Positions 1 through 64,000 of a DNA stretch of 64,000 bases are shown here, piece after piece (position 1 is the stretch's first letter; each line of letters starts with the position of its first letter). This stretch comes from an uncultured Thermoleophilia bacterium. Its GTDB lineage: Bacteria > Actinomycetota > Thermoleophilia > UBA2241. The notes below the pieces were generated by a model. It was not told where the DNA came from. It did no database searches and saw nothing but the letters and a program-made list of their open reading frames with translations. Location: assembly GCA_963715985.1 (NCBI GenBank), contig CAVQSP010000014.1:128001-192000 (forward strand), in the 5' to 3' direction. Made by a program: the position numbers and the translations under genes.

Positions 1-402
1 CGCCAACTTCTGGCGCATGCCGCCGGAGAGGCGGCCGGCGAGCCGCTTCTCCACGCCTTCGAGCCCGACGTCACGGAGCAGGTCCCCGCGCCGCGACGCC
101 AGCGTCTCCCCGCGCATTCCGTACGCGTCCCCGACGAACTCGATGTTCTCGGCCACGCTGAGGTCGGTGTACAGGCCGGAGGCGCCGGAGACGTAGCCGA
201 TGCGGCGCCGCTCCGGCGCTCGCACCGACCCGTGCTCCACGCGGGTCACGCCGGCGAGGGCGCGGAGCAGGGTGCTCTTGCCGGCACCGTCGCCGCCGAT
301 CACGGCCGTCACGGCGCCGGCAGGCACCGCCAGGGAGACGTCCGTGAGGGCGGCGTGACGGCCGTAGCGCACGCTCACGCCGCTGAGCCCCCAGCCGCTC
401 AC
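1..402 (-). CDS. ABC transporter ATP-binding protein (5' part; runs off the window)
   Basis: GTG at 402 overlaps the permease stop (GTGA); Walker A GGDGAGKST and signature LSGGMRQK in my translation. Confidence 0.9.
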   Translation of the reverse strand, partial: MSGWGLSGVSVRYGRHAALTDVSLAVPAGAVTAVIGGDGAGKSTLLRALAGVTRVEHGSVRAPERRRIGYVSGASGLYTDLSVAENIEFVGDAYGMRGETLASRRGDLLRDVGLEGVEKRLAGRLSGGMRQKLA

Positions 403-1496
403 CCGTCCGCCTCTTCGCCGGGGCGCTGCCGGGCGGGCGCCAGCTCGCGGCGGAACCGCAGCGTGGAAACCGTGGACACCACGGTCGCCATGACCGCGAG
501 GACGACCAGCGGGAGCCAGAGCGCGCCCAGCGGCGCCCCGCGCACCATCACGCCCCGCGCCACCTTGATGAAGTACGTGAGCGGCAGGAGGTAGCCGATC
601 CAGCGCACGGCCCACGGCATGGAGTAGAGCGGGAAGAAGAGGCCGCTGAGCAGGAACTGCGGCAGCAGCGTCATCATCGCCAGCTGGATGGCCTGCCCCT
701 GGGTCTGGGACACGGTGGAGATGAGCACGCCGATGCCCAGCGTGGTGAAGAGGAACAGGGCGGCGCCCAGGGCGAACACGGCCACGGAGCCGCGGAACGG
801 CACGTCGAAGAGGAGCATGCCGGCACCGACCACGATGACCATGTCGATGGCGGCGATGACGAAGTACGGGGCGATCTTGCCGATGAAGACGTCGCGGGGG
901 CGGAAGGGCATGACGGCCAGCTGCTCCATGGTGCCGGCCTGGCGCTCACGCACCACACCGAGCGCTGTAGCCACGGTACCGACGAACACCAGGATGATGC
1001 CGCAGAGCCCCGGGATCATGATCACGGCGGTGCGCAGGTCGGGGTTGAAGAGGACCTCAGTGCGGACGGCGAGGGCGGGCGAGGCGGCGCCTGCGCCCGC
1101 ACCCGGGGACGCCGCGGCCTGCGCCTGCACCTCCGCCAGAGCGCGGAGCGCCGCCTGGGCCGCGAAGAGCTCCGTGCCGTCGATGAGCAGCCGCGGCACC
1201 GCGTTCACCGTGGCCGGCGCCACCACGGCCACCACGGCCTCGCCGCGGCGCAGCGCCTCGCGCGCTTGCGCGTCCGAATCTGTGGGGCGGACGGCGACGA
1301 CGTCGAACTGCGCCGGCAGGGCGGCGGACACGAGGGCCGCACTCGGCCCTGTGACCAGCGTCGGCACCTGCTTGATGTCGAAGCTGGCCGCGTACCCGAA
1401 CACGACGAGGAAGAGGAAGGGCAGAAGGAAGAGCATGGCAACGGTGCGGCGGTCGCGCCGCAGTTGGCGGAACTCCTTGAGGATGATGGCCCACAT
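399..1496 (-). CDS. ABC-2 type exporter permease
   Basis: KEFRQLRRDRRT N-terminus, RERQAGTMEQL motif, multiple TM helices. Confidence 0.93.
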   Translation of the reverse strand: MWAIILKEFRQLRRDRRTVAMLFLLPFLFLVVFGYAASFDIKQVPTLVTGPSAALVSAALPAQFDVVAVRPTDSDAQAREALRRGEAVVAVVAPATVNAVPRLLIDGTELFAAQAALRALAEVQAQAAASPGAGAGAASPALAVRTEVLFNPDLRTAVIMIPGLCGIILVFVGTVATALGVVRERQAGTMEQLAVMPFRPRDVFIGKIAPYFVIAAIDMVIVVGAGMLLFDVPFRGSVAVFALGAALFLFTTLGIGVLISTVSQTQGQAIQLAMMTLLPQFLLSGLFFPLYSMPWAVRWIGYLLPLTYFIKVARGVMVRGAPLGALWLPLVVLAVMATVVSTVSTLRFRRELAPARQRPGEEADG

Positions 1497-1535
1497 GCGC
1501 GCCTCCGCGGCCGCGTCAGGGCGGCGCCGTCGGTG

Positions 1536-1571
1536 AATTCAACACGTGATGAATTCTACGCGCGTTGAATT
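1536..1571. promoter_or_regulatory. Two overlapping palindromic operators (TetR-like)
   Basis: AATTCA-N8-TGAATT (1536-1555) and AATTCT-N8-TGAATT (1552-1571), AT-rich, 40 bp upstream of the permease start. Confidence 0.6.
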
Positions 1572-1805
1572 ATCGGGTCAATTGCCGATTCCTACAAGAT
1601 GATGGGCTGATTCCGACGTCTGTGCGGACGTGTCCGAGACTGTTGATCTTGCCGAATCAGAAACGTCGACACCGGAGTCTGTTCTCCTGCCCTTGAGCCG
1701 TTGATGGCCGTCTGGTAGGTTTCGGACCCGCCCCGCGGCCCCCTCGGGCTGCCTCGGGGCCACCGCGGCCGCCCTCACGGGCCCCGCGGCCGTCGAGGAG
1801 GCGCA

Positions 1806-2843
1806 GTGGTCCGCAGTCACCCCAGACGTCTGCTTGTCGGCGTCGCGTTCGTCGGTCTCGCCGCGCTGGCTGCCGTCACCGTCGTCTCCGCTCTCCCCGA
1901 CACCCTGCGTGCCGCCTCCACCCAGCTGCTCTCCGCGCGCGAGCAGGCGCAGCGCCTGGCCGACGAGATAGCCGGTCTGGACGGGCGCATCGACGCGGCG
2001 GTGCGGGACTGCGCCGAAGCCACCGACGCCCTGCACTCCGTGCGCCGCCAGATCAGAGACACCAGCCGGCTGCAGAAGACCGGCAGGCAGGAGCTGCAGA
2101 CGGCGCGGGTCACGCTCGCCAACCGCGCCGTGGCGCTCTACAAGCACGACGACATCTCCACGCTGGACGCCATCCTCAGCGCCGGCGACTTCGCCGAGAT
2201 GGTGGACCAGCTCGCCCTCGTGCAGAGCGTGGCGCGTGCGGACCGCCAGATGCTGCGCGCCGTCGAGTCGGCGCAGCGCCGGCTCGAGCGCCGCGCCGCC
2301 AAGCTCGCGGCCGACGCGCGCACCGCCGAGAAGCTCGTCAAGCGCCGCGACCGGCAGCTCGCCACCATCCGCGCTCAGCTCGGTGAGCGTCAGGCGCTGC
2401 TGGACAGCACGCGCGCCGACATCCGCAGGCTCGCGGCCCGGCAGACGCCGGCCGCGCCGTCGCCCGGCCCCACGGTGGCGCCGCCGGAGCCGTCCGCGGA
2501 CGGGGGAGGCGACGGGGACGCGGGCGGCGAGGTCGCCGGCGGCCAAGGCCAGTGGTGGCCGCTCATCGAGCAGGCCGCGGCCGTCAACGGCGTCAGCGCC
2601 AAGGGCATGTACCGGCTGATGATGATCGAGTCGGGCGGCTACGCCTCCATCGTCGGCCCGGGCGGCTACTACGGCCTGTTCCAGTACGCGCCCTCCACCT
2701 GGAAGGGCTCCTGGAACCCGTACCGCTCCCACAGCATCACGGACGGCGCGGCGCAGATCCACGCCACGGCGCTCGCCCTCAAGATGGGCTACGGACACGC
2801 CTGGTGGGACCCGTCCTACTCCTGGGCCTTCGGCGGAGGGTGA
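1806..2843 (+). CDS. Secreted coiled-coil protein with C-terminal lytic transglycosylase-like domain
   Basis: Signal/TM segment, PcsB/CwlO-like coiled coil, Pro linker, IESGG...GLFQY lysozyme-fold motifs. Confidence 0.8.
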   Translation: MVRSHPRRLLVGVAFVGLAALAAVTVVSALPDTLRAASTQLLSAREQAQRLADEIAGLDGRIDAAVRDCAEATDALHSVRRQIRDTSRLQKTGRQELQTARVTLANRAVALYKHDDISTLDAILSAGDFAEMVDQLALVQSVARADRQMLRAVESAQRRLERRAAKLAADARTAEKLVKRRDRQLATIRAQLGERQALLDSTRADIRRLAARQTPAAPSPGPTVAPPEPSADGGGDGDAGGEVAGGQGQWWPLIEQAAAVNGVSAKGMYRLMMIESGGYASIVGPGGYYGLFQYAPSTWKGSWNPYRSHSITDGAAQIHATALALKMGYGHAWWDPSYSWAFGGG

Positions 2844-3496
2844 GCAAGCCGCTGCTGATGCTCGACCACGACGGGGTCGTGGTCGATTCGCTCGAGATCT
2901 TCTCCTCCGCCTTCCTCGAAGGCTGCCGCCGCTATGGCGTGACGGGCATCGCCACCCAGGACGACGTGCTCCGGCTCTTTCACGGCAACGTCTACGAGAG
3001 CCTGCGCGCGGCGGGGGCCGGCGACGAGCAGGTCCGCCGCGTGGTACGCAGGGCGGCGGACGCCCTGCGCCTGGCGCTGCCGGCCCTCCGTCCGTTCCCG
3101 CTGATGCCCGAGGTGCTGCGCGAGCTCGCGGAGGCGCGGTACCTGGTCATCGTGAGCTCCAACACCGCGGACGTCGTCGAGGCGTTCCTGAGACGTCACC
3201 TGATCCGTGGAGTGGCGGAGATCGCCGGGGCCGAGGTGGGGCGGAGCAAGGTGGACAAGATCGGCGCGCTCGTGGCGCGGTTCCCGGGCCAGGAGCGCTA
3301 CTGGTTCGTGGGCGACACGGCCGGAGACATGCGCGAAGCGCGCCTCGCCGGCGTCACGCCGCTGGGGGTCAAATGGGGCTGGCACGACCCCGAGGTGCTC
3401 GAGGAGGCCGGCGCGGAGTGCATCGCGGACTCGCCGGCCGACCTGCTCGCCATCGTCGCCCCCGAGCTCTCGGCGGACTTCCTCGGCGTCGGGTAG
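2840..3496 (+). CDS. HAD-superfamily hydrolase (phosphoglycolate phosphatase-like)
   Basis: GTG overlapping the previous stop; DHDGVVVDS, VSSN, VGDTAGD motifs. Confidence 0.9.
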   Translation: MSKPLLMLDHDGVVVDSLEIFSSAFLEGCRRYGVTGIATQDDVLRLFHGNVYESLRAAGAGDEQVRRVVRRAADALRLALPALRPFPLMPEVLRELAEARYLVIVSSNTADVVEAFLRRHLIRGVAEIAGAEVGRSKVDKIGALVARFPGQERYWFVGDTAGDMREARLAGVTPLGVKWGWHDPEVLEEAGAECIADSPADLLAIVAPELSADFLGVG

Positions 3497-3580
3497 CCTG
3501 CGTAGACTACCGGCGCGCCGACGGCGTTCGGGTGTGCCGGCCTCCGCGTGCCCGGCGCATGCGCGCCGCACGGCGTCGTC

Positions 3581-4057
3581 TCAGCCGGGCTCGCCGAGCT
3601 TCTCCACCGCCGCGGCCAGCCGCGCCGACGCCGCCTCGCTGAACCCGCCGGCGTCGTGAAACACGACCACGCCGGCCGCGTCGAGCAGCACGACCTGGGT
3701 GCGGTTCCCGCCCTCGTCGCCGAGGAAGGCGCGAGCCTTGCCGCCCTGCTCGTACAGCGTGACCACGCGCGACCACTGGCGCCGCGGCACGCCGCCGCGC
3801 ATGCCGCCGTCGATCAAGCCCTGCAGGGGGCGCCACACGAGGGCGGGGATGATGGGGAGCTCGAAGACGGGGAGCCAGGGCCACTCGCGGGCCGCGAGCT
3901 CGGCCCAGCGGTCCACGTCGGCCTGGGTGAGGCGCCGGTAGGCGCACAGCAGCAGCGCCGGCGCCCCCATGACGTCCTCGGGGAAGCGCACGCGCTCGCC
4001 GGAGAGGGCGAGGCCGGCGACGGAAGGGAAGCGGCGCCCGACGATGTCTTCGCTCAC
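3581..4057 (-). CDS. Thioredoxin-fold (ATP10-like) hypothetical protein
   Basis: FPSVAGLALSGERVRFP...LIDGGMRGGVP pattern; GTG start inferred. Confidence 0.65.
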   Translation of the reverse strand: MSEDIVGRRFPSVAGLALSGERVRFPEDVMGAPALLLCAYRRLTQADVDRWAELAAREWPWLPVFELPIIPALVWRPLQGLIDGGMRGGVPRRQWSRVVTLYEQGGKARAFLGDEGGNRTQVVLLDAAGVVVFHDAGGFSEAASARLAAAVEKLGEPG

Positions 4058-4091
4058 GCGCGCCGCGCCTCGTCCCGGGCCGTCGGCTGCA

Positions 4092-5246
4092 TCAGCGGCG
4101 GCGTGGCGGTCGCAGGCGGCCCGCGTCGCCGGGGCGCGGCGTGCCGGCGCCGCGCGTGCCGGTGCCGGCCCCATTGCCGCGCAGAGCGTACCGGCCGCCG
4201 CCGCGGTCCTCGATGACCGGCGAGTAGGCGATGCGGTTGTTGAAGCTGGAGCGCTTCATGCCGGCGGCCGCGCAGAGGCGCTCCAGCTCGTGCCTGTCCA
4301 TCGTCCCGCCGCTCTGGCGCAGGAGGCGGACGAGCGTGAGCTCCGTGGTCTCCAGCACCTCCTCAGCGGTGATCGGTCGCGTGGCCCGCACGCGATCCCC
4401 GGTCACGGCGAGGCCCGGGACGCGCTCGCACAGCTCGCCGAGGATGTACTCGGGCATGACGAAGTCCTTCATGCGTTCATCGCGGCGGATGCCTGCATGC
4501 AGGTCGGCGAGACTCGCCTCGCCGGCTACGCTGAGGATCTTGATCACGCGCCCCACGACGCCGTTCCTGGCCACGGACGGCAGGTAGAACCACCCGCTCC
4601 GGCGCTCGAGCCACACGAAGTCGTCGGGCTCGGCGACCACGGCAGTGACCAGCGCGTCGTCCACCCACACGGCAAGCTCGGCGGCCACGCGGCCGGCGAC
4701 GTCGCCCACGCGGGCGGCGCCGGTGCGGCGGACGATGGAGCGCGCCGTGTCGACGATGGCGGCGATGACGGCGGCCGTGTCTGCCGTAGGGTCCGGCGGG
4801 TTGGGCAGGACCACCCTCATGTCCTTGACCGTGTCCAGCACGAACGGCTGCTCGTGGCCGAGGATCTCCGCCGCGCGCAGCAGGCCGGCGGGGTCGAAGG
4901 GACGTTCTGTCACGTGCTCGTCGGCGAGGCGGCGTGCCAGCTCGAGCGCCGTGGTGGGGGCGCCGCCGCCGGCCACGCCCAGGGCGCGCTCGAGCGCCGG
5001 CGCGGGGACGGCGCCGCCGGCGTCCAGGTCCGCACCGGCGCGGATGCGCGTGATGAGCCGCTCGCACAGCTGCCGCACGCGCTCGCGGGTGATGCCGCCG
5101 AACTCACGCCCCGTAGCGTCCAGGGTGGCGCCCCCGCGCCCGTCCCAGCCCCAGTGCCGCACGGCGACCCTGGCGGTGCGGCCGTGCTCGGCGCGTTCGG
5201 CGATGGCGGCCAGTTCGGCCTCGAGTGAAGGGATCGACAGCTGCAC
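4092..5246 (-). CDS. Hypothetical protein with sigma-70 region 4-like HTH
   Basis: TLDATGREFGGITRERVRQL helix-turn-helix; good codon usage. Confidence 0.7.
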   Translation of the reverse strand: MQLSIPSLEAELAAIAERAEHGRTARVAVRHWGWDGRGGATLDATGREFGGITRERVRQLCERLITRIRAGADLDAGGAVPAPALERALGVAGGGAPTTALELARRLADEHVTERPFDPAGLLRAAEILGHEQPFVLDTVKDMRVVLPNPPDPTADTAAVIAAIVDTARSIVRRTGAARVGDVAGRVAAELAVWVDDALVTAVVAEPDDFVWLERRSGWFYLPSVARNGVVGRVIKILSVAGEASLADLHAGIRRDERMKDFVMPEYILGELCERVPGLAVTGDRVRATRPITAEEVLETTELTLVRLLRQSGGTMDRHELERLCAAAGMKRSSFNNRIAYSPVIEDRGGGRYALRGNGAGTGTRGAGTPRPGDAGRLRPPRRR

Positions 5247-5363
5247 GTGTTCCTCGTTCCGCGCTGTGAGCTAGCGAAAGGATACTACAGGGATGCTCCC
5301 ATGCCCGGCGCACCTGCACTATGATGGGTGGACACCTCCAAGCCTGCGCCCGGGGGGGAGCCG

Positions 5364-6203
5364 ATGGCCACTGAGAAGCCAAAGAAGAAGCACGACGAGG
5401 TCATGCCCGAGCACGGCGGGCACGTCAAGAAGCTCGACCTCAAGACCTACGAGGATGAGCTGGTCAAACTGCAGATCAGGCTCGTCACCCTACAGGAGTG
5501 GATCAAGCACGCCGGTCTGCGGGTGGCGGTGATCTTCGAGGGTCGCGATGCAGCCGGCAAGGGTGGCACCATCAAGCGCATCACCGAGCACCTCAACCCG
5601 CGCGTGGTGAGCATCGCCGCCCTGGGTACGCCCAACGACCGCGAGCGCACCGAGTGGTACTTCCAGCGCTACGTGGAGCACCTGCCGGCGGCGGGCGAGA
5701 TGGTGCTCTTCGACCGCTCCTGGTACAACCGCGCCGGCGTCGAGCGCGTCATGGGCTTCTGCAGCGAGGACGAGGTGTGGGAGTTCTTCCGCACCTGCCC
5801 GGAGTTCGAGCGCATGATCATCCGCAGCGGCATCATCCTGCTCAAGTACTGGTTCAGCGTGAGCGACGAGGAGCAGGAGCGGCGCTTCCAGAGCCGCCTC
5901 AAGGATCCTCTCAAGCTGTGGAAGCTCAGCCCCATGGACCTGGAGAGCCGCCTGCGTTGGGTGGAGTACTCCAAGGCCAAGGACGAGATGTTCTCGTACA
6001 CCGACACCAAGGATTCGCCGTGGTGGGTGGTGGACGCGGAGGACAAACGCCGTGCCCGTCTCAACATGATCCACCACCTGCTCGAATGCATCCCGCACGA
6101 GGACGTGTTGCCCAAGGACCTCAAGCTGGAGGAGCGGCCGGCCGAGAAGGGCTACGTGCGGCCGCCCATGGAGTCGCAGACCTTCGTGCCCGAGGTGTAC
6201 TGA
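5364..6203 (+). CDS. ppk2: Polyphosphate kinase 2
   Basis: FEGRDAAGKGG, FDRSWYNRAGVERVMGF motifs. Confidence 0.97.
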   Translation: MATEKPKKKHDEVMPEHGGHVKKLDLKTYEDELVKLQIRLVTLQEWIKHAGLRVAVIFEGRDAAGKGGTIKRITEHLNPRVVSIAALGTPNDRERTEWYFQRYVEHLPAAGEMVLFDRSWYNRAGVERVMGFCSEDEVWEFFRTCPEFERMIIRSGIILLKYWFSVSDEEQERRFQSRLKDPLKLWKLSPMDLESRLRWVEYSKAKDEMFSYTDTKDSPWWVVDAEDKRRARLNMIHHLLECIPHEDVLPKDLKLEERPAEKGYVRPPMESQTFVPEVY

Positions 6204-6319
6204 GCGCCACGCGCGAGAAGCCTCGCACTCACGCTCGCGCCCTCCCTGCCCGCGGCCGTGCCGGGTGAGGTGGGCTGCGGTGTCCCACGGGGTATACAGG
6301 GGGCACGAAGGAGTGAGCC

Positions 6320-6472
6320 ATGAACGAGTACTCATCTGAGCGGGACAGGACCAAGGTGGCCGCGGCAGAGCGCCCGATGTACGGACGCGCCCTCGCCGTG
6401 GGCGCAGTCGTGGTGTGGCTGGCGACGATGCTGCTGGTGCTCGGCCCCGCTGCCACGCGCGGGCTCTTCTAG
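6320..6472 (+). CDS. Small membrane protein, 50 aa (below the ORF-track cutoff)
   Basis: RBS GAAGGAG; MNEYSSERDRTKVAAAERPMYGRALAVGAVVVWLATMLLVLGPAATRGLF; followed by a hairpin. Confidence 0.65.
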   Translation: MNEYSSERDRTKVAAAERPMYGRALAVGAVVVWLATMLLVLGPAATRGLF

Positions 6473-6491
6473 CAGCCGGCGGACAGGACGA

Positions 6492-6533
6492 GTGACGAGG
6501 CCCCCGGCAGCTTGCTGCCGGGGGCCTCGTCAC
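6492..6533. terminator. Perfect hairpin between convergent genes
   Basis: GTGACGAGGCCCCCGGCAGC / GCTGCCGGGGGCCTCGTCAC. Confidence 0.8.
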
Positions 6534-6581
6534 GCCTCGACCACCGCAGAGGCGGCTGCGACTCCCCGCGGTCGCGAACGA

Positions 6582-6875
6582 TCAGTCGGTGCCGCCCTGC
6601 CCGCCGAACGGCTCGCCGATGAGCGGCAGGTCGGGCAGGGAGCGGGCGTCCCGCAGCGCGGCTCGCACCGCGTGCCCGACGTGATGGGTGAGAGCGTCGA
6701 GGTAGAAGCCGGACTCAGGCGCGGCAAGCACTCTCTCGAACGCGTCGAAGGAAGCGGTCATCTCGGCGAGGTCGTCCTGGGTGGCGGCTCGAGCCTCACC
6801 GGTGATCGACTCCGGAACGTCCAGGACCCACTGCAGCAACTCGTCGACCTCGACGAGGACGGACGGACGCGGCAC
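6582..6875 (-). CDS. Hypothetical protein
   Basis: AAAGGGGG RBS + GTG; protein-like composition; ends near the hairpin. Confidence 0.6.
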   Translation of the reverse strand: MPRPSVLVEVDELLQWVLDVPESITGEARAATQDDLAEMTASFDAFERVLAAPESGFYLDALTHHVGHAVRAALRDARSLPDLPLIGEPFGGQGGTD

Positions 6876-7171
6876 GGCGAACCCCCTTTGTCCGGCGTGG
6901 GCCGGCCTGCGATGTGGCGACGACGCCGGCCGGCGGAGATGCGAACGCCGCCGCCGGACGTGGGGCGACACGTGGTCTGCAGCGACCGGTCGCGAGCACG
7001 GTGCGCGGCGCCTGGCGCGGGGCCGGCATTCGGCGGCGGCGTTCGCAGCGGATGGTAGCAGGGAGGTCGGACGGAAGTTGGTGCACTCGTGACCTCCGGA
7101 GCGGCTTCACCTGGCCGCCACAGGCGGGTATCATCCCGCCACACGTCCCTGCTCCAAGCGAAGGAGAGCGC

Positions 7172-7387
7172 ATGTCCGACAGCGTCTACAAGGTCATGGA
7201 AGTCATCGGCTCGAGCCCCACCTCCTGGGAAGAGGCCGCGAAGAACGCAGTAGAGAAGGCCGGCATCCATCGCGAGGACCTGCGTGTGGCCGAGGTCATC
7301 GAGTTCGACATGAAGATCGACAACAAGCAGATCGTCGCGTTCCGCTCCAAGGTGAAGATCTCGTACAAGTACCACGAGGTCGTCTGA
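7172..7387 (+). CDS. Dodecin family protein
   Basis: AAGGAG RBS; VYKVMEVIGSSPTSWEEAAKNAV. Confidence 0.93.
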   Translation: MSDSVYKVMEVIGSSPTSWEEAAKNAVEKAGIHREDLRVAEVIEFDMKIDNKQIVAFRSKVKISYKYHEVV

Positions 7388-7395
7388 CGCTCTGC

Positions 7396-7442
7396 CACGG
7401 GCGGGGCGGGCGAGGCCGCAGGCCTCGCCCGCCCCGCCCGTG
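7396..7442 (+). terminator. Hairpin after dodecin
   Basis: 22-bp perfect stem with GCA loop. Confidence 0.75.
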
Positions 7443-7582
7443 TGCATCTGGCCTCCGGCGCAGGGCCGACGGCGGCCACTCCGTGCGCCGCGGCGTCGGG
7501 GCCGGCCACCGGGCGCGAGGTGGTGACGCGGCCTCGCAGGGTAGATGATTCGACGGAGCCGTGCGACGAAAGGACCGTCCTC

Positions 7583-8905
7583 GTGGCGAAGCCGACCTGG
7601 GCCGATTTCGGCAGCATCTGGAAGACCATCCGCGAGGTGGACGTCAACGCGATCCGCCACGAGGCGGAGCGTGGCGTGGCCATCGTGTGTGTGGGGCAGG
7701 TCGCGGCGCTGTGGCAGGCGGACCGCCTGCTGCGTGAGGGGCCCGACCGCTTCGCGCCGCAGCCGGACCCGCTGGCGCTCGTTCGCCTGGACGAGGCCGG
7801 GCGGTACCTGGACTACATCCGTGCGGCCGACCTGCTGATCCTGGCGCTGGATGCGGCGCCGGTGATGGGCGCCGGCGACCTCGACGGCCTGCGCACGCTC
7901 TCGGCGGCGGCGCGGCCGACCCAGGTCGTGCTGCTCGTCGGCGGCGGCGCCGGGGGTGAAGGGCCGGCCGGCCCGGGCGTGGGCGTCACGGGCGCCGATC
8001 CCGCCGTGCTGGCGTCCACCGCGTGGGCGCCGTATCTGGACGCCCGCCTCGCGCACTTCATCGATCCGGACGCGCCGGGCGCGGGCCTCAAGGTGGCCGG
8101 CGCCGTACTGGACGCCCTGCCGGCGGAGGCTTGGCTGGCGGCGGCGCGGCGCCTGCCGGGGCTGCGGCCCCTGTACGCGCAGCGGCTCACCGGCGAGGTC
8201 TCCGTGTCCAACGCGGCGTTCGCGCTGGCCTCGGGCGTGCCCTCGCTGGTGCCCTTCCTCGGCATCCCCATCTCGGCCGCCGACACCATCGTGCTCACCA
8301 AGAACCAGGCGCTCATGGTCTACCGCCTGGCGCTGGCCTGCGGCGCGCCGCCCGAGTTCCAGCGCCGCATGCTCGAGATCACCCCGGTCATCGGCGGCGC
8401 CGTGCTGTGGCGGCAGATCGCCGGGGCGCTGGTCGGCCTCGTGCCGGGGTACGGCATCGTGCCCAAGACCGCGGTCGCGTTCGGCGGCACCTACGTGGTC
8501 GGCCTGGCGGCGACGCGCTACTACGAGGCCGGCATCCTCACCGACGAGGAGCGCAAGCGCATCACCAGCGAGGCGGCGGCCAAGGCCCGCGACGCGGCCA
8601 CGACGATGGTGGCGCAGGCGCGCGCCGCCGGGGACAAGGCCGGCGCGCAGTCCAGGGGCGCAGCGGCGGCCGTGGCCGAGCGGGCGCGCGCCACGCGCGA
8701 CGAGCTCGCGGAGCGGGTGCGCGTCTCGCGCGACAAGGCCGCTCAGACTGCGCGTGCCGCGGGTCGCAAGGTGACACGGCGCGGCAAGGACGCCACGGCT
8801 GTGGACCCCGTGCCGTGGCCGGACGTCGCCCCGGAGCCGCCGGCCGGCACCGCTCCCTGGCCGGACGTTCCTCCCGAGCCTCCGCACGGAGGCGACGGCG
8901 GCTGA
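7583..8905 (+). CDS. DUF697/EcsC-like membrane-associated protein
   Basis: ADTIVLTKNQALMVYRLALACG, KTAVAFGGTYVVG; Ala-rich tail. Confidence 0.7.
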   Translation: MAKPTWADFGSIWKTIREVDVNAIRHEAERGVAIVCVGQVAALWQADRLLREGPDRFAPQPDPLALVRLDEAGRYLDYIRAADLLILALDAAPVMGAGDLDGLRTLSAAARPTQVVLLVGGGAGGEGPAGPGVGVTGADPAVLASTAWAPYLDARLAHFIDPDAPGAGLKVAGAVLDALPAEAWLAAARRLPGLRPLYAQRLTGEVSVSNAAFALASGVPSLVPFLGIPISAADTIVLTKNQALMVYRLALACGAPPEFQRRMLEITPVIGGAVLWRQIAGALVGLVPGYGIVPKTAVAFGGTYVVGLAATRYYEAGILTDEERKRITSEAAAKARDAATTMVAQARAAGDKAGAQSRGAAAAVAERARATRDELAERVRVSRDKAAQTARAAGRKVTRRGKDATAVDPVPWPDVAPEPPAGTAPWPDVPPEPPHGGDGG

Positions 8906-8948
8906 CAGCGGCGGCCGGGTCGCGACCCGGGTGCGATAGGCTTGAGCG

Positions 8949-10538
8949 GTGACGGCGTGGTCCCCCCTTCGGTACCGCATCTACCGCGATCTGTGGATCG
9001 CCCTGCTCGTCTCCAACATCGGCACCTGGATGCAGACGGTGGGGGCGGCGTGGCTCATGCTGGAGCTCAACGCCTCGCCGGCCGTCGTCGCGCTCGTGCA
9101 GACGGCCACGTACCTCCCGGTGCTGTTCGTGGGCATCGCGGCCGGCGCGCTGGCGGACCTCGTCGACCGGCGGCGGATGCTGCTCGTCACGCAGGGGTTC
9201 ATGCTCATCGCGGCGGTGTCGCTGGCCGTGGTCACGGCCACGGGCGCCGTCACGCCGGTCATCCTGCTCGCGCTCACCTTCGCCTTCGGGCTGGGCAGTG
9301 CGCTGAGCTTCCCCGCCTGGCAGGCCATCCAGCCTGAGCTCGTGCCCGCGGGCGAGTTCCGCCAGGCCCTCACGCTGGGCAGCGCCAACCAGAACATCGG
9401 TCGCGCCATCGGTCCGGCTCTTGGCGGCGTGCTGATCGTCGCCGCCGGGCCGTGGCTCGTGTTCGCCCTCAACGCCGTCTCGTTCGTGGTCGTGCTGTTC
9501 GTGCTGATGCGCTGGCGGCGGGAGACCGACGAGGGCGCCGGCCCGCCGGAGGCGTTCGCCGGCGCCATCCGCGCGGGGGTGCGGCACGCGGCCTTCTCCC
9601 ACGTCCTGCAGGGAGTGGTGGTCCGCGCCCTCGCCTTCGGCCTCGCGAGCGCCGGGCTGATGTCGCTGCTGCCGGTGTACGCGCGGGACGTGCTCGGCGT
9701 GGGCTCCGGCGGCCTCGGCCTGCTGTACGCCGGCTTCGGCGTGGGGGCGGTGGCGGTGGCCGTCTTCCTGCCACGCCTGCGCGCGCGGTTCAGCGCCGAC
9801 CGTGTGTTCGCGCTCGGCACCGGCGTCGTGGCGGCGGCGCTCGTCGCGCTGGCTCTCGTGCACGGGATGGCGGCCGCCCTGGTGGTGAGCTTCGTCGCCG
9901 GCGGCGGCTGGCTGGTCTGCCTGTCGGGCCTCATGGTGGCCACGCAGGAGGCCGTGCCGGCGTGGGTGCGGGCGCGCGGCCTGGGCTTCTACCTCACGGC
10001 CATCTCGGCCGGCATCGCGGGCGGCAGCGCCCTCTGGGGCTGGGTGGCCAACCACGCCGGCGTGCAGGCCACGTATGCCTGGGGCGCTCTGGCCCTTGCC
10101 GGCACGCTTGCGCTCGCGCTGCGCTGGCGCTTCGACCGCATCGCCGAGATCGATCTGCGACCGGCGCCAATGTCCGAGACCCGCGAATCCGTGGCCGGCA
10201 CGAGCCCCGACAGCCCGACGCTCGTAGTGGTTGGGTACGAGGTGCTGCCGGAGGCGGAGCAGGACTTCCTCAAGGCGCTCCGCCTGGTCGGCCGCGGGCG
10301 CCGCCGCACCGGGGCCACCGACTGGTCGGTGTACCGCGACGCCGACCGCGAGCACCGCTTCGTGGAGACCTTCGTGCTGTCGTCCTGGGACGAGCACCGG
10401 CGGCAGCACCAGCGGCGCACCGTCACGGATCTGGAGCACCAGGAGGCGCTGCTCGAGTACCTGCGCCCCGGCAGCGCCCCGACGGCGAGGCACTTCGTGG
10501 CGCCGTCCGGCCCCTCGATGCGGCTGTGGACGTTCTGA
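8949..10538 (+). CDS. MFS transporter (MFS_3/DUF894 type) with soluble C-terminal domain
   Basis: SNIGTWMQTVGAAWLM, GALADLVDRRR, SWDEHRRQHQR. Confidence 0.92.
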   Translation: MTAWSPLRYRIYRDLWIALLVSNIGTWMQTVGAAWLMLELNASPAVVALVQTATYLPVLFVGIAAGALADLVDRRRMLLVTQGFMLIAAVSLAVVTATGAVTPVILLALTFAFGLGSALSFPAWQAIQPELVPAGEFRQALTLGSANQNIGRAIGPALGGVLIVAAGPWLVFALNAVSFVVVLFVLMRWRRETDEGAGPPEAFAGAIRAGVRHAAFSHVLQGVVVRALAFGLASAGLMSLLPVYARDVLGVGSGGLGLLYAGFGVGAVAVAVFLPRLRARFSADRVFALGTGVVAAALVALALVHGMAAALVVSFVAGGGWLVCLSGLMVATQEAVPAWVRARGLGFYLTAISAGIAGGSALWGWVANHAGVQATYAWGALALAGTLALALRWRFDRIAEIDLRPAPMSETRESVAGTSPDSPTLVVVGYEVLPEAEQDFLKALRLVGRGRRRTGATDWSVYRDADREHRFVETFVLSSWDEHRRQHQRRTVTDLEHQEALLEYLRPGSAPTARHFVAPSGPSMRLWTF

Positions 10539-10557
10539 GCGCCGGCGCCGCTCCGGG

Positions 10558-11142
10558 TCAGGGCCCCAGCACGGCGTAGAGGGCGTCCGCGAACCCCATC
10601 GTCAGCAGGTGCCGCGTCGCCTCGTGGCGCAGCATGTACGGGTCGGCCTGCTCGCCCAGCCGCACGCGATCGAGAGCGTCCGCATCCTTGAGCAGCCAGA
10701 GGACGCGGAGAGCGCGCTCGTCGCCGGGCCGCGAAGGGTCGTCGGCGCTCGCGCGCGCCTCGTGGTCGGGGAGGGAGTGGAACCGCACGGCGAAGAGGAC
10801 GGCGGCGGCGTCCGCCGGGGCCAGCCCTCGGGTCAGACCGAGATGCTCGGCGCGGGTCGCGCTCTTGGCCCCGTGCGCGTCGTCGACGCCGTCGTCCGTG
10901 CGTCCGATGTCGTGCCACAGCGCGGCGGACAGCGCGAGGTCCGTGTCGCCGGCATCCCAGCCGAGGGCGCTCGTCAGCCGCTGAGCGTGCACGTGGACGC
11001 GCTGCGTGTGGCTCACGCCGTGGAGCCGGGAGTGCCGGCGAAACCACTTCTCCGGCACCGTCGGGGCGAGCGCAGCCCAAGCCGCGGCCTCCACCCTGCG
11101 GCCGGCCGCTTCGTGACTCACACCGTAGGGATCCGCGCTCAC
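10558..11142 (-). CDS. HD-domain phosphohydrolase
   Basis: HGVSHTQRV...WHDIGR...HGAKSA...KDADALDRVR. Confidence 0.85.
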   Translation of the reverse strand: MSADPYGVSHEAAGRRVEAAAWAALAPTVPEKWFRRHSRLHGVSHTQRVHVHAQRLTSALGWDAGDTDLALSAALWHDIGRTDDGVDDAHGAKSATRAEHLGLTRGLAPADAAAVLFAVRFHSLPDHEARASADDPSRPGDERALRVLWLLKDADALDRVRLGEQADPYMLRHEATRHLLTMGFADALYAVLGP

Positions 11143-11143
11143 G

Positions 11144-12906
11144 CTACTCCAGCCCCAGGTGCGCCAATGCCTGCGCCAGCGCGCCGGTCTCGAGGCAGAG
11201 GGCGGCGGCCGCGTCCTCGAGGCTGAGCCGGCCGTCGCGCACGGCGGCGAGCGCCCAGGCGCGCATGGCGGCCGGCACGCGCAGCACGGCCGGCTCACCG
11301 AACGACCCGGGCGGCAGCACCTCCTGCGGGGTGAGGTGCGCGAGCGTGTCGCGCACGCCGCCCAGGAAGGCCTGCCGCGGCAACAGCTGCCACTCGTCGC
11401 GGCGCATCTCCCGGCGCAGCAGCGAGAACTGGCGCGGTGAGAGGCGGCCGGCGGCTCTGGTGCGGAACAGGGACGCCCAGGCGCTGATGCCGAAGGCGTT
11501 GCCCAGCTCGAGGAGGGTGTCCAGGGTCGGGTTCTTCGGCAGGTCGGGGCGGCGTGCGTACCAGCGCTCGACGGCGCGCACCGGCGCGAGGAGCTCCTCC
11601 GCGAAGTCGTTGGCGGCCGCCTCGCGCGGATTGGCGCGGCTCCAGCCGATGCGCTCGTCGACCACGTCGCCGTGCGCCAGCATGAGGTGGGCGAAGCCGT
11701 GGGCGAGCGCGAACCGCTGCAGCACGACCGGGCGCGCGGCGTTGACGAAGAGGAACGGTACCCCATCGGTGACGAACGCGGCGGCCACGGGACGGAGCGC
11801 CGATCCCGTCGCCGACGGCTGGTCGTCCGCAGGTGAGGTGGCCGGCGCGCGCTCCTCGTGCGCCACGCGCGCCACGATGATCTGGATGCCGAGCCCGTCT
11901 TCGAGCAGCGGGACCAGGTCGGGCAGCGGGCCGTCGTCCGGGTCCACGTGCAGCTCGCTGCGCCAGAAGCGGGCGACGCGGTCGTAGAGAGCATCGCCCG
12001 TGCCGGGAGTCGTGGCGGGTGGTCGCCACGGCTGGGGGGAGTACGCCGGCTTGCCTTCGGCGGTCTGTCCCGTGCTCCAGAGGAGCGTGGGGCTCGGCCT
12101 CACGGCGAGCGCTCGCAAGGCGAACCAGTCGCGCACCACGCCGGCGATGGCGGAGGACCACTCGCCGGCGGCGGGAGCCGGCGCCGCCGAGAAGGAGGGT
12201 GCTTGCGACGGCGGCTCCGCGCCGAACGCCGTCTGCCGCTCCCGGTGGACGCGTGCGAGCGGCGGGACGGAAGGAGCCGCCCGGCGCAGGAGCAGCCGAG
12301 CCGGCGACGGCGACGGCTGTTCGTCCCAGGAAGTCGGCATCCGCCGGGCGGCGGATCCGATGTCGCCATGCTCGCGCGAGAGGCCGTAGGCGAAGCCGTG
12401 GACCTGCGGCTCGACGGCCTCGAAGTCCCCTTCCTCCCGAGAGAACGCACGAGCTGCCGGCGTCATGGGCAGATCCAGGGCCGGGCTCGCGCCTCCTGAG
12501 GCGCCGGCGGCGGCCTCGAGTCAGGGCCCTCTTCGCCGCCGCTCGCCTCGGCCGGCGCCGGCCCGGTGGCCTGCCGGATCGCGGACTGCAGCCGCAGTTC
12601 CTCCGGTGAGCCCGTTGGCGCCGAGGTCTCGCCCGGGGCCTGCGCGACGGAGGGCACCGTCCACGCCTGAGGCGGCGCGGACTCCGTCGCCGCCCTGCTC
12701 GTGAGCAGTTGGTCGGCGGAGACGCTGAAGAGGTCGGCGAGGCGCTGCAGCTCAGAGGCCGAGACGCGCCGGCGGCCGGCCTCGATGCGGCTCACGGCCG
12801 ACTGGTCGAGACCCACGGCCTTGGCGAGCTCCCGCTGGCTCCAGCCCTGCTGTTCGCGCAGGCCGGCGATGAGGCTGCCGATGCTCGCCTGATGCTCATC
12901 GCGCAT
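11144..12906 (-). CDS. XRE HTH + ImmA/IrrE-like domain protein, probably one gene split by a frameshift near 12520
   Basis: HTH SQRELAKAVGLDQSAVSRIEAG; RFALAHGFAH and EAAANDFAEELLAP; the downstream frame reads LEAAAGASGGASPALDLPM before its ATG. Confidence 0.75.
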
Positions 12907-12994
12907 CGGTTCCGTCTCCTTCGGTCGCTACACTGACTGCATCAGTGTACGTCATCGCTGCGCCTCATTCCTTCGTGTGGGCGGAGCCATGAGC

Positions 12995-13024
12995 TTGACG
13001 ATGATGTTATTATTACATCAGACT
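12995..13024 (+). promoter_or_regulatory. Promoter with palindromic operator in the spacer
   Basis: TTGACG-N18-CAGACT; TGATGT-N7-ACATCA at 13002-13020 in the AT-rich divergent intergenic region. Confidence 0.6.
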
Positions 13025-13168
13025 GTGGAATAGAAACACAACACACGATGTCACTGTGGCATTGATTGCGTAGTCGTCACCGCCGCAGGTATCAGAGACA
13101 CGATGCAAGCCAACAGCCGCTCGTCGCACGGCCGGACCGGCGAGCGGCTCACACCATGGAGGTGGATC

Positions 13169-14224
13169 ATGGCCGATCAGCACGACACGTACACAGGCGC
13201 CACGCTGGTGCAGGCGCTGCGGCTCGGCGAGCGACAGGCTCACGGGCCGCTCGCCGTCTTCCCGCTCTTCCTGGAGCGGCATGGGGAGGGTCACGGGCGC
13301 CCGCACTTCATCACGCTGAGGCAGGCTCTCGGTGAGGGGCGCGCCCTCATCACCGAGGTCGACGAGGGCGGCTCGGTGCCGGAACTGCGTGTGGTCAACA
13401 AGGGCGACGCGCGCCTCCTCATCGTGGACGGTGAGGAGCTCCGCGGGGCCAAGCAGAACCGCGTGCTCAACACCAGCATCCTCGTCGACCACTTCGCCAC
13501 CATCGTCGTCCCCGTGAGCTGCACCGAGCGGGGGCGCTGGTCCTACGCCACGCGCGAGTTCGCCGAGAGCGAGATCGTCGCCGAGCGGCAGGTACGGTAC
13601 GCCATGCGCGAGACCACCCAAGCCTCTCTCGTGCGCGGGGCCGGCCACCTTGCCGATCAAGGAGAGGTGTGGAGCGAGGTCGACGCCATGCACGCCCGCC
13701 AGCACACCGCCTCGCCCACGAGTGCCATGCGCGACGCGTACCAGTACAAGAAGCGCGACCTGGATGCCGTCATCGCCGCCTTCCCGCTGCAGGCGGAGCA
13801 GAACGGCGTGCTCGTTCTGCACGGCGACCGCGTGGTGGGGCTGGACCTCGTCTCGCGCTCGCCCCAGTACGGCGAGCTCCACGAGAAGCTGCTGCGGAGC
13901 TACGCCTTCGAGGCGCTCGTCAGCGACGGCGAGCCCGGCGACCGCGCCGTCGCCGACGCCTTCCTCGAACGCATCGCCGGCCTGTCCGGCCGGCGCTTCA
14001 AGAGCCCCGGCCTCGGCTGGGACGTGCGCTTCGAGGGCGCCGGGGTGCTTGGCTCGGCCCTCGTGTACCGCGGCCGTACCGTTCACGCCGCCTTCTTCGA
14101 CGTCGGCGGCGCCATCGGCCACACGGGCGACGTCGCGGGCACTGCCGGCGAGGGCCGGCCGCGCGTCATGGACTGGCGCATCGCCGACGCCCGCGAGCGC
14201 GCTCGCCGCAGGGGCATGCGCTGA
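13169..14224 (+). CDS. ARPP-1 (DUF6569)-like protein
   Basis: GGAGGT RBS; TEVDEGGSVPELRVVN, GEELRGAKQNRVLN, PVSCTERGRW. Confidence 0.8.
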   Translation: MADQHDTYTGATLVQALRLGERQAHGPLAVFPLFLERHGEGHGRPHFITLRQALGEGRALITEVDEGGSVPELRVVNKGDARLLIVDGEELRGAKQNRVLNTSILVDHFATIVVPVSCTERGRWSYATREFAESEIVAERQVRYAMRETTQASLVRGAGHLADQGEVWSEVDAMHARQHTASPTSAMRDAYQYKKRDLDAVIAAFPLQAEQNGVLVLHGDRVVGLDLVSRSPQYGELHEKLLRSYAFEALVSDGEPGDRAVADAFLERIAGLSGRRFKSPGLGWDVRFEGAGVLGSALVYRGRTVHAAFFDVGGAIGHTGDVAGTAGEGRPRVMDWRIADARERARRRGMR

Positions 14225-14260
14225 CCGGCACGTCGCCGGTCCGATCAGAGAGGAGACACC

Positions 14261-15109
14261 ATGCCGAAGAACAGGGACGATCGCGAGAAGGCCTACAGGG
14301 CCGCGGCCGCCATCACGCGCGAGCAGCTCAGGCGCGACGCGCCGGAGCGGGCCCGCGCCCTCGACGAGGTCGAGAAGAGCGACGTCGTGGTGGTCGCCGG
14401 CACCTACGACCACGTGGAGTCCGTGCTGTAGGCGCTGGACGTGCCGCACACGGTGATCTACGTCGGCGCCGTGGACCGGCTTCGGCTGCGCCCCGAGCAG
14501 CTGCTCATCGTCAACTGCCCGGGCCAGGTCTCGCCGCGGGGCGTCACCCGCATCCGCCGCTTCGTGGAGGAGGGCGGCAGCCTGTTCACCACCGACTGGG
14601 CGCTCAAGTACGTGGTTGAGCCGGCGTTCCCGGGTGTGCTCGCCTTCCAGAAATCGCCGACCGCCGACGATGTGGTGCGCATCGAGGTCAACGACCACGA
14701 CAACATCTACCTGCAGGGCGTACTGGACGGCCAGGACGATCCGCAGTGGTGGCTGGAGGGCTCCTCGTATCCCATCACCATCCTCGACCCGGAGCGCGTG
14801 CAGGTGCTCATCACCAGCCGCGAGCTCGGCGAGAAGTACGGAGAGACCCCTGTGGCCGTGTGGTTCCGCTGGGGCGAGGGCGATGTGTTCCACATGATCA
14901 GCCACTACTACCTGCAGCGCACCGAACTGCGCACGGCGCGGCACCAGAGTGCCGCCGCCGGCTACTTCGCGGAGAAGGGCGTGGCGATGAGCCAGGCCAT
15001 GGTCCGCGAGTACGCCGACCTCAGTCTGGCCGACGTCGAGTCGGCCAAGCCTTCGGCCGCCTTCATGGCCAATGTGATCATCGAGAAGAGGCGGAGGCGG
15101 AAGCCCTGA
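14261..15109 (+). CDS. Hypothetical (class I GATase-like fold?) with in-frame TAG at codon 57
   Basis: AGGAG RBS + ATG 14261; TAG at 14429-14431; same frame continues ALDVPHTV...IVNCPG...FVEEGGSLFTTDWA. Confidence 0.75.
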
Positions 15110-15197
15110 ACGTCGCTGCGGACACGGGCTGCGCCCGACAAGGCTGAGCGGCGGAGCCCGACCCGTGAGGCACCGAAGGACCGTCGCCGTCAACGGG

Positions 15198-15234
15198 ACG
15201 GGGCGGCGGGGCGCTGTGCGCCCCGCCGCCCCGT
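15198..15234. terminator. Hairpin between convergent genes
   Basis: 17-bp perfect stem with TGT loop. Confidence 0.75.
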
Positions 15235-15256
15235 TTCAGGCGCTGCATGTGGTCTT

Positions 15257-15454
15257 TCAGGCTACGTTCTCGTGCTCGTCACGCATGTGGTCAAGCCACG
15301 TCGCGCAGGCCATGAACTCCTCGTCGCAGGTCACGCAGCGGTACTTCTCCGCCTCGTGCGACTCGGCGTGCGCGGTCTTGATGTGGTGCTCGAGGACGTG
15401 GAACGTATCGAACTCCGCTTTGCAGTGAGGGCAGGGATACATCTGCATGCTCAT
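15257..15454 (-). CDS. Tandem C2H2 zinc-finger mini-protein
   Basis: Two Y-x-C-x2-C-x3-F-x8-H-x4-H units; AAAGGGGG RBS. Confidence 0.85.
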   Translation of the reverse strand: MSMQMYPCPHCKAEFDTFHVLEHHIKTAHAESHEAEKYRCVTCDEEFMACATWLDHMRDEHENVA

Positions 15455-15612
15455 CGCCGGGCCCCCCTTTCGTTTGGTGGGTAAACACCAAGCGCGTAGT
15501 TTTTACCCACCTATGCCCGGCCTGACACTACGAAACTCGCACGCCATGCGGCCGACAACGACGCCGGGCGCAGACAAGCGGGGACACTCTAGATTGAACG
15601 AAGGGAGCTGGG

Positions 15613-16164
15613 ATGGCTGAAGAGCGCACAGGGCCGCCGCCGGCGGAGCTCGTGGCGAGGATGCGGGTGGCGGAGGGCGACATCACGCGCCTGTGCGTGG
15701 ACGCGATCGTCAACGCCGCCAACGAGTCGCTGCTCGGCGGAGGCGGCGTGGACGGCGCCATCCACCGGGCCGCCGGACCGGAGCTGCTGGCGGAGTGTCG
15801 GTCCCTCGGCGGCTGCCCGACCGGCGAGGCGCGCATCACGGGTGGCTACGCTCTGCCTTCGCGCCACGTCATACACACGGTGGGGCCGGTATGGAAAGGC
15901 GGGGGCCGCGGCGAGCCCGATCTGCTGCGCTCGTGCTACACGGAGTCGCTGCGCCTGGCGGCCGAGTCGGACCTCGAGACCATCGCGTTCCCCGGCATCT
16001 CCACAGGCGTGTACGGCTATCCCGACGATCGCGCCTGCGACGAGGCCGTGAGCGCCGTCGCCGCCTGGCTCGCCGCGCACGAGCTGCCGCGCACCGTCAC
16101 CTTCTGCTGCTTCAGCGACCGGGCCGCCGGCCTCTATCGCCGCCGGCTCGGCCTCGTGAGCTGA
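15613..16164 (+). CDS. Macrodomain O-acetyl-ADP-ribose deacetylase (YmdB-like)
   Basis: GDIT...[24 protein letters not shown]...HTVGP...[10 protein letters not shown]. Confidence 0.95.
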
Positions 16165-16223
16165 AGGGGGCTGCAGCGACGCCGGCGGGGCCGGTGCCCG
16201 TCCCCGCGGCCTCGCGTCCAGAG

Positions 16224-16270
16224 TGCATGCGCGCATGCATGGTTGACAGCATGCGATTGTGAACTACGCT
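16224..16270 (+). promoter_or_regulatory. TA promoter with GCATGC operator repeats
   Basis: TGCATGC-GC-GCATGCA palindrome; TTGACA-N16-TACGCT. Confidence 0.55.
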
Positions 16271-16330
16271 GAGCTTGCACCGGGTCGCGTCGCGGCCCAG
16301 ACCCAGATCATGGAGCACGGAGCCGCCGTC

Positions 16331-16573
16331 ATGAGCCGCACGCCGACACGACCGGTCCAGGTCCGCCTGCCGGAGTCACTGGACGACTTCCTCAGCGGTC
16401 TCGCCGACGAGCGCGGGGAGAGCAAGACGCGGATCGTCGTCGAGGCGCTCGAGTGCCTGCGGCAGCAGCTGCTGGAGCGCCGCATGGAGGCCGGCTATCG
16501 TGTGCTGGCCGGCGAGCAGGATCACCTGGTGCGGGCCGGCCTGGAGGCAGCCCTGCCGGCAGTTCCGCAGTGA
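16331..16573 (+). CDS. Ribbon-helix-helix antitoxin
   Basis: VQVRLPESL...ESKTRIVVEAL; directly upstream of MazF. Confidence 0.8.
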   Translation: MSRTPTRPVQVRLPESLDDFLSGLADERGESKTRIVVEALECLRQQLLERRMEAGYRVLAGEQDHLVRAGLEAALPAVPQ

Positions 16574-16576
16574 GTC

Positions 16577-16918
16577 ATGCCGGAGGGGGATCCCCAGGTC
16601 GTTCCACGTCGCGGCGAGGTGTACTGGGTCACGTTCGCCGCGCCCGTCGGCCGCCGCCCTGTACTCATCGTTCAGAACGACGTCGGTAACCGGGCCTCGT
16701 CGAGCACCATCGTGGCTCACGTCTCGGCGACCCCTCGACCCGACTATCCCTTCCTCGTGGCTCTTGACGCCTCCGAGCTGGGCAAACCCGCGTGTGTGCA
16801 CTGCGAGACGATCAACACCATCCCCGTCTCGCTGCTCGAGGACCGGCTCGGCGCGCTGACGCCCGCGGCCATGGGCCGGGTCGACGAGGCGCTGCGACTC
16901 TCCCTCCGTCTCGGCTAG
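16577..16918 (+). CDS. mazF: PemK/MazF family toxin
   Basis: RRGEVYW...RPVLIVQND...LGAL. Confidence 0.9.
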   Translation: MPEGDPQVVPRRGEVYWVTFAAPVGRRPVLIVQNDVGNRASSSTIVAHVSATPRPDYPFLVALDASELGKPACVHCETINTIPVSLLEDRLGALTPAAMGRVDEALRLSLRLG

Positions 16919-16967
16919 GCCGCCGCCGGCCTGCGGCGAGCGGCGGCCCTCAGCCCTCAGCCGTGCG

Positions 16968-18458
16968 TCACAGCGGATCTGCCTTGAACACCGTCCACGG
17001 TTGCGTGGGACGGTCGTCCAGGTAGCCGTCCAGGTACTCCCATTGCGGATGCGCGGCGAAGAAGTCCGCGGCCACGAACGGCGCGCCGCACGAGCGGCCC
17101 CAGCGCGCCGAGAAGCTCAACTGCGTCGCCATGTCGCCGTCCATGACCTTGCCGTCCAGACAACCTTGCGGCGAGTAGGGACGCCGCGCCTGCCAGTACT
17201 GGAACGGGTCCACGTCGTAGTGGCCGCACACGGTGCGTGAGCAGGGGTTGTCGGCCTTCTCCAGGTACACGTCGTAGTGGTCGGCGAGGATGGTCTTGGC
17301 GACATCGACGTCGATGGACCCCTTGTACTGCTGCATGAGCTGGGTGAGGCGCACGCGCCGTGCCCCGGTCGGGGTCCTGACGTCGAAGAAGGTCGGGTCG
17401 CCGCCGCACTCGAGGTCGCGGATCTTGTCGTCCGTAGCGCCGTTGAAGCCCACGAAGTAGCCGTCGGTGGTGCGCTCGACGCTGTCGTACTTGAGGCCCT
17501 GCTCGAAGCGCATGATCTCGTTGGTGTGCGTGTCCGCCAGCAGCCAGCTGTTGGCGTAGCCGCCGTTGTTGCCGGTGCGCATGATCTGCACCCACTGGTC
17601 GAGCGTGCCGGCGTACTGGGTGGCGCGGCGCATGCGGAAGAACTCCGGCATCTTCCTGGGGTCGTACTTGGCGAAGTTGCCGATCGTGGTCTCGGTGCCC
17701 ACGAGGCCGGCGTCGGTGGCGAAGTAGTCGGTCATGCTGGCGATGCAACCGGGGAAGCCCTGCATGATCATGTGGTGCCCCTGGGAGGGGTCGATGTCGA
17801 GCACCACGTGGGCGAACTGCCCGGTGACGAAGTGGTCCCAGTCGTTGTGGGCCATGACGACCTTGCCGTCCTTCGTGTACGAGCCGGTGGCGATGAAGGC
17901 GCTGCAGTGCTCCCTGTCCACGCCGAGCGTGTAGGCCCCGGATTCGATGCCCGGATACCAGTAGCCGAGCAGCTCCATGTTGCCGTTGATGGCGAGGACC
18001 TCACGCCAGGTCAGCGGGGTGCCGGCACTGGTGGCCCCGGCGGCGATGCCCTTCATCTCCTGGACGTACTCGCTCTGCTTCTTCTTGTCCCAGAGGATCG
18101 AGGCGGCCTTGATGAAGAAGTCCCAGTCGTGACCGGTGTCGATGGGGGTGGTGTACTCGAGCGTGCGCTGGAACTCGCCGATCTCGGCGGCCATGAGGCG
18201 GCCGTGCTGGTACCCGCGCTCGTAGGGCTTGCCCTCGATGTGGACGAAGGTCCAGCCGTTGGCCTCGAAGCGGTAGCCGGCGCCGTACCGGGTCACGTCC
18301 CCGGCGGGGCTGGCGTCGACCTGGGGTGCGGCGGCCTGGACGGTCGTCGTGGCGCCGCCGGCCGGGTCGGCGCCGCGCCACACCAGGGTGGCAGAGAGCG
18401 CCGAGGCCGCCAGGACCACGGCGGCGAGGATCAGCAGTGCTCTGGTCGTCTTCTTCAT
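16968..18458 (-). CDS. Secreted Ntn-hydrolase (C45 peptidase / phospholipase B-like)
   Basis: Signal peptide; YERGYQHG; HCSAF nucleophile motif; NNGGYANSW. Confidence 0.85.
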   Translation of the reverse strand: MKKTTRALLILAAVVLAASALSATLVWRGADPAGGATTTVQAAAPQVDASPAGDVTRYGAGYRFEANGWTFVHIEGKPYERGYQHGRLMAAEIGEFQRTLEYTTPIDTGHDWDFFIKAASILWDKKKQSEYVQEMKGIAAGATSAGTPLTWREVLAINGNMELLGYWYPGIESGAYTLGVDREHCSAFIATGSYTKDGKVVMAHNDWDHFVTGQFAHVVLDIDPSQGHHMIMQGFPGCIASMTDYFATDAGLVGTETTIGNFAKYDPRKMPEFFRMRRATQYAGTLDQWVQIMRTGNNGGYANSWLLADTHTNEIMRFEQGLKYDSVERTTDGYFVGFNGATDDKIRDLECGGDPTFFDVRTPTGARRVRLTQLMQQYKGSIDVDVAKTILADHYDVYLEKADNPCSRTVCGHYDVDPFQYWQARRPYSPQGCLDGKVMDGDMATQLSFSARWGRSCGAPFVAADFFAAHPQWEYLDGYLDDRPTQPWTVFKADPL

Positions 18459-18474
18459 GTGGTCCCTCCCATCA

Positions 18475-18993
18475 CTATGTGCCCCTGTTTGAGGCCGCAT
18501 CGACCGTTGCGGCATCTGCGCGTACGCCGGCGACCCAGCGGCTCCAGCGAGACTCGAAGCGGGTGAACTGCCGCTGCTTGTCCGAGGCGGGCAGCGTGCT
18601 CTGTCGTATGGACTCGAGGGTGAGTTGCTTGAGCGTCGCCAGGTCGAGGCCTCAGGCCGGGTAGGCGACGGCGAAGTCGTCGCTCAGCTCCCCGCTGCCG
18701 AAGATGCCCGGGTCGTCGGAGGACAGGATGCAGTGCACGCCGCGCCGCAGCCGGCCTCTGGCCGGATGGCGGCGCAGGGCCTTCACGTAGCGCACCGCCT
18801 GGTTGCTGATCGGGCAGACCTCCACGCTGACGCCCTGCTCGCGTACGTCGGCCCCCAGCCCGGGGAAGAGGTCCATGTTGCGGCCGTGCCCGATGCGCTC
18901 GACGCCGAGGTCCAGGGCCTCGCCGGCTCGCGATTCATGGACCTGCGTCGCGCCGGATCGCGACCCGCCGGCCTGCGCCGCTCCCGCGCTCAC
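18475..18993 (-). pseudogene. Adenosine deaminase-family C-terminal fragment
   Basis: RIGHG, EVCPISN, SSDDPG, then TGA at 18652, then GLDLATLKQL; N-terminal part missing. Confidence 0.75.
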
Positions 18994-19253
18994 GACGTGC
19001 CGTAGTCGTCGCAGAGCTTCCCTCTGCCGGGCTGGTGCCGCGTTGGCCGCTTGCGGCTCCCGCCGACCGCCTCGAGCCGGGCGTGGCCGAGCCGGTCCAA
19101 CAGGCCGGAGATCTCCGCGGCGCTGCAATCGAAGCCCTCGCCGCGGATGAGCGCCATCCGCTCGTCGACGTCCGCGAGGGCCATCACTCTGGCGCGGAAG
19201 CCGGCGTCGCGGTGTACCCGTTCTATGAACATCCTGGCCTGAGCTGCGGACAT
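18990..19253 (-). CDS. Nif11-like leader peptide precursor
   Basis: MSAAQARMFIERV..D..FR...GF....EI......LEAVGG double-glycine site; GGAGG RBS. Confidence 0.75.
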   Translation of the reverse strand: MSAAQARMFIERVHRDAGFRARVMALADVDERMALIRGEGFDCSAAEISGLLDRLGHARLEAVGGSRKRPTRHQPGRGKLCDDYGTS

Positions 19254-19395
19254 GCCGGCCTCCTGCGCGGCGAGAGCCCCTGGTGCGTGCTCCCTCTATC
19301 GGCAGGGCGGCGTCGGGAGTCCACCTCTGGTCAGGACGCGGGGGATGCGGGTCGGCGGCGGGAACGGGCAGCGCGGCCGGGATGTGCGCCGCTGC

Positions 19396-19764
19396 TCAGG
19401 CGCCGCGGAGCACGCCGCGTCGCTCGTACACCGTGGCGGCCTCGAGCACGAGGGCTGCGCAGAGCGGCGCGCCGGCCGCCTCCAGGCGCGCCGCCACGGC
19501 ACGCAGCTCGGCGGCCGTGGAGCGGCCCGGGCGCAGGGCCTCGTAGATGCCCAGGACCTCGTCGTCGGGAAGGGCCGTGAGCTCCGCCGCGCGGCGGAGG
19601 TTCTCGCCGAGCTGAGGGTTGCCATGCTGCTCGGCGACGGCCGCCTGGTGGCGCAGGGTCTCGGGGTGGACCCGCAGGTCCTCTGGAGAGAGCTCGCCGC
19701 GCACGGCCGCCTCGAGGGTGATCTCTTCGAGGGGGCGGCCGCTGAGGGCGCGCCGCGCCGTCAT
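19396..19764 (-). CDS. pduE: B12-dependent diol/glycerol dehydratase small subunit
   Basis: ENLRRAAELT.LPDDEVL.IYEALRPGRST. Confidence 0.93.
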   Translation of the reverse strand: MTARRALSGRPLEEITLEAAVRGELSPEDLRVHPETLRHQAAVAEQHGNPQLGENLRRAAELTALPDDEVLGIYEALRPGRSTAAELRAVAARLEAAGAPLCAALVLEAATVYERRGVLRGA

Positions 19765-22142
19765 CGCGCCGCCTCCACGTCCACCGGCGGCGCGCCGGGC
19801 GCCGTCTCGCCGCGCTCGACGGCGATGAGGGAGACCACGTCGGCGTGGTAGCGCGCCTCGATGGCCTGCTCGGTGTACGGGTTGCGAACCGGCGCCGGCC
19901 GCTCGCCCCTGGCGTGACGGGCCGCGTTGGCGCCAAGCGCGCGATACATCTCGAGGGTCAGAAGCGGCGCGATCGAGAGCAGTTCCAGGCAGGCCAGCGG
20001 CGGCAGGCCACGGCGGTGGATCAGCGCCGTGCCCTTGGCCTGCAGACCGACGGCGACGCCGGAGCCGGCCAGATCGGCGGCGGTCAGCCCGATGACGCCG
20101 AGGTCCACGGTGGACGGCACGCGCACGAGGCGGGCCGTGCAGCCCTCGTCCTCGATGCCGGCGACGATCTCGGCGAGCACGTCGCCCACCGGCAGCCCGG
20201 ACATCGTCAACCAGAGCCGGGTGGCGAGCGCCGGTGAGAGGCCGACGCAGACCTCGCGGGGGTCCGTGCCCGGCCGGGCCGGGCCCCGTTCGACGAGGCG
20301 GAACGAGGCGGCGCCGGCCGCGTGCTGCGCCAGCAGGTCGTCTCGCGAGCGCTGCTGGCGGATGCCGGCCATCTCCTCCCGGCGGGCCGGCGAGACCTCG
20401 TAGCCGGTTCCCGGCCCCTGGTAGTCGTTCGGGTCCGTGACCTTGGACAGCACGTTCATCTGCTCGTCGAAGATCGCGGCCGTCTGCAGGTAGTCCCCGG
20501 CTACACGGGCGCGGCCCATGGCGAGCACGCGCTCCGCCTCCTCCTCGAACCCCGTGGCCCAGAGTGCGCGCACCACGTCGAGGATGCCGATCTGCTTCTC
20601 GAGGATCGCGTCGGCCGCCCGCAGCACCGCCTGCGGGTCGGGCGGCGAGATGTCTTTGGAACCCTCCGCGATAACGACTTCGGCCATGTGCTCTTCAGTG
20701 AAGCCCGCTGGAGGATGGCCGCCGGGCGCGCGGCCGGGTGCCGAGCCGTCAGCCTCTCCCTCGACCAGGCCCAATTCCCAGTACGCCGCCAGCGTCGCCT
20801 GTGCGGCCCGCTCGCGCACCTCGCGCAGCCACTCCTCGCTCACCGGCCGCAGTGCCCCGTCCACGCCCCAGTCGCGCTGCAGCACGAGGAAGTCGTCCAG
20901 GTCCTCGCCGTTGAAATTGGAGGGGCCGAACATGTTGTCGTAGCGCAGGACCGCGCCGAAGCCCGAGAAGATGAAGTCCGAGCCCGCGAGGAAGAGGGGC
21001 ACAGTGTGCGCCGTGCGGCGCATGTCCGACTCGCTGACAAGCGAGTCGTTGCCGGAGCACGACTCCAGATCGCGGAGCATGACGAGGAGGTTCTCGGCGA
21101 GCAGCTCGCGCATGCCGTCCGGCACGCTTCCGACTACGCTCGCCCCGTCGATGCCGCCGTTCTGCACGCCCTGCGCGCCCATGGCGCGGGCCAGCGCGAC
21201 GCAGCGGGACTCGAGGCTGAACATGGAGCGGCCTTCGGCGGCGCCCATGAGCGCCTCCGCGCCGCCGCCGCTGGTGACGCGCATCTTGAGGCCGCGCGAG
21301 GCGTACGCCGAGCAGAGGAAGGCCTTGGACCAGGGTGTGTCGTCGCCGTCGAGGAAGGCCTTCTCGGTGCCGTAGAGCGAGACGGTCTCGGCGTAGGTGG
21401 TGAGACCGCGCAGCCCGAGGTCGAGCTCGAGGGCCTCCTCCACGGAACACTGCGTGAGTGCGCCGGCGGCACCGACCTGCGAGCCGATGAGCACGGCGAG
21501 GGCGTTGGACGGCGCATCCGCGTTGACCGGCACCGTGGTCTCGACCTCGCGGAACCCGAAGGCGACCGCGGTGGCCGCGTCGGCGGCCAGCAGCAGCGGG
21601 TCGTCGAGCAGGTTGGTGACGTGCGCCTGACTGCTGGGCGTGCGGCGCACGCGCATCTTGGAGACGGCCATCTGCAGCTCGACCGGCCGGAGCACGGCGA
21701 CGACGCGGGCGAGCTTCTCCGGGGTTGCGCCGCCGGCGAGGCGCACGACGTCCTCGCGCGGCACGGAGGGGCCGACGATCAGGCGGGCGAACGCGACGTC
21801 GTCGAGGGCGTTCGCCTCCTCCGCGACCGTGACGTCCAGGCCGCGAGCGGCGATGAACTCGTCGATGAGGTCGAAGGCGGTCGCCGGCCTGCCGTCGAGC
21901 TCGGTGACGCGGCCGCGTTCGTCAACCTGAACGGAGGGCTCGGGGTCGTTCGCGCTCGCGAACGCGACGAGCCCGGCCTCGTGGTCCTCGCGCGCTAGGC
22001 CATCGAGGTTGACCGGTCGCCTGTCGAGGCCGGCGAAGCGACCGAGCCGCGGCGGCGTGCTGCCCGGGGCGCGACCTGGAGTGCGGTCCGGCCGTGCGCC
22101 GGTCCGGTCGCTCGCGTCGGGTCTCGCGCCTTGGTCGGCCAT
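19761..22142 (-). CDS. pduC: B12-dependent diol dehydratase, fused large+medium subunits
   Basis: RRTPSSQAHVTN, YAETVSLYGTE, GDDTPWSK, DPNDYQGPGTGY, then PduD-like AGIEDEG...GSGVAVGLQAKGT in one frame. Confidence 0.95.
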   Translation of the reverse strand: MADQGARPDASDRTGARPDRTPGRAPGSTPPRLGRFAGLDRRPVNLDGLAREDHEAGLVAFASANDPEPSVQVDERGRVTELDGRPATAFDLIDEFIAARGLDVTVAEEANALDDVAFARLIVGPSVPREDVVRLAGGATPEKLARVVAVLRPVELQMAVSKMRVRRTPSSQAHVTNLLDDPLLLAADAATAVAFGFREVETTVPVNADAPSNALAVLIGSQVGAAGALTQCSVEEALELDLGLRGLTTYAETVSLYGTEKAFLDGDDTPWSKAFLCSAYASRGLKMRVTSGGGAEALMGAAEGRSMFSLESRCVALARAMGAQGVQNGGIDGASVVGSVPDGMRELLAENLLVMLRDLESCSGNDSLVSESDMRRTAHTVPLFLAGSDFIFSGFGAVLRYDNMFGPSNFNGEDLDDFLVLQRDWGVDGALRPVSEEWLREVRERAAQATLAAYWELGLVEGEADGSAPGRAPGGHPPAGFTEEHMAEVVIAEGSKDISPPDPQAVLRAADAILEKQIGILDVVRALWATGFEEEAERVLAMGRARVAGDYLQTAAIFDEQMNVLSKVTDPNDYQGPGTGYEVSPARREEMAGIRQQRSRDDLLAQHAAGAASFRLVERGPARPGTDPREVCVGLSPALATRLWLTMSGLPVGDVLAEIVAGIEDEGCTARLVRVPSTVDLGVIGLTAADLAGSGVAVGLQAKGTALIHRRGLPPLACLELLSIAPLLTLEMYRALGANAARHARGERPAPVRNPYTEQAIEARYHADVVSLIAVERGETAPGAPPVDVEAAR

Positions 22143-22276
22143 GTGGTCATCCTCCCGCGCGGATTCTAGCGGGTCGGGCGGGTGGCGCCCAGTAGGCAAG
22201 CTATCCAGTCGTGGCCCCCTGCGGTAGTCTCGTGATGAGTGCTCCCGCATGAGACCAGGACACAGGAGGGGTTCGC

Positions 22277-23047
22277 GTGAGGGTGAAGGACAAGGTGTGC
22301 TTGATCACGGGCGCGACGTCGGGCATAGGTGCCGCGACCGCCACGGTCTTCGCGGCCGAGGGGGCCCGCCTCGTCCTCACCGGCCGTGACGAGCAGCGCG
22401 GCGCCGACGTCGCCGCCGCGTGCCAGGCGCGGGGCGCCGCCGACGTGGTCTTCACCGCCGGCGATGTGACGGACGAGGCCGATGTGAACGGGATCGTGGC
22501 GGAGGCTCTGGCGAAGCACGGTCGAATCGACGTGCTCTTCAACAATGCCGGCACCATCGCTGATGGCACGGTGGCGACGACCAGCCAGGAGGCCTTTCGC
22601 AGGGTATTGGAAGTGAACCTGCTCGGGCAGTTCCTGTTCGCCCACGCCGTCGTCCCGGTCATGCAGCGTCAGGGGAGCGGCGTCATCGTGAACAACGCCT
22701 CCGACTGGGGACTGGTGGCGGGCCCGGAGGCCGTGGCCTACTGCTGCAGCAAGGCGGCTGTCGTGATGCTGACCAGGTGCATCGCTGTCGACCACGGGGC
22801 GGAAGGCATCCGGTGCAACGCCGTGTGTCCGGGTGACACGCTGACTCCCATGGTGCTGGAGGCGCGGGCGGGCCGTGACGGGGCGAGCGCTGCGGACTTC
22901 GTCGCGGCCGCGTCTCAGAGCGTGCCGCTGCGGCGAATGGCGGAGCCGGAGGAGATCGCTGCCGTCGTGCTCTTTCTGGCGAGCGACGAGTCGAGCTTCA
23001 TGACCGGCTCTGCGGTACCGGTCGACGGCGGCAACACCTGCCGGTGA
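22277..23047 (+). CDS. SDR family oxidoreductase
   Basis: TGATSGIG, NNAG, YCCSK, VDGG. Confidence 0.95.
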   Translation: MRVKDKVCLITGATSGIGAATATVFAAEGARLVLTGRDEQRGADVAAACQARGAADVVFTAGDVTDEADVNGIVAEALAKHGRIDVLFNNAGTIADGTVATTSQEAFRRVLEVNLLGQFLFAHAVVPVMQRQGSGVIVNNASDWGLVAGPEAVAYCCSKAAVVMLTRCIAVDHGAEGIRCNAVCPGDTLTPMVLEARAGRDGASAADFVAAASQSVPLRRMAEPEEIAAVVLFLASDESSFMTGSAVPVDGGNTCR

Positions 23048-23111
23048 AAGCGGCGGCGCGCGTCCTGCCCGGCGCGCCGCCGCTCTCCGCGGACCCCCGC
23101 CGCGACTTGGG

Positions 23112-24278
23112 TCAATGGTCCTCGCCGGCCGCCTGCGCTGCCTCGAACAGGTCCATGAAGTCGGCTTGGGTGGCCACTCGCGGGTTGCTCTCCACCGACA
23201 CGTTCACCGACGATGCTTTGGCCAGCCGAAGGAAGTCCTCGCGGCGTACGCCGGCCTCGCCGGCGGACGGGATGGCGAGATCATCGGTGAGCTTGCGGAT
23301 GGCTGTGGACGCGAGACGCGCCGCCTCCAGCTCCGACAGCCCGGAGACGTCCTCGCCGAGTGCCTCGGCGACGACCGCGTACTTGTCCGGGACGGCCTCG
23401 CAGTTGAACGCCGTCACGACGGGGAGGTAGATCGCCATGGCGATGCCGTGGGGCGTGTCGTAGAGCCCGCCGATCGCCTCTCCCATGCAGTGCACGGCGG
23501 CGATGTCGGAGTTGCCGAACGCCACGCCGGCCAGGAGGCTGGCGAGCGACATGTCGTGGCGGGCGTGAGCGTCAGCTCCGTTCGCGTAGGCCTTGCGCAG
23601 CGAGGCGGCGACGAGCCGCATGGCGGACACGGCCAGGCTGTCCGTGAGGGGTTCGGAGGGCACGGATGTGAACCCCTCCACGGCGTGCGTCAGCGCATCC
23701 ACGCCGGTGTAGGCGGTCACCGTGGCGGGAAGCCCGAGGGTCAGCTCGGGGTCGACGAGGGCGACGGTCGCGGCGCACAGCGGGCTGCCGACGCTCATCT
23801 TGAAGGAGCGCTCGGTGTCGGTGATCACCGCCCAGAACGTCACTTCGCTACCCGTCCCCGACGTCGTGGGGATGGCGATCAGGGGGGTGATCGGCCTGGT
23901 CAGCATGCCGAGGCCCTCGTAGTCCTGGATCCTGCCCCCGTGCGTGGCCACCACCCCGATCGCTTTGGCCGTGTCCATGGGGCTGCCGCCGCCGATCGCG
24001 ACGAGCACGTCGCAGCCCTCGGACTCGACGAGCTGCGCACCCATTGCGACCGACGTGTCCCTCGGGTTGGGGGCCACACCGTCGAACAGGACGGTGGTGA
24101 GGCCGGTCGCCACGAGCCGGTCATTGACCGGCTCGACCAGGCCGGCCGCCAGCACGCCCGGATCGGTGACGATGAGGGCCCGCGTGCCGCCCAAGGCCTT
24201 CGCCTCGTCGCCCACCGTCGCCGACACGCCGGTGCCGAACTCGATGCGCGTCGGCAGCTGAAAGCTGAAGCTCTTCAT
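23112..24278 (-). CDS. Iron-containing alcohol dehydrogenase
   Basis: GGGSPMD, PTTSGTGSE, DALTHAVE, H...PHG. Confidence 0.93.
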   Translation of the reverse strand: MKSFSFQLPTRIEFGTGVSATVGDEAKALGGTRALIVTDPGVLAAGLVEPVNDRLVATGLTTVLFDGVAPNPRDTSVAMGAQLVESEGCDVLVAIGGGSPMDTAKAIGVVATHGGRIQDYEGLGMLTRPITPLIAIPTTSGTGSEVTFWAVITDTERSFKMSVGSPLCAATVALVDPELTLGLPATVTAYTGVDALTHAVEGFTSVPSEPLTDSLAVSAMRLVAASLRKAYANGADAHARHDMSLASLLAGVAFGNSDIAAVHCMGEAIGGLYDTPHGIAMAIYLPVVTAFNCEAVPDKYAVVAEALGEDVSGLSELEAARLASTAIRKLTDDLAIPSAGEAGVRREDFLRLAKASSVNVSVESNPRVATQADFMDLFEAAQAAGEDH

Positions 24279-24280
24279 CC

Positions 24281-24988
24281 TCACACCCCCAGAAACGTGC
24301 GGTGGATCTCCTCGTTCTTGCTGAGCTCCTCGGTGGTCCCTTGCATGACGATGTGACCCTCGCGGATGACGTACACGCGCTCCGCCACCTCGAAGCTCAG
24401 CTTGACGTTCTGCTCGACCAAGCAGATGACTACGTTGTGTTGGTTGACGATCTCCATGAAGGCCTCCGCCAGCTTCTTGCGCACGATCGGCGCCAAGCCC
24501 AGCGTCGGTTCGTCCAGGAACAACAGCTTCGGGTTCGCGAGCAGGGCGCGTCCGATGGCGCACATCTGCGCTTCGCCGCCGCTGAGCGTGCCGGCCTGCT
24601 GCCCCAGGCGCTCCTCGAGTACCGGGAACAGGTCGAACACGTTGCGCAGCGTGATGGCGCTGTCCTTGGGGGCGTTGTAGCCGCCCAGCATGAGGTTGTC
24701 CTTGACGCTCATGTAGTCGAAGAGGTAGCGCCGTTCCGGGCACTGCACGACGCCCATCTGCACGAGCTGGCGGTTCGACAGACCTGCGATGGTCTCACCC
24801 TTGTAGATCGCGGAACCCTTCCACTTCAGCAGCCCGGTCATCGCATTGACGAACGTGCTCTTGCCGGCGCCGTTGGGGCCGACCAAGGCGATGCACTTCT
24901 CGCCGTCCTCGATGTGCACGTCGATGCCCTTCAGCGCCTCGACGCCGCCGTACTCCACACGGAGATCCTGTACCTCGAATAGGCTCAT
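24281..24988 (-). CDS. Liv-type ABC ATP-binding protein (LivF-like)
   Basis: GPNGAGKST, LSGGE, LDEPTLGLAP, VEQN. Confidence 0.93.
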   Translation of the reverse strand: MSLFEVQDLRVEYGGVEALKGIDVHIEDGEKCIALVGPNGAGKSTFVNAMTGLLKWKGSAIYKGETIAGLSNRQLVQMGVVQCPERRYLFDYMSVKDNLMLGGYNAPKDSAITLRNVFDLFPVLEERLGQQAGTLSGGEAQMCAIGRALLANPKLLFLDEPTLGLAPIVRKKLAEAFMEIVNQHNVVICLVEQNVKLSFEVAERVYVIREGHIVMQGTTEELSKNEEIHRTFLGV

Positions 24989-24994
24989 CTGACG

Positions 24995-25711
24995 TCACCC
25001 CATGTACGCGTCGATGACGACGGGGTTGTTGACGATCTCCTGGAACGGACCCTCGGCGATGACGGAGCCCCGGTCGATCACCGTGGTGACCTGAGCGACC
25101 TGCTCGACCAGACCGAGGTTGTGGTCCACGACGAGGATGGTGATGTCGTAGTCCTTGGCCACCATCCTGATGATGCGGGCCATCTCCTCGCCCTCTTCGA
25201 ACGACAGGCCCGCGAAGCATTCGTCGAGCATCAGGAAAGACGGACCCGTGGTCAGCACCTTGCCGAGCTCCAGCTTCTTGGCGCCCACCGCAGACAGGGC
25301 GGTCGGGAGCTCGTCGAGTGCGTCCTCGAGATCGACGATCCTGGCCACGCGCTCGACATCCTCCTTTGGGAACTTGTTGACGTCGACGCCGAGCTCGATG
25401 TGGCGGCGGATGGTCAGATCGGATACGTAGGTCGCGGTCTGGTTCGTCCAGTTGATACCGAGCCGCACCCGGTCCCACACCCTGGTCCCGGCGAGGTCCT
25501 TGCCCTCGAACAGAACCCTGCCGCCGTCCGGCCGGTAGTTGCCCATGATGGTCGCGATCATCGTCGACTTGCCCGACCCGTTGGGGCCGATGAGCCCCCT
25601 GATCTCACCCTTGTGGACGCTGAGGCTCACGTTGGTGAGGGCCTTGACGCCGGGGAACACTTTGTCGACGTTCTGCAGTTCCAGCACCGGTGTGCTCATT
25701 GACGTCGCCAT
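24995..25711 (-). CDS. Liv-type ABC ATP-binding protein (LivG-like)
   Basis: GPNGSGKST, LDE, NPVVIDAYMG. Confidence 0.92.
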   Translation of the reverse strand: MATSMSTPVLELQNVDKVFPGVKALTNVSLSVHKGEIRGLIGPNGSGKSTMIATIMGNYRPDGGRVLFEGKDLAGTRVWDRVRLGINWTNQTATYVSDLTIRRHIELGVDVNKFPKEDVERVARIVDLEDALDELPTALSAVGAKKLELGKVLTTGPSFLMLDECFAGLSFEEGEEMARIIRMVAKDYDITILVVDHNLGLVEQVAQVTTVIDRGSVIAEGPFQEIVNNPVVIDAYMG

Positions 25712-25712
25712 C

Positions 25713-26684
25713 TCAGGCCCCCGCCGATTCGTCCTGCGGCTTCTTCGCCTGACGCCCCACGCGTCGCACGCGCTCCGTGAGGCCGTCGATCATGCCGACC
25801 AGGCCCTTGGGCGCCAGGAAGTAGATGATGAAGCCGAGACCGTAGATGATGAGCCACTGCACGTAAGCGTCGACGTACTGCATCAGCTCCATGCTGAGGA
25901 AGACCACGAGATAGGCGCCGAGGATGGCCCCCCGCAGGCTGAAGCGCCCGCCGATGATGGCCATCACGATGATCCTGATCATGAACGCCAGAGCGAACGT
26001 GTTGGAGACCACGGCGGCGCCGGAGTAGTGCACGTACACCACGCCGCCGATGGCGCCCACGAGACCGCTGAGCAGCAGGAGCCGCCCCGTGTACTTGTGC
26101 GGGTCGGCGCCGGCCTGGCGGACGATCGACTGGTCCTCGCGGGCGAAGTCGATGACTTTGCCCGAATCCGACTTCAGGTACCAGGCGAAGAACATGCCGC
26201 AGGCACAGAGGAAGCCGGCGAGCACGAGGGCCAGCCACAGCTCTGAGAAGAGACCGTCGATAGGCGACAGGCCGATGTCGCCGCCGGTCAGCGGCCGCGC
26301 GTAGCTGGAGACGATGAGATTGGAGAGCGCGATGATGGACAAGAAGCTCACCATCTCGAAGCTCAGGCCGCTGATGCGTTTGTGGATCGGGTTGAGGTAG
26401 AGCCAGCCGCCGCCCGTGCCCACGACGACTCCGCAGATCATGCAGAGCCACATCGGCCAGCCCCAGTGGAAGTTCAAGGCAGCGCTGGTGTAGCCGGCGA
26501 GCCCGATGAAGATGACGTGCCCGAGGTTCAGGTAGCCGCTGAAGGTCGTGAAGAAGGACCAGCTCATCGCGAACACGGCGAAGAGCGTGGCGGTGATCAC
26601 GAACGACAGCTGGTCCGGCATAACGATCGCGATGACCGCCAGCACTCCAAACGTCGCGAGCCACTTGTACAGCTCTCTGGTCAC
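25713..26684 (-). CDS. Liv-type ABC permease (LivM-like)
   Basis: GYLNLGH, TGGDIGL, IIGG; TM-rich. Confidence 0.9.
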   Translation of the reverse strand: MTRELYKWLATFGVLAVIAIVMPDQLSFVITATLFAVFAMSWSFFTTFSGYLNLGHVIFIGLAGYTSAALNFHWGWPMWLCMICGVVVGTGGGWLYLNPIHKRISGLSFEMVSFLSIIALSNLIVSSYARPLTGGDIGLSPIDGLFSELWLALVLAGFLCACGMFFAWYLKSDSGKVIDFAREDQSIVRQAGADPHKYTGRLLLLSGLVGAIGGVVYVHYSGAAVVSNTFALAFMIRIIVMAIIGGRFSLRGAILGAYLVVFLSMELMQYVDAYVQWLIIYGLGFIIYFLAPKGLVGMIDGLTERVRRVGRQAKKPQDESAGA

Positions 26685-26718
26685 GGACGCCTCTTTTCAG
26701 TATGTCGGGTCCGCGCGC

Positions 26719-27573
26719 TCATCCGATGCGGATCCCGGCCAAGCCCTTCGGGCGGTAGATGAGGATCCCGACCGCCACGCCGAGAAGGACGAAGGCTCTG
26801 ATTCGAGGGTCGATGAACGTCACGACGCCCACTTCGAGGACGCCGATGAGCAGCGTCGCGTACATGACGCCCTTGATGCTGCCAAGGCCTCCGAGGGTCG
26901 TGATGGTGAACATGATTACCAGGGGGTAGGCCCACATGTGGACGCTGACCCCGATGTAGCCGCCGTAGAAGTAGGCGCCGATGCCGAGAAGGACGCCGCC
27001 GACGAAGTAGACGAGCATCTGGATCTTGACGACGTCCAAGCCGATGACCTGGCTGCCGCGCACGCTCTGCGGTATGGCGATGATGGCGCGACCCATGTTG
27101 GTGTGCGTGGTGAAGTACTGCAGCGCGAAGAGGGCGATCCACCCGATCACGCCGCCCAGGATGAGCTCGCGCCGGACGGAGACCGTCAGCAGGTCGAGGG
27201 TACCGGGGAGGAGCGGGGAGATCTTGAAGCTGTAGCCCGAAGAGAAGACCATCGCCATGATGCTCTCCACGCCCAGCGCCAGGAGGATCGTGGCGAAGAA
27301 CACCCGGTACGGGTTGTCGCGCTGGGGCCGGATGAACACGTAGTAGTGCGCCAGGCACAAGGCGCCCAGGCCGAGCGCCACGATGGGCAACGCCCACTGA
27401 TCCACGTAGGGGCTCAGCTTGACGATGGCGAAGGCGCCGACCATCAGGTACGCGGGCAGGGTGATGTCGTAGAACCCACCCAGCCCGCAGATGAGCGAGA
27501 AGCCCACGGTCATGATGCCGTAGAGCGACGCGAAGATGACTCCGTAGATGATGACGTACGCCAGGTCGTGCAT
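26719..27573 (-). CDS. Liv-type ABC permease (LivH-like)
   Basis: GFSLICG, GRAIIA, LGGLGSIKG, RPKGL. Confidence 0.9.
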   Translation of the reverse strand: MHDLAYVIIYGVIFASLYGIMTVGFSLICGLGGFYDITLPAYLMVGAFAIVKLSPYVDQWALPIVALGLGALCLAHYYVFIRPQRDNPYRVFFATILLALGVESIMAMVFSSGYSFKISPLLPGTLDLLTVSVRRELILGGVIGWIALFALQYFTTHTNMGRAIIAIPQSVRGSQVIGLDVVKIQMLVYFVGGVLLGIGAYFYGGYIGVSVHMWAYPLVIMFTITTLGGLGSIKGVMYATLLIGVLEVGVVTFIDPRIRAFVLLGVAVGILIYRPKGLAGIRIG

Positions 27574-27698
27574 CAGGCTGGCCTCCCGGGGTGGACGACG
27601 TGGAACGAGCAGCCGCGCCGGGACCGCGCGTAGTGCGCTGCGCCCGTCACGACTGCCCGTTCCCGGTCAGTGTGCGCTCAGGCCGCCGTCCCCGCCCG

Positions 27699-29174
27699 TC
27701 AGGCGTTCGGCGAGCCGGGGAAGAACGGCGGCTCTTGGTAGATGCCGTTCGCCAGGTGCTTGGGATACACGGTGACGAGCCTGCCGTAGTCGTCCGGCTG
27801 GCCGGGCAGCACGAACGTGTCCGGCGGAGCGATCTCCGGCGGCATCCACTGCGTCATCGGCGAGTACGGCGAACTCTCCCAGAGCCCCTCGCCGCGCTCG
27901 GGGTCGGGTGAGGCCGCCGCGGTCTCGTCGATGGGCGAGCACCAGGCGTGCGGCCACTCGCCCTGTCCGGGACCGTAGAACCCGCCACGCGTGGGCGCGT
28001 CCGCGTAGTACGTCTTCTCGAGCTCGGGGATGAGGGCCGCCGTCTCGACCGAGTCGGCGCGCTCCGCGGCCTCCTTGTACGACTTGATGCCCCGCCAGGT
28101 GCACTCGCCCAGCCACATCGGTGTCCTGGGGTCGTCCGGGTAGGTGGTGAACCACTCCGAGACGAAGTCCCGCCACTCCTGGGTGTGCTTCTCGAGGCTG
28201 CCCCACGTGGACGTGGTGGCCATCGTCCCCCAGGCGCCCTTGCTCCGCTCCCAGTAGCCGTAGTCGTTCAGGATACCGTTGTGGCCGGCAATGGCGATGG
28301 GGACCTTGTTCTCCCAGGCCTGGTTGGCGAGTCGCTCGCCGAACACCGAGATGAAGGTCATGATCTGCTGCGCGCCGGCCTGCTCGGCGGCGCGGAAGTA
28401 CGGCGTGAGGTCCTCGACGTCCACGGGGACGACGGAGACACCTGCGAGCTCCAGGCCCGCCTTGGGTGCCTCCTCCTTGAAGAAGACCTCGATGCCCTCG
28501 GTCCACACCATGTCCTCGCGCAGCATGTGGACCTTCTTCCAGCCGTAGTCGTTCATCAGCTGGACGGCGGGATCCTGACAGCAGAAGTAGAGGCCTTGGT
28601 CGGTGGGTGTGTACATGAAGTAGTTCTTGTAGTTCTCGTAGTCCGTGTACACGTTCTCCATGAACGCCTGCGTGGAGGCGAACATGGAGAGGTAGAGGAC
28701 ATCCTGCGCGCGCGCGATTCGGCTCAGCAGGGCGGCCTCCACGTCATCGATGGAGGCGCCGAGGATGACGTCGACCTTCTGCGACACCAGCGTCTCAAAG
28801 CCCTGGATGGCCTGGGCCGTCTCCATGTGGTCGTCGATGGGGCCGACGATCTCGCACTGACGGCCCAGGATGCCGCCTGCCTCGTTGATGTGCTTGAACG
28901 AGATCTCGGTGGCGCGCAGCACGTTCTTGCCCGAGGGGTCGCCCATGCCGCCCAGGATGCCGAACTTGATGGGCTCGCTGGAGGACCCGCCGCCGGAGGA
29001 TGAGCCGTCGCCGCTGCTGCCGCAGGCGCTGAGGATCCCGCCAAGGCTCGCCCCCATGCCGAGGGTGACCCCGGCGGCACCGGCTATCTTGAGGAAGTCC
29101 CGGCGGCTGTGGGTGCCGCCCAGCGGTGGCTTATCGTCGCGATCAACGGTCGGGCGATCATCGTCGGTCTGCAT
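27699..29174 (-). CDS. Liv-type substrate-binding lipoprotein with Tat signal
   Basis: SRRDFLK twin-arginine motif, LSAC lipobox, INEAGGILGR. Confidence 0.9.
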   Translation of the reverse strand: MQTDDDRPTVDRDDKPPLGGTHSRRDFLKIAGAAGVTLGMGASLGGILSACGSSGDGSSSGGGSSSEPIKFGILGGMGDPSGKNVLRATEISFKHINEAGGILGRQCEIVGPIDDHMETAQAIQGFETLVSQKVDVILGASIDDVEAALLSRIARAQDVLYLSMFASTQAFMENVYTDYENYKNYFMYTPTDQGLYFCCQDPAVQLMNDYGWKKVHMLREDMVWTEGIEVFFKEEAPKAGLELAGVSVVPVDVEDLTPYFRAAEQAGAQQIMTFISVFGERLANQAWENKVPIAIAGHNGILNDYGYWERSKGAWGTMATTSTWGSLEKHTQEWRDFVSEWFTTYPDDPRTPMWLGECTWRGIKSYKEAAERADSVETAALIPELEKTYYADAPTRGGFYGPGQGEWPHAWCSPIDETAAASPDPERGEGLWESSPYSPMTQWMPPEIAPPDTFVLPGQPDDYGRLVTVYPKHLANGIYQEPPFFPGSPNA

Positions 29175-29554
29175 GCCTGCTCCTCTCGATCCGGCCAACA
29201 CCTGTCGACGAGCGGAAACACAGGTAGGGGGAGACGGCATAAGCACGGCTCCCCCGACCAGTGCTGATGCGCCTGAAGGCTAGTCTCGCTGTCTGCGGGC
29301 GTCAAGGCTCGACGCGCAGGAAGTGCGAGCGGCTTCAATCTCGAACGTACACCACACCGGCGGGCTGCCTTCTGCGCACACGAACGCGCAAGTACGGCCA
29401 GATTGTCACGGGCAAGTGCGTTGCTGGCCGTCGCTGCCGCCCAAGCCGCTCGATGTCTGCGCCCGTGCGGCGCGGCACCGTCTCTGGAACGGTGCCACCC
29501 GGCTGAGTAGACTGCCATGTAGATGTGCCGCGGCTGCGCGTGCGGAGGTACCAG

Positions 29555-30103
29555 ATGGGGATCTTCAGCCCGCCGGACTTCGAACAGATGAGGGTCAACG
29601 GCGACTGGCCGCGCCTGATCCACTGGTGTCTGTACGACAAGGACCCCGCGTCGTGCCGCGCCGCGCGAGACGTGCTCCGCTCAGACCCCTACCCGCTGGT
29701 GGAGTACCTCTATGAGACGGCGCGGTGGGCCCAGCAGCACAGCGTCGGACGCAACAAGCGTCTCCCGCGGCGCAGCGTGATGCTCCTCAACGAGGCCGAC
29801 CGCGCGTTGACTCGGGTAGGCAGACCGGCGGTGGCTCCGCTGGTCGACGCCGTCCGGCTCTACGGAGAGTACGGCGATCCGGACGAGGACCTGAGATACC
29901 TCGTGTTCTGCCTCATCTTCGACATCCTGCAGAAGATCGGCCGGCCGGCGGTCGGCGGGCTGCGTCAGCTCGCAGGGTCACCCGACGCGAGCGTGGCCAC
30001 CCCGGCCCAGGAGGCGCTCGACGACCTCGAGGCACGCGGCCTCCTGGAGCCGGACACGAGCGCGGACGACGAGGCCGGCAACGAGGCTGACGAACACTCC
30101 TGA
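29555..30103 (+). CDS. Helical (HEAT-like) hypothetical protein
   Basis: GGAGG RBS; repeated L..IG.PAV..L pattern. Confidence 0.65.
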   Translation: MGIFSPPDFEQMRVNGDWPRLIHWCLYDKDPASCRAARDVLRSDPYPLVEYLYETARWAQQHSVGRNKRLPRRSVMLLNEADRALTRVGRPAVAPLVDAVRLYGEYGDPDEDLRYLVFCLIFDILQKIGRPAVGGLRQLAGSPDASVATPAQEALDDLEARGLLEPDTSADDEAGNEADEHS

Positions 30104-30203
30104 CGCGCCGGCGAACAGGTGCGGCTCAGCGCCGACCACGGACTGCCGTGGCGCCCGAGCGGGTACATCATGAGCGTCGTCGCAGCGTGCGGAGGGGGTC
30201 GTG

Positions 30204-30644
30204 ATGGCGTACACGATCGTTGTGGGGTTCGACGGTTCCGAGCATTCCAGGAAGGCGCTCGACGCGGCCATTGAATGGGCCAGAACGGTCTCCGACGGGG
30301 AGATCATCGTCGCGTGTTCCCAGGAGCGTCACGGGCCCGGCGTTGGGTTCCGCGGCCCAGAGATCGGAACGGAAGAGTACTGGGACGAGCTCGAGAAAAG
30401 GGTCAACGCGGACCTGGATGAAGCTGCCTCGCTGGTCACGTCGGCGGGCGTCAACGTGGCCACCGCCTGTACTCCCGACCGCCCCGACGTCACGATCGTC
30501 AACGTGGCCCGCGAGTCAGGGGCCAGGCTGATCGTCGTAGGCACCAAGGGCGCCGGCTACCGTGAAGGCCAGCGGTCAGTCCTGGGGTCCACGACCACCA
30601 AGGTACTTCACGAGGCCGCGGGGATCCCGGTCCTGGTCGTCTGA
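30204..30644 (+). CDS. Universal stress protein
   Basis: IVVGFDGSEHS...LIVVG...LGSTT...PVLVV. Confidence 0.92.
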   Translation: MAYTIVVGFDGSEHSRKALDAAIEWARTVSDGEIIVACSQERHGPGVGFRGPEIGTEEYWDELEKRVNADLDEAASLVTSAGVNVATACTPDRPDVTIVNVARESGARLIVVGTKGAGYREGQRSVLGSTTTKVLHEAAGIPVLVV

Positions 30645-30663
30645 GGCGCCGGCGAGACCGCTC

Positions 30664-30717
30664 GTAGACGGGCACCCCGGCGGAGGCGCTGACGCCTCCG
30701 CCGGGGTGCCCGTCTAC
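30664..30717. terminator. Hairpin between convergent genes
   Basis: 25-bp perfect stem with CTGA loop. Confidence 0.8.
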
Positions 30718-30774
30718 TCCTGCCCGTGTCGCTCGTCGTGCGGTGCGCAGAGCGTCGCCGGCGAGGTCAGATCG

Positions 30775-32427
30775 TCACACCCAGAAGATGACGTAGCCGA
30801 TCGTCATGCAGGCCAGGCCGCCGGCCACCGCGACGTACGGCAGCGGCCCGCACCTCGTGGGCCCCAGCGCGGTCTGGCCCTCGGGGATGAGGTCGTCGAA
30901 CATGTGTGTCGGGAACTTGCCCTTGTCCGTGACGTAGTGCCGGTAGTAGAAGACCGGGAGGGCGATCAGGGCGGAGATCCAGCCCATGAGCAGCGTGCCC
31001 TTGCCCCAGTAGTTCGCGCCGGCTCCCAGAAGGAACACGTTCATGTAGGCGAAGCAGGTACCCAGCACGAAGAGCGGCAGCGGCGCCTTGAAGGGCCGCG
31101 GCACCTTGGGGTTGTCCCTGCGGTGGATCCAGCCCGCGTTCAGGTTGAGGAAGTTGAAGATCATGTAGTTGCAGTTGGAGACGGCGAGCACGAAGACGTA
31201 GTCCGACATCAGCAGAAGGAACAGGTTGAAGATGAGGTCGGTCCACATCGCGTAGGTCGGCACCTTGTGATTGTTCAGGTGCGCCAGGTACTTGGGCAGC
31301 CAGCCGTCCTGACCACCCTGGAAGAGGGTCCGCGACGAGCCCGACATGGCCGTCATGACGGACAGCATCACCGTGAAGAACATCGCGACCGCGCAGAACT
31401 TGGTGAAGGTCGCGCCGGCATTGAACATGGCCGCGAACCCCTCGGGAACGCCGGCTCCCGAGTAGATCTCGGGCTTGAGCATGTAGTCGGTGCCGAGGAC
31501 GCCCTGCCACACGAACGGGATCACCGTGTAGCACACGATGCAGAACACGCCGGACCAGAGGATGGCCTTGGCCTGGTCGCGCCCGGGGTTCTTGAACTCG
31601 CTCATGTAGCAGATCGCCGTCTCGAAGGCGTAGGCCGACCAGGCGGCGATGAAGAAGCCTCCCAGGAACGCTGTCCAGCCGTCGAGGTTCCACGAGCCGT
31701 TGACCGGCACGAACGGCGAGAAGTTGCTCGCCACCACGTCGCCGGTGATCAGCGGGATGACCGTCAGAAGGATCAACGGCGTCATCGCTCCGATCGTGAG
31801 GACCATCTGGACGCGCGCCGTGCGCAGGATGCCGTAGTGCTGGATGTTCCACACGGCGAGCATGATGAGGGCGCCGATGATGAACACCGCGTTGATGCGC
31901 AGCGTCAACCCGTCCTTCAGGAAGTCGAGATTGACGATTGTGACCGACCACGTGTTGATGGTGGCGTCCGGGGCAAAGAAGACCGACAGCAGATACCCGG
32001 CGCAGAGACCGGAGCCGAGCGCCAGCACCGGCGTCCACGCCAGCCAGTTGCACCACAGCGAGATCGGCGCTGCGGGCCTGATGTAGCGGATCCAGGCGGT
32101 CGCGCCGTGCACCGCCGTGCCGCCCGACTTCTTCGGGTGCAGCCCGGCGATCTCGGCGTAGACGAAGGCGTCCACGAAGCCGACCAGCACGGAGAGCGTC
32201 CACACGAGCACGGCGACCGGCCCGGTGCCGGCGGAGATGCCGCCCATCGAGAACAGGATCAGCGCCGGTACGCCGGCGGCCACGAAGAAGGCGCCGACCC
32301 AGCTGAGGTCGCGGCGCATGTTGGTCTGGAAGCGTGACTTCTTGTAGTCATCGCCGTAGTCGGCGAGGTACTTGTCCGAAACGTCAGACCGCATCATGTC
32401 GGACTGAGCTCGGTCTTGATCCGCCAT
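30775..32427 (-). CDS. APC family amino acid/amine permease
   Basis: AGVPALILFSMGG, YAEIAG, AYAFETA, RPFKAP; multiple TM helices. Confidence 0.92.
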   Translation of the reverse strand: MADQDRAQSDMMRSDVSDKYLADYGDDYKKSRFQTNMRRDLSWVGAFFVAAGVPALILFSMGGISAGTGPVAVLVWTLSVLVGFVDAFVYAEIAGLHPKKSGGTAVHGATAWIRYIRPAAPISLWCNWLAWTPVLALGSGLCAGYLLSVFFAPDATINTWSVTIVNLDFLKDGLTLRINAVFIIGALIMLAVWNIQHYGILRTARVQMVLTIGAMTPLILLTVIPLITGDVVASNFSPFVPVNGSWNLDGWTAFLGGFFIAAWSAYAFETAICYMSEFKNPGRDQAKAILWSGVFCIVCYTVIPFVWQGVLGTDYMLKPEIYSGAGVPEGFAAMFNAGATFTKFCAVAMFFTVMLSVMTAMSGSSRTLFQGGQDGWLPKYLAHLNNHKVPTYAMWTDLIFNLFLLLMSDYVFVLAVSNCNYMIFNFLNLNAGWIHRRDNPKVPRPFKAPLPLFVLGTCFAYMNVFLLGAGANYWGKGTLLMGWISALIALPVFYYRHYVTDKGKFPTHMFDDLIPEGQTALGPTRCGPLPYVAVAGGLACMTIGYVIFWV

Positions 32428-33074
32428 GGTTGATCGCCCCCTCTGCGATCGTCTCCGCGCCTCCCCGGCTCCGGACACCTGCGGATGTGAGTCCGGCGTG
32501 GGCTCGGCGAGGGTTCGCCGTGGGCTCGGCGTCGCTAGCCGCCCAGACTCACTGAGTGATCGTGTGGCCGCCCCCTTTTTGGCGCCATAGGGCCTAGCAC
32601 ACCCCCACTATGCTTCCCATACTACTCCGGGCCGCAGAGCCGTCAACGCCTCCTGGATCGGGACGCAGCCGCCATCCGCGTTCGGCAGGGCTCGCGTCCT
32701 CTGATGCAACGTTCGTGTCGCCTCGGGCGTCGACCTGCAGCGTGGGGGTGGGTGCCTGAAGTCGCGCGGCTACCGCACCGGCAGACGAGGCCCGGCGTCG
32801 CAGCCTCTGGACCCCACACCTCCGACGGCGAAGGCGGTCGTCAGCATCCTGTCATCGGCCCTGCGCACGGCGGCTGACGCCTTGGGCAGGATGCGACCAA
32901 GCTCGCGCTCACGTTGCCGATGGTGGCGATGATGGCATTCTTCGCGGAGGACGCGCTCGTGCAGCGAGGACGTCGCCCGCCGACGCGGCCCGATCGTCGC
33001 GGCTGCGGGCGGCTCGCCGACGCGCGGTGGGTGAGGCAGGCCGTCAGGGCAGCGTGTTGACGAACCGACTCCAC

Positions 33075-33239
33075 CCTCGGCGATCTCGAGGTCTCTGCAG
33101 ATCTTGCTGGCAAGAAGTCGTTGATCTCGCGGTGTCGTGGGATCGACGTGGCCTTGCCGACGCTGCGGTTGACGAACACCGAGTGTCTCGCGCCTTCTCA
33201 GAGCAGGACGCACCCGTGCGTCTCGAGATGACGCACGAG
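33075..33239 (-). pseudogene. hicA: HicA toxin remnant, 5' end cut by IS21
   Basis: LVRHLETHGCVLL*EGARHSVFVN...IPRHREINDFL then frameshift SKICRDLEI. Confidence 0.75.
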
Positions 33240-33845
33240 TGTCGACGCCGGGTGAAAACTGAGCACCTATCGCCGGTCGAAAACTGAGCACCCTTGAAGG
33301 GGGATCGGACCGGCGACGAACCTTGAGCGGCAAGCGGCTCAAGGGAGGAAGGGGTGTTTCAGGTGCACGAGTGGGCGCAAGTACGCGAGCTCCATCGGCA
33401 GGGCGTCTCCAAGAAGGCCATCGCCCGCGGCTGGGCATGAGCCGCAACACGGTCTCGCGCCTTGTGGCCAGCGACGAGCCGCCGCGCTACGAGCGCCGCC
33501 CGGTGGGCTCGCAGGTCGAGCCCTTCAAGGCGAGCGTCCGGGCGCTGCTCAAAGAAGACGCGGACGTGGCCGCCACGGTGATCCGCGAACGCCTCCAGCA
33601 GCGCGGCTACGCGGGCGGCATCACCATCCTCAAGGAGTACCTGGCGAAGGTGCGCCCGCAGTTCAAGGAGGCGCGCGACTACGGGCGCACGACCTACCTG
33701 CCCGGCGAGCTCCTGCAGGCCGACTGGTGGGATACCGGCGTCGACGTGCCGGTCGGCAAGGGCGTGCGCCGCCGTGCTCACGGCCTCGTTGCGACCCTGC
33801 CCTTCTCGGACGCCCACGCCGTCGTCTTCACGCACGCGCAGATCG
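33240..33845 (+). mobile_element. istA: Truncated IS21-family element (left end + 5' istA)
   Basis: TGTCGACG.. end with two GAAAACTGAGCACC repeats; frameshifted istA from GTG 33354 (GMSRNTV, GYAGGITILKEY, PGELLQADW). Confidence 0.85.
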
Positions 33846-34263
33846 GGGGTCACGCCGCCGAAGCCGTTCCTGCTGTCGAGCTGGATCACGCCGTGCTGGT
33901 CGACGGAGCGGCCATAGGGATACTCGATGCTGTACCCTCCCGGCAGCGTGACCCCGCCGCCCACCATGCGAACGACCCGTTCGTGCCGTGGAAGCCGGGA
34001 GACGGGCAGAAGAAGCCGCACATGTCGGCGGCGAGCCGGCCGGAGCCTCCGTAGTTGCCGCGCAGGTCGAGGATGACACCGGGCACGCCCGCGGCGACGA
34101 ACGAGGCGATGGCCGCGCGGAACTGCTCGTACACCTTGGCCGGGTAGCGCCGTCGCCGGAGGGCTCGTGCTCCATCCTCACGAGCACGTAGCCGTACCCG
34201 TCCGGCAGGACGCGGGAGTCCACCTGGCTGGAGAACTCCGGCCGCACGGTTCGTCACTCTCAT
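33830..34263 (-). pseudogene. S41-family peptidase fragments
   Basis: YGYV, VILDLRGNYGG, GGVTPDLRV spread over different frames. Confidence 0.65.
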
Positions 34264-34289
34264 CGAGCGTCCAAGGGCGAGCCAGGGCT

Positions 34290-34445
34290 TCAGTGAGTTA
34301 GCCTCATCCTCACCTGCGACTTGTCCACCGTGCGCAGCTGGTCGACGACGACCCGGCCGTCCGTGATGGCGAAGTGGATGCGGACGCCGGAGGGGCAGGG
34401 CCGTCCTGTGGTGGTGGGTGACGCCACGGCGACGGTGCGTGCGGA
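34290..34445 (-). pseudogene. MazF/PemK central fragment
   Basis: RTVAVASPTTT...GRVVVDQLRTVDK. Confidence 0.6.
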
Positions 34446-34478
34446 CAGCGTGAGTCCGTGCGCTGAGGCGACGCGCGA

Positions 34479-35807
34479 TCAGACGAACTGCCGCATGTAC
34501 TCGTACCCGGGGGTGAGCTCGCCGTGGTGCAGGATGAGCGCGCGCTGGAGCTCGGGCGGAAGGCTCAGACGGCGGTGCGGCAGCGAGAAGTCGGCCGCGG
34601 CCAGCGCGGGCACGAACGGGGTCAGGGCGGCGCTGAAAGCTTCAGACGACTCCCGCGAGAGCTCGCAAGGCAGGTTCCCAACGGCGAGCACGACGGGGCC
34701 ACGGCCCTCCACGCCGTCGGCGATACCGCCGGTGTCGGGGTCGTAGACGTAGACGGGCTCATCGATGTGGGTCTCCTTGACCGTGAGCTCCACCGAACCC
34801 TCGATGTCGCAGCTCACGTCGCCGATGACCCGGAGGTGCGGCGGGGTGGTGGCGGCGTAGAGCCTGCGCACCGCCGCCTTCGTCACCAGGCGCGGGTACG
34901 GCGTGTCCCAGAACACGCAGTTGAGGAGCACGGTCAGGTGCGCCAGCCGGCGCTCGAACGCGCCCTCGTACAGCTGCGGCTGCTGGTAATACTCGTCCAG
35001 CGCGAACGGCGCCGTGGCTCCACGCCGCGCCACCATGTCGTGCTCGGCGAACACGACCTTGTGGACGGCGCGGCGCGGGGCGGCTGCGGCGCCGCGGCAG
35101 GCGGCCCGCGCGAACAGGCCGTCGAGGTCGTCCGGCGCCACCGCGACGGCGCCGAGCGCGTCCACGACCTCTTGCGCACCGAGCGAGACGTTGCCGTAGC
35201 CCGTGATCCCGACGACGAACGGGCAGAGCTCCGAGGGCAGGCCGTCGCGGGCGATTCGGGCGCCCACCTCGCGGACCGCGGCGAGAGCCCCCGCGAGCGT
35301 CGGGTACCTGTACGTCTGCTCCAGCGCGGCGAAGGGATTGGGCGCGAGGCCCTCCCACTCCAGGCGCCGGCCGAGCGCCCACAACGAGTCGATGGCGCCG
35401 GCGAGGCCGGCGAACCGCGAGAAGTAGATGATCCTCCTGCCGCCCTCGTCGGTGATGCGCTCGTAGTCGATCAGCTGGCACCCCAGCTCCATGAGGCGTC
35501 GCAGCATGTCCATGTTGTAGGGCTGGCCTTTGATGGTGTGCGAGAAGAACGCGTAGGTCTTGCCCGGCGTGAAGAGCTCGCGAGGTATCTCCTTGACGGC
35601 GAGCACGATGTCGCAGGCGCTGAGGTCCTCGTCGATGCGGGCCCCGGCGCGCGCATACTCATCCGCGGCGAACACGCGCTGCGGCGACGGCTGGACGATG
35701 AGCTCAACGGAGCCAGAGCTCGTGAGGCGCGCGACGTCGCCGGGGACCAGCGGAACGCGCGCCTCCCAAGGATCTTTGTCTTCGCGGCGGATGCCTATGC
35801 GGCGCAT
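34479..35807 (-). CDS. Lysine-ketoglutarate reductase / saccharopine dehydrogenase-like (AlaDH_PNT family)
   Basis: IGIRREDK.WEARVPL, FSHTIKGQPYNM, IDYERI, GYGNVS.GA, DVSCD, NLPCEL. Confidence 0.88.
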   Translation of the reverse strand: MRRIGIRREDKDPWEARVPLVPGDVARLTSSGSVELIVQPSPQRVFAADEYARAGARIDEDLSACDIVLAVKEIPRELFTPGKTYAFFSHTIKGQPYNMDMLRRLMELGCQLIDYERITDEGGRRIIYFSRFAGLAGAIDSLWALGRRLEWEGLAPNPFAALEQTYRYPTLAGALAAVREVGARIARDGLPSELCPFVVGITGYGNVSLGAQEVVDALGAVAVAPDDLDGLFARAACRGAAAAPRRAVHKVVFAEHDMVARRGATAPFALDEYYQQPQLYEGAFERRLAHLTVLLNCVFWDTPYPRLVTKAAVRRLYAATTPPHLRVIGDVSCDIEGSVELTVKETHIDEPVYVYDPDTGGIADGVEGRGPVVLAVGNLPCELSRESSEAFSAALTPFVPALAAADFSLPHRRLSLPPELQRALILHHGELTPGYEYMRQFV

Positions 35808-35919
35808 CGGCGGCGCCCTCCTCGTTGCCCGGCGCTGACGGCGCCAGTCTATGCGGGTCTCGAGGGCTTCGCCACGGGGAGAGCGAGCGCCACCGAAGGC
35901 GAGTCGCACGCTGCGCGAG

Positions 35920-36009
35920 TCACGGCGCGAAGAACTCGCGGAGCAGGTCGCGGACGGCGGCGGCCTCATTCGGGTCCAGCGCGCCCAGGCGCGTCGCCAG
36001 GCGCGCCTC
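35920..36009 (-). pseudogene. MazF/PemK C-terminal fragment
   Basis: EARLATRLGALDPNEAAAVRDLLREFFAP*. Confidence 0.5.
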
Positions 36010-36014
36010 CCGCC

Positions 36015-36347
36015 TTAGTCGGCCGGCTCGCCTTTCACGCGGGCGCCGATCACGAGGTAGGAGAGACCCTCGGGCCCGGCGACCACCTGGCGCTGGGCGG
36101 ACGGCTGCACCAGCACGTAACGCCCCGGCTCCAGGTCGACGTTCTCGCCGTCGATCTTGAGGTAGCCTGCGCCCGCGAGTGGCACGAACATCTCCTCCTG
36201 GCCCGACTTCAGCTCGGTGTGCTCAAAGCCCTCGTGGCCGGGCGGCGAGTCGAACTGGTTCGCCTTGATGGCGAGAGCCTCCAGGGCCTGGGCGACCGGC
36301 TTGCGCCGGCCTTCGAAGTCCTTGACGTCCATCATCGTGTAGCTCAC
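36015..36347 (-). CDS. Cupin domain protein
   Basis: GGAGG RBS; HTE...QEEMFVPLAG.G cupin motif. Confidence 0.85.
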   Translation of the reverse strand: MSYTMMDVKDFEGRRKPVAQALEALAIKANQFDSPPGHEGFEHTELKSGQEEMFVPLAGAGYLKIDGENVDLEPGRYVLVQPSAQRQVVAGPEGLSYLVIGARVKGEPAD

Positions 36348-36667
36348 CGTGCGCCTCCTGCGAATGAAGATCGTGGTTGAAGTCGAGATTCAACTGCGGT
36401 TGTACCACAGGGGATGCAGACGAACTCCTCGCAGCGCGTCCAGGCACCCTCGAGCGGCACTCGACCCGAGAATCGGGAGCGGCTAGGACGGCCGGGCGAC
36501 GAGGCGCACATCGGCGTCCAGAGCCTCTGCGATCCGCTGAGGTTACTCGAACTCGACCAGTCGACGTCTGGCCTCGGCCTTCCCCTTCCTGGAGTCCTCT
36601 TCCGCTGCACTGCGTGAAACGCCAGGAACGCGATCCGCGCTACGACGGTCCCGGAGATGAGCGCCTC

Positions 36668-36778
36668 ATGGCCCGAGTTGGCATCGACTTCTCGCGGGAC
36701 GACATTGCCGCCCTGTGCCGCCGTCACGGTATCCGACTGCGCGCGGCGCCGGAGGAACAGGCTGGCAGCACGCAGTGA
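36668..36778 (+). pseudogene. MNT nucleotidyltransferase antitoxin N-terminal remnant
   Basis: MARVGIDFSRDDIAALCRRHGIR, truncated before the expected FGS motif. Confidence 0.5.
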
Positions 36779-37224
36779 GCGCGAACTGATTGGCTGAGCC
36801 AAAGGTCTGCGCTCGAGCTCAGTATGGTCCCGGTGAGCGTGGGGTCAACGAGCGTCAACCTTCGCCCACTCGTCGAGGCTCCGGTTGCCGTAGTCCAGTG
36901 TCTTGATCGGGGCAGTGCGGAGTGCGCAGTGCGAGCGGCTTTGCCCAGCGAACGCGCCCGTCGGCAGGGTGACGTTGGGCGAGCTGCGTCAGGCGCTGAT
37001 CTCATCGCCCTCTGTCAACGCCGGTCCGATGTTGAGCACCCTCAGCTCGCGGAATGCCTTGCGACCGCCCCGGTCTTCGGGCGCTATGAGAACAGTGCGA
37101 GCGATGAGGCGGGTGTGACCGCCCTATTCACACGCGTGTCCGCGCACGCGCGCGTGCCCCCGCCCGTCCGCGCTGCCTCTTCATGCTCTTTGAAAGAGGC
37201 AGCGCGGACGGGCGGGAGGTGCTC

Positions 37225-37891
37225 ATGCACGATCGAGGCGAACGTGATGGACGGGACGGACAGGCAGGGACGCGGTTCCCACAGGGCATGAGGCGGCACG
37301 AGGAGCCGGACTTCGGGTTCGCCATCGAGGTCCCGCGGCGGTTCATTCGGCTCACGAACACGGTGGATCCCATCGCGCAGATGATGCGCGTGGGCGCCGC
37401 GCAGGCCGGGCGCGAAGGGCAGGCGCCCGGCGGGGACGAGGAGAAGCCCGGCGGGGAGGAGCAAGCCTGGCCGACCGGCTTCTGCGACCCGGAGGTGCTC
37501 GGCGACATCGGCGGCGGGCGTCTACAGCCACTGCGCCTGCTCGAGATCGACACCCTCGGCCGTTCGGAGCCGCTGACCGACGACGAAGCGGCCGCTTTCT
37601 GGTTCGAGGCGCGGGAGGTGCTGCCGCAGGCGCTCGCGTCCTCGGAACTCCCCGGCTATCGCCTGCTCGACGTGCGGGATGCCACGCTCGGTCCGCTGGA
37701 TGCCCTCGCGTTCGAGTGGCGCTGGGACGGGCTCAGGCCCGGCGACCAGGGCGGCGACCGCGCGCTGCTGGTCTGGGCGCTGCATCCGCAGCGCGTGTTT
37801 CAGGTGTACTACCACTGCTGTGGCGACGAGTGGGAAGCGTATATGCCGGAATCTTCGGGGCATCCTCGGGTCGCTGGAGCTGTTGTCGTGA
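37225..37891 (+). CDS. Hypothetical protein (frameshift near 37850)
   Basis: GGAGGT RBS; alternate frame ends LRGILGSLELLS*, overlapping the next GTG. Confidence 0.6.
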
Positions 37892-38209
37892 AGCGCACGT
37901 ACCACATCTATGCGATCCGCCTGGACGATGCCGTGCTTCGCCGCCGCGCGTTCCTCGAGCACAACCCCGACTACGTGGCGGGCAAACCGTGCTACTACAT
38001 CGGCTCGAGCATCTATCCGCCGGCGGTGAGGTTCCAGAAGCACAAGTCCGGGGTGAAGTCGTCGCGGTGGGTGCGCGACTTCGGGCTCTGGGTGACGGCC
38101 GGCAAGTGCCGCGAGGTCGAGCTGGAGGGGCCGGACGAGCCGGCGCGCAGCCGAGCGGCAGTACGCCGACAGGCTGCGCAAGAAGGGCTACGGTATCTGG
38201 CAGAACTGA
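37888..38209 (+). CDS. GIY-YIG-like small nuclease (frameshift near the 3' end)
   Basis: HIYAI...YYIG....RFQKHKSG...E...A..LRKKGY. Confidence 0.65.
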
Positions 38210-38231
38210 GTCGGGGTGGGGAGGGGTCCGC

Positions 38232-39325
38232 GTGAGTGAGAACCGTGAGCTGCTTGAGTGGCTCTTCGCCGAGGGGCGCATCCTGGTGCAGAGGGGCCGG
38301 CTCTTCGACGAGCAGCCGGCCCCGCTGCCCGCCGGCTTCGACTGGGACCGCATCGACGGCATGCTGATGGGTCTGGCGATCGGCGACGCGCTGGGCAACA
38401 CGACCGAGTCGATGCTGCCGGAGCGGCGCCTGGCCGCGTGCGGCGAGATCCGCGACTACGTGCCGCATCACCGCTACCGCACCGTCGCCTCGCCGTCGGA
38501 CGACACGCAGCTGGCCTTCTGGACGCTCGACCAGATGCTGCAGGACGGCGGCTTCGTGCCCGAGCGCGTGGCGCAGCGGTTCGCGCGCGAGCAGATCTTC
38601 GGCGGCGGATCGGCCGTGAAGGACGCGCTCGACTGGGTGAGGCAGGGCGACGCGCCCTGGTACGAGTGCGGAGCGCCGTCCGCCGGCAACGGCGCCCTCA
38701 TGCGCATCGCGCCGATGCTCGTGCCCTTCGTGCGCTCGCCCTCGCCCGACCTGTGGGCGGACATCGCGCTCTCGGCCGATCATCACCCACAACGACGCCG
38801 CCTCGACCTCGGCGTGCCTCGCCTTCGGGGCGATGCTCTGGGAGCTGCTGGGCATGGACGCGACGCCGGAGCCGGACTGGTGGCGCCGGCGCTACGCGCG
38901 AGGTGGCGCACGACCTCGAGGGCGAGACGCGGTGCGGGCCGCGTGGCGGGCGGTTCGTGGGGTACGGGGCCGCTCTGGCGGTTCGTGGACGAGCGCCTCG
39001 CCGACGCCGGGCGCGCGACCTCTCCGTGCGCGCGGCCTGCGAGGAGTGGCGGTCCGGCGCGTACCTGCTGGAGACCGTGCCGTGCGTGCTGTACATCCTC
39101 ATGCGGCACGGCGCGGACCCGGAGGAGGCCCTCGTCCGCGCCGTCAACGACACCAAGGACAACGACACGATCGCGGCGATCATCGGCGCCGCCGTCGGTG
39201 CCCTCCACGGCGCCGGAGCGCTACCCGCGCGCTGGGTCGCCGGCCTGCCCGGGCGCACGCGGGCGGACGATGACGGGGAGGTGCAGAGGATCCTGGAGGC
39301 GGCGCGGGGGAGGTGGGGGGCGTGA
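38232..39325 (+). CDS. ADP-ribosylglycohydrolase (DraG family), several frameshifts
   Basis: GLAIGDALG, SDDTQL, GNGALMRIAP, DNDTIAAIIGA..GALHG. Confidence 0.88.
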
Positions 39326-39478
39326 CGGGTGAGGTGCGGAGGCTTCGCGTGGGCGCAGGGGATCGCTCTCGTGAAGCGCACGTTGCCTTGGCGGCGCCCG
39401 CGGCTGTGACATCAACGTCACCGTGTCGACCCGATCGTCACTCTCCCCGCCGATGGGTCATGCGGCTGCGGTCGAGCC

Positions 39479-40216
39479 GTGCTCCATCTCTATCTCGACG
39501 AATCGGGAGACCACAGTCTGCGCCACATCCAGGCCTCCTACCCGCTGTTCGTGCTCGGAGGCGTCATCTTGGCCGATGACGCCGCCGTCGCAGCAGCGGG
39601 GGCGGCGATGGCGGACTTCAAACACCGTTGGTTCGGGGCGAAACGCGTGGTGCAGCACACCGCCGACATGGTGCGCAATCGCGGCGCCTTCGCGTGCCTG
39701 AAAGATGAGGCCGTGCGGTCACGGTCCTTCGATGAGCTGAACGATCTGCTGGTTCGTCTGGAGTTCAGCGTGGTGGCATGTGCCGTGCGCAAGGACGCAC
39801 ATCTCGAACGATATGGGGACGAGGCGATCGATCCCTACCTGCTCGCGCTCACCGTGCTCGTTGAGCGCTTCTGCTTCTGTGTCCGCTCCGACGCCGAGCG
39901 TGGGCGCATCGTCGCCGAGCGGCGCACGCCTCAGCTCGATCGACAGGTCGAGATGGGGTGGGGCCACCTTCGCACGCGCGGCACTCGCTACGTGCGCCCA
40001 TCCCTGATCGCGCGCCGCATCGAGGCGTTTGACTTCGTCGACAAGCGCGACGCTCCGGCGGGGATGGAACTGGCCGATGCGGTGGTGTCCCCGCTGGGGA
40101 GGATGCTGCTGGGGAAGCGGACGCGCATCGACCAGAGCATCGTCCAGGCGAAGCTGCGCCGTGGTCCGGACGGAAGGGAGTGGGGCAGGGGTCTGATCGT
40201 GTTGCCCCACGAATGA
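39479..40216 (+). CDS. DUF3800 (RNase H-fold) protein
   Basis: LYLDESGDH, FVLGG, GMELAD. Confidence 0.88.
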   Translation: MLHLYLDESGDHSLRHIQASYPLFVLGGVILADDAAVAAAGAAMADFKHRWFGAKRVVQHTADMVRNRGAFACLKDEAVRSRSFDELNDLLVRLEFSVVACAVRKDAHLERYGDEAIDPYLLALTVLVERFCFCVRSDAERGRIVAERRTPQLDRQVEMGWGHLRTRGTRYVRPSLIARRIEAFDFVDKRDAPAGMELADAVVSPLGRMLLGKRTRIDQSIVQAKLRRGPDGREWGRGLIVLPHE

Positions 40217-40281
40217 GGCCGGCTCCCGCTACGCAGTCACCGGCCCTGAGGGGAGTGTAGCAGGCCGGAGGAGGCGGTCAA
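40217..40281 (-). ncRNA. Putative DUF3800-associated small RNA (hairpin) with antisense promoter
   Basis: GGCCGG-ctcccGCTACGCAGTca-CCGGCC directly after the stop; minus-strand TTGACC-N16-TACACT (40281-40254) points into it. Confidence 0.55.
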
Positions 40282-41339
40282 GGAGAGAGCACGTACTTCG
40301 GGACGATGGCGCCAGGCGCTGCCCAAGGTCCGTGGGGTCGGGGGATGAAGCATCCGGCTGTCGCCGGCTCCCGTACGGCACGCTACTTCCGCGTGGGCGT
40401 CTCCTTCGGAGTGACCGGCGCGTAGGCGAATCCAATAGAGGGATCCACCGGCAGCCGGCGTGTAGCGACTAAGCGACGGGGCAGTCAGGCATCCCGCCCA
40501 TGCGTGAGAAGCGCCTGCGCACCGGGCCGGCGAGGCGCGAGCACTGCGTGCATGCGGCCGGTGACGAGTTCTCAGGTCCTGGCTCGGACCAGCCGACGCC
40601 CGTCTACTTCGGTTGTCACTGGCGAGGTGGAGAGTCTCCCATGGAGCACGTACCTGCCGTGCGGCGCGCACTTCGCACCTGTCGGGCAGCGCAGCAAGTG
40701 ATCCGGGGGCCGGGAGCCCCGGCGTCGGCGACGAGATGAAGGAGCGGCTTGCCGCTCCTTTGTCGTTCTGGCGCAACGATGCGCTAGAAGGATTGCCCCC
40801 GCCGCGGGGCCCTTGGCCCTGCCGCGACGGCCCGGCCTCGAACCAGTCCCAGCGGTCGGCCCCCGGAGCCGCGGCCACCATCCCACGGCGTGCCTCTCCC
40901 GGTCGATGAAGCGCGAACTGGGCGGCATATACGGATCGACCGGGAAGGCGAGGTCGTCCTCGAACGAGAACACCCGCAGGACGCGAGCGATGTTCTGCGC
41001 GTCGCGCGGCAGGAATGCGGGGGCGATCGCTCGTATCGCATCATCGCCGACGCCGGCGTGGTGTGGGCCGAATCGCGCCTTGCGCACGCCGGGTGACGCG
41101 GTCGAGCCGCCCCAGAGACGCGACCACCCCGGCTATCCTTTCGGAAGAGGCCCGTGGCCTCTTGTCGCCGGGGTGGGACCTTTGGGTGCAGTATACCCGC
41201 GGCGTGCAGCCTAACAAGGCTCACGTTGGCCGGCCGCCAACGGACATCCTGCGACGAGGCGCACATCGGCGACGAGATCCTCGGAGGGACGGCCGACGGC
41301 CGAGCCCACATCTTGCAGCTCTCGACGATGCCCCGCGTG

Positions 41340-41580
41340 GGCGCCAAACCGCGTCGGGATGCGCGTGGGGTAGAGCCGGCTGGCTGTCGTCAGTGCGGCG
41401 TCGAGCAGGTCATGGTCGCCCGCCAGGGCTTTCGACGCGAACGCCTCGTCCCAGCCTCTTCTGGGCCGGTCCGCCGGCGCCATGACAAGCGTGCCGGCCT
41501 GGGCCGTGAGTTCGACCTCGTCGCGCAACCTAGACTCCTCGAAGAGCGCCTTGGCTACCGGCAGTGTCAGAAGGGGAGGC
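41340..41580 (-). pseudogene. MazE(AbrB)-MazF deletion chimera
   Basis: KALFEESRLRDEVEL...RPRRGWDEAF...LLD fused directly to LTTASRLYPTRIP.RF. Confidence 0.6.
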
Positions 41581-41838
41581 GAGGTGCGCAGCGGACGGCG
41601 CAACGCTGCCGGTCGAGTCCATCTGCCGATGGTGCCGGATCTGCCGGAAGGCATCGGGGATGACGTGACCCCGGTGGGATGACGTACATCAGGAGTCGAG
41701 GTTGACGTTTGCCGGGGCGCCGCGCAGGCGTGCACCCATTTCGCAGGCATCCGCCTCTTGCCTGGGCCCTCCCCGAAGACGGCGCAGCGAGATAGCGTAG
41801 GGGTGACGTCGTCGCTGAGGACATCGAGAGGTGCCGCC

Positions 41839-42582
41839 ATGGCCGAGTGCTTCACGTTCCCCATCGAGCGCGTGCGCCGCGCGAACCGGCGGGCGCAGGA
41901 GGCCGCGCGTGTCGACCGGCCGGCCGCGCCTCGCGGCGGCACGGTGGACCCTTCGCCCGTTCTCCGCAGCTTCGGCTGCCTGCAGATGAAGCCGGGCTGG
42001 AAGCTGCTGGCGTACCTGATGGGCGACCATCTCGGCGGCGAGTCACGGGTGGTCGCCGTGCCGGCGGACCTCGACCCGCACGGCGCGGCGCTGGCGCCGG
42101 TGACCGACCGCGCCGATGACGCCGACCGGCTATACCTCGACGACGGCGCTTGGGAGCGCGACCTGAGGCTGCCGCCGAAGGCCAGGCGCCGGTTCATGAC
42201 GGCCGTGGACGGCGACGGCAGCCCCTGGTCGCTGCTGTGCGGCTCGCTGGCCGTGCGCGTGCTCCTCGACTACGCCGCCTGGTGGCACGCGCTGTACGCG
42301 CACGACTGGTCCCAGCACGTCATCCTGGCGCGGCCGACGCCGCCGCGCTCGCTCGTCGAGGAGCCGGCCTGGGTGTTCGAGGGCGACATGCCCGGCCTGT
42401 GGCGCCCGGCCGTCTGGGTCGGTCGCTCCACCTCGACCGTGCGCTTCTACACGTACCGCCCGCCGTGGGCCAACTCCGAGGGCGTCTGGATGCACGAGGA
42501 CGAGTACGAGCACGGAAGCTGCGACCCGCAGATGTCGCGGGTGGAGATCGCGGCGGGGCGGCCGTCGACGATCATGTTCTGA
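41839..42582 (+). CDS. Hypothetical protein
   Basis: GAGGT RBS, good codon usage, Trp-rich. Confidence 0.7.
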   Translation: MAECFTFPIERVRRANRRAQEAARVDRPAAPRGGTVDPSPVLRSFGCLQMKPGWKLLAYLMGDHLGGESRVVAVPADLDPHGAALAPVTDRADDADRLYLDDGAWERDLRLPPKARRRFMTAVDGDGSPWSLLCGSLAVRVLLDYAAWWHALYAHDWSQHVILARPTPPRSLVEEPAWVFEGDMPGLWRPAVWVGRSTSTVRFYTYRPPWANSEGVWMHEDEYEHGSCDPQMSRVEIAAGRPSTIMF

Positions 42583-42754
42583 GAGTTCGGTCGCTGCCGG
42601 CCTGGCCACAGATCGGCGCCCGTCGGCGCGCGCCGGCGTGCCGGTCTCCGCGGCCTGCCGCAACGTCATCCCCCCTTCGCGTTCGTCATCCTCTTCGCGA
42701 GGCCGTCAGCTTGGTAGCGTCAGGCTTCGGCGACCTTGGCGCCCCGCGGCCGCC

Positions 42755-42783
42755 TTGACGAAGTGTAGCCTACTGGCTACAGT
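42755..42783 (+). promoter_or_regulatory. TA promoter with operator
   Basis: TTGACG-N17-TACAGT; TGTAGCC-N4-GGCTACA palindrome overlapping it. Confidence 0.7.
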
Positions 42784-42788
42784 ACCTC

Positions 42789-43094
42789 TGGACCGAGCTC
42801 CGCAAGACCGAGGCGTTCGCACGCTGGCTCGACGACCTGCGTGACCCGCGGGCGAGAGCCCGGGTACAGGTCCGGATCGAGCGATTGGCGGCCGGCAACC
42901 CCGGTGACGTGAGGGCCGTGGGGAAGGGAGTCTCCGAGTTGCGCATCGACCACGGTCCCGGCTACAGGGTGTACTTCACCAGGCGGCGTCCTGCACTGAT
43001 CGTCCTCCTGGTGGGCGGCGTCAAGGGCACGCAGGCAGCAGACATCCAGACCGCTCAGCGTCTGGCCGACGAGCTGCGCGAGGAACATCGATGA
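42789..43094 (+). CDS. RelE/HigB-like addiction module killer (start codon corrupted; probably leaderless)
   Basis: ELRKTEAFARWLDDLRD...GNPGD...GVSELRIDHGPGYRVYF. Confidence 0.85.
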   Translation, partial: WTELRKTEAFARWLDDLRDPRARARVQVRIERLAAGNPGDVRAVGKGVSELRIDHGPGYRVYFTRRRPALIVLLVGGVKGTQAADIQTAQRLADELREEHR

Positions 43095-43441
43095 CCAGGA
43101 CCGTCACCACCAGCTACGACGTCGCCGACCACCTCCGCACGGCGGAGGAGATGGCCGCCTATCTGGAGGCTTGCCTCGAGGAGGCCCCAGGCGATGCCGC
43201 GTTCATCGCCAGGGCCCTGGGCGACATCGCCCGCGCCAAAGGGATGACCCAGGTGGCGCGTGACGCCGGCCTCTCTCGCGAGAGTCTGTACAAGGCGCTC
43301 TCCGGCGCGCGCAGTCCCGACTTCGACACGATCCTGCGGGTGGTCGGCGCGCTGGGGCTCGAGCTCCACGCGGCAACCGCGCCGGACTCCACGGCTCGAG
43401 CCGTCGCCCACAGAGGCTCGCGGGGTTCGTCGGGCGGCTGA
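43091..43441 (+). CDS. Addiction module antidote (HigA-like HTH)
   Basis: ALGDIARAKGMTQVARDAGLSRESLYKALS. Confidence 0.92.
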   Translation: MTRTVTTSYDVADHLRTAEEMAAYLEACLEEAPGDAAFIARALGDIARAKGMTQVARDAGLSRESLYKALSGARSPDFDTILRVVGALGLELHAATAPDSTARAVAHRGSRGSSGG

Positions 43442-43539
43442 GGGGCGTGGCCCACCTCGACTTGCCCTCGGCAGCGGCCGTGGATAGTCCGGGGTCCGTC
43501 ACAGCTCCGCGCTATACTCGTGCTCTGCAAGGAGGCCCC

Positions 43540-43737
43540 ATGCGCTATCGCATCGCCATTCACCAGTCTGAAGAAGGCTACTCGGTCTCTGTTCCAGGCC
43601 TGCCGGGGTGCTGGTCTCAGGGCGCCACCGACGCCGAGGCGGTCGAGAACATCAAGGACGCCATCCGTGAGTACCTCGCCGTCGTCGAGGACCAGCTTCG
43701 AGGCGAGGAGATCCGCGAGATCGACGTGGCCGTCTGA
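43540..43737 (+). CDS. hicB: HicB antitoxin
   Basis: GYSVSVPGLPGCWSQG.T..EA..NIKDAI. Confidence 0.92.
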   Translation: MRYRIAIHQSEEGYSVSVPGLPGCWSQGATDAEAVENIKDAIREYLAVVEDQLRGEEIREIDVAV

Positions 43738-43739
43738 CC

Positions 43740-43952
43740 GTGCCGCGGATCCCTGGCGTCAACCACCTTGATGCCGTACGCGTGCTGCAGAAGGCCGGGT
43801 TCGAGATCGTCCGTCAAGGCAAGCACATCGTCATGTCGAACGGCACGCGCATCCTGACGATTCCGCGGCACGACCCTGTCAACGCCTTCACGCTCGGGGG
43901 GATCGTGCGCGACGCAGGACTCATCGTCGAGCAGTTCCGTGATGCCCTGTAG
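43740..43952 (+). CDS. hicA: HicA toxin
   Basis: GFEIVRQGKHIVM...TIPRH. Confidence 0.9.
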   Translation: MPRIPGVNHLDAVRVLQKAGFEIVRQGKHIVMSNGTRILTIPRHDPVNAFTLGGIVRDAGLIVEQFRDAL

Positions 43953-43988
43953 CAGAGAACGCCGCCGCGTGTGGCTCTCCCGTGGCCC

Positions 43989-44030
43989 TGAACCGCCCCG
44001 GGTTTCTCGGAGGCTCCAAACCCTGAGAGA
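43989..44030 (+). mobile_element. Solo IS3-family terminal inverted repeat
   Basis: TGAACCGCCCCGGGTTTCTCGGAGGCTCC resembles the ends at 47916/50488; no transposase follows. Confidence 0.65.
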
Positions 44031-44072
44031 ACGAAGAGGCGTCGGGGGCGCCGTGGCGAGTAGGCTGACGCG

Positions 44073-45521
44073 GTGACGACGCGCCTCGACCCCAGTATCG
44101 CCCTCGCCGACACTCAGCGCCTGCGACTCGCGCAGGCCGACCCGCGCGACGCCGACGGCGTGCTTCGCCTGTCCGGCGCGCTCACGCTGGACCAGCTCGA
44201 CGGTGCGGCCACATTCGTCAACGCCCGCACGGTGCTCGCGGCGCTCGACGAGGCGCCGGTGCGCGCCACCAAGGAACTCGGCAATCTCGAGCTCCGCTTC
44301 GTGGCGCGCATGCTCGACGAGCTGCAGCTGGATGCGGAGGCGCGGGAGAGGATCCGCTACGTCTCGCGACGGCCACAGGAAGAGGATGTGCGCGACCTCC
44401 ACATGCTGCGCGTGGTCTTGCAGCTGGCCGGCCTCGTCAAGAAGCGCAGCGGCCACTTCTCCATCACCCAGCGCGGCCGGCAGCTACTCTCGCCGGACAA
44501 AGCGGCCGGGCTGTTCGAGACGCTCCTGCGGACGTACTTCGGCAAGTTCAACATCTTCTACGTCTACGGCTGTCGGCAAGATCGGCAGCTCCAGCGCCGC
44601 ATCGTCCTGGCGTTCTGGACCATCCGGCGTCTCGCGGAGCACCCCGTGGACGGCGCGCGCATCGCCGCTCTCATGCCTCGCGACGGCGCAACGTGGAGCC
44701 CGCACGACGGCTACGTCGAGGACTCTCCGGAGGAGTACGAGGTCGCCGTGAGCCATGTCGTGCTTGAACCGTTGCGAGGTTTCGGCCTGCTCGGCGGAGG
44801 AGAGCCGGTCGGGAAGTGGCCGTCGCGCAAGCGTGCGCCGTGGCAGGTCACGCCGCTGTTCGACGCGGCGATCTCGTTCGACCTGGCGGAGGACGTCATG
44901 GCCGGCGCCGATGCCGGCCCTTCCACTACCTCAGTCGCCCGGCTCCTCGTGACGCTGCAGAGCGTGGAGCCGGCGGTGTGGCGCCGCCTCGAGGTGCTGG
45001 CGACCTCCACCTTCGATCAGCTGCATCGGTACATCAACGCCGCCATGGGCTGGCTGGACTACCACCTGCACGAGTTCCGGGTTGGGCGCCGCCGCATCGC
45101 GGCCTCCGATGCCGATTGGGAGACCGAGTGGCCGCATGAGGACGAGACGCAGGTGACGCTGGGGGAGTCGCTGGCGGACGGAGTCCGGACCTTCCGCTAC
45201 CACTACGACTTCGGCGACGACTGGGAGCACCTCGTGGAGGTCGAGCATGTCGGTCCGCCGGAACAGGGTGTGTTCTACCCCCGCTGCGTCGCGGCCGCGG
45301 GCGCCTGCCCGCCGGAGGACTGCGGCGGTCCACACGGGTACCTCGAGCTGCTCGAGGCCCTCGCGGATCCGGAGGATCCGGAGCACGCCGAGCTCCTGCA
45401 GTGGCTGGAGGAGCCCCTGGACCCCGGCTACGTCGACGTCGAGGGCATCGACCGCCTGCTGCGCCTGGCCGCGACCGGTGAGATCCGGCCGGACGACCTG
45501 GACTACTTCTCCGGGAAGTAG
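44073..45521 (+). CDS. pRiA4b ORF-3 family protein with N-terminal extension
   Basis: VWRRL, MGWLDYHLHEF, YDFGDDWEH, CPPEDCGG. Confidence 0.9.
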   Translation: MTTRLDPSIALADTQRLRLAQADPRDADGVLRLSGALTLDQLDGAATFVNARTVLAALDEAPVRATKELGNLELRFVARMLDELQLDAEARERIRYVSRRPQEEDVRDLHMLRVVLQLAGLVKKRSGHFSITQRGRQLLSPDKAAGLFETLLRTYFGKFNIFYVYGCRQDRQLQRRIVLAFWTIRRLAEHPVDGARIAALMPRDGATWSPHDGYVEDSPEEYEVAVSHVVLEPLRGFGLLGGGEPVGKWPSRKRAPWQVTPLFDAAISFDLAEDVMAGADAGPSTTSVARLLVTLQSVEPAVWRRLEVLATSTFDQLHRYINAAMGWLDYHLHEFRVGRRRIAASDADWETEWPHEDETQVTLGESLADGVRTFRYHYDFGDDWEHLVEVEHVGPPEQGVFYPRCVAAAGACPPEDCGGPHGYLELLEALADPEDPEHAELLQWLEEPLDPGYVDVEGIDRLLRLAATGEIRPDDLDYFSGK

Positions 45522-45667
45522 GACGGCGGGGCGGGCGCGGACCCCTGCGGCGGGACTCTTCCGTCCCGCCCGGCGTCTATCATGCTCAGTCCCGGCAGGC
45601 GCACGCGCGTCGGCTCGGGGCGAGCGGACACCGCCGGCGCGGCGGCCGGCGGACGGAGGGGGTCGAC

Positions 45668-46320
45668 ATGACGACACGCAGGGACAACTCCTACATCTGG
45701 GTCACCTGGATCACCGGCCTGCTCGTCGGCCGACAAGCACTGCGAGTGGTCGGCCTGGTTCCGCGCCCACTACCAGGACTACGCCAAGGTCCCGAGCGAC
45801 TTCAATCTGGCGGCGTGGAAGGCGGCGCACGGCGAGATGGTGCGCACGCCGCGCCGACGAGCTCAGGGCCGGCGGCTGGACGGTGTACGTCGAGGACCAG
45901 AACAAGTTCTCGCTGGCGGGCAAGGCCGCCACGCTCGGCGGCGTCGCCGACATCGTCGCGGTCCGCGGCGGCGAGGGCCTCGTGGTCGACTGCAAGTCGG
46001 GCAAGCAGCGCGACTCGGACGCCTTCCAGGTGCTCACGTACATGCTCGTGCTGCCGTACACGCACAAGGCATGCAAGGACGTCCGGCTCGCCGGCGAGGT
46101 GCAGTACCGGGAGACGAGCCTCCACATCGAGCCCGACCAGCTCACCGACGAGATGCGGTGGCTCATCCGCGGCGTCATCGAGCGCGTGGGCGGGCCCGAG
46201 AGCCTCGCGAAGGTGCCGAGCCTCTCGGAGTGCCGGTTCTGCGACCTCACGGCGGCCGACTGCCCGGAGCGGGTGGAGCAGCCGCCGACGGGCGGGTCGG
46301 TCGCCCACGACCTGTTCTGA
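45668..46320 (+). CDS. Cas4-like PD-(D/E)XK nuclease (frameshifted)
   Basis: N-terminal HCEW, ADIV, VVDCKSG, QVLTY, C-terminal CRFC...C. Confidence 0.75.
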
Positions 46321-46494
46321 CCCGGGCCCGTGGCAGTCTGGGATTCCAACTCCACCTCCCCCCGGGAACGACGTGCCTCTCCATCGTAGAGGCGTGCCGG
46401 ACGGTGGCCCTGCACGGCGATCTGCGTGGCCATCCGGTCCGTCCGGCCGCAGTGTTACCGTCAATCACGGTGTCGTAGACGGGAGGAAGCGGGC

Positions 46495-47529
46495 ATGACC
46501 TTGGAATCCACACAGGAGCTTGACTGTCCGCAGTGCGGCCGCAGCCAGGAGGTCACCATCTGGCAGAGCGTCAACGTGACGCTGGATCCGTCGCTGCGTG
46601 AACTGCTCGCGGGGCGACGCATCAATGCCTTTCGCTGCGAGGAGTGCGGGTTCGCGGCCTACCTGGGGGTGCCGCTCCTGTACCACGACATGCAGCGGCG
46701 ATTCTGCGTCCAGTTCTACCCGGCCGAGGCGATCGCCGACGACGACTTCATCGCCAGGTTCGAGCCGACGGTGCCGACGTTCATGAGGTCCTTCGCGGAC
46801 ATGCCGCTCGAGTACGTCACGCAGCCGCATCTCGTGTTCGACATGGACGACCTCCTGCACTGCGTCGAGTTCTTCGAGCGGCTGCTGCCGGTCGCCGCGG
46901 GCGATGTGGGTCTGGGGGGCGCGAGGACCCCGTCGACGACGGTGACTCTCGACAACCTCGATGCCAGGTACAGCGAGCTCTTCGAGCTGCTGGGCCCGAG
47001 AAAGGCGCAAGTCCTCGCCTTCAAGGGGTACATCGAGCGCGAGACGAGCTGGCTGACCTCGCCGGCCTCGACGCGCTTCCACCTCAACGTCGAGCGGGGG
47101 CTGCTGCTGCACTCCGTCGGCGTCGCCTACAACGTGCTCGCCATCAAACGGGAGCTGGCGCCTGACATCTCTGACGAGTCGGTCGTCATCGCGGCGCTCT
47201 TCCACGACCTCGGCAAGGTCGGGTACCCGGGCAAGCCCTACTACCTGCGCAATGACGTGCAGTGGGAGATCGGCAGGCGCAACATGACCTACAAGGTCAA
47301 CCCCGAGGCCACGACCATGAACCTGGCCGTGCGCAGCCTCTATCTCATCGCCAATCGCGTCGAGCTCACCGAGGACGAGGCGCAGGCGATCGTCGCGCAC
47401 GACGGCATCTATCCCGTCTCCGGCGGCGTCAACAACCTCGATTACCACCACCGAGAGTGCAGGCTGCAGATGATCGTGCACTTCGCCGACAAGTGGACGG
47501 CGGCCGTGGATGAGGAGGGGCGAAGTTAG
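46495..47529 (+). CDS. CpXC zinc-ribbon + HD-domain fusion
   Basis: CPQC...SVNV...CEEC...LYHD; SPASTRFH...GLLLHS...FHDLGK...H..HFAD. Confidence 0.8.
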   Translation: MTLESTQELDCPQCGRSQEVTIWQSVNVTLDPSLRELLAGRRINAFRCEECGFAAYLGVPLLYHDMQRRFCVQFYPAEAIADDDFIARFEPTVPTFMRSFADMPLEYVTQPHLVFDMDDLLHCVEFFERLLPVAAGDVGLGGARTPSTTVTLDNLDARYSELFELLGPRKAQVLAFKGYIERETSWLTSPASTRFHLNVERGLLLHSVGVAYNVLAIKRELAPDISDESVVIAALFHDLGKVGYPGKPYYLRNDVQWEIGRRNMTYKVNPEATTMNLAVRSLYLIANRVELTEDEAQAIVAHDGIYPVSGGVNNLDYHHRECRLQMIVHFADKWTAAVDEEGRS

Positions 47530-47915
47530 GTGCCGATGCGAGCCGCGCCGTTCCAGTCTATCTGAGCGCTCCGGCGCGTCAGGTCTTGCGCTTCTTGGGC
47601 GGATGGCCGACGACCGTTCGCTACCGCCACCAACAGCTGATAGACCGCCGGGCCATCGCCGCGCTTGCGGTCCCGCGCCTTGTCCAACGCGCCAAGCTGC
47701 ATCCAGCCACGAATCGTGGCGTCGGCTCCGGCGTCGACGAGAAGCTTCGCCATCTGCAGTGAGCAGGTGGCCGCCACCCACCGAATAGCGTGTTGCCGAT
47801 GACGCTCTCGTCATGCGCGTTGACGTCGGCACCATGCGCATTCCACGCAAGTCGAACACATGTTCCACGTGAAGCCGAACACCGCTTCCACGTGAAGCCG
47901 AACACCTCGGCGCGC

Positions 47916-50488
<2,573 letters not shown>

Positions 50489-50708
50489 GTTCGGCTTGGC
50501 GCGGAATACGCAGCACCATGCCGGATCAGATACGTCGCGACACCGATGTGATCGTTCTCGACCGCGCGGTGTAGAGGCGTCTTGCCCAGATCATCGAGGG
50601 CGTTGACGGGATGTCTGAGGGCGACGAGCCGGCCTACCCCCTCAAGGTCGCCCGACTGGGCAAGGGAATGGAGTTGTTCGCCGTCGAACTGAGCGTCCAT
50701 CGTGTTTC

Positions 50709-50770
50709 GCCTAAGGGTTTGGCGGTCCAGCGGCGGCGCGGAGCGCCGGCCGCTGCAAGCGCGGTTCAGC
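50709..50770 (-). repeat. Integron attC-like site
   Basis: GCTGAAC-CGCGCTTGCAGCGG...CCGCTGGACC...CTTAGGC; contains the stop of the upstream gene. Confidence 0.7.
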
Positions 50771-51299
50771 CACCGGCGCTCCAGCGATTGACCACTTCGG
50801 CTTGCCACGGAGACTCTGGCCATCCGCTCTCTCCTCGGGCGACGTGAATCCGGTTCAAGTATTCGATGATGGCATCGGCGTCATGTCCGAGCTCGCGCAG
50901 CGTGCAGCCAAGAACGGTCCCGGTTCGGCCTCGACCGCCCCAGCAGTGGACAACGACTCCTCGGCCGATCCGTAGCGACTGCACGGTCGCGTGGACCGCC
51001 TTCTGGATCGAGCGGACCTCGCGCTCAGCGTCCTGCGGGGGACCGCCGCCTACGAGATCCTCGAGCTGCTCAGCGAACACCGTCTTGAGGGGAGCTGGGC
51101 TGTAGTCCCCGGGGTGCAGCGACACGAGATCAGAGAACCCGCTGGCATGGATCGCAGACCAGGGCCACGCGTTGCTGGGAAGTCGCATTCCCGCCAGCGG
51201 CGCGGGGCAGCGAAGCACCCAGTAGAGGTCCTGCGGTACCTGGAGGCCGGCGATCGGTGTACCTTCTTCAGGTGGGATCAATGTCACGGCGCACCTCAT
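50766..51299 (-). CDS. Protein-tyrosine/dual-specificity phosphatase
   Basis: VVVHCWGGRGRTG, PESPWQ. Confidence 0.9.
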   Translation of the reverse strand: MRCAVTLIPPEEGTPIAGLQVPQDLYWVLRCPAPLAGMRLPSNAWPWSAIHASGFSDLVSLHPGDYSPAPLKTVFAEQLEDLVGGGPPQDAEREVRSIQKAVHATVQSLRIGRGVVVHCWGGRGRTGTVLGCTLRELGHDADAIIEYLNRIHVARGESGWPESPWQAEVVNRWSAGG

Positions 51300-51386
51300 G
51301 GCTAGCGTGTGGGCGTCAAGCCGCGAGAGCCGACGCCGCGGTCCTGCGCATCGCTTCTGCGAGTCAGCTCGAACGCCTTGTCAGGT
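51300..51386 (-). repeat. Degenerate attC-like site
   Basis: ACCTGAC-AAGGCGTTCGAGCTG...GCTTGACGCC...GCTAGCC, from the upstream stop to the downstream ATG. Confidence 0.6.
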
Positions 51387-51893
51387 GGTCTCATCGGTGC
51401 CCCGGGTCGCGAGGATCCGCTCGAGGAATGCGTTCTTCGCCTCCCGGTAGTCGTCAGTCGCGCGGCGAGCGTGCTCGATCTTGATCCGGTCGTACTCCTC
51501 CCGGGCGTCGTCTTGGGCGCGCTGGTAGTCACGAAGGTAGAGGAAGCGGTCGACCTCCGACCCGCTGACGACGACCTGGATCCCCCACGGCAGCTCGAAG
51601 CTGTCGTCGTCACCGAAGCTCGCGAACTCGTCCGTCCGGTTCTCGGCCTGCTTCTTGTCGAACAGCGTCCCGAGAGACCGCACCACGACAGGGAACTGCG
51701 TCGACGTGACGCGGACGACGATGTCGACGTCACCTTTGGTGACGGCTCCGGGTATCGCAGTTGCGCCGACATGGTGCGTCTCGACGTCCGGAAGGACGGC
51801 ATGCAGGCGAGTCAGCGCTGCTTCGAGTGTCGGCTCGGCCTGGGGCTGCAGTTCGTCTACGCGCCGGAGTTCCACGTCTTTGTGTCGACCCAC
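51381..51893 (-). CDS. GrpB family nucleotidyltransferase-like protein
   Basis: HVGATAIPGAVTKGDVDI, RDY, YDRIK, YREAK. Confidence 0.85.
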   Translation of the reverse strand: MGRHKDVELRRVDELQPQAEPTLEAALTRLHAVLPDVETHHVGATAIPGAVTKGDVDIVVRVTSTQFPVVVRSLGTLFDKKQAENRTDEFASFGDDDSFELPWGIQVVVSGSEVDRFLYLRDYQRAQDDAREEYDRIKIEHARRATDDYREAKNAFLERILATRGTDETT

Positions 51894-51972
51894 CCAGCGT
51901 GTTTGCGCATGAGCTGCGGCCCGTGCGCTTCGGGACGAATCTATCGCGACACCAACGATGCGCTTGTCGGCT
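51892..51972 (-). repeat. Degenerate attC-like site
   Basis: AGCCGAC-AAGCGCAT...GCTCATGCGC-AAACAC-GCTGGGT. Confidence 0.55.
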
Positions 51973-51984
51973 CCACGTCTGGGT

Positions 51985-52281
51985 CTACTGACGACCATGC
52001 CAGTAGAACGGGCTGCGCGCATGGTGGGCCACGGCAAGGACGCGGATCTCCGCTTCGGTCACCGAGTACATGAGCGAGTACGGGTAGCCCAGGAGGATCT
52101 TGCGCCGGGACCGGCCGTTGACGGGCGACGACGCCTCAGGGAACGCGACGATCTGCGACAGCGCCAGCCCTATCTGGGCGAGGAAGAGCTGGTCGAGACC
52201 GGGGCACTGCAGGGCGTAGTGGTCGGCTGCGTCGTTGAGATCGCTCTCGGCCTCGGGATGAAACCGCAGCGACCGGCTCAA
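51985..52281 (-). CDS. ParE/RelE family toxin
   Basis: FHPEAESDL...YPYSLMY...IRVLAVAH..R.P.YW. Confidence 0.88.
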   Translation of the reverse strand: MSRSLRFHPEAESDLNDAADHYALQCPGLDQLFLAQIGLALSQIVAFPEASSPVNGRSRRKILLGYPYSLMYSVTEAEIRVLAVAHHARSPFYWHGRQ

Positions 52282-52502
52282 CCCCGGCGGGCCTTGGCCC
52301 GGGCGAGGACCTCGTCGGCGGGCAGTGATTGCACCGTGCCCGCGTCGAGCTCGCGCTCGCGCCGCGCCGCCTCCTCGAACCAGAGCTGCTCGATCTCGGC
52401 CGCGCTCAGGTCATCGAGGCTGTTGAGCAGCTCGCGGGCGAGGTCGGCACGGGCCTGGGGCGCCAGTTGCAGCGCTGCTGCCTTGAGCTCATCGACGGTC
52501 AT
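52278..52502 (-). CDS. Addiction module antitoxin
   Basis: AALQL....RA.LA..LL.SLD...W..EA.RR. Confidence 0.88.
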   Translation of the reverse strand: MTVDELKAAALQLAPQARADLARELLNSLDDLSAAEIEQLWFEEAARRERELDAGTVQSLPADEVLARAKARRG

Positions 52503-52629
52503 GGGTCGCACCTCGCTGGGAGCGGTTGATACATGCTGATTGTACCGCCGCCCATGCGAGTCGCCGCAAGATGACAATGGGCCAAGCCTCTGGGGGCGGG
52601 GAAATGCGGACTGCGTACGGCCGGCTAAG

Positions 52630-52680
52630 TGTCGAACGCCACGCGATTCCCCAGACCGGGCGCCAATCGATTCCCCACCC
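52630..52680. mobile_element. Degenerate solo IS21-like end
   Basis: TGTC.. start with two CGATTCCCCA repeats. Confidence 0.45.
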
Positions 52681-52959
52681 GGCCTCGTGAGTTCCTTCTA
52701 CTCTGCCGGGCCTCCCTCGTGAAACCACGGGACAGGGGCGACCTGACCGATGCGGAGCTCGCTGCGCTGAAGGCGAAGCTCATTGGCAATCGGAAACGTG
52801 CGCTGGCGTCGGGAGGGCACACTCTTCCGTCTCTGCCGTTGTGTACCCTGTCGAGTCTCGGGAGCATCCCGAGATAGCGGAGCCGGCGTACCGTGTGACG
52901 GGCCGCCCTGTGAGTCGGGAAGAAGCCCCCACGGCAAGGATTGACGGGCAGGAGGTAGC

Positions 52960-53202
52960 ATGCGTGACGGCATCCGTGAAGCGGACGTGCAGACCGACGC
53001 CAACGGTGTGATCACGAACGTCAGGCTCGTGTTCGGACCACATCACTTCGTCGATCTCCACCGCCGGGAAGACGGCGGCGTCGACCTCGTCATGGGCACC
53101 ACCCACCATGGCTTTCGCGCCGACGCGTCCATCGTCGACAGCGAGCTCGAGCGAATCGTCAACGAGGTGCGCGAGGCGCACCCCGATCTGACGGTCGACT
53201 GA
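52960..53202 (+). CDS. Hypothetical protein, 80 aa
   Basis: AGGAGG RBS, good codon usage. Confidence 0.7.
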   Translation: MRDGIREADVQTDANGVITNVRLVFGPHHFVDLHRREDGGVDLVMGTTHHGFRADASIVDSELERIVNEVREAHPDLTVD

Positions 53203-53311
53203 CCATGGACGCCGATGAGGACATGAGCGAAGAGACTCTGACACAGCGGACTAACCATGCTCTCCGTACGCAGAAGCGGCTCTACACCATCCTCCGCTGA
53301 GAGGAGGCAAC

Positions 53312-53458
53312 ATGATCTTCTTCCTGTTCTTCATCGCTGCCGTCGTGATCGGCTACTTGATGCTCAAGTCGCCGGACTTCGCAACCGCCGTCAAGGGCGT
53401 CATCGCAGTGCTCGTCGTCATCTTCATCATCGCTGCAATCGCCGCAAGTTGCTCCTAG
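53312..53458 (+). CDS. Small two-TM membrane protein, 48 aa (not in the ORF track)
   Basis: AGGAGG RBS; MIFFLFFIAAVVIGYLMLKSPDFATAVKGVIAVLVVIFIIAAIAASCS*. Confidence 0.7.
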   Translation: MIFFLFFIAAVVIGYLMLKSPDFATAVKGVIAVLVVIFIIAAIAASCS

Positions 53459-53581
53459 ACGATATGGCTGTCTCTGTCCGCCGAGATCGTTGACGCAAGA
53501 CCGGACCCTGTTCGCATATGACGGGGGTTTGTCTGGCCGAAGACGAGCTTCGGCTGACCCCATACGAAGGAGGGTCCGGCG

Positions 53582-54658
53582 ATGGCAACCTTGTCATGGG
53601 CAGGTCTCGATGTCCACGCCCGCTCGACCGAAGCGGCGGCGCTCGACGCCGCCAGCGGCGAGCTCACGCGGCGGCGCTTCGGAGGCGGCACCGAGGCGGT
53701 GGTCGCCTGGCTCGCCGGGCTGCCGCAGCCGGTTCGGGCCTGCTACGAGGCGGGGCCGACCGGGTACGGGCTCTACCGCGCCGCCCGTGAGGCGGGCATC
53801 GCGATGCAGGTGATCGCCCCGGGCAAGACGCCCCGGGCCGCGGGCGACCGCGTCAAGAGCGACCGCAAGGACGCTGAGCTGCTGGTGCGCCTGCTGATGG
53901 CGGACGCGCTCACCCCCGTCGCCGTGCCGCCGCCCGAGGCCGAGGCGGCCCGTGACCTCAGCCGTGCCCGTGAGCAGCTGCGGGGCGACCTCATGCGGGC
54001 CCGCCACCGCGTCTCCAAGCTGCTCCTGCGCCACGGGCGCGTCTACGAGGGCAGCACCTGGACGCAGGCGCATCGCCGCTGGCTCGCCGGCCAGCGCTTC
54101 ACCCACGCGGCGACCGAGCTCGCCTACCTCGACGGTCTGGCCGCCGTGGACGGCCTTCTCGCCCGCCGCGAGGTCCTCGACCAGCGGCTCTCGCAGCTGG
54201 CGCTCGAGGATGCCTTCTGGCCGACCGTCGCGCGCCTGCGCTGCTTCCGCGGCATCGACACGCTCACGGCCCTCGCCCTGCACCTCGAGGTGCACGACTG
54301 GCGGCGCTTCGAGCGCGCCCCGCAGCTGGCCGCCTGGCTCGGGCTCACGCCCTCGCTGCACCAGTCCGGCGAGAGCTCCTCGCAGGGGGCGATCACCAAG
54401 ACCGGCTCCGCGCATGCCCGCCGGCTGCTCGTCGAGGCGGCGCACCACTACGCGCGCCCGCCGCGCCGGGGAGCCGCGCTCGCGCGGCGCCAAGCAGGCC
54501 AGAGCGACCACGTCCTGCAGACCGCCTGGCGCGCCCAGCACCGGCTCTTCCGCCTGCAGACGCGCCTGCGCGGGCGCGGCAAGCCGCCCAACGTCGCCAC
54601 CGTGGCGGCGGCGCGTGAGCTCGCCTGCTTCCTCTGGTCGGTGGCCACCGCCGACTGA
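53582..54658 (+). CDS. IS110 DEDD recombinase
   Basis: GLDVH, YEAGPTG, KSDRKDA, GLTPSLHQSG, AAAREL. Confidence 0.96.
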   Translation: MATLSWAGLDVHARSTEAAALDAASGELTRRRFGGGTEAVVAWLAGLPQPVRACYEAGPTGYGLYRAAREAGIAMQVIAPGKTPRAAGDRVKSDRKDAELLVRLLMADALTPVAVPPPEAEAARDLSRAREQLRGDLMRARHRVSKLLLRHGRVYEGSTWTQAHRRWLAGQRFTHAATELAYLDGLAAVDGLLARREVLDQRLSQLALEDAFWPTVARLRCFRGIDTLTALALHLEVHDWRRFERAPQLAAWLGLTPSLHQSGESSSQGAITKTGSAHARRLLVEAAHHYARPPRRGAALARRQAGQSDHVLQTAWRAQHRLFRLQTRLRGRGKPPNVATVAAARELACFLWSVATAD

Positions 54659-54659
54659 A

Positions 54660-54870
54660 GAGTCGGGCGCATAGCCGCCCGCTCGAGGGACGCCGCACCG
54701 CACGACGCCAGCCGGCATGCGCGTTTCTGCTATGGGCAGCCGCCCTTGCGGGGCGGTCACGCCCGCTCCTAGAGCCGCGCTCCGCCGGCGACGGAGAGAC
54801 GTCTTGGGGCGCGAAGATCCCCGCATATCAGACTGACTGACGGTCGCAGGCTGCGTGCGGCGTCCCTCCG
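54660..54870 (+). ncRNA. Bridge/seek RNA (boundaries approximate)
   Basis: Two stem-flanked internal loops whose guide segments match the target and the donor junction (see findings). Confidence 0.8.
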
Positions 54871-54947
54871 GCGGGCCTTCTCTCCGGTCTCTTCGGACCG
54901 GGTGGCAGGGCTTTGCCGCTTGACGGGAGTGCGGGCCATATCAGCAG

Positions 54948-55003
54948 ACTGCGCGTGACTGTGACGGATGAGAGAACTGCGCGTGACTGTGACGGATGAG
55001 AGA
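54948..55003. repeat. Exact 28-bp tandem duplication
   Basis: ACTGCGCGTGACTGTGACGGATGAGAGA x2. Confidence 0.95.
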
Positions 55004-55017
55004 AAGGAGGGGTAGTC

Positions 55018-55206
55018 ATGGGTGAAGTGAACTTCGTAGCCTTCGACAGTGAGAAGGGGGTGCCTACGGCGTCCACATCCGGATCGCCGGTGGACGTTGC
55101 CGACTTCCTCTCGATCTGGATGAAGAACAACAACGACGGGATCTCTCTGGCCGAGCAGCTCGGCGTGGACTTCCTGCGGCCCGGCAACCATCCTGAGGGC
55201 GAGTGA
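55018..55206 (+). CDS. Hypothetical protein, 62 aa
   Basis: AAGGAGG RBS; protein-like. Confidence 0.6.
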   Translation: MGEVNFVAFDSEKGVPTASTSGSPVDVADFLSIWMKNNNDGISLAEQLGVDFLRPGNHPEGE

Positions 55207-55389
55207 CGCCGACTCCAAGCAGATTCGATCGTCTGGCGCGGTCGGCGCGAACGTCACATGCACCTCGTGATCGTCATCTTGTCCTCGCCGGGGTGACGAT
55301 GACGAGAGTCACGACATGGGGTGTCTCACGACCAATGTCCCTGTTGGACCTCCGTTGCCATATCATCCCACATTTGGGATACTCGCGAC

Positions 55390-55776
55390 GTGAAGGCTCC
55401 CTCGTTCAGGGAGCTCATCTGGGTGGGGTCTTCGCTCAAGGACTTGCGCGGTTTCCCAGAGGAGGTGCGGCAGATCATGGGGTTCGCGTTGTACCTCGCG
55501 CAGAAGGGCGGCAAGCATCCGGCCGCGAAGCCTCTCAAGGGCTTTCGCGGCGCGGGCGTTCTCGAGGTAGTCGGCGATGACCATGGGGACGCGTATCGCG
55601 CGGTCTACACCCTTCGGTTTGCCGGTCGAATCTACGTTCTGCACGCGTTCCAGAAGAAGGCGAAGCGGGGAGCCGCTACGCCGAGGCGTGACAGAGACCT
55701 TGTCTGTGAGCGTCTGGAGCACGCGCGCCTGATTGACGCGTCGCGCCGGCGTTGTGCCGGGGGAGGTGGCGCATGA
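55390..55776 (+). CDS. RelE/HigB (Gp49-like) toxin, probably leaderless
   Basis: WVGSSLKDL..FP, YRAVY, YVLHAFQKK; TTGCCA-N17-GATACT and ATCCCA/TGGGAT palindrome just upstream. Confidence 0.9.
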   Translation: MKAPSFRELIWVGSSLKDLRGFPEEVRQIMGFALYLAQKGGKHPAAKPLKGFRGAGVLEVVGDDHGDAYRAVYTLRFAGRIYVLHAFQKKAKRGAATPRRDRDLVCERLEHARLIDASRRRCAGGGGA

Positions 55777-56111
55777 AAGGCGCGGCGCCGGAGTATGAGG
55801 TCAGCACCGGCAACGTGTTCGCCGATCTCGGCTTGCCGGCATCGGGGGAGCTCCTGGCCAAGGCGGAGCTGGCGCGCCGGATCGCCGACCTGGCGGCGCA
55901 GCGCCGGCTGACGCAGGCCGAGGCGGCGCACATCCTCGGTACCACTCAGCCCAAGGTCTCCGAGCTCTTCGCCGGCAAGCTCGCCGGCTTCTCGGTGGAG
56001 CGCCTGATCCGCTTTCTCAACGCTTTCGGCCAGGATGTGGAGATCCGCGTCTCGCCGAAGCCACGCAGTCACGAGAGCGCCACGGTGCGCGTGCTCGGTC
56101 GCGGGCGCTAA
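55773..56111 (+). CDS. XRE-family antitoxin
   Basis: GNVFADLG, LTQAEAA.ILG.TQPKVS, FSVERL. Confidence 0.92.
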   Translation: MKGAAPEYEVSTGNVFADLGLPASGELLAKAELARRIADLAAQRRLTQAEAAHILGTTQPKVSELFAGKLAGFSVERLIRFLNAFGQDVEIRVSPKPRSHESATVRVLGRGR

Positions 56112-56234
56112 GGACGCCGCGGGCGGCGGCTGCTCTCCGTTCAGCCCCATTTCCGCAAAGCTCCTCCCGCGCCGTCGCCGAGCGTCCAATTCAAGTCCCT
56201 TCTTCCCGACATTCACCGCTCCAACAAGCAGCGG

Positions 56235-56529
56235 ATGGAGATCGTCTGCAGCTTGGGCCGCCGGCAGTTCTCGTTCACCGTCGAAGGTCGCATGCACACG
56301 GCCGCTCTGGACGGAGCTGTGCTCGCCTATCTCATCGAAGGCTTTGCGACGGCAGACGCGGCGGCGGCTCCGACGCCCGCTTCGCGATCGCCGCGGAGCG
56401 CCCGAGGCGGCGGAGCGCGGGCCCAGAAAGCGCGGCTGGCGAGATCGAGAGGCTCGTGAAGCTTCGCGTCAGGGGGACCTGACCGATGCGGAGCTCGCGG
56501 CGCTCAAAGCGAAACTGACTGGCGGCTAG
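56235..56529 (+). pseudogene. Hypothetical protein ending in a SHOCT domain (frameshifted)
   Basis: EIERLVKLR..GDLTDAELAALKAKL*; related relic at 52716-52787. Confidence 0.45.
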
Positions 56530-56641
56530 GCGGGGCGGAGCGACGGGTCTGTTGCTGTCGACCAGACGTTCGAGGACAAGCGCACCGCATCCCACCTGCT
56601 ATCCTTCGTCATGGCCTGAGTCGTCGGTGCAAGGAGTCTCC

Positions 56642-57974
56642 ATGGACTCTCGTTCCTACAGGGTGGGCAGGTCCCGGATCACGCTGCAGTTCGGGGACAT
56701 CACGACATCCCAGGCGGAGGTCATTGTCAGCTCCGACGACTTCCTGCTGTCGATGGGCGGAGGGGTGTCCGCGTCCATCCTGCTGCCGGCGGTCGGCGCA
56801 TCGCCGGCGATGCCGCCAAGCTGAGGCCGGTCCGGGTGGCCGACGTCGTCGTCTCCACGGCCGGCGACCTGCCGGCGAAGTACGTGATGCACGCGATCAC
56901 CCTGGGTCCTCTGGCGGACCAGCTGCCTGACGAGGCGGTCATCCGGCAGACGACGCAGCGCGCGCTCCGTCTCGCCACATCGCTGGGGTGCTCGTCCATC
57001 GCGTTTCCCGCGATCGGCTCGGGCGTGGCGGGAATCGCCTTCCACGTCGTCGCTTCTCAGATGGCAGGCGCCCTCGTGGACTACCTCCTGGGCTCGGAGG
57101 CGCCGCTGGGCGTCGAGCTCTACTTCAAGGAGCAGCACCGCCGCGAGGGTGCACGCGACCTGTTCCCGTTCTTCGAGGCGTTCGCCGGGCGTACCCGCGG
57201 GCTGGAGACCAAGGTCGATCCGGATGGCGCCGTGCTCGGGCCGCCGCCGGTGGAAGGGAGAAGGGTGCGGCTGCCGGACATGACGAAGGAATCCCACGCG
57301 TCGCCGACAGGTCTACGACATGCTGCGGCTTCTGGATGGGCGAAGGGACCAGCTCGAGGCCGACCTCGTCCAGGCGCTGATGGGCGAGGGCCCCAGCCCG
57401 GAGCACACGATCTCACTGTTGCGAAGCCAGCTCGAGTTTTGGCTGCCCTGCGGCACAACTACGCGTCGGAGCTTGAGAGGAGGGGGCGCGACCCGCTCCG
57501 TCGCCGGCCGGTGACTCCGTGTTCGTCAGCTCCACCGCCGTCGACCTCAAGGAACACAGGTTGGCCGTGCGGAACACGATCGACGGGCTGAAGCTCACCT
57601 TCGTCGGCATGGAGGAGTTCACGCCGACGGCCACCGCACCGGCGGACCTCATCCGCGCCAAGGTCGACAGCGCCGAGGCCTACTTCGGGATCCTGGGCAT
57701 GCGCTACGGCAGCGTGGACCAAGCCTCCGGACTCTCGATGACCGAGCTGGAGTACCGGCAGGCGCTCGCCAGCGGCAAGCCGCTCTTCATGTTCGTGATG
57801 GACAGGAGCGCCACCATCCGGGCTGACATGGTCGAGGACGATCCTGAGCGCTACGCCAAGCTCCTCGATTTCCGCAAGCGCGTGCTCACCGCCCACGTGT
57901 GCGCCATGTTCTGCAGCGTGGAGGAGCTGAAGCAGAAGGCCGAGGCCAGCCTCAAGGACGCCTTCGGGCTGTAG
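56642..57974 (+). CDS. Macrodomain - helical linker - DUF4062 fusion (several frameshifts)
   Basis: AAGGAG RBS; GDIT, MGGGVS, HAIT, IAFPAIGSG; then VFVSST.DL..R, GILGMRYGS, SMTELEY. Confidence 0.75.
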
Positions 57975-58286
57975 GCCTCCGGGTGCCGGTGTCGCCGCCG
58001 TCCCAGTCCGTGTGCACCCAAGTCGTCTCCGTGGGTGTTCGCGGAGAACATGAAGCCGCCGGACGAGTTCATGCGGGAGCTTGCCGGAGAGGCCCCGCGC
58101 AGCTGGGTGTTCGGCGGCGACTGTCACCCACTGCGCCGCATGGTCATCCTCGTCCGATGCGGCGCGCCCGGGTAGGCTGCGGGCGGCCATGGATGCTGAG
58201 ATCGACACGATCGCGGGCAGCGTGCGACCCGCCGGTCCCTTGAGCTCGTTCCGGGCATGATGAATCATCATACTTGGAGGTACGTC

Positions 58287-58529
58287 ATGGGACGCGCGAA
58301 GATCGCCATCACGATCGATGGGGAAATCCTCGGCGCCATCGACCGTTTGGTGTCGGAGCACCGCTTCCCCAATCGCAGCCAAGCCATTCAGGAGGCCTTG
58401 GACGAGAAGCTCTCGCGACTTGCTCACAGCCGCCTGGCGGAGGAGTGCGCGAAGCTCGACCCCGGCCTCGAGCAGGCGCTGGCCGAGGAGGGCATGGGCG
58501 GGGAGTTGGCGGAGTGGCCGGAATACTGA
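58287..58529 (+). CDS. Ribbon-helix-helix antitoxin
   Basis: KIAITID...[11 protein letters not shown]; ATGATGA-A-TCATCAT operator at 58257-58271. Confidence 0.9.
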
Positions 58530-58852
58530 GGGGCGCTGTCCACTGGGCCGATCTGAGCCCGACTCGAGGACACGATCAGTCGGGCCGGCGGCCCGTTCTC
58601 ATCCTCAGTGCCGACGTCTTCAACGAGCGCTCGGGTACGGTGATCGCGGTCGAGTTGACGACTCAGCCTCAGCGAGCCGGCTTCCCTCTCACGCTGGAGC
58701 TTGACTCCGCGCAGCTCACCAAGCCGTCGTGGGTCAAGATCAGCCAGATCCGCACCCTGTCGGTGCAGCGCATCGGCAGCAGGCTCGGGGCCGCCTCGCC
58801 GGAGGAGGTCGCACGGGTGATCGAGGGTCTGAACGAGATCCTTGGGGCGTGA
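58514..58852 (+). CDS. mazF: PemK/MazF family toxin
   Basis: [29 protein letters not shown]. Confidence 0.92.
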
Positions 58853-58854
58853 CC

Positions 58855-60187
58855 CGTCTTGTCTTGACCAGCTGCCCGCGCGCGGCCGATGGGGTCCGCG
58901 CCTGCGCCGGCCCGCCTTTGGCGTCCGCTCCGTCCCAATCCGTGTGCACCCAGATCGTCTCCTTTGCGGCGACGGCCGTCGTCAGACGCTCCAGATCCTC
59001 CGGCCACGCGTGCCCGCCGGCGTGGACGAGGCGCGCCTCCACGCCGGCGCGCTCTGCCCACGTGCGCAGCGCGCAGCCGTCGCGCTCCCAGTAGCCGCTC
59101 CACAGCGACCAGACGAGGGTGACCCGCTCGGGTCCGATCTTGTCGAGCAGCTTGGTCACGCCGTAGCTGCCGCGCGTGCACAGAAGGAAGCGGCTCGGGT
59201 GTCGCGGCCAGCTCGTCGCTGGACACGCGGCCTTCGGCGCTCATCGCGCGCGCGAGGTCCATGAGCCCGGCGTTCTCGAGGCGCTCGACCTGGGAGGGCA
59301 CGAAGCTGACGCGCACGCCCTCCCAGCTGAACTGGGGGATGTTCCTGGAGAGCGGCGCCAGCTGCATGAGCACGTAGGCCTGGTACGGGTCGATGACGAG
59401 CTGGCGGCCGCGGCGGCGTGCCGCGCGGAAGCAGGAGACGAGGCGGTCGACGTTCTGGCCTGAAGAGGCGACGGCGAGCAGCTTGTCCGGGCCGGCCGTC
59501 CATCAGCTCAAGCAGGCGCTCCTCGACGTCGGCCTCGCTCTTCAGGCCGTGGGTCCCACCGGACGAGCCCAGCGTGGTGCCCTCGACGAGCAGCCAGTCG
59601 ACGCCACGCACGCGCTCGTCGGTGAGGAGGTTCTCAAAGCGGAAGCCGGTGCGTCCGTGGGCGCGCAGGTCGCCGGTGTAGAGCAGGCGCTGCCCGTCGG
59701 CCTCCACAAGCAGTGCGCGGGAGTCCGGCGCCGCGTGGTCAACGGGGATGGGCGTCACGGTGATGCCGCCGACGCGCAATGGCTCCTCGTCAGGCAGCAC
59801 GCGCAGGTCCGCCGGCAGTCGCGTCCTGGGGAAGAAGACGCGCCCCACCTCGAGGATCGCGATCGTCCCACGGCTCCCGTACACCGGGATCGCAGGGTGG
59901 GCGTGGTGCGCCAGGCCCCAGTGGTCGGCGTGTGAGTGCGTGAGGATGATGGCGGCGACGTCCGGCGCCGCAAGGTCGCTCGGGAAGACGCCGGGCACGT
60001 CGACGAGCACGCCCTCGGCGATGAGCTCGGCGGTGGGCCGCTGCGGCGTGTCGCGTGGGAAGTCGCCGCCGTCGGGCGCGACCAGCGGCATGCCGAGGTC
60101 GAGCAGCACGCGCGTGCCGTCGTCCGCGGCGACCTCTATGCACATGCCGCCGATCTCGTGAGGGCCGCGGTGGATGATGTGGTGGAT
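58855..60187 (-). CDS. MBL-fold metallo-hydrolase (RNase J-like), frameshifted; start and 3' end uncertain
   Basis: HRG.HEIGG, THSHADH, VDH, YTGDLR.HG, VEGT, SLWSGY, HAGGHA. Confidence 0.8.
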
Positions 60188-60381
60188 GGCAGTCTCCTTG
60201 GTGGTTGACGAGCGGGGCCCAGTAGAGGGTGGCACGCGGAGGGGACGGACGAGTCGTCACCTTGCTCGCGTGATGGTCATCCTGTCCCCGAGGTTCGACG
60301 GCATCTACGCTGTCGCCCTGACCTGCAGCGCCGCCCGCAGAGGCTGATGACAAAAGGCACACAATGAACTACAGTGAACTC

Positions 60382-60675
60382 ATGAAGCCGTTCCGCTGGA
60401 GCGCTGAGAAGGACGACGAACTCAAGACGGGACGGGGCATCTCCTTTGAGGTGATCGTGGTGGCGGTCGGTGCCGGCGGCCTGCTTGATGTGCTGCCTCA
60501 TCCGAATCAGGCGAGATACCCGCACCAGCGGGTACTGGTCGTGGCGGCGGATGCGTATGCGTACCTGGTGCCGTTTGTGGAAGAAGACGAGTACGTGTTC
60601 CTGAAGACCATCATCCCCAGCCGCAAGGCCACACGGGACTACCTGCGAGAGGGTGAGGGCTATGACGAACCTTGA
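60382..60675 (+). CDS. BrnT-like toxin
   Basis: FRWSAEK...RGISFE...HPN...YLVPFV...FLKTIIPSRK. Confidence 0.85.
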   Translation: MKPFRWSAEKDDELKTGRGISFEVIVVAVGAGGLLDVLPHPNQARYPHQRVLVVAADAYAYLVPFVEEDEYVFLKTIIPSRKATRDYLREGEGYDEP

Positions 60676-60964
60676 CGCCTACGAAGCCGACCTGCTTCGT
60701 GCCTACGAGGCCGGCGAGCTCAAGTCGATCGCGACCAGGGAGGAGCTGGCCAGGCTCAGGGCGGCGGCGCGTGCGACGGCGACAAAGGACCGCCGGGTGA
60801 ACATCCGCCTCTCGTCCGGCGACCTCATGGACATCCAGGCGAAAGCGCTTGAAGAAGGCATCCCGTACCAGACGCTGATCGCGAGCGTACTGCACAAATA
60901 CGTGAGCGGACGGCTGACGGAGAGGGACGTCTCCCCAGGCAGGACGGCCTCTGCTCGCGGGTGA
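60662..60964 (+). CDS. CopG/BrnA-like antitoxin
   Basis: RVNIRLS..DL..IQ..A..EGIPYQTLI.SVLHKY. Confidence 0.88.
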   Translation: MTNLDAYEADLLRAYEAGELKSIATREELARLRAAARATATKDRRVNIRLSSGDLMDIQAKALEEGIPYQTLIASVLHKYVSGRLTERDVSPGRTASARG

Positions 60965-61043
60965 CCGATTGCCCGGCGGGCGGGGCGGCTGAAGCGATGG
61001 GCGCCTCGCCGCCATGACGGTCTTCAGGCGCCATCCTGCCTCG

Positions 61044-62198
61044 TCACAGCTCCCCCATGGGGGTCCGCAGTGCGTCCAGCACGGGTCGCGCTACGTAGAG
61101 CCTCCTCCATGCGCGCTCGCCGACCTCCTCGAGCAAGCCGGCGGCGACGAGCGTCTGGACCGCGGTCCGAGCGGTCGGGTTGGTCACGCCGAGGCGTCGC
61201 TGCGCCTCGGCGACCGTGATGTAGGGGGTGCGCAGCAGCTCGTCGACCAGAGCCAGGGCTTTGGGCTTGCCCTGCACGCGCAGCCGGAAGTCCTCGCGGA
61301 GGCGCATGATCTCGCGTGCCTGGCCGGCCGCGCGCACGCTCGTCTCGCGCACCCCGGTGAGGAAGAACAACAGCCACGTTCGCCAGTCCCCGTCCGTCCG
61401 CACGCGCAGAAGTGCGTCGTAGTAATCGCTGCGATGCGCTTCGATGTACGCGGAGAGGTAGAGGAGCGGTTGCGTGAGGCGTGCACGCTCTGTGAGGAAC
61501 AGTGTGATGAGGAGCCGGCCCACGCGGCCGTTGCCGTCGAGGAAGGGGTGGATGGCTTCGAACTGCTCGTGCATGATCGCGCACTGCACAAGGTCCGGCA
61601 GGCTGGTGCGGTCGTGGAGGAAGCGTTCCCAGTCAGAGAGCGCCTCGTGCATCTCGGGCACGGGCGGCGGCACGTAGGTGGCGGTCGCCGGTGTGGAGCC
61701 GGGAGGCCCGATCCAGTTCTGCGAGCGCCGGAACTCGCCCGGCGTCATGTGTCCGCCGCGGACGCCCCGCATGAGGTGCTCGTGCAGTTCGCGCACGAAC
61801 CGGAGGGACAGAGGCAGGACCCTGAGGCGATCCAGCCCATGTTCGAGCGCCTCGATGTAGTTGCGCACCTCGCGGAGGTCCTCGGGGTGACTGTCGGGTG
61901 GCGCCGCGTCCACCTCGTCCATGAGAAGCTCGGAGAGCGTGGTGCGCGTGCCCTCGATGCGCGACGAGAGCACGGCCTCTTGCCGCAGGTAGGGGGCGAT
62001 GAGCAGATGAGGGTTGGGGAGTTGCTCGCCGGCGACGGAGAGCTCGCTCAGTCCGGCGTCGGCGCGGGAGAGCGCGAGGACGAGGTCCTTGCCGTAGTCG
62101 AGGTCAGGAGGGAGGGGGGCCGGCACGAAGGCGTCGTAGCCCTCCGGTGTCCGCACGATCCTGCCGGCGCTCGTGCTACGGAATGTGCTCGTGTCCAC
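61044..62198 (-). CDS. Fic family protein with C-terminal HTH
   Basis: SSRIEG inhibitory motif, HPFLDGNGRVGR. Confidence 0.95.
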   Translation of the reverse strand: MDTSTFRSTSAGRIVRTPEGYDAFVPAPLPPDLDYGKDLVLALSRADAGLSELSVAGEQLPNPHLLIAPYLRQEAVLSSRIEGTRTTLSELLMDEVDAAPPDSHPEDLREVRNYIEALEHGLDRLRVLPLSLRFVRELHEHLMRGVRGGHMTPGEFRRSQNWIGPPGSTPATATYVPPPVPEMHEALSDWERFLHDRTSLPDLVQCAIMHEQFEAIHPFLDGNGRVGRLLITLFLTERARLTQPLLYLSAYIEAHRSDYYDALLRVRTDGDWRTWLLFFLTGVRETSVRAAGQAREIMRLREDFRLRVQGKPKALALVDELLRTPYITVAEAQRRLGVTNPTARTAVQTLVAAGLLEEVGERAWRRLYVARPVLDALRTPMGEL

Positions 62199-62228
62199 GT
62201 TCGTCTCCCGGAGGCGGCTTGCGGCCGC

Positions 62229-62294
62229 TTTCAAAGTCCCGGCTGCTTTGAAAATCCGTGCTCAGATATTTGCAGAGTTCCCGGTACTCTGCAA
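62229..62294. promoter_or_regulatory. Two related palindromes upstream of fic
   Basis: TTTCAAAG-N9-CTTTGAAA and TTGCAGAGT-N7-ACTCTGCAA. Confidence 0.6.
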
Positions 62295-62300
62295 GTGGGC

Positions 62301-63395
62301 TCACTCCGGCAGCCCCGCCACCATCCCCTCAACGCCCAGCACCTCGCGCAGGCGGTCGTAGCGGCGGCGCTCGACCTTCTCGATCGCGGGCTTGCCGCTC
62401 GTGGAGGCGTAGAAGATGCCGTCGTACGACGGGTCGCCGTCGGCGACCTCGTTGGACGAGGAGATCGCCTTACGCAGGGCTGACAGCATCGGCTGGGGGT
62501 CTCTCAGCAGGAGCATGCCTTCGGCGTCCGCCTTCTCGTGACCGGTACGGTGCAGGGCGCGGCCCCACACGGTGACCAGCCAGGCGGCCACGGTGATCGC
62601 GATCCACGTGAGCAGGGCCACCAGAGCCACGAAGAGGACCACGGCGATGGCCCCGGCGCATCCGTCGGTGTCCCCGAGGTCGCCGAGGTCAAGGCCGGAG
62701 CATCCATCGCCGCACCCGTTGCCGCACCCGCTGCCGCAGCCGGCGTCGGCCAGGGCGACGCCTGCCTTCGAGGTCTTGCGGATCTGGCGCAGGTACTTGA
62801 GAGGACCCATGAGGGCGGCGAGGGCGGTGCCGATGAGGATGTCTCCGCGCGTGATGCGCGCGATGAGCGTGGCGATGACCGCCTCCTGTTCAGGCTGCGA
62901 GAAGGTGTCGAGCATGCCTCGTGAGACGCCGATGACGGGCTGCTTGCGGCTGGCGCCGATCGCGCATGCGTTCACGCTGGGGACGTCGAGCAGGAGGAGC
63001 GCCGGCGGCTGCGGCAAGCCGCCGGCGATCGACATCTCCTCGACCGCGCGGACCAGGCCGGGGTGTGAGGCCGCGTCGAGTGCGGAGCCGCTGAAGCGGC
63101 TCCGCACCCAGTGCTCGGCGTTGAGTACCTGCACGACGGCCGCGATGCCTCCAAGCACGAGGAACAGTCCGGTGGCCGCCGCTACGGCGAGGCCGAGCCG
63201 GGGATAGTAGGTCGGCGAGTAGGCGACGAGGCCGATGAGCGAGCCTGGGACCGCGACGAACGCCAGGCTCAGAAGAACGGCCGAGCCGGTCACGAAGGCG
63301 ACGAGGAAGACGACGAATCGCAGGCGGTTGCGCTCCACCCGCAGGCGGAGCGGTTCGATGCGCAGAGGTCTGTGTGGCTTGGGGTCTGCGGGCAA
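62301..63395 (-). CDS. HtpX/M48-like membrane protein lacking HEXXH, with a Cys/Gly-rich insert
   Basis: VEEMSIAGGLP.P, NACAIG, VSRGML, EAVIATLIARI.RGD. Confidence 0.75.
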   Translation of the reverse strand: MPADPKPHRPLRIEPLRLRVERNRLRFVVFLVAFVTGSAVLLSLAFVAVPGSLIGLVAYSPTYYPRLGLAVAAATGLFLVLGGIAAVVQVLNAEHWVRSRFSGSALDAASHPGLVRAVEEMSIAGGLPQPPALLLLDVPSVNACAIGASRKQPVIGVSRGMLDTFSQPEQEAVIATLIARITRGDILIGTALAALMGPLKYLRQIRKTSKAGVALADAGCGSGCGNGCGDGCSGLDLGDLGDTDGCAGAIAVVLFVALVALLTWIAITVAAWLVTVWGRALHRTGHEKADAEGMLLLRDPQPMLSALRKAISSSNEVADGDPSYDGIFYASTSGKPAIEKVERRRYDRLREVLGVEGMVAGLPE

Positions 63396-63658
63396 CCGGC
63401 TCTCCTCGTCGTGCCCAGTCGTTCAAACGTGCCGCACGATCCTCGTCGCGAGGTCCGGCGAGGGCGGCGACGCCGAGCACGAGCTGACCTCGAGACAGTA
63501 GCACTGCGAGCGACCCACCGTGGGCGGTCCTCGTCGGGACGCCGAGCAGCACCCGGTCGCATTCCAGAGCCGCGCATCCGATACTCACTCCCGCCCTTCT
63601 CTGATCATCCGACGCGCCGCGTTCGCACGCGCGGCGCGTCTCGCACGAACGAGGTCAC

Positions 63659-64000
63659 ATGAACGCAGGCGAGCAGACCATCGCGTGGCTGTACGACGAG
63701 CAGCTGCAGGTCGACGACGAGTGGGCGGTCCGCACGCCCGGCGGCTTCCGCTGGTGGGCCGACCAGCAGGCGCAGACCATCGAGGTCATCGGGCAGGAGG
63801 AAGGCGGCCCCGGCGGCGCGACCGGCTACTTCATCGCGGTGCAGACCGAGCTGCTGCGCTCCGTCGAGCTGGACGACGCCCGGGTGGCGGAACTCAACGA
63901 CGTGCTCATGCTGTCCGCCGCGATGACCGGCGTGGTGTTCGACGAGGACCAGGGCCTCCTGAACCTGTGTTCTCTCGTCGCGGTGCACGACGACAACGCC
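63659..64000 (+). CDS. Hypothetical protein (runs off the window)
   Basis: GAGGT RBS; MNAGEQTIAWLYDEQLQVDDEWAVRTPGGFRWWA...; open to the window end. Confidence 0.7.
   Translation, partial: MNAGEQTIAWLYDEQLQVDDEWAVRTPGGFRWWADQQAQTIEVIGQEEGGPGGATGYFIAVQTELLRSVELDDARVAELNDVLMLSAAMTGVVFDEDQGLLNLCSLVAVHDDNA

What the first reader, a model, noticed from the sequence alone, without database searches (positions are those of the whole stretch)
53451..54948. IS110/IS1111 element whose bridge RNA guides can be read and match both target and donor
Seen: left junction GCTCCT-AG-ACGATATGGC and right junction GCCATATC-AG-CAGA give target GCTCCT[AG]CAGA and circle junction CATATC[AG]ACG. In the 3' non-coding region, loop 1 (closed by GCGCG/CGCGC and GGGC/GCCC) holds TCTGCT (54726-31, reverse complement of AGCAGA) and GCTCCTAG (54765-72). 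Loop 2 (inner stem GGGG/CCCC) holds CGTCT (54800-04, reverse complement of AGACG) and CATATCAG (54824-31). All four guides match exactly. Established: IS110-family recombinases use such bispecific RNAs, and IS1111-type elements have subterminal IRs and a 3' RNA. Inference: an intact, on-target, probably active and reprogrammable system. The core overlaps the TAG stop of the 48-aa ORF, so insertion left that gene intact.
Basis: partly seen in the sequence, partly recalled or inferred. Interest (0 to 1): 0.8.

Follow-up and report, generated by a model that had tools for sequence, protein, structure and literature searches.

The report
RNA-guided insertion sequence with readable guides
This is an intact jumping gene of the IS110/IS1111 type whose own small RNA spells out both the genomic site it sits in and its own ends, a mechanism described in 2024, so it is a well-documented new example and not a new kind of system.

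Summary
A 1486-bp element (window 53459-54944) carries a 358-aa DEDD transposase (IS110 family, Pfam and NCBIfam above cut-off), 8-bp subterminal inverted repeats, an AG core at both junctions and a 286-nt 3' non-coding region.

An empty orthologous site in a relative (G019) confirms the boundaries. Across 57 parsed insertions of homologous elements in Thermoleophilia genomes, the 4-nt right-target guide is complementary to the right flank in 40 (4/4) and 13 (3/4). No permutation reached this. The donor guides covary with the element ends. The RNA stems show compensatory changes (10 of 20 pairs).

This is an IS1111-type bridge/seekRNA system, a new member of a known kind. Activity is not shown: there are no RNA data and no circle junction. 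The genome holds two copies 1.3% apart, and the second has its guide loop split by a nested IS. Twelve minimal target sites remain unoccupied. Interest is modest.

The parts
53451..53456 (+). Left target half (host DNA) GCTCCT. It holds the last codons of a 48-aa ORF.
   Evidence: The orthologous empty site in G019 reads GCTCTTGA at this place.
53457..53458 (+). Core dinucleotide AG at the left junction. It completes the TAG stop of the 48-aa ORF.
   Evidence: AG is found at the left junction of all 65 homologous left junctions parsed, although the parsing pattern required A[GA] there.
53459..54944 (+). The insertion sequence, 1486 bp, counting the right-hand AG as part of it.
   Evidence: A second copy at G000:C17 is 99% identical over exactly this span.
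53459..53463 (+). Left end (left donor half) ACGAT. Its first three bases are read by the left donor guide.
   Evidence: Left-end positions 3 and 4 covary with the guide in homologues.
53461..53468 (+). Left subterminal inverted repeat GATATGGC.
   Evidence: It is an 8-bp perfect complement of 54935-42. Homologues have up to 14 bp.
53506..53526 (+). Terminator-like hairpin in the 123-nt 5' non-coding region. Its role is not tested.
53582..54658 (+). Transposase/recombinase gene, 358 aa, of the DEDD type. Motifs GLDVH (D10), CYEAG (E56), KSDRKDA (D94, D97) and GLTPSLHQSG (S262).
   Evidence: Pfam PF01548 (1.8e-15) and PF02371 (1.6e-19). NCBIfam NF033542 at 219.7 bits against a cut-off of 140, covering model positions 1-339 of 343.
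54713..54787 (+). Target-binding module of the bridge/seekRNA. It comprises an outer stem (54713-15 with 54785-87), stem P1 (54719-22 with 54777-80), an internal loop, an inner stem (54733-37 with 54761-65) and an apical stem (54740-42 with 54754-56).
   Evidence: RNAalifold and pair counts on 44 homologues gave 15 pairs in this module, 9 of them with changes on both sides.
54726..54731 (+). Right target guide TCTG plus core complement CT. It pairs with the top strand AG+CAGA.
   Evidence: For covariation, 40 of 57 insertions match 4/4 and 13 match 3/4. With one insertion per guide class, 116 of 132 positions match against a permutation mean of 39.8, and 0 of 10000 permutations reach this.
54765..54772 (+). 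Left target guide GCTCCT plus core AG, in the same sense as the left flank, so it pairs with the bottom strand. It contains the only CTAG in the element (54769).
   Evidence: Covariation is seen at -2 (58 of 62 match, 0 of 5000 permutations reach this) and weakly at -3 (26 of 62, 37 of 5000). There is none at -4 to -6.
54800..54804 (+). Left donor guide CGTCT, the reverse complement of AG+ACG at the left end.
   Evidence: The guide covaries with left-end position 3 (17 of 21 combinations against 11.9, 1 of 5000 permutations) and position 4 (11 of 21 against 6.7, 25 of 5000).
54805..54823 (+). Hairpin between the two donor guides (TGGGG with CCCCG).
   Evidence: All 5 pairs are kept in 44 of 44 sequences. 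One pair switches from C-G to G-C in 17 of them.
54824..54833 (+). Right donor guide CATATC plus core AG plus AC. This equals the predicted circle junction (right end, AG, left end).
   Evidence: All 19 homologues with right end ...ATAAGAG have the guide ...ATAAGAG, and all 38 with ...TCAG have ...TCAG. The tree needs 2 switches, and 1 is not excluded.
54920..54925 (+). TTGACG, a -35-like hexamer 19 nt from the right terminus. It may be half of a promoter completed at the circle junction (inferred).
   Evidence: TTGAC lies 18-19 nt from the terminus in 36 of 37 distinct element types. Junction promoters are reported for ISEc11 and ISEc21 (PMC11187229, sections read). No matching -10 was identified here.
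54935..54942 (+). Right subterminal inverted repeat GCCATATC.
54943..54944 (+). Core dinucleotide AG at the right junction.
54945..54948 (+). Right target half (host DNA) CAGA.
   Evidence: It is present in the empty site of G019 and at the second copy.

Best explanation
Window 53459-54944 is an intact IS1111-type member of the IS110 family.

How it is proposed to work (inferred from the published mechanism): it encodes a DEDD recombinase and, in its 3' non-coding region, a structured bispecific guide RNA (bridge RNA or seekRNA). One internal loop carries two short guides that pair with opposite strands of the target, overlapping at the AG core. The right guide reads AG plus 4 nt of the right flank. 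The left guide reads about 2-3 nt of the left flank plus AG. A second pair of guides flanks a hairpin and reads the abutted element ends (right end, AG, left end) of the excised circle. Recombination at the AG core inserts the element without a duplication. AG is left at both junctions, so the TAG stop codon it landed on is regenerated.

Shown here: the anatomy, exact guide-to-flank and guide-to-end matches, the boundaries, conserved RNA structure, and family-wide covariation of all four guides with their DNA partners.

Inferred: that the RNA is made and bound by the recombinase, that a circle forms, and that this copy still moves.

In this clade the target code is short and half fixed. An almost invariant (C/T)TAG is followed by 4 freely varying bases, in genomes where CTAG is about 15-fold depleted.
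For: 1. Family: PF01548 and PF02371; NF033542 at 219.7 bits against a cut-off of 140; catalytic motifs present.
2. All four guides match exactly. Chance expectation per 286 nt is 0.065, 0.00046, 0.37 and 0.00036.
3. Boundaries: the empty orthologous site in G019 and the second copy at G000:C17, whose identity ends at the same bases.
4. Right target guide against right flank in homologues: of 82 copies, 57 were parsed. Of these, 40 match 4/4, 13 match 3/4, 2 match 2/4, 1 matches 1/4 and 1 matches 0/4. With one per guide class (n=33), 116 of 132 positions match against a permutation mean of 39.8, and 0 of 10000 permutations reach this.
5. Left target guide: position -2 matches in 58 of 62 (C with C 44 times, T with T 14 times), and 0 of 5000 permutations reach this.
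6. Donor guides covary with the ends.
7. RNA structure: 96.2% of cells are paired against 83.3% when shuffled. Covariation score is 0.313 against 0.107, reached by 0 of 500 shuffles. Slid controls give 22-50% paired.
8. The guide order (top-strand match 5' of bottom-strand match) and the 3' non-coding region fit the IS1111 type as described in PMC11187229 (sections read).
9. The transposase is under purifying selection between the two copies: 13 nucleotide differences in the ORF give only 2 amino-acid changes.
Against: - No RNA evidence. No run held half of the stretch, the RNA runs listed held 0.05-0.06 of the sampled words, and none of them was laid.
- No circle junction was seen in the four runs laid.
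- Rfam 15 gives no match.
- The genome holds only two copies, which differ by 1.3%. Twelve CTAGCAGA sites are unoccupied.
- Left-guide positions -4 to -6 show no family covariation (10, 13 and 21 of 62, at permutation level).
- The 5-nt left donor guide is expected 0.37 times by chance. In most relatives the guide mismatches the A of the core and the first A of the left end.
- The switch of right donor guide and right end needs only 1-2 events on the tree.
- The outer closure of the donor loop is not established.
- The single-sequence fold is only moderately better than shuffles (z = -3.14).
- The inverted repeats (8 bp) and terminal extensions (2-3 nt each side) differ from the usual IS1111 description of 11-13 bp and 7/3 nt (PMC11187229, passage).
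Confidence: 0.9

Rival explanations
1. The element is a well-preserved but currently immobile copy. The guide-to-flank matches record a past on-target insertion, and nothing moves today.
For: - The genome holds two copies only, and they differ at 20 positions in 1486.
- Copy 2 has its target loop split by a nested 1.9-kb IS.
- Twelve minimal target sites are unoccupied.
- No circle junction was found in the runs laid.
Against: - Both transposase ORFs are full length. There are 13 nucleotide differences in the ORF but only 2 amino-acid differences.
- Guides, stems and ends of copy 1 are intact.
- Close relatives in other genomes exist as 99.9-100% identical multi-copy sets, which shows recent movement in the clade.
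- Metagenome contigs cannot exclude rare circles.
Confidence: 0.35
2. Only the first loop (the target-seeking part, seekRNA sense) is functional RNA guidance. The ends are recognised by the protein through the inverted repeats, and the 'loop 2' matches are leftovers of shared sequence and not donor guides.
For: - PMC11187229 reports that a short 82-nt seekRNA suffices for ISEc11 (section read).
- The left donor guide is only 5 nt, expected 0.37 times by chance.
- Most relatives carry mismatches to the core A and to the first base of the left end.
- The switch of right donor guide and right end may be a single event.
- The outer closure of loop 2 was not found.
Against: - There is a 10-nt exact match to the predicted circle junction.
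- Coordinated TC-to-AG changes occur in both the right end and the guide in 19 of 19 elements.
- The left guide covaries with left-end positions 3 and 4, reached by 1 and 25 of 5000 permutations.
- The hairpin between the two guides is kept in 44 of 44 sequences, with one compensatory pair.
- PMC11208160 reports donor-binding nucleotides in IS1111 bridge RNAs, often in a multi-loop (passage).
Confidence: 0.12
3. It belongs not to the IS1111 group proper but to one of the IS110-group lineages that happen to carry a 3' non-coding region.
For: - PMC11187229 notes IS110-type lineages with a downstream non-coding region.
- It also gives a tight transposase length range of 330-350 aa for IS1111 types, and this one is 358 aa.
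- Inverted repeats are 8 bp, not the usual 11-13, and terminal extensions are 2-3 nt, not 7/3.
- No phylogeny with IS1111 reference sequences was made here.
Against: - Subterminal inverted repeats are present, up to 14 bp in relatives.
- The 3' non-coding region is 286 nt against 123 nt at the 5' side.
- The GL-P----SG motif is present.
- The guide order is the IS1111 one (top-strand match first) and opposite to ISEc21 and IS621.
- The solved IS110-group recombinases IS621 and ISCro4 match only weakly (E 8e-5 and 5e-6).
- The closest named relative, ISEc45 (39% identity), also shows a 10-bp inverted repeat pair with about 250 nt downstream of its gene.
Confidence: 0.2
4. The string matches are chance, and the 3' region is ordinary untranslated DNA.
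For: - A window-wide dinucleotide shuffle gives at least 2 copies of GCTCCTAG in 30 of 100 shuffles.
- CGTCT is common.
Against: - The joint expectation from genome k-mer frequencies is about 4e-9 (product of the values).
- There is family-wide covariation of guides with flanks and of stems.
Confidence: 0.01

Closest known systems
IS1111-family insertion sequences with a 3' seekRNA (ISEc11, ISPa11, ISKpn4, ISPst6; Siddiquee et al. 2024, PMC11187229; abstract and sections 6, 9, 10, 12, 13 read)
   Same: - DEDD transposase with PF02371 C-terminal domain and GL-P----S/TG motif.
- Subterminal inverted repeats.
- Long non-coding region downstream of the gene.
- Two short RNA segments matching opposite strands of the target and overlapping at the insertion point, with the top-strand match 5' of the bottom-strand match.
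- No target duplication.
- Natural retargeting by guide changes in relatives.
   Different: - Inverted repeats are 8 bp here, not the usual 11-13.
- Terminal extensions are 2-3 nt on each side, not 7/3.
- The transposase is 358 aa, not 330-350.
- The target code is much shorter and half fixed ((C/T)TAG plus 4 nt), against, for example, 13 bp compared for ISEc11 and ISXne4.
- The host is Thermoleophilia (Actinomycetota).
- Nothing about this element has been tested at the bench.
IS621 bridge RNA system (IS110 group; Durrant et al. 2024, PMC11208160, passages read; structures 8wt6 and others)
   Same: - One RNA with a target-binding and a donor-binding part.
- Each part has a left guide pairing with the bottom strand and a right guide pairing with the top strand.
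- All four guides include the core dinucleotide, and the core is kept at both junctions.
   Different: - The RNA is in the right end (3'), not the left end.
- Guide order within the target loop is reversed.
- The core is AG, not CT.
- The guides are shorter.
- The donor part is not shown to be a simple closed internal loop.
- Protein similarity to IS621 is weak (E 8e-5, C-terminal domain only).
ISEc45 (named 'IS110-like element ISEc45 family transposase' in an E. coli plasmid record)
   Same: - It is the closest named relative found: 39% identity over residues 5-357.
- It has a candidate 10-bp inverted repeat pair, TATGACCTTT / AAAGGTCATA, leaving about 55 nt upstream and about 250 nt downstream of the gene.
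   Different: - It is distant in sequence.
- Its guides and target were not examined here.
- Its group assignment was not found in the two papers read (0 occurrences).

Membership tests
IS110 family (DEDD RNA-guided transposases) | Transposase with an N-terminal DEDD RuvC-like domain (PF01548) and a C-terminal PF02371 domain | tested here: met
   PF01548 E 1.8e-15 over residues 7-149. PF02371 E 1.6e-19 over residues 218-292. NF033542 at 219.7 bits against a cut-off of 140.
IS110 family (DEDD RNA-guided transposases) | Catalytic D-E-D-D residues and the conserved S/T-G of the C-terminal finger | tested here: met
   D10, E56, D94, D97 and S262-G263 lie in motifs that align with ISCro4 9t56. Catalysis itself was not tested.
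IS110 family (DEDD RNA-guided transposases) | Site-specific insertion without target duplication, with a shared core dinucleotide at both junctions | tested here: met
   AG lies at both junctions. The empty site in G019 shows no further duplication. The second copy has the same junction form.
IS1111 group | Subterminal inverted repeats (7-17 bp in PMC11208160; usually 11-13 bp in PMC11187229) | tested here: met
   There is an 8-bp perfect pair at 53461-68 and 54935-42. This is inside the first range and shorter than the second. Relatives reach 14 bp.
IS1111 group | Longer non-coding region downstream of the transposase gene, holding the RNA | tested here: met
   286 nt downstream against 123 nt upstream. 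The conserved structure lies in the downstream part.
IS1111 group | In the RNA, the top-strand match lies 5' of the bottom-strand match | tested here: met
   TCTGCT (pairs with the top strand) at 54726-31 precedes GCTCCTAG (pairs with the bottom strand) at 54765-72. The rule is taken from PMC11187229.
IS1111 group | Asymmetric terminal extensions beyond the repeats, 7 (or 6) bp left and 3 bp right (a description in PMC11187229, not its stated definition) | tested here: not met
   Here the extensions are AC (or AGAC) on the left and AG (or none) on the right. Relatives have ACC/CAG. This is a descriptive trait, and I treat it as marking a variant, not as exclusion.
IS1111 group | Transposase related over its full length to that of IS1111 and falling in the IS1111 branch of the tree | not tested
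   No IS1111 reference sequence was on hand. Indirect evidence only: a weak match to the IS110-group proteins IS621 and ISCro4, and the closest named relative ISEc45 has an IS1111-like layout.
Bridge RNA / seekRNA | Guides covary with target flanks across related elements | tested here: met
   Right guide: 116 of 132 positions against a permutation mean of 39.8, reached by 0 of 10000 permutations. Left guide position -2: 58 of 62, reached by 0 of 5000.
Bridge RNA / seekRNA | A second pair of guides matches the joined element ends (donor) and covaries with them | tested here: met
   The match to the ends is exact. There is covariation with left-end positions 3 and 4 and with the right-end TC/AG switch. 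The right-end switch rests on 1-2 events, and the loop closure is unresolved.
Bridge RNA / seekRNA | Conserved secondary structure placing the guides in loops | tested here: met
   Twenty pairs, 10 with changes on both sides, 96.2% of cells paired.
Bridge RNA / seekRNA | The RNA is expressed and bound by the recombinase, and is required for excision and insertion | not testable with these tools
   No RNA run held the stretch. No bench data exist.

The most novel reading that the evidence does not exclude
This Thermoleophilia clade runs RNA-guided transposition on a minimal, half-fixed code.

- The anchor is an almost invariant (C/T)TAG. It exploits a tetranucleotide that the host genome avoids about 15-fold (824 CTAG against about 12000 expected). 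To this are added only four freely reprogrammable bases, about 8-9 bp of specificity in all.
- The clade's natural variation gives direct comparative evidence that IS1111-type elements use a true two-sided bridge RNA (donor guides covarying with the ends), and not only a target-seeking RNA.
- A side effect follows. The left-guide DNA is the only CTAG inside the element, which makes it a landing pad for CTAG-specific DDE insertion sequences that split the guide loop. This was seen three times independently (copy 2 here, and L077 and L083 in opposite orientations).
Probability: 0.35. Interest if true: 0.45.

Novelty: new member of a known kind. Interest (0 to 1): 0.3.

Why it matters
The mechanism is already published, so the element adds no new principle. 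Its value is as a clean, fully readable example from an uncultured actinobacterial lineage, together with a natural 'reprogramming series'. That series has 33 guide classes in which four RNA bases track four flank bases.

It also suggests that very short guides can suffice where the fixed part of the target is a rare word in the genome. It gives comparative support for donor-end reading by the RNA in an IS1111-type clade. Both points could inform the choice of compact recombinase and guide pairs for engineering, but each needs bench confirmation.

Tried and rejected
- Rfam 15 scan of 53000-55500 at E up to 10 gave only two sub-threshold chance hits, with no bridge-RNA family.
- The single-sequence fold of the 3' region gave z = -3.14. 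It pairs parts of the guides with each other, which covariation does not support.
- The naive longest-inverted-repeat search between element ends was noisy. It was replaced by a junction pattern.
- That pattern and the guide patterns failed on 25 of 82 copies for the right-flank test and on 20 of 82 for the left-flank test. Causes were contig ends, nested insertions, or ends that differ from the pattern, for example L033, L038-L044, L048, L056, L068, L099 and L103-L106. These copies were not counted and not inspected further.
- L008 (G024) was dropped because it is identical to L027.
- The first regex pass mis-parsed L030, L037, L058 and L100. It was corrected.
- Stop-codon targeting was tested. 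The left-junction TAG ends an open stretch of at least 100 codons in 24 of 63 insertions. Controls at other YTAG sites gave 59 of 253 in flanks and 13 of 38 in the window. This is too weak to claim a preference.
- Outer closure of the donor loop: a column-wise scan gave no clean helix. In copy 1, GCGAC (54788-92) could pair with GTCGC (54843-47), but this is unsupported.
- Junction promoter: a conserved TTGAC lies 18-19 nt from the right terminus. No convincing -10 was found in the left end, and the promoter scan of the integrated element found none.
- Public runs: no run held half of the stretch. Four runs were laid. The raw-read run X22 had 0 reads on it. There was no circle junction. One 151-nt contig of X2 (depth 3) joins 53454 to 55009 like an empty site of a relative. 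This is weak and was not used as evidence.
- Literature on this clade: searches 'IS1111'+'CTAG' (2 unrelated papers), 'bridge RNA'+'Solirubrobacter' (0 papers) and 'ISEc45' (12 papers, listing only, none on mechanism) found no description. Supplementary tables of PMC11208160 and PMC11187229 (element lists, target logos) could not be seen and may already include relatives.
Full report
**What is there.** Reading 53101-55300 confirms every string and coordinate in the finding.
- Left junction: GCTCCT (53451-56), AG (53457-58), ACGATATGGC (53459-68).
- Right junction: GCCATATC (54935-42), AG (54943-44), CAGA (54945-48).
- The ends carry an 8-bp perfect inverted repeat, GATATGGC (53461-68) with GCCATATC (54935-42).
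- Between them lies one long ORF (53582-54658, 358 aa). It matches Pfam DEDD_Tnp_IS110 (E 1.8e-15) and Transposase_20 (E 1.6e-19). It matches NCBIfam NF033542 'IS110 family RNA-guided transposase' at 219.7 bits against a cut-off of 140, over model positions 1-339 of 343.
- The motifs that hold the catalytic D, E, D, D and the conserved S-G are present: D10, E56, D94, D97 and S262. They align with the solved ISCro4 transposase. Overall similarity to the solved IS110-group proteins is weak (9t56 E 5e-6; IS621 8wt6 E 8e-5).
- The gene is preceded by 123 nt and followed by 286 nt of non-coding DNA.

**The four guides.** A script check gives the following.
- TCTGCT (54726-31) is the reverse complement of AG+CAGA.
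- GCTCCTAG (54765-72) equals left flank plus AG.
- CGTCT (54800-04) is the reverse complement of AG+ACG.
- CATATCAGAC (54824-33) equals right end, AG and the first two bases of the left end, which is the predicted circle junction.

Using this genome's own k-mer frequencies, the expected number of hits in 286 nt is 0.065, 0.00046, 0.37 and 0.00036 for the 6-, 8-, 5- and 8-mers. The 5-mer alone means nothing, but the set is far beyond chance. Window-wide dinucleotide shuffles are a weaker control. For GCTCCTAG, 30 of 100 shuffles reach 2 hits in 64 kb. For the 10-mer, 3 of 100 reach 1 hit.

**Boundaries.** Two copies alone could not fix the ends, because both share CTAG on the left and CAGA on the right. 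A relative's genome (G019) holds the uninterrupted locus. The small ORF there ends ...GTTGCTCTTGA and runs straight into CAGACT... and the downstream 62-aa gene. So CAGA is host DNA, and the element is 53459-54944 to within the repeated AG.

**Second copy.** G000 holds exactly two copies of this transposase.
- Copy 2 (G000:C17, locus L006 read on the minus strand) is flanked by GGCAGCT-AG on the left and AG-CAGAAC on the right.
- Its right flank matches the guide. Its left flank matches at -1, -2, -5 and -6 but not at -3 and -4. It also sits on the TAG stop of a 340-aa ORF.
- The two copies differ at 2 positions in the 5' region and at 13 in the ORF, which give only 2 amino-acid changes. They differ at 5 in the 3' region, one of which turns the left donor guide from C to T, leaving a possible G-U pair.
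- Copy 2 is split immediately after the left target guide by a 1928-bp insertion with a 6-bp duplication (CCTAGA). The insertion has inverted ends and a frameshifted transposase with a weak DDE_Tnp_1 match (E 3e-4, below Pfam's cut-off).

**Homologues and covariation.** A scan of one genome per species returned 80 loci with relatives at 53-80% protein identity. Nearly all are from Thermoleophilia, Solirubrobacterales or Gaiellales metagenome-assembled genomes, and many are multi-copy. With the two local copies this makes 82 copies. L008 was dropped as identical to L027. Junctions and guides were parsed by pattern.

*Right target guide.* The four bases just 5' of a CT that precedes a conserved ATG(A/G)GC were compared with the first four bases of the right flank. 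Of 82 copies, 57 could be parsed.
- 40 match 4/4, 13 match 3/4, 2 match 2/4, 1 matches 1/4 and 1 matches 0/4.
- Taking one insertion per guide class (33 classes), 116 of 132 positions match against a permutation mean of 39.8. None of 10000 permutations reached this.
- The misses include L057, L064 and L065, whose guide region is shifted or altered, and L034-L036, which share one mismatch next to the core.

*Left target guide* (62 copies parsed).
- Position -1 matches in 61 of 62.
- Position -2 matches in 58 of 62 (C with C 44 times, T with T 14 times), reached by 0 of 5000 permutations.
- Position -3 matches in 26 of 62 against 20.8 expected, reached by 37 of 5000 permutations.
- Positions -4, -5 and -6 match in 10, 13 and 21 of 62, at permutation level.
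- The family-wide left guide is therefore about (C)(C/T)T plus AG. The further three matches in copy 1 have no comparative support.

*Donor guides*.
- Across 21 distinct combinations of left end and guide, the guide follows left-end position 3 in 17 of 21 against 11.9 (1 of 5000 permutations). It follows position 4 in 11 of 21 against 6.7 (25 of 5000).
- Most relatives carry a C opposite the A of the core and some opposite the first A of the left end, so this pairing is imperfect.
- All 19 elements whose right end reads ...ATAAGAG have ...ATAAGAG in the guide. All 38 with ...TCAG have ...TCAG. Four of these (L035, L036, L037, L049) have a 2-nt insertion in the guide.
- On a transposase tree of 37 distinct proteins this switch needs two changes, and one is not excluded. 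It is therefore strong chemistry but few events.

**RNA structure.** An alignment of 44 distinct 3' regions folds into the following.
- An outer stem, stem P1, an internal loop carrying the two target guides on opposite sides, an inner stem and an apical stem.
- A separate hairpin that lies between the two donor guides.

Ten of 20 pairs show changes on both sides. 96.2% of cells are paired against 83.3% after shuffling. The covariation score is 0.313 against 0.107, reached by 0 of 500 shuffles. Sliding the partners by 1-3 columns drops pairing to 22-50%. What closes the donor guides on the outside was not resolved. PMC11208160 notes that many IS1111 bridge RNAs hold donor-binding bases in a multi-loop (passage read).

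**Comparison with what is known.** Two 2024 papers describe this mechanism.
- Durrant et al. (PMC11208160; passages read) describe bridge RNAs with left guides pairing to the bottom strand and right guides to the top strand. All four include the core dinucleotide. They predict such RNAs in the right end of 93% of IS1111 elements.
- Siddiquee et al. (PMC11187229; abstract and sections 6, 9, 10, 12, 13 read) show that IS1111-type elements carry the RNA downstream of the gene. The top-strand match lies 5' of the bottom-strand match. Flanks must match the RNA for excision, and relatives are naturally redirected by guide changes.

The present element fits on every one of these points. It departs in four respects.
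- The inverted repeats are shorter (8 bp).
- The terminal extensions are 2-3 nt on both sides, not 7/3.
- The protein is slightly longer.
- The target code is very short and half fixed.

Its place on a tree with IS1111 references was not tested. The closest named relative found, ISEc45 (39% identity), shows an IS1111-like layout. I file it as a new member of a known kind, IS1111-type by architecture.

**Activity.** Nothing here shows movement of this copy. No public run held half of the stretch. The four runs laid gave no circle junction, and one raw-read run had no reads on the stretch.

The genome is 70% G+C and holds 824 CTAG against about 11990 expected from base composition. Twelve CTAGCAGA sites are unoccupied, three of them preceded by C.

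In favour of function: both ORFs are intact and conserved at the protein level. Guides, stems and ends of copy 1 are intact. Sister elements in other genomes occur as 99.9-100% identical multi-copy sets.

**Stop codons.** Both local copies sit on TAG stops. Across the family, the left-junction TAG ends an open stretch of at least 100 codons in 24 of 63 cases. The figure is 59 of 253 for other YTAG sites in the flanks and 13 of 38 in the window. I read this as a by-product of needing TAG in a high-G+C genome, not as a demonstrated preference.

**Verdict.** The system is of a published kind, so novelty and interest are modest. The points worth keeping are the minimal (C/T)TAG+4 code, the comparative support for donor-end reading in an IS1111-type clade, and the repeated destruction of the guide loop by CTAG-specific insertion sequences.

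Noticed in passing
L006:1214-3141 (G000:C17; copy 2 of the element, read on the minus strand): A 1928-bp insertion sequence sits exactly in the left-target-guide DNA of copy 2. It has inverted ends, a 6-bp duplication CCTAGA and a frameshifted transposase with a weak DDE_Tnp_1 match (E 3e-4, below cut-off). The insertion splits the target loop of that copy's RNA.
   Followed up: partly
L077:3692-4835 and L083:3692-4835: In another genome, two copies of a related element are each interrupted at the same CTAG of the left target guide by the same 1144-bp IS (99.9% identical). The IS lies in opposite orientations, with a 4-bp CTAG on both sides, so these are two independent hits. The guide CTAG is the only CTAG inside the window's element (at 54769).
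   Followed up: partly
window 54948-55004: A perfect 28-bp tandem duplication (2.0 copies) starts four bases after the right end of the element, upstream of the 62-aa ORF at 55018. The empty orthologous site in G019 has a single copy of the unit. Any link to the insertion is unknown.
   Followed up: partly
whole genome G000: CTAG is about 15-fold under-represented: 824 sites against about 11990 expected at 70% G+C. CTAGCAGA occurs 12 times unoccupied, while its reversed control word occurs 295 times.
   Followed up: partly
window 54920-54925, and the right ends of L027-L100: TTGAC(A/G) lies 18-19 nt from the right terminus in 36 of 37 distinct element types. It is a likely -35 box for a promoter completed when the ends are joined. 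No convincing -10 was found in the left end.
   Followed up: partly
window 53506-53526: There is a terminator-like hairpin followed by a T-rich tail in the 5' non-coding region, just inside the left end. The same sequence is present in copy 2 and L027. It may block read-through into the transposase gene.
   Followed up: no
L035, L036, L053, L054 (right flanks): Elements from two different subclades and genomes share the right flank CTGTAGTTCC. This suggests a repeated sequence, perhaps the end of another mobile element, as a common target.
   Followed up: no
L034:3574-3882: One copy has a 22-nt internal duplication inside the target-loop hairpin. It includes part of the left guide region, making its 3' region 308 nt against 286 nt in its sister copies.
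   Followed up: no
G000:C14:194375-194554 (outside the window): A stretch 82% identical to the region of the 62-aa ORF downstream of the element lies about 10 kb further on in the same contig.
   Followed up: no
window 53454 / 55009, run X2: One 151-nt metagenome contig (depth 3) joins 53454 to 55009, skipping the element and the repeat. It looks like an empty-site allele of a relative. This is a single weak record.
   Followed up: no
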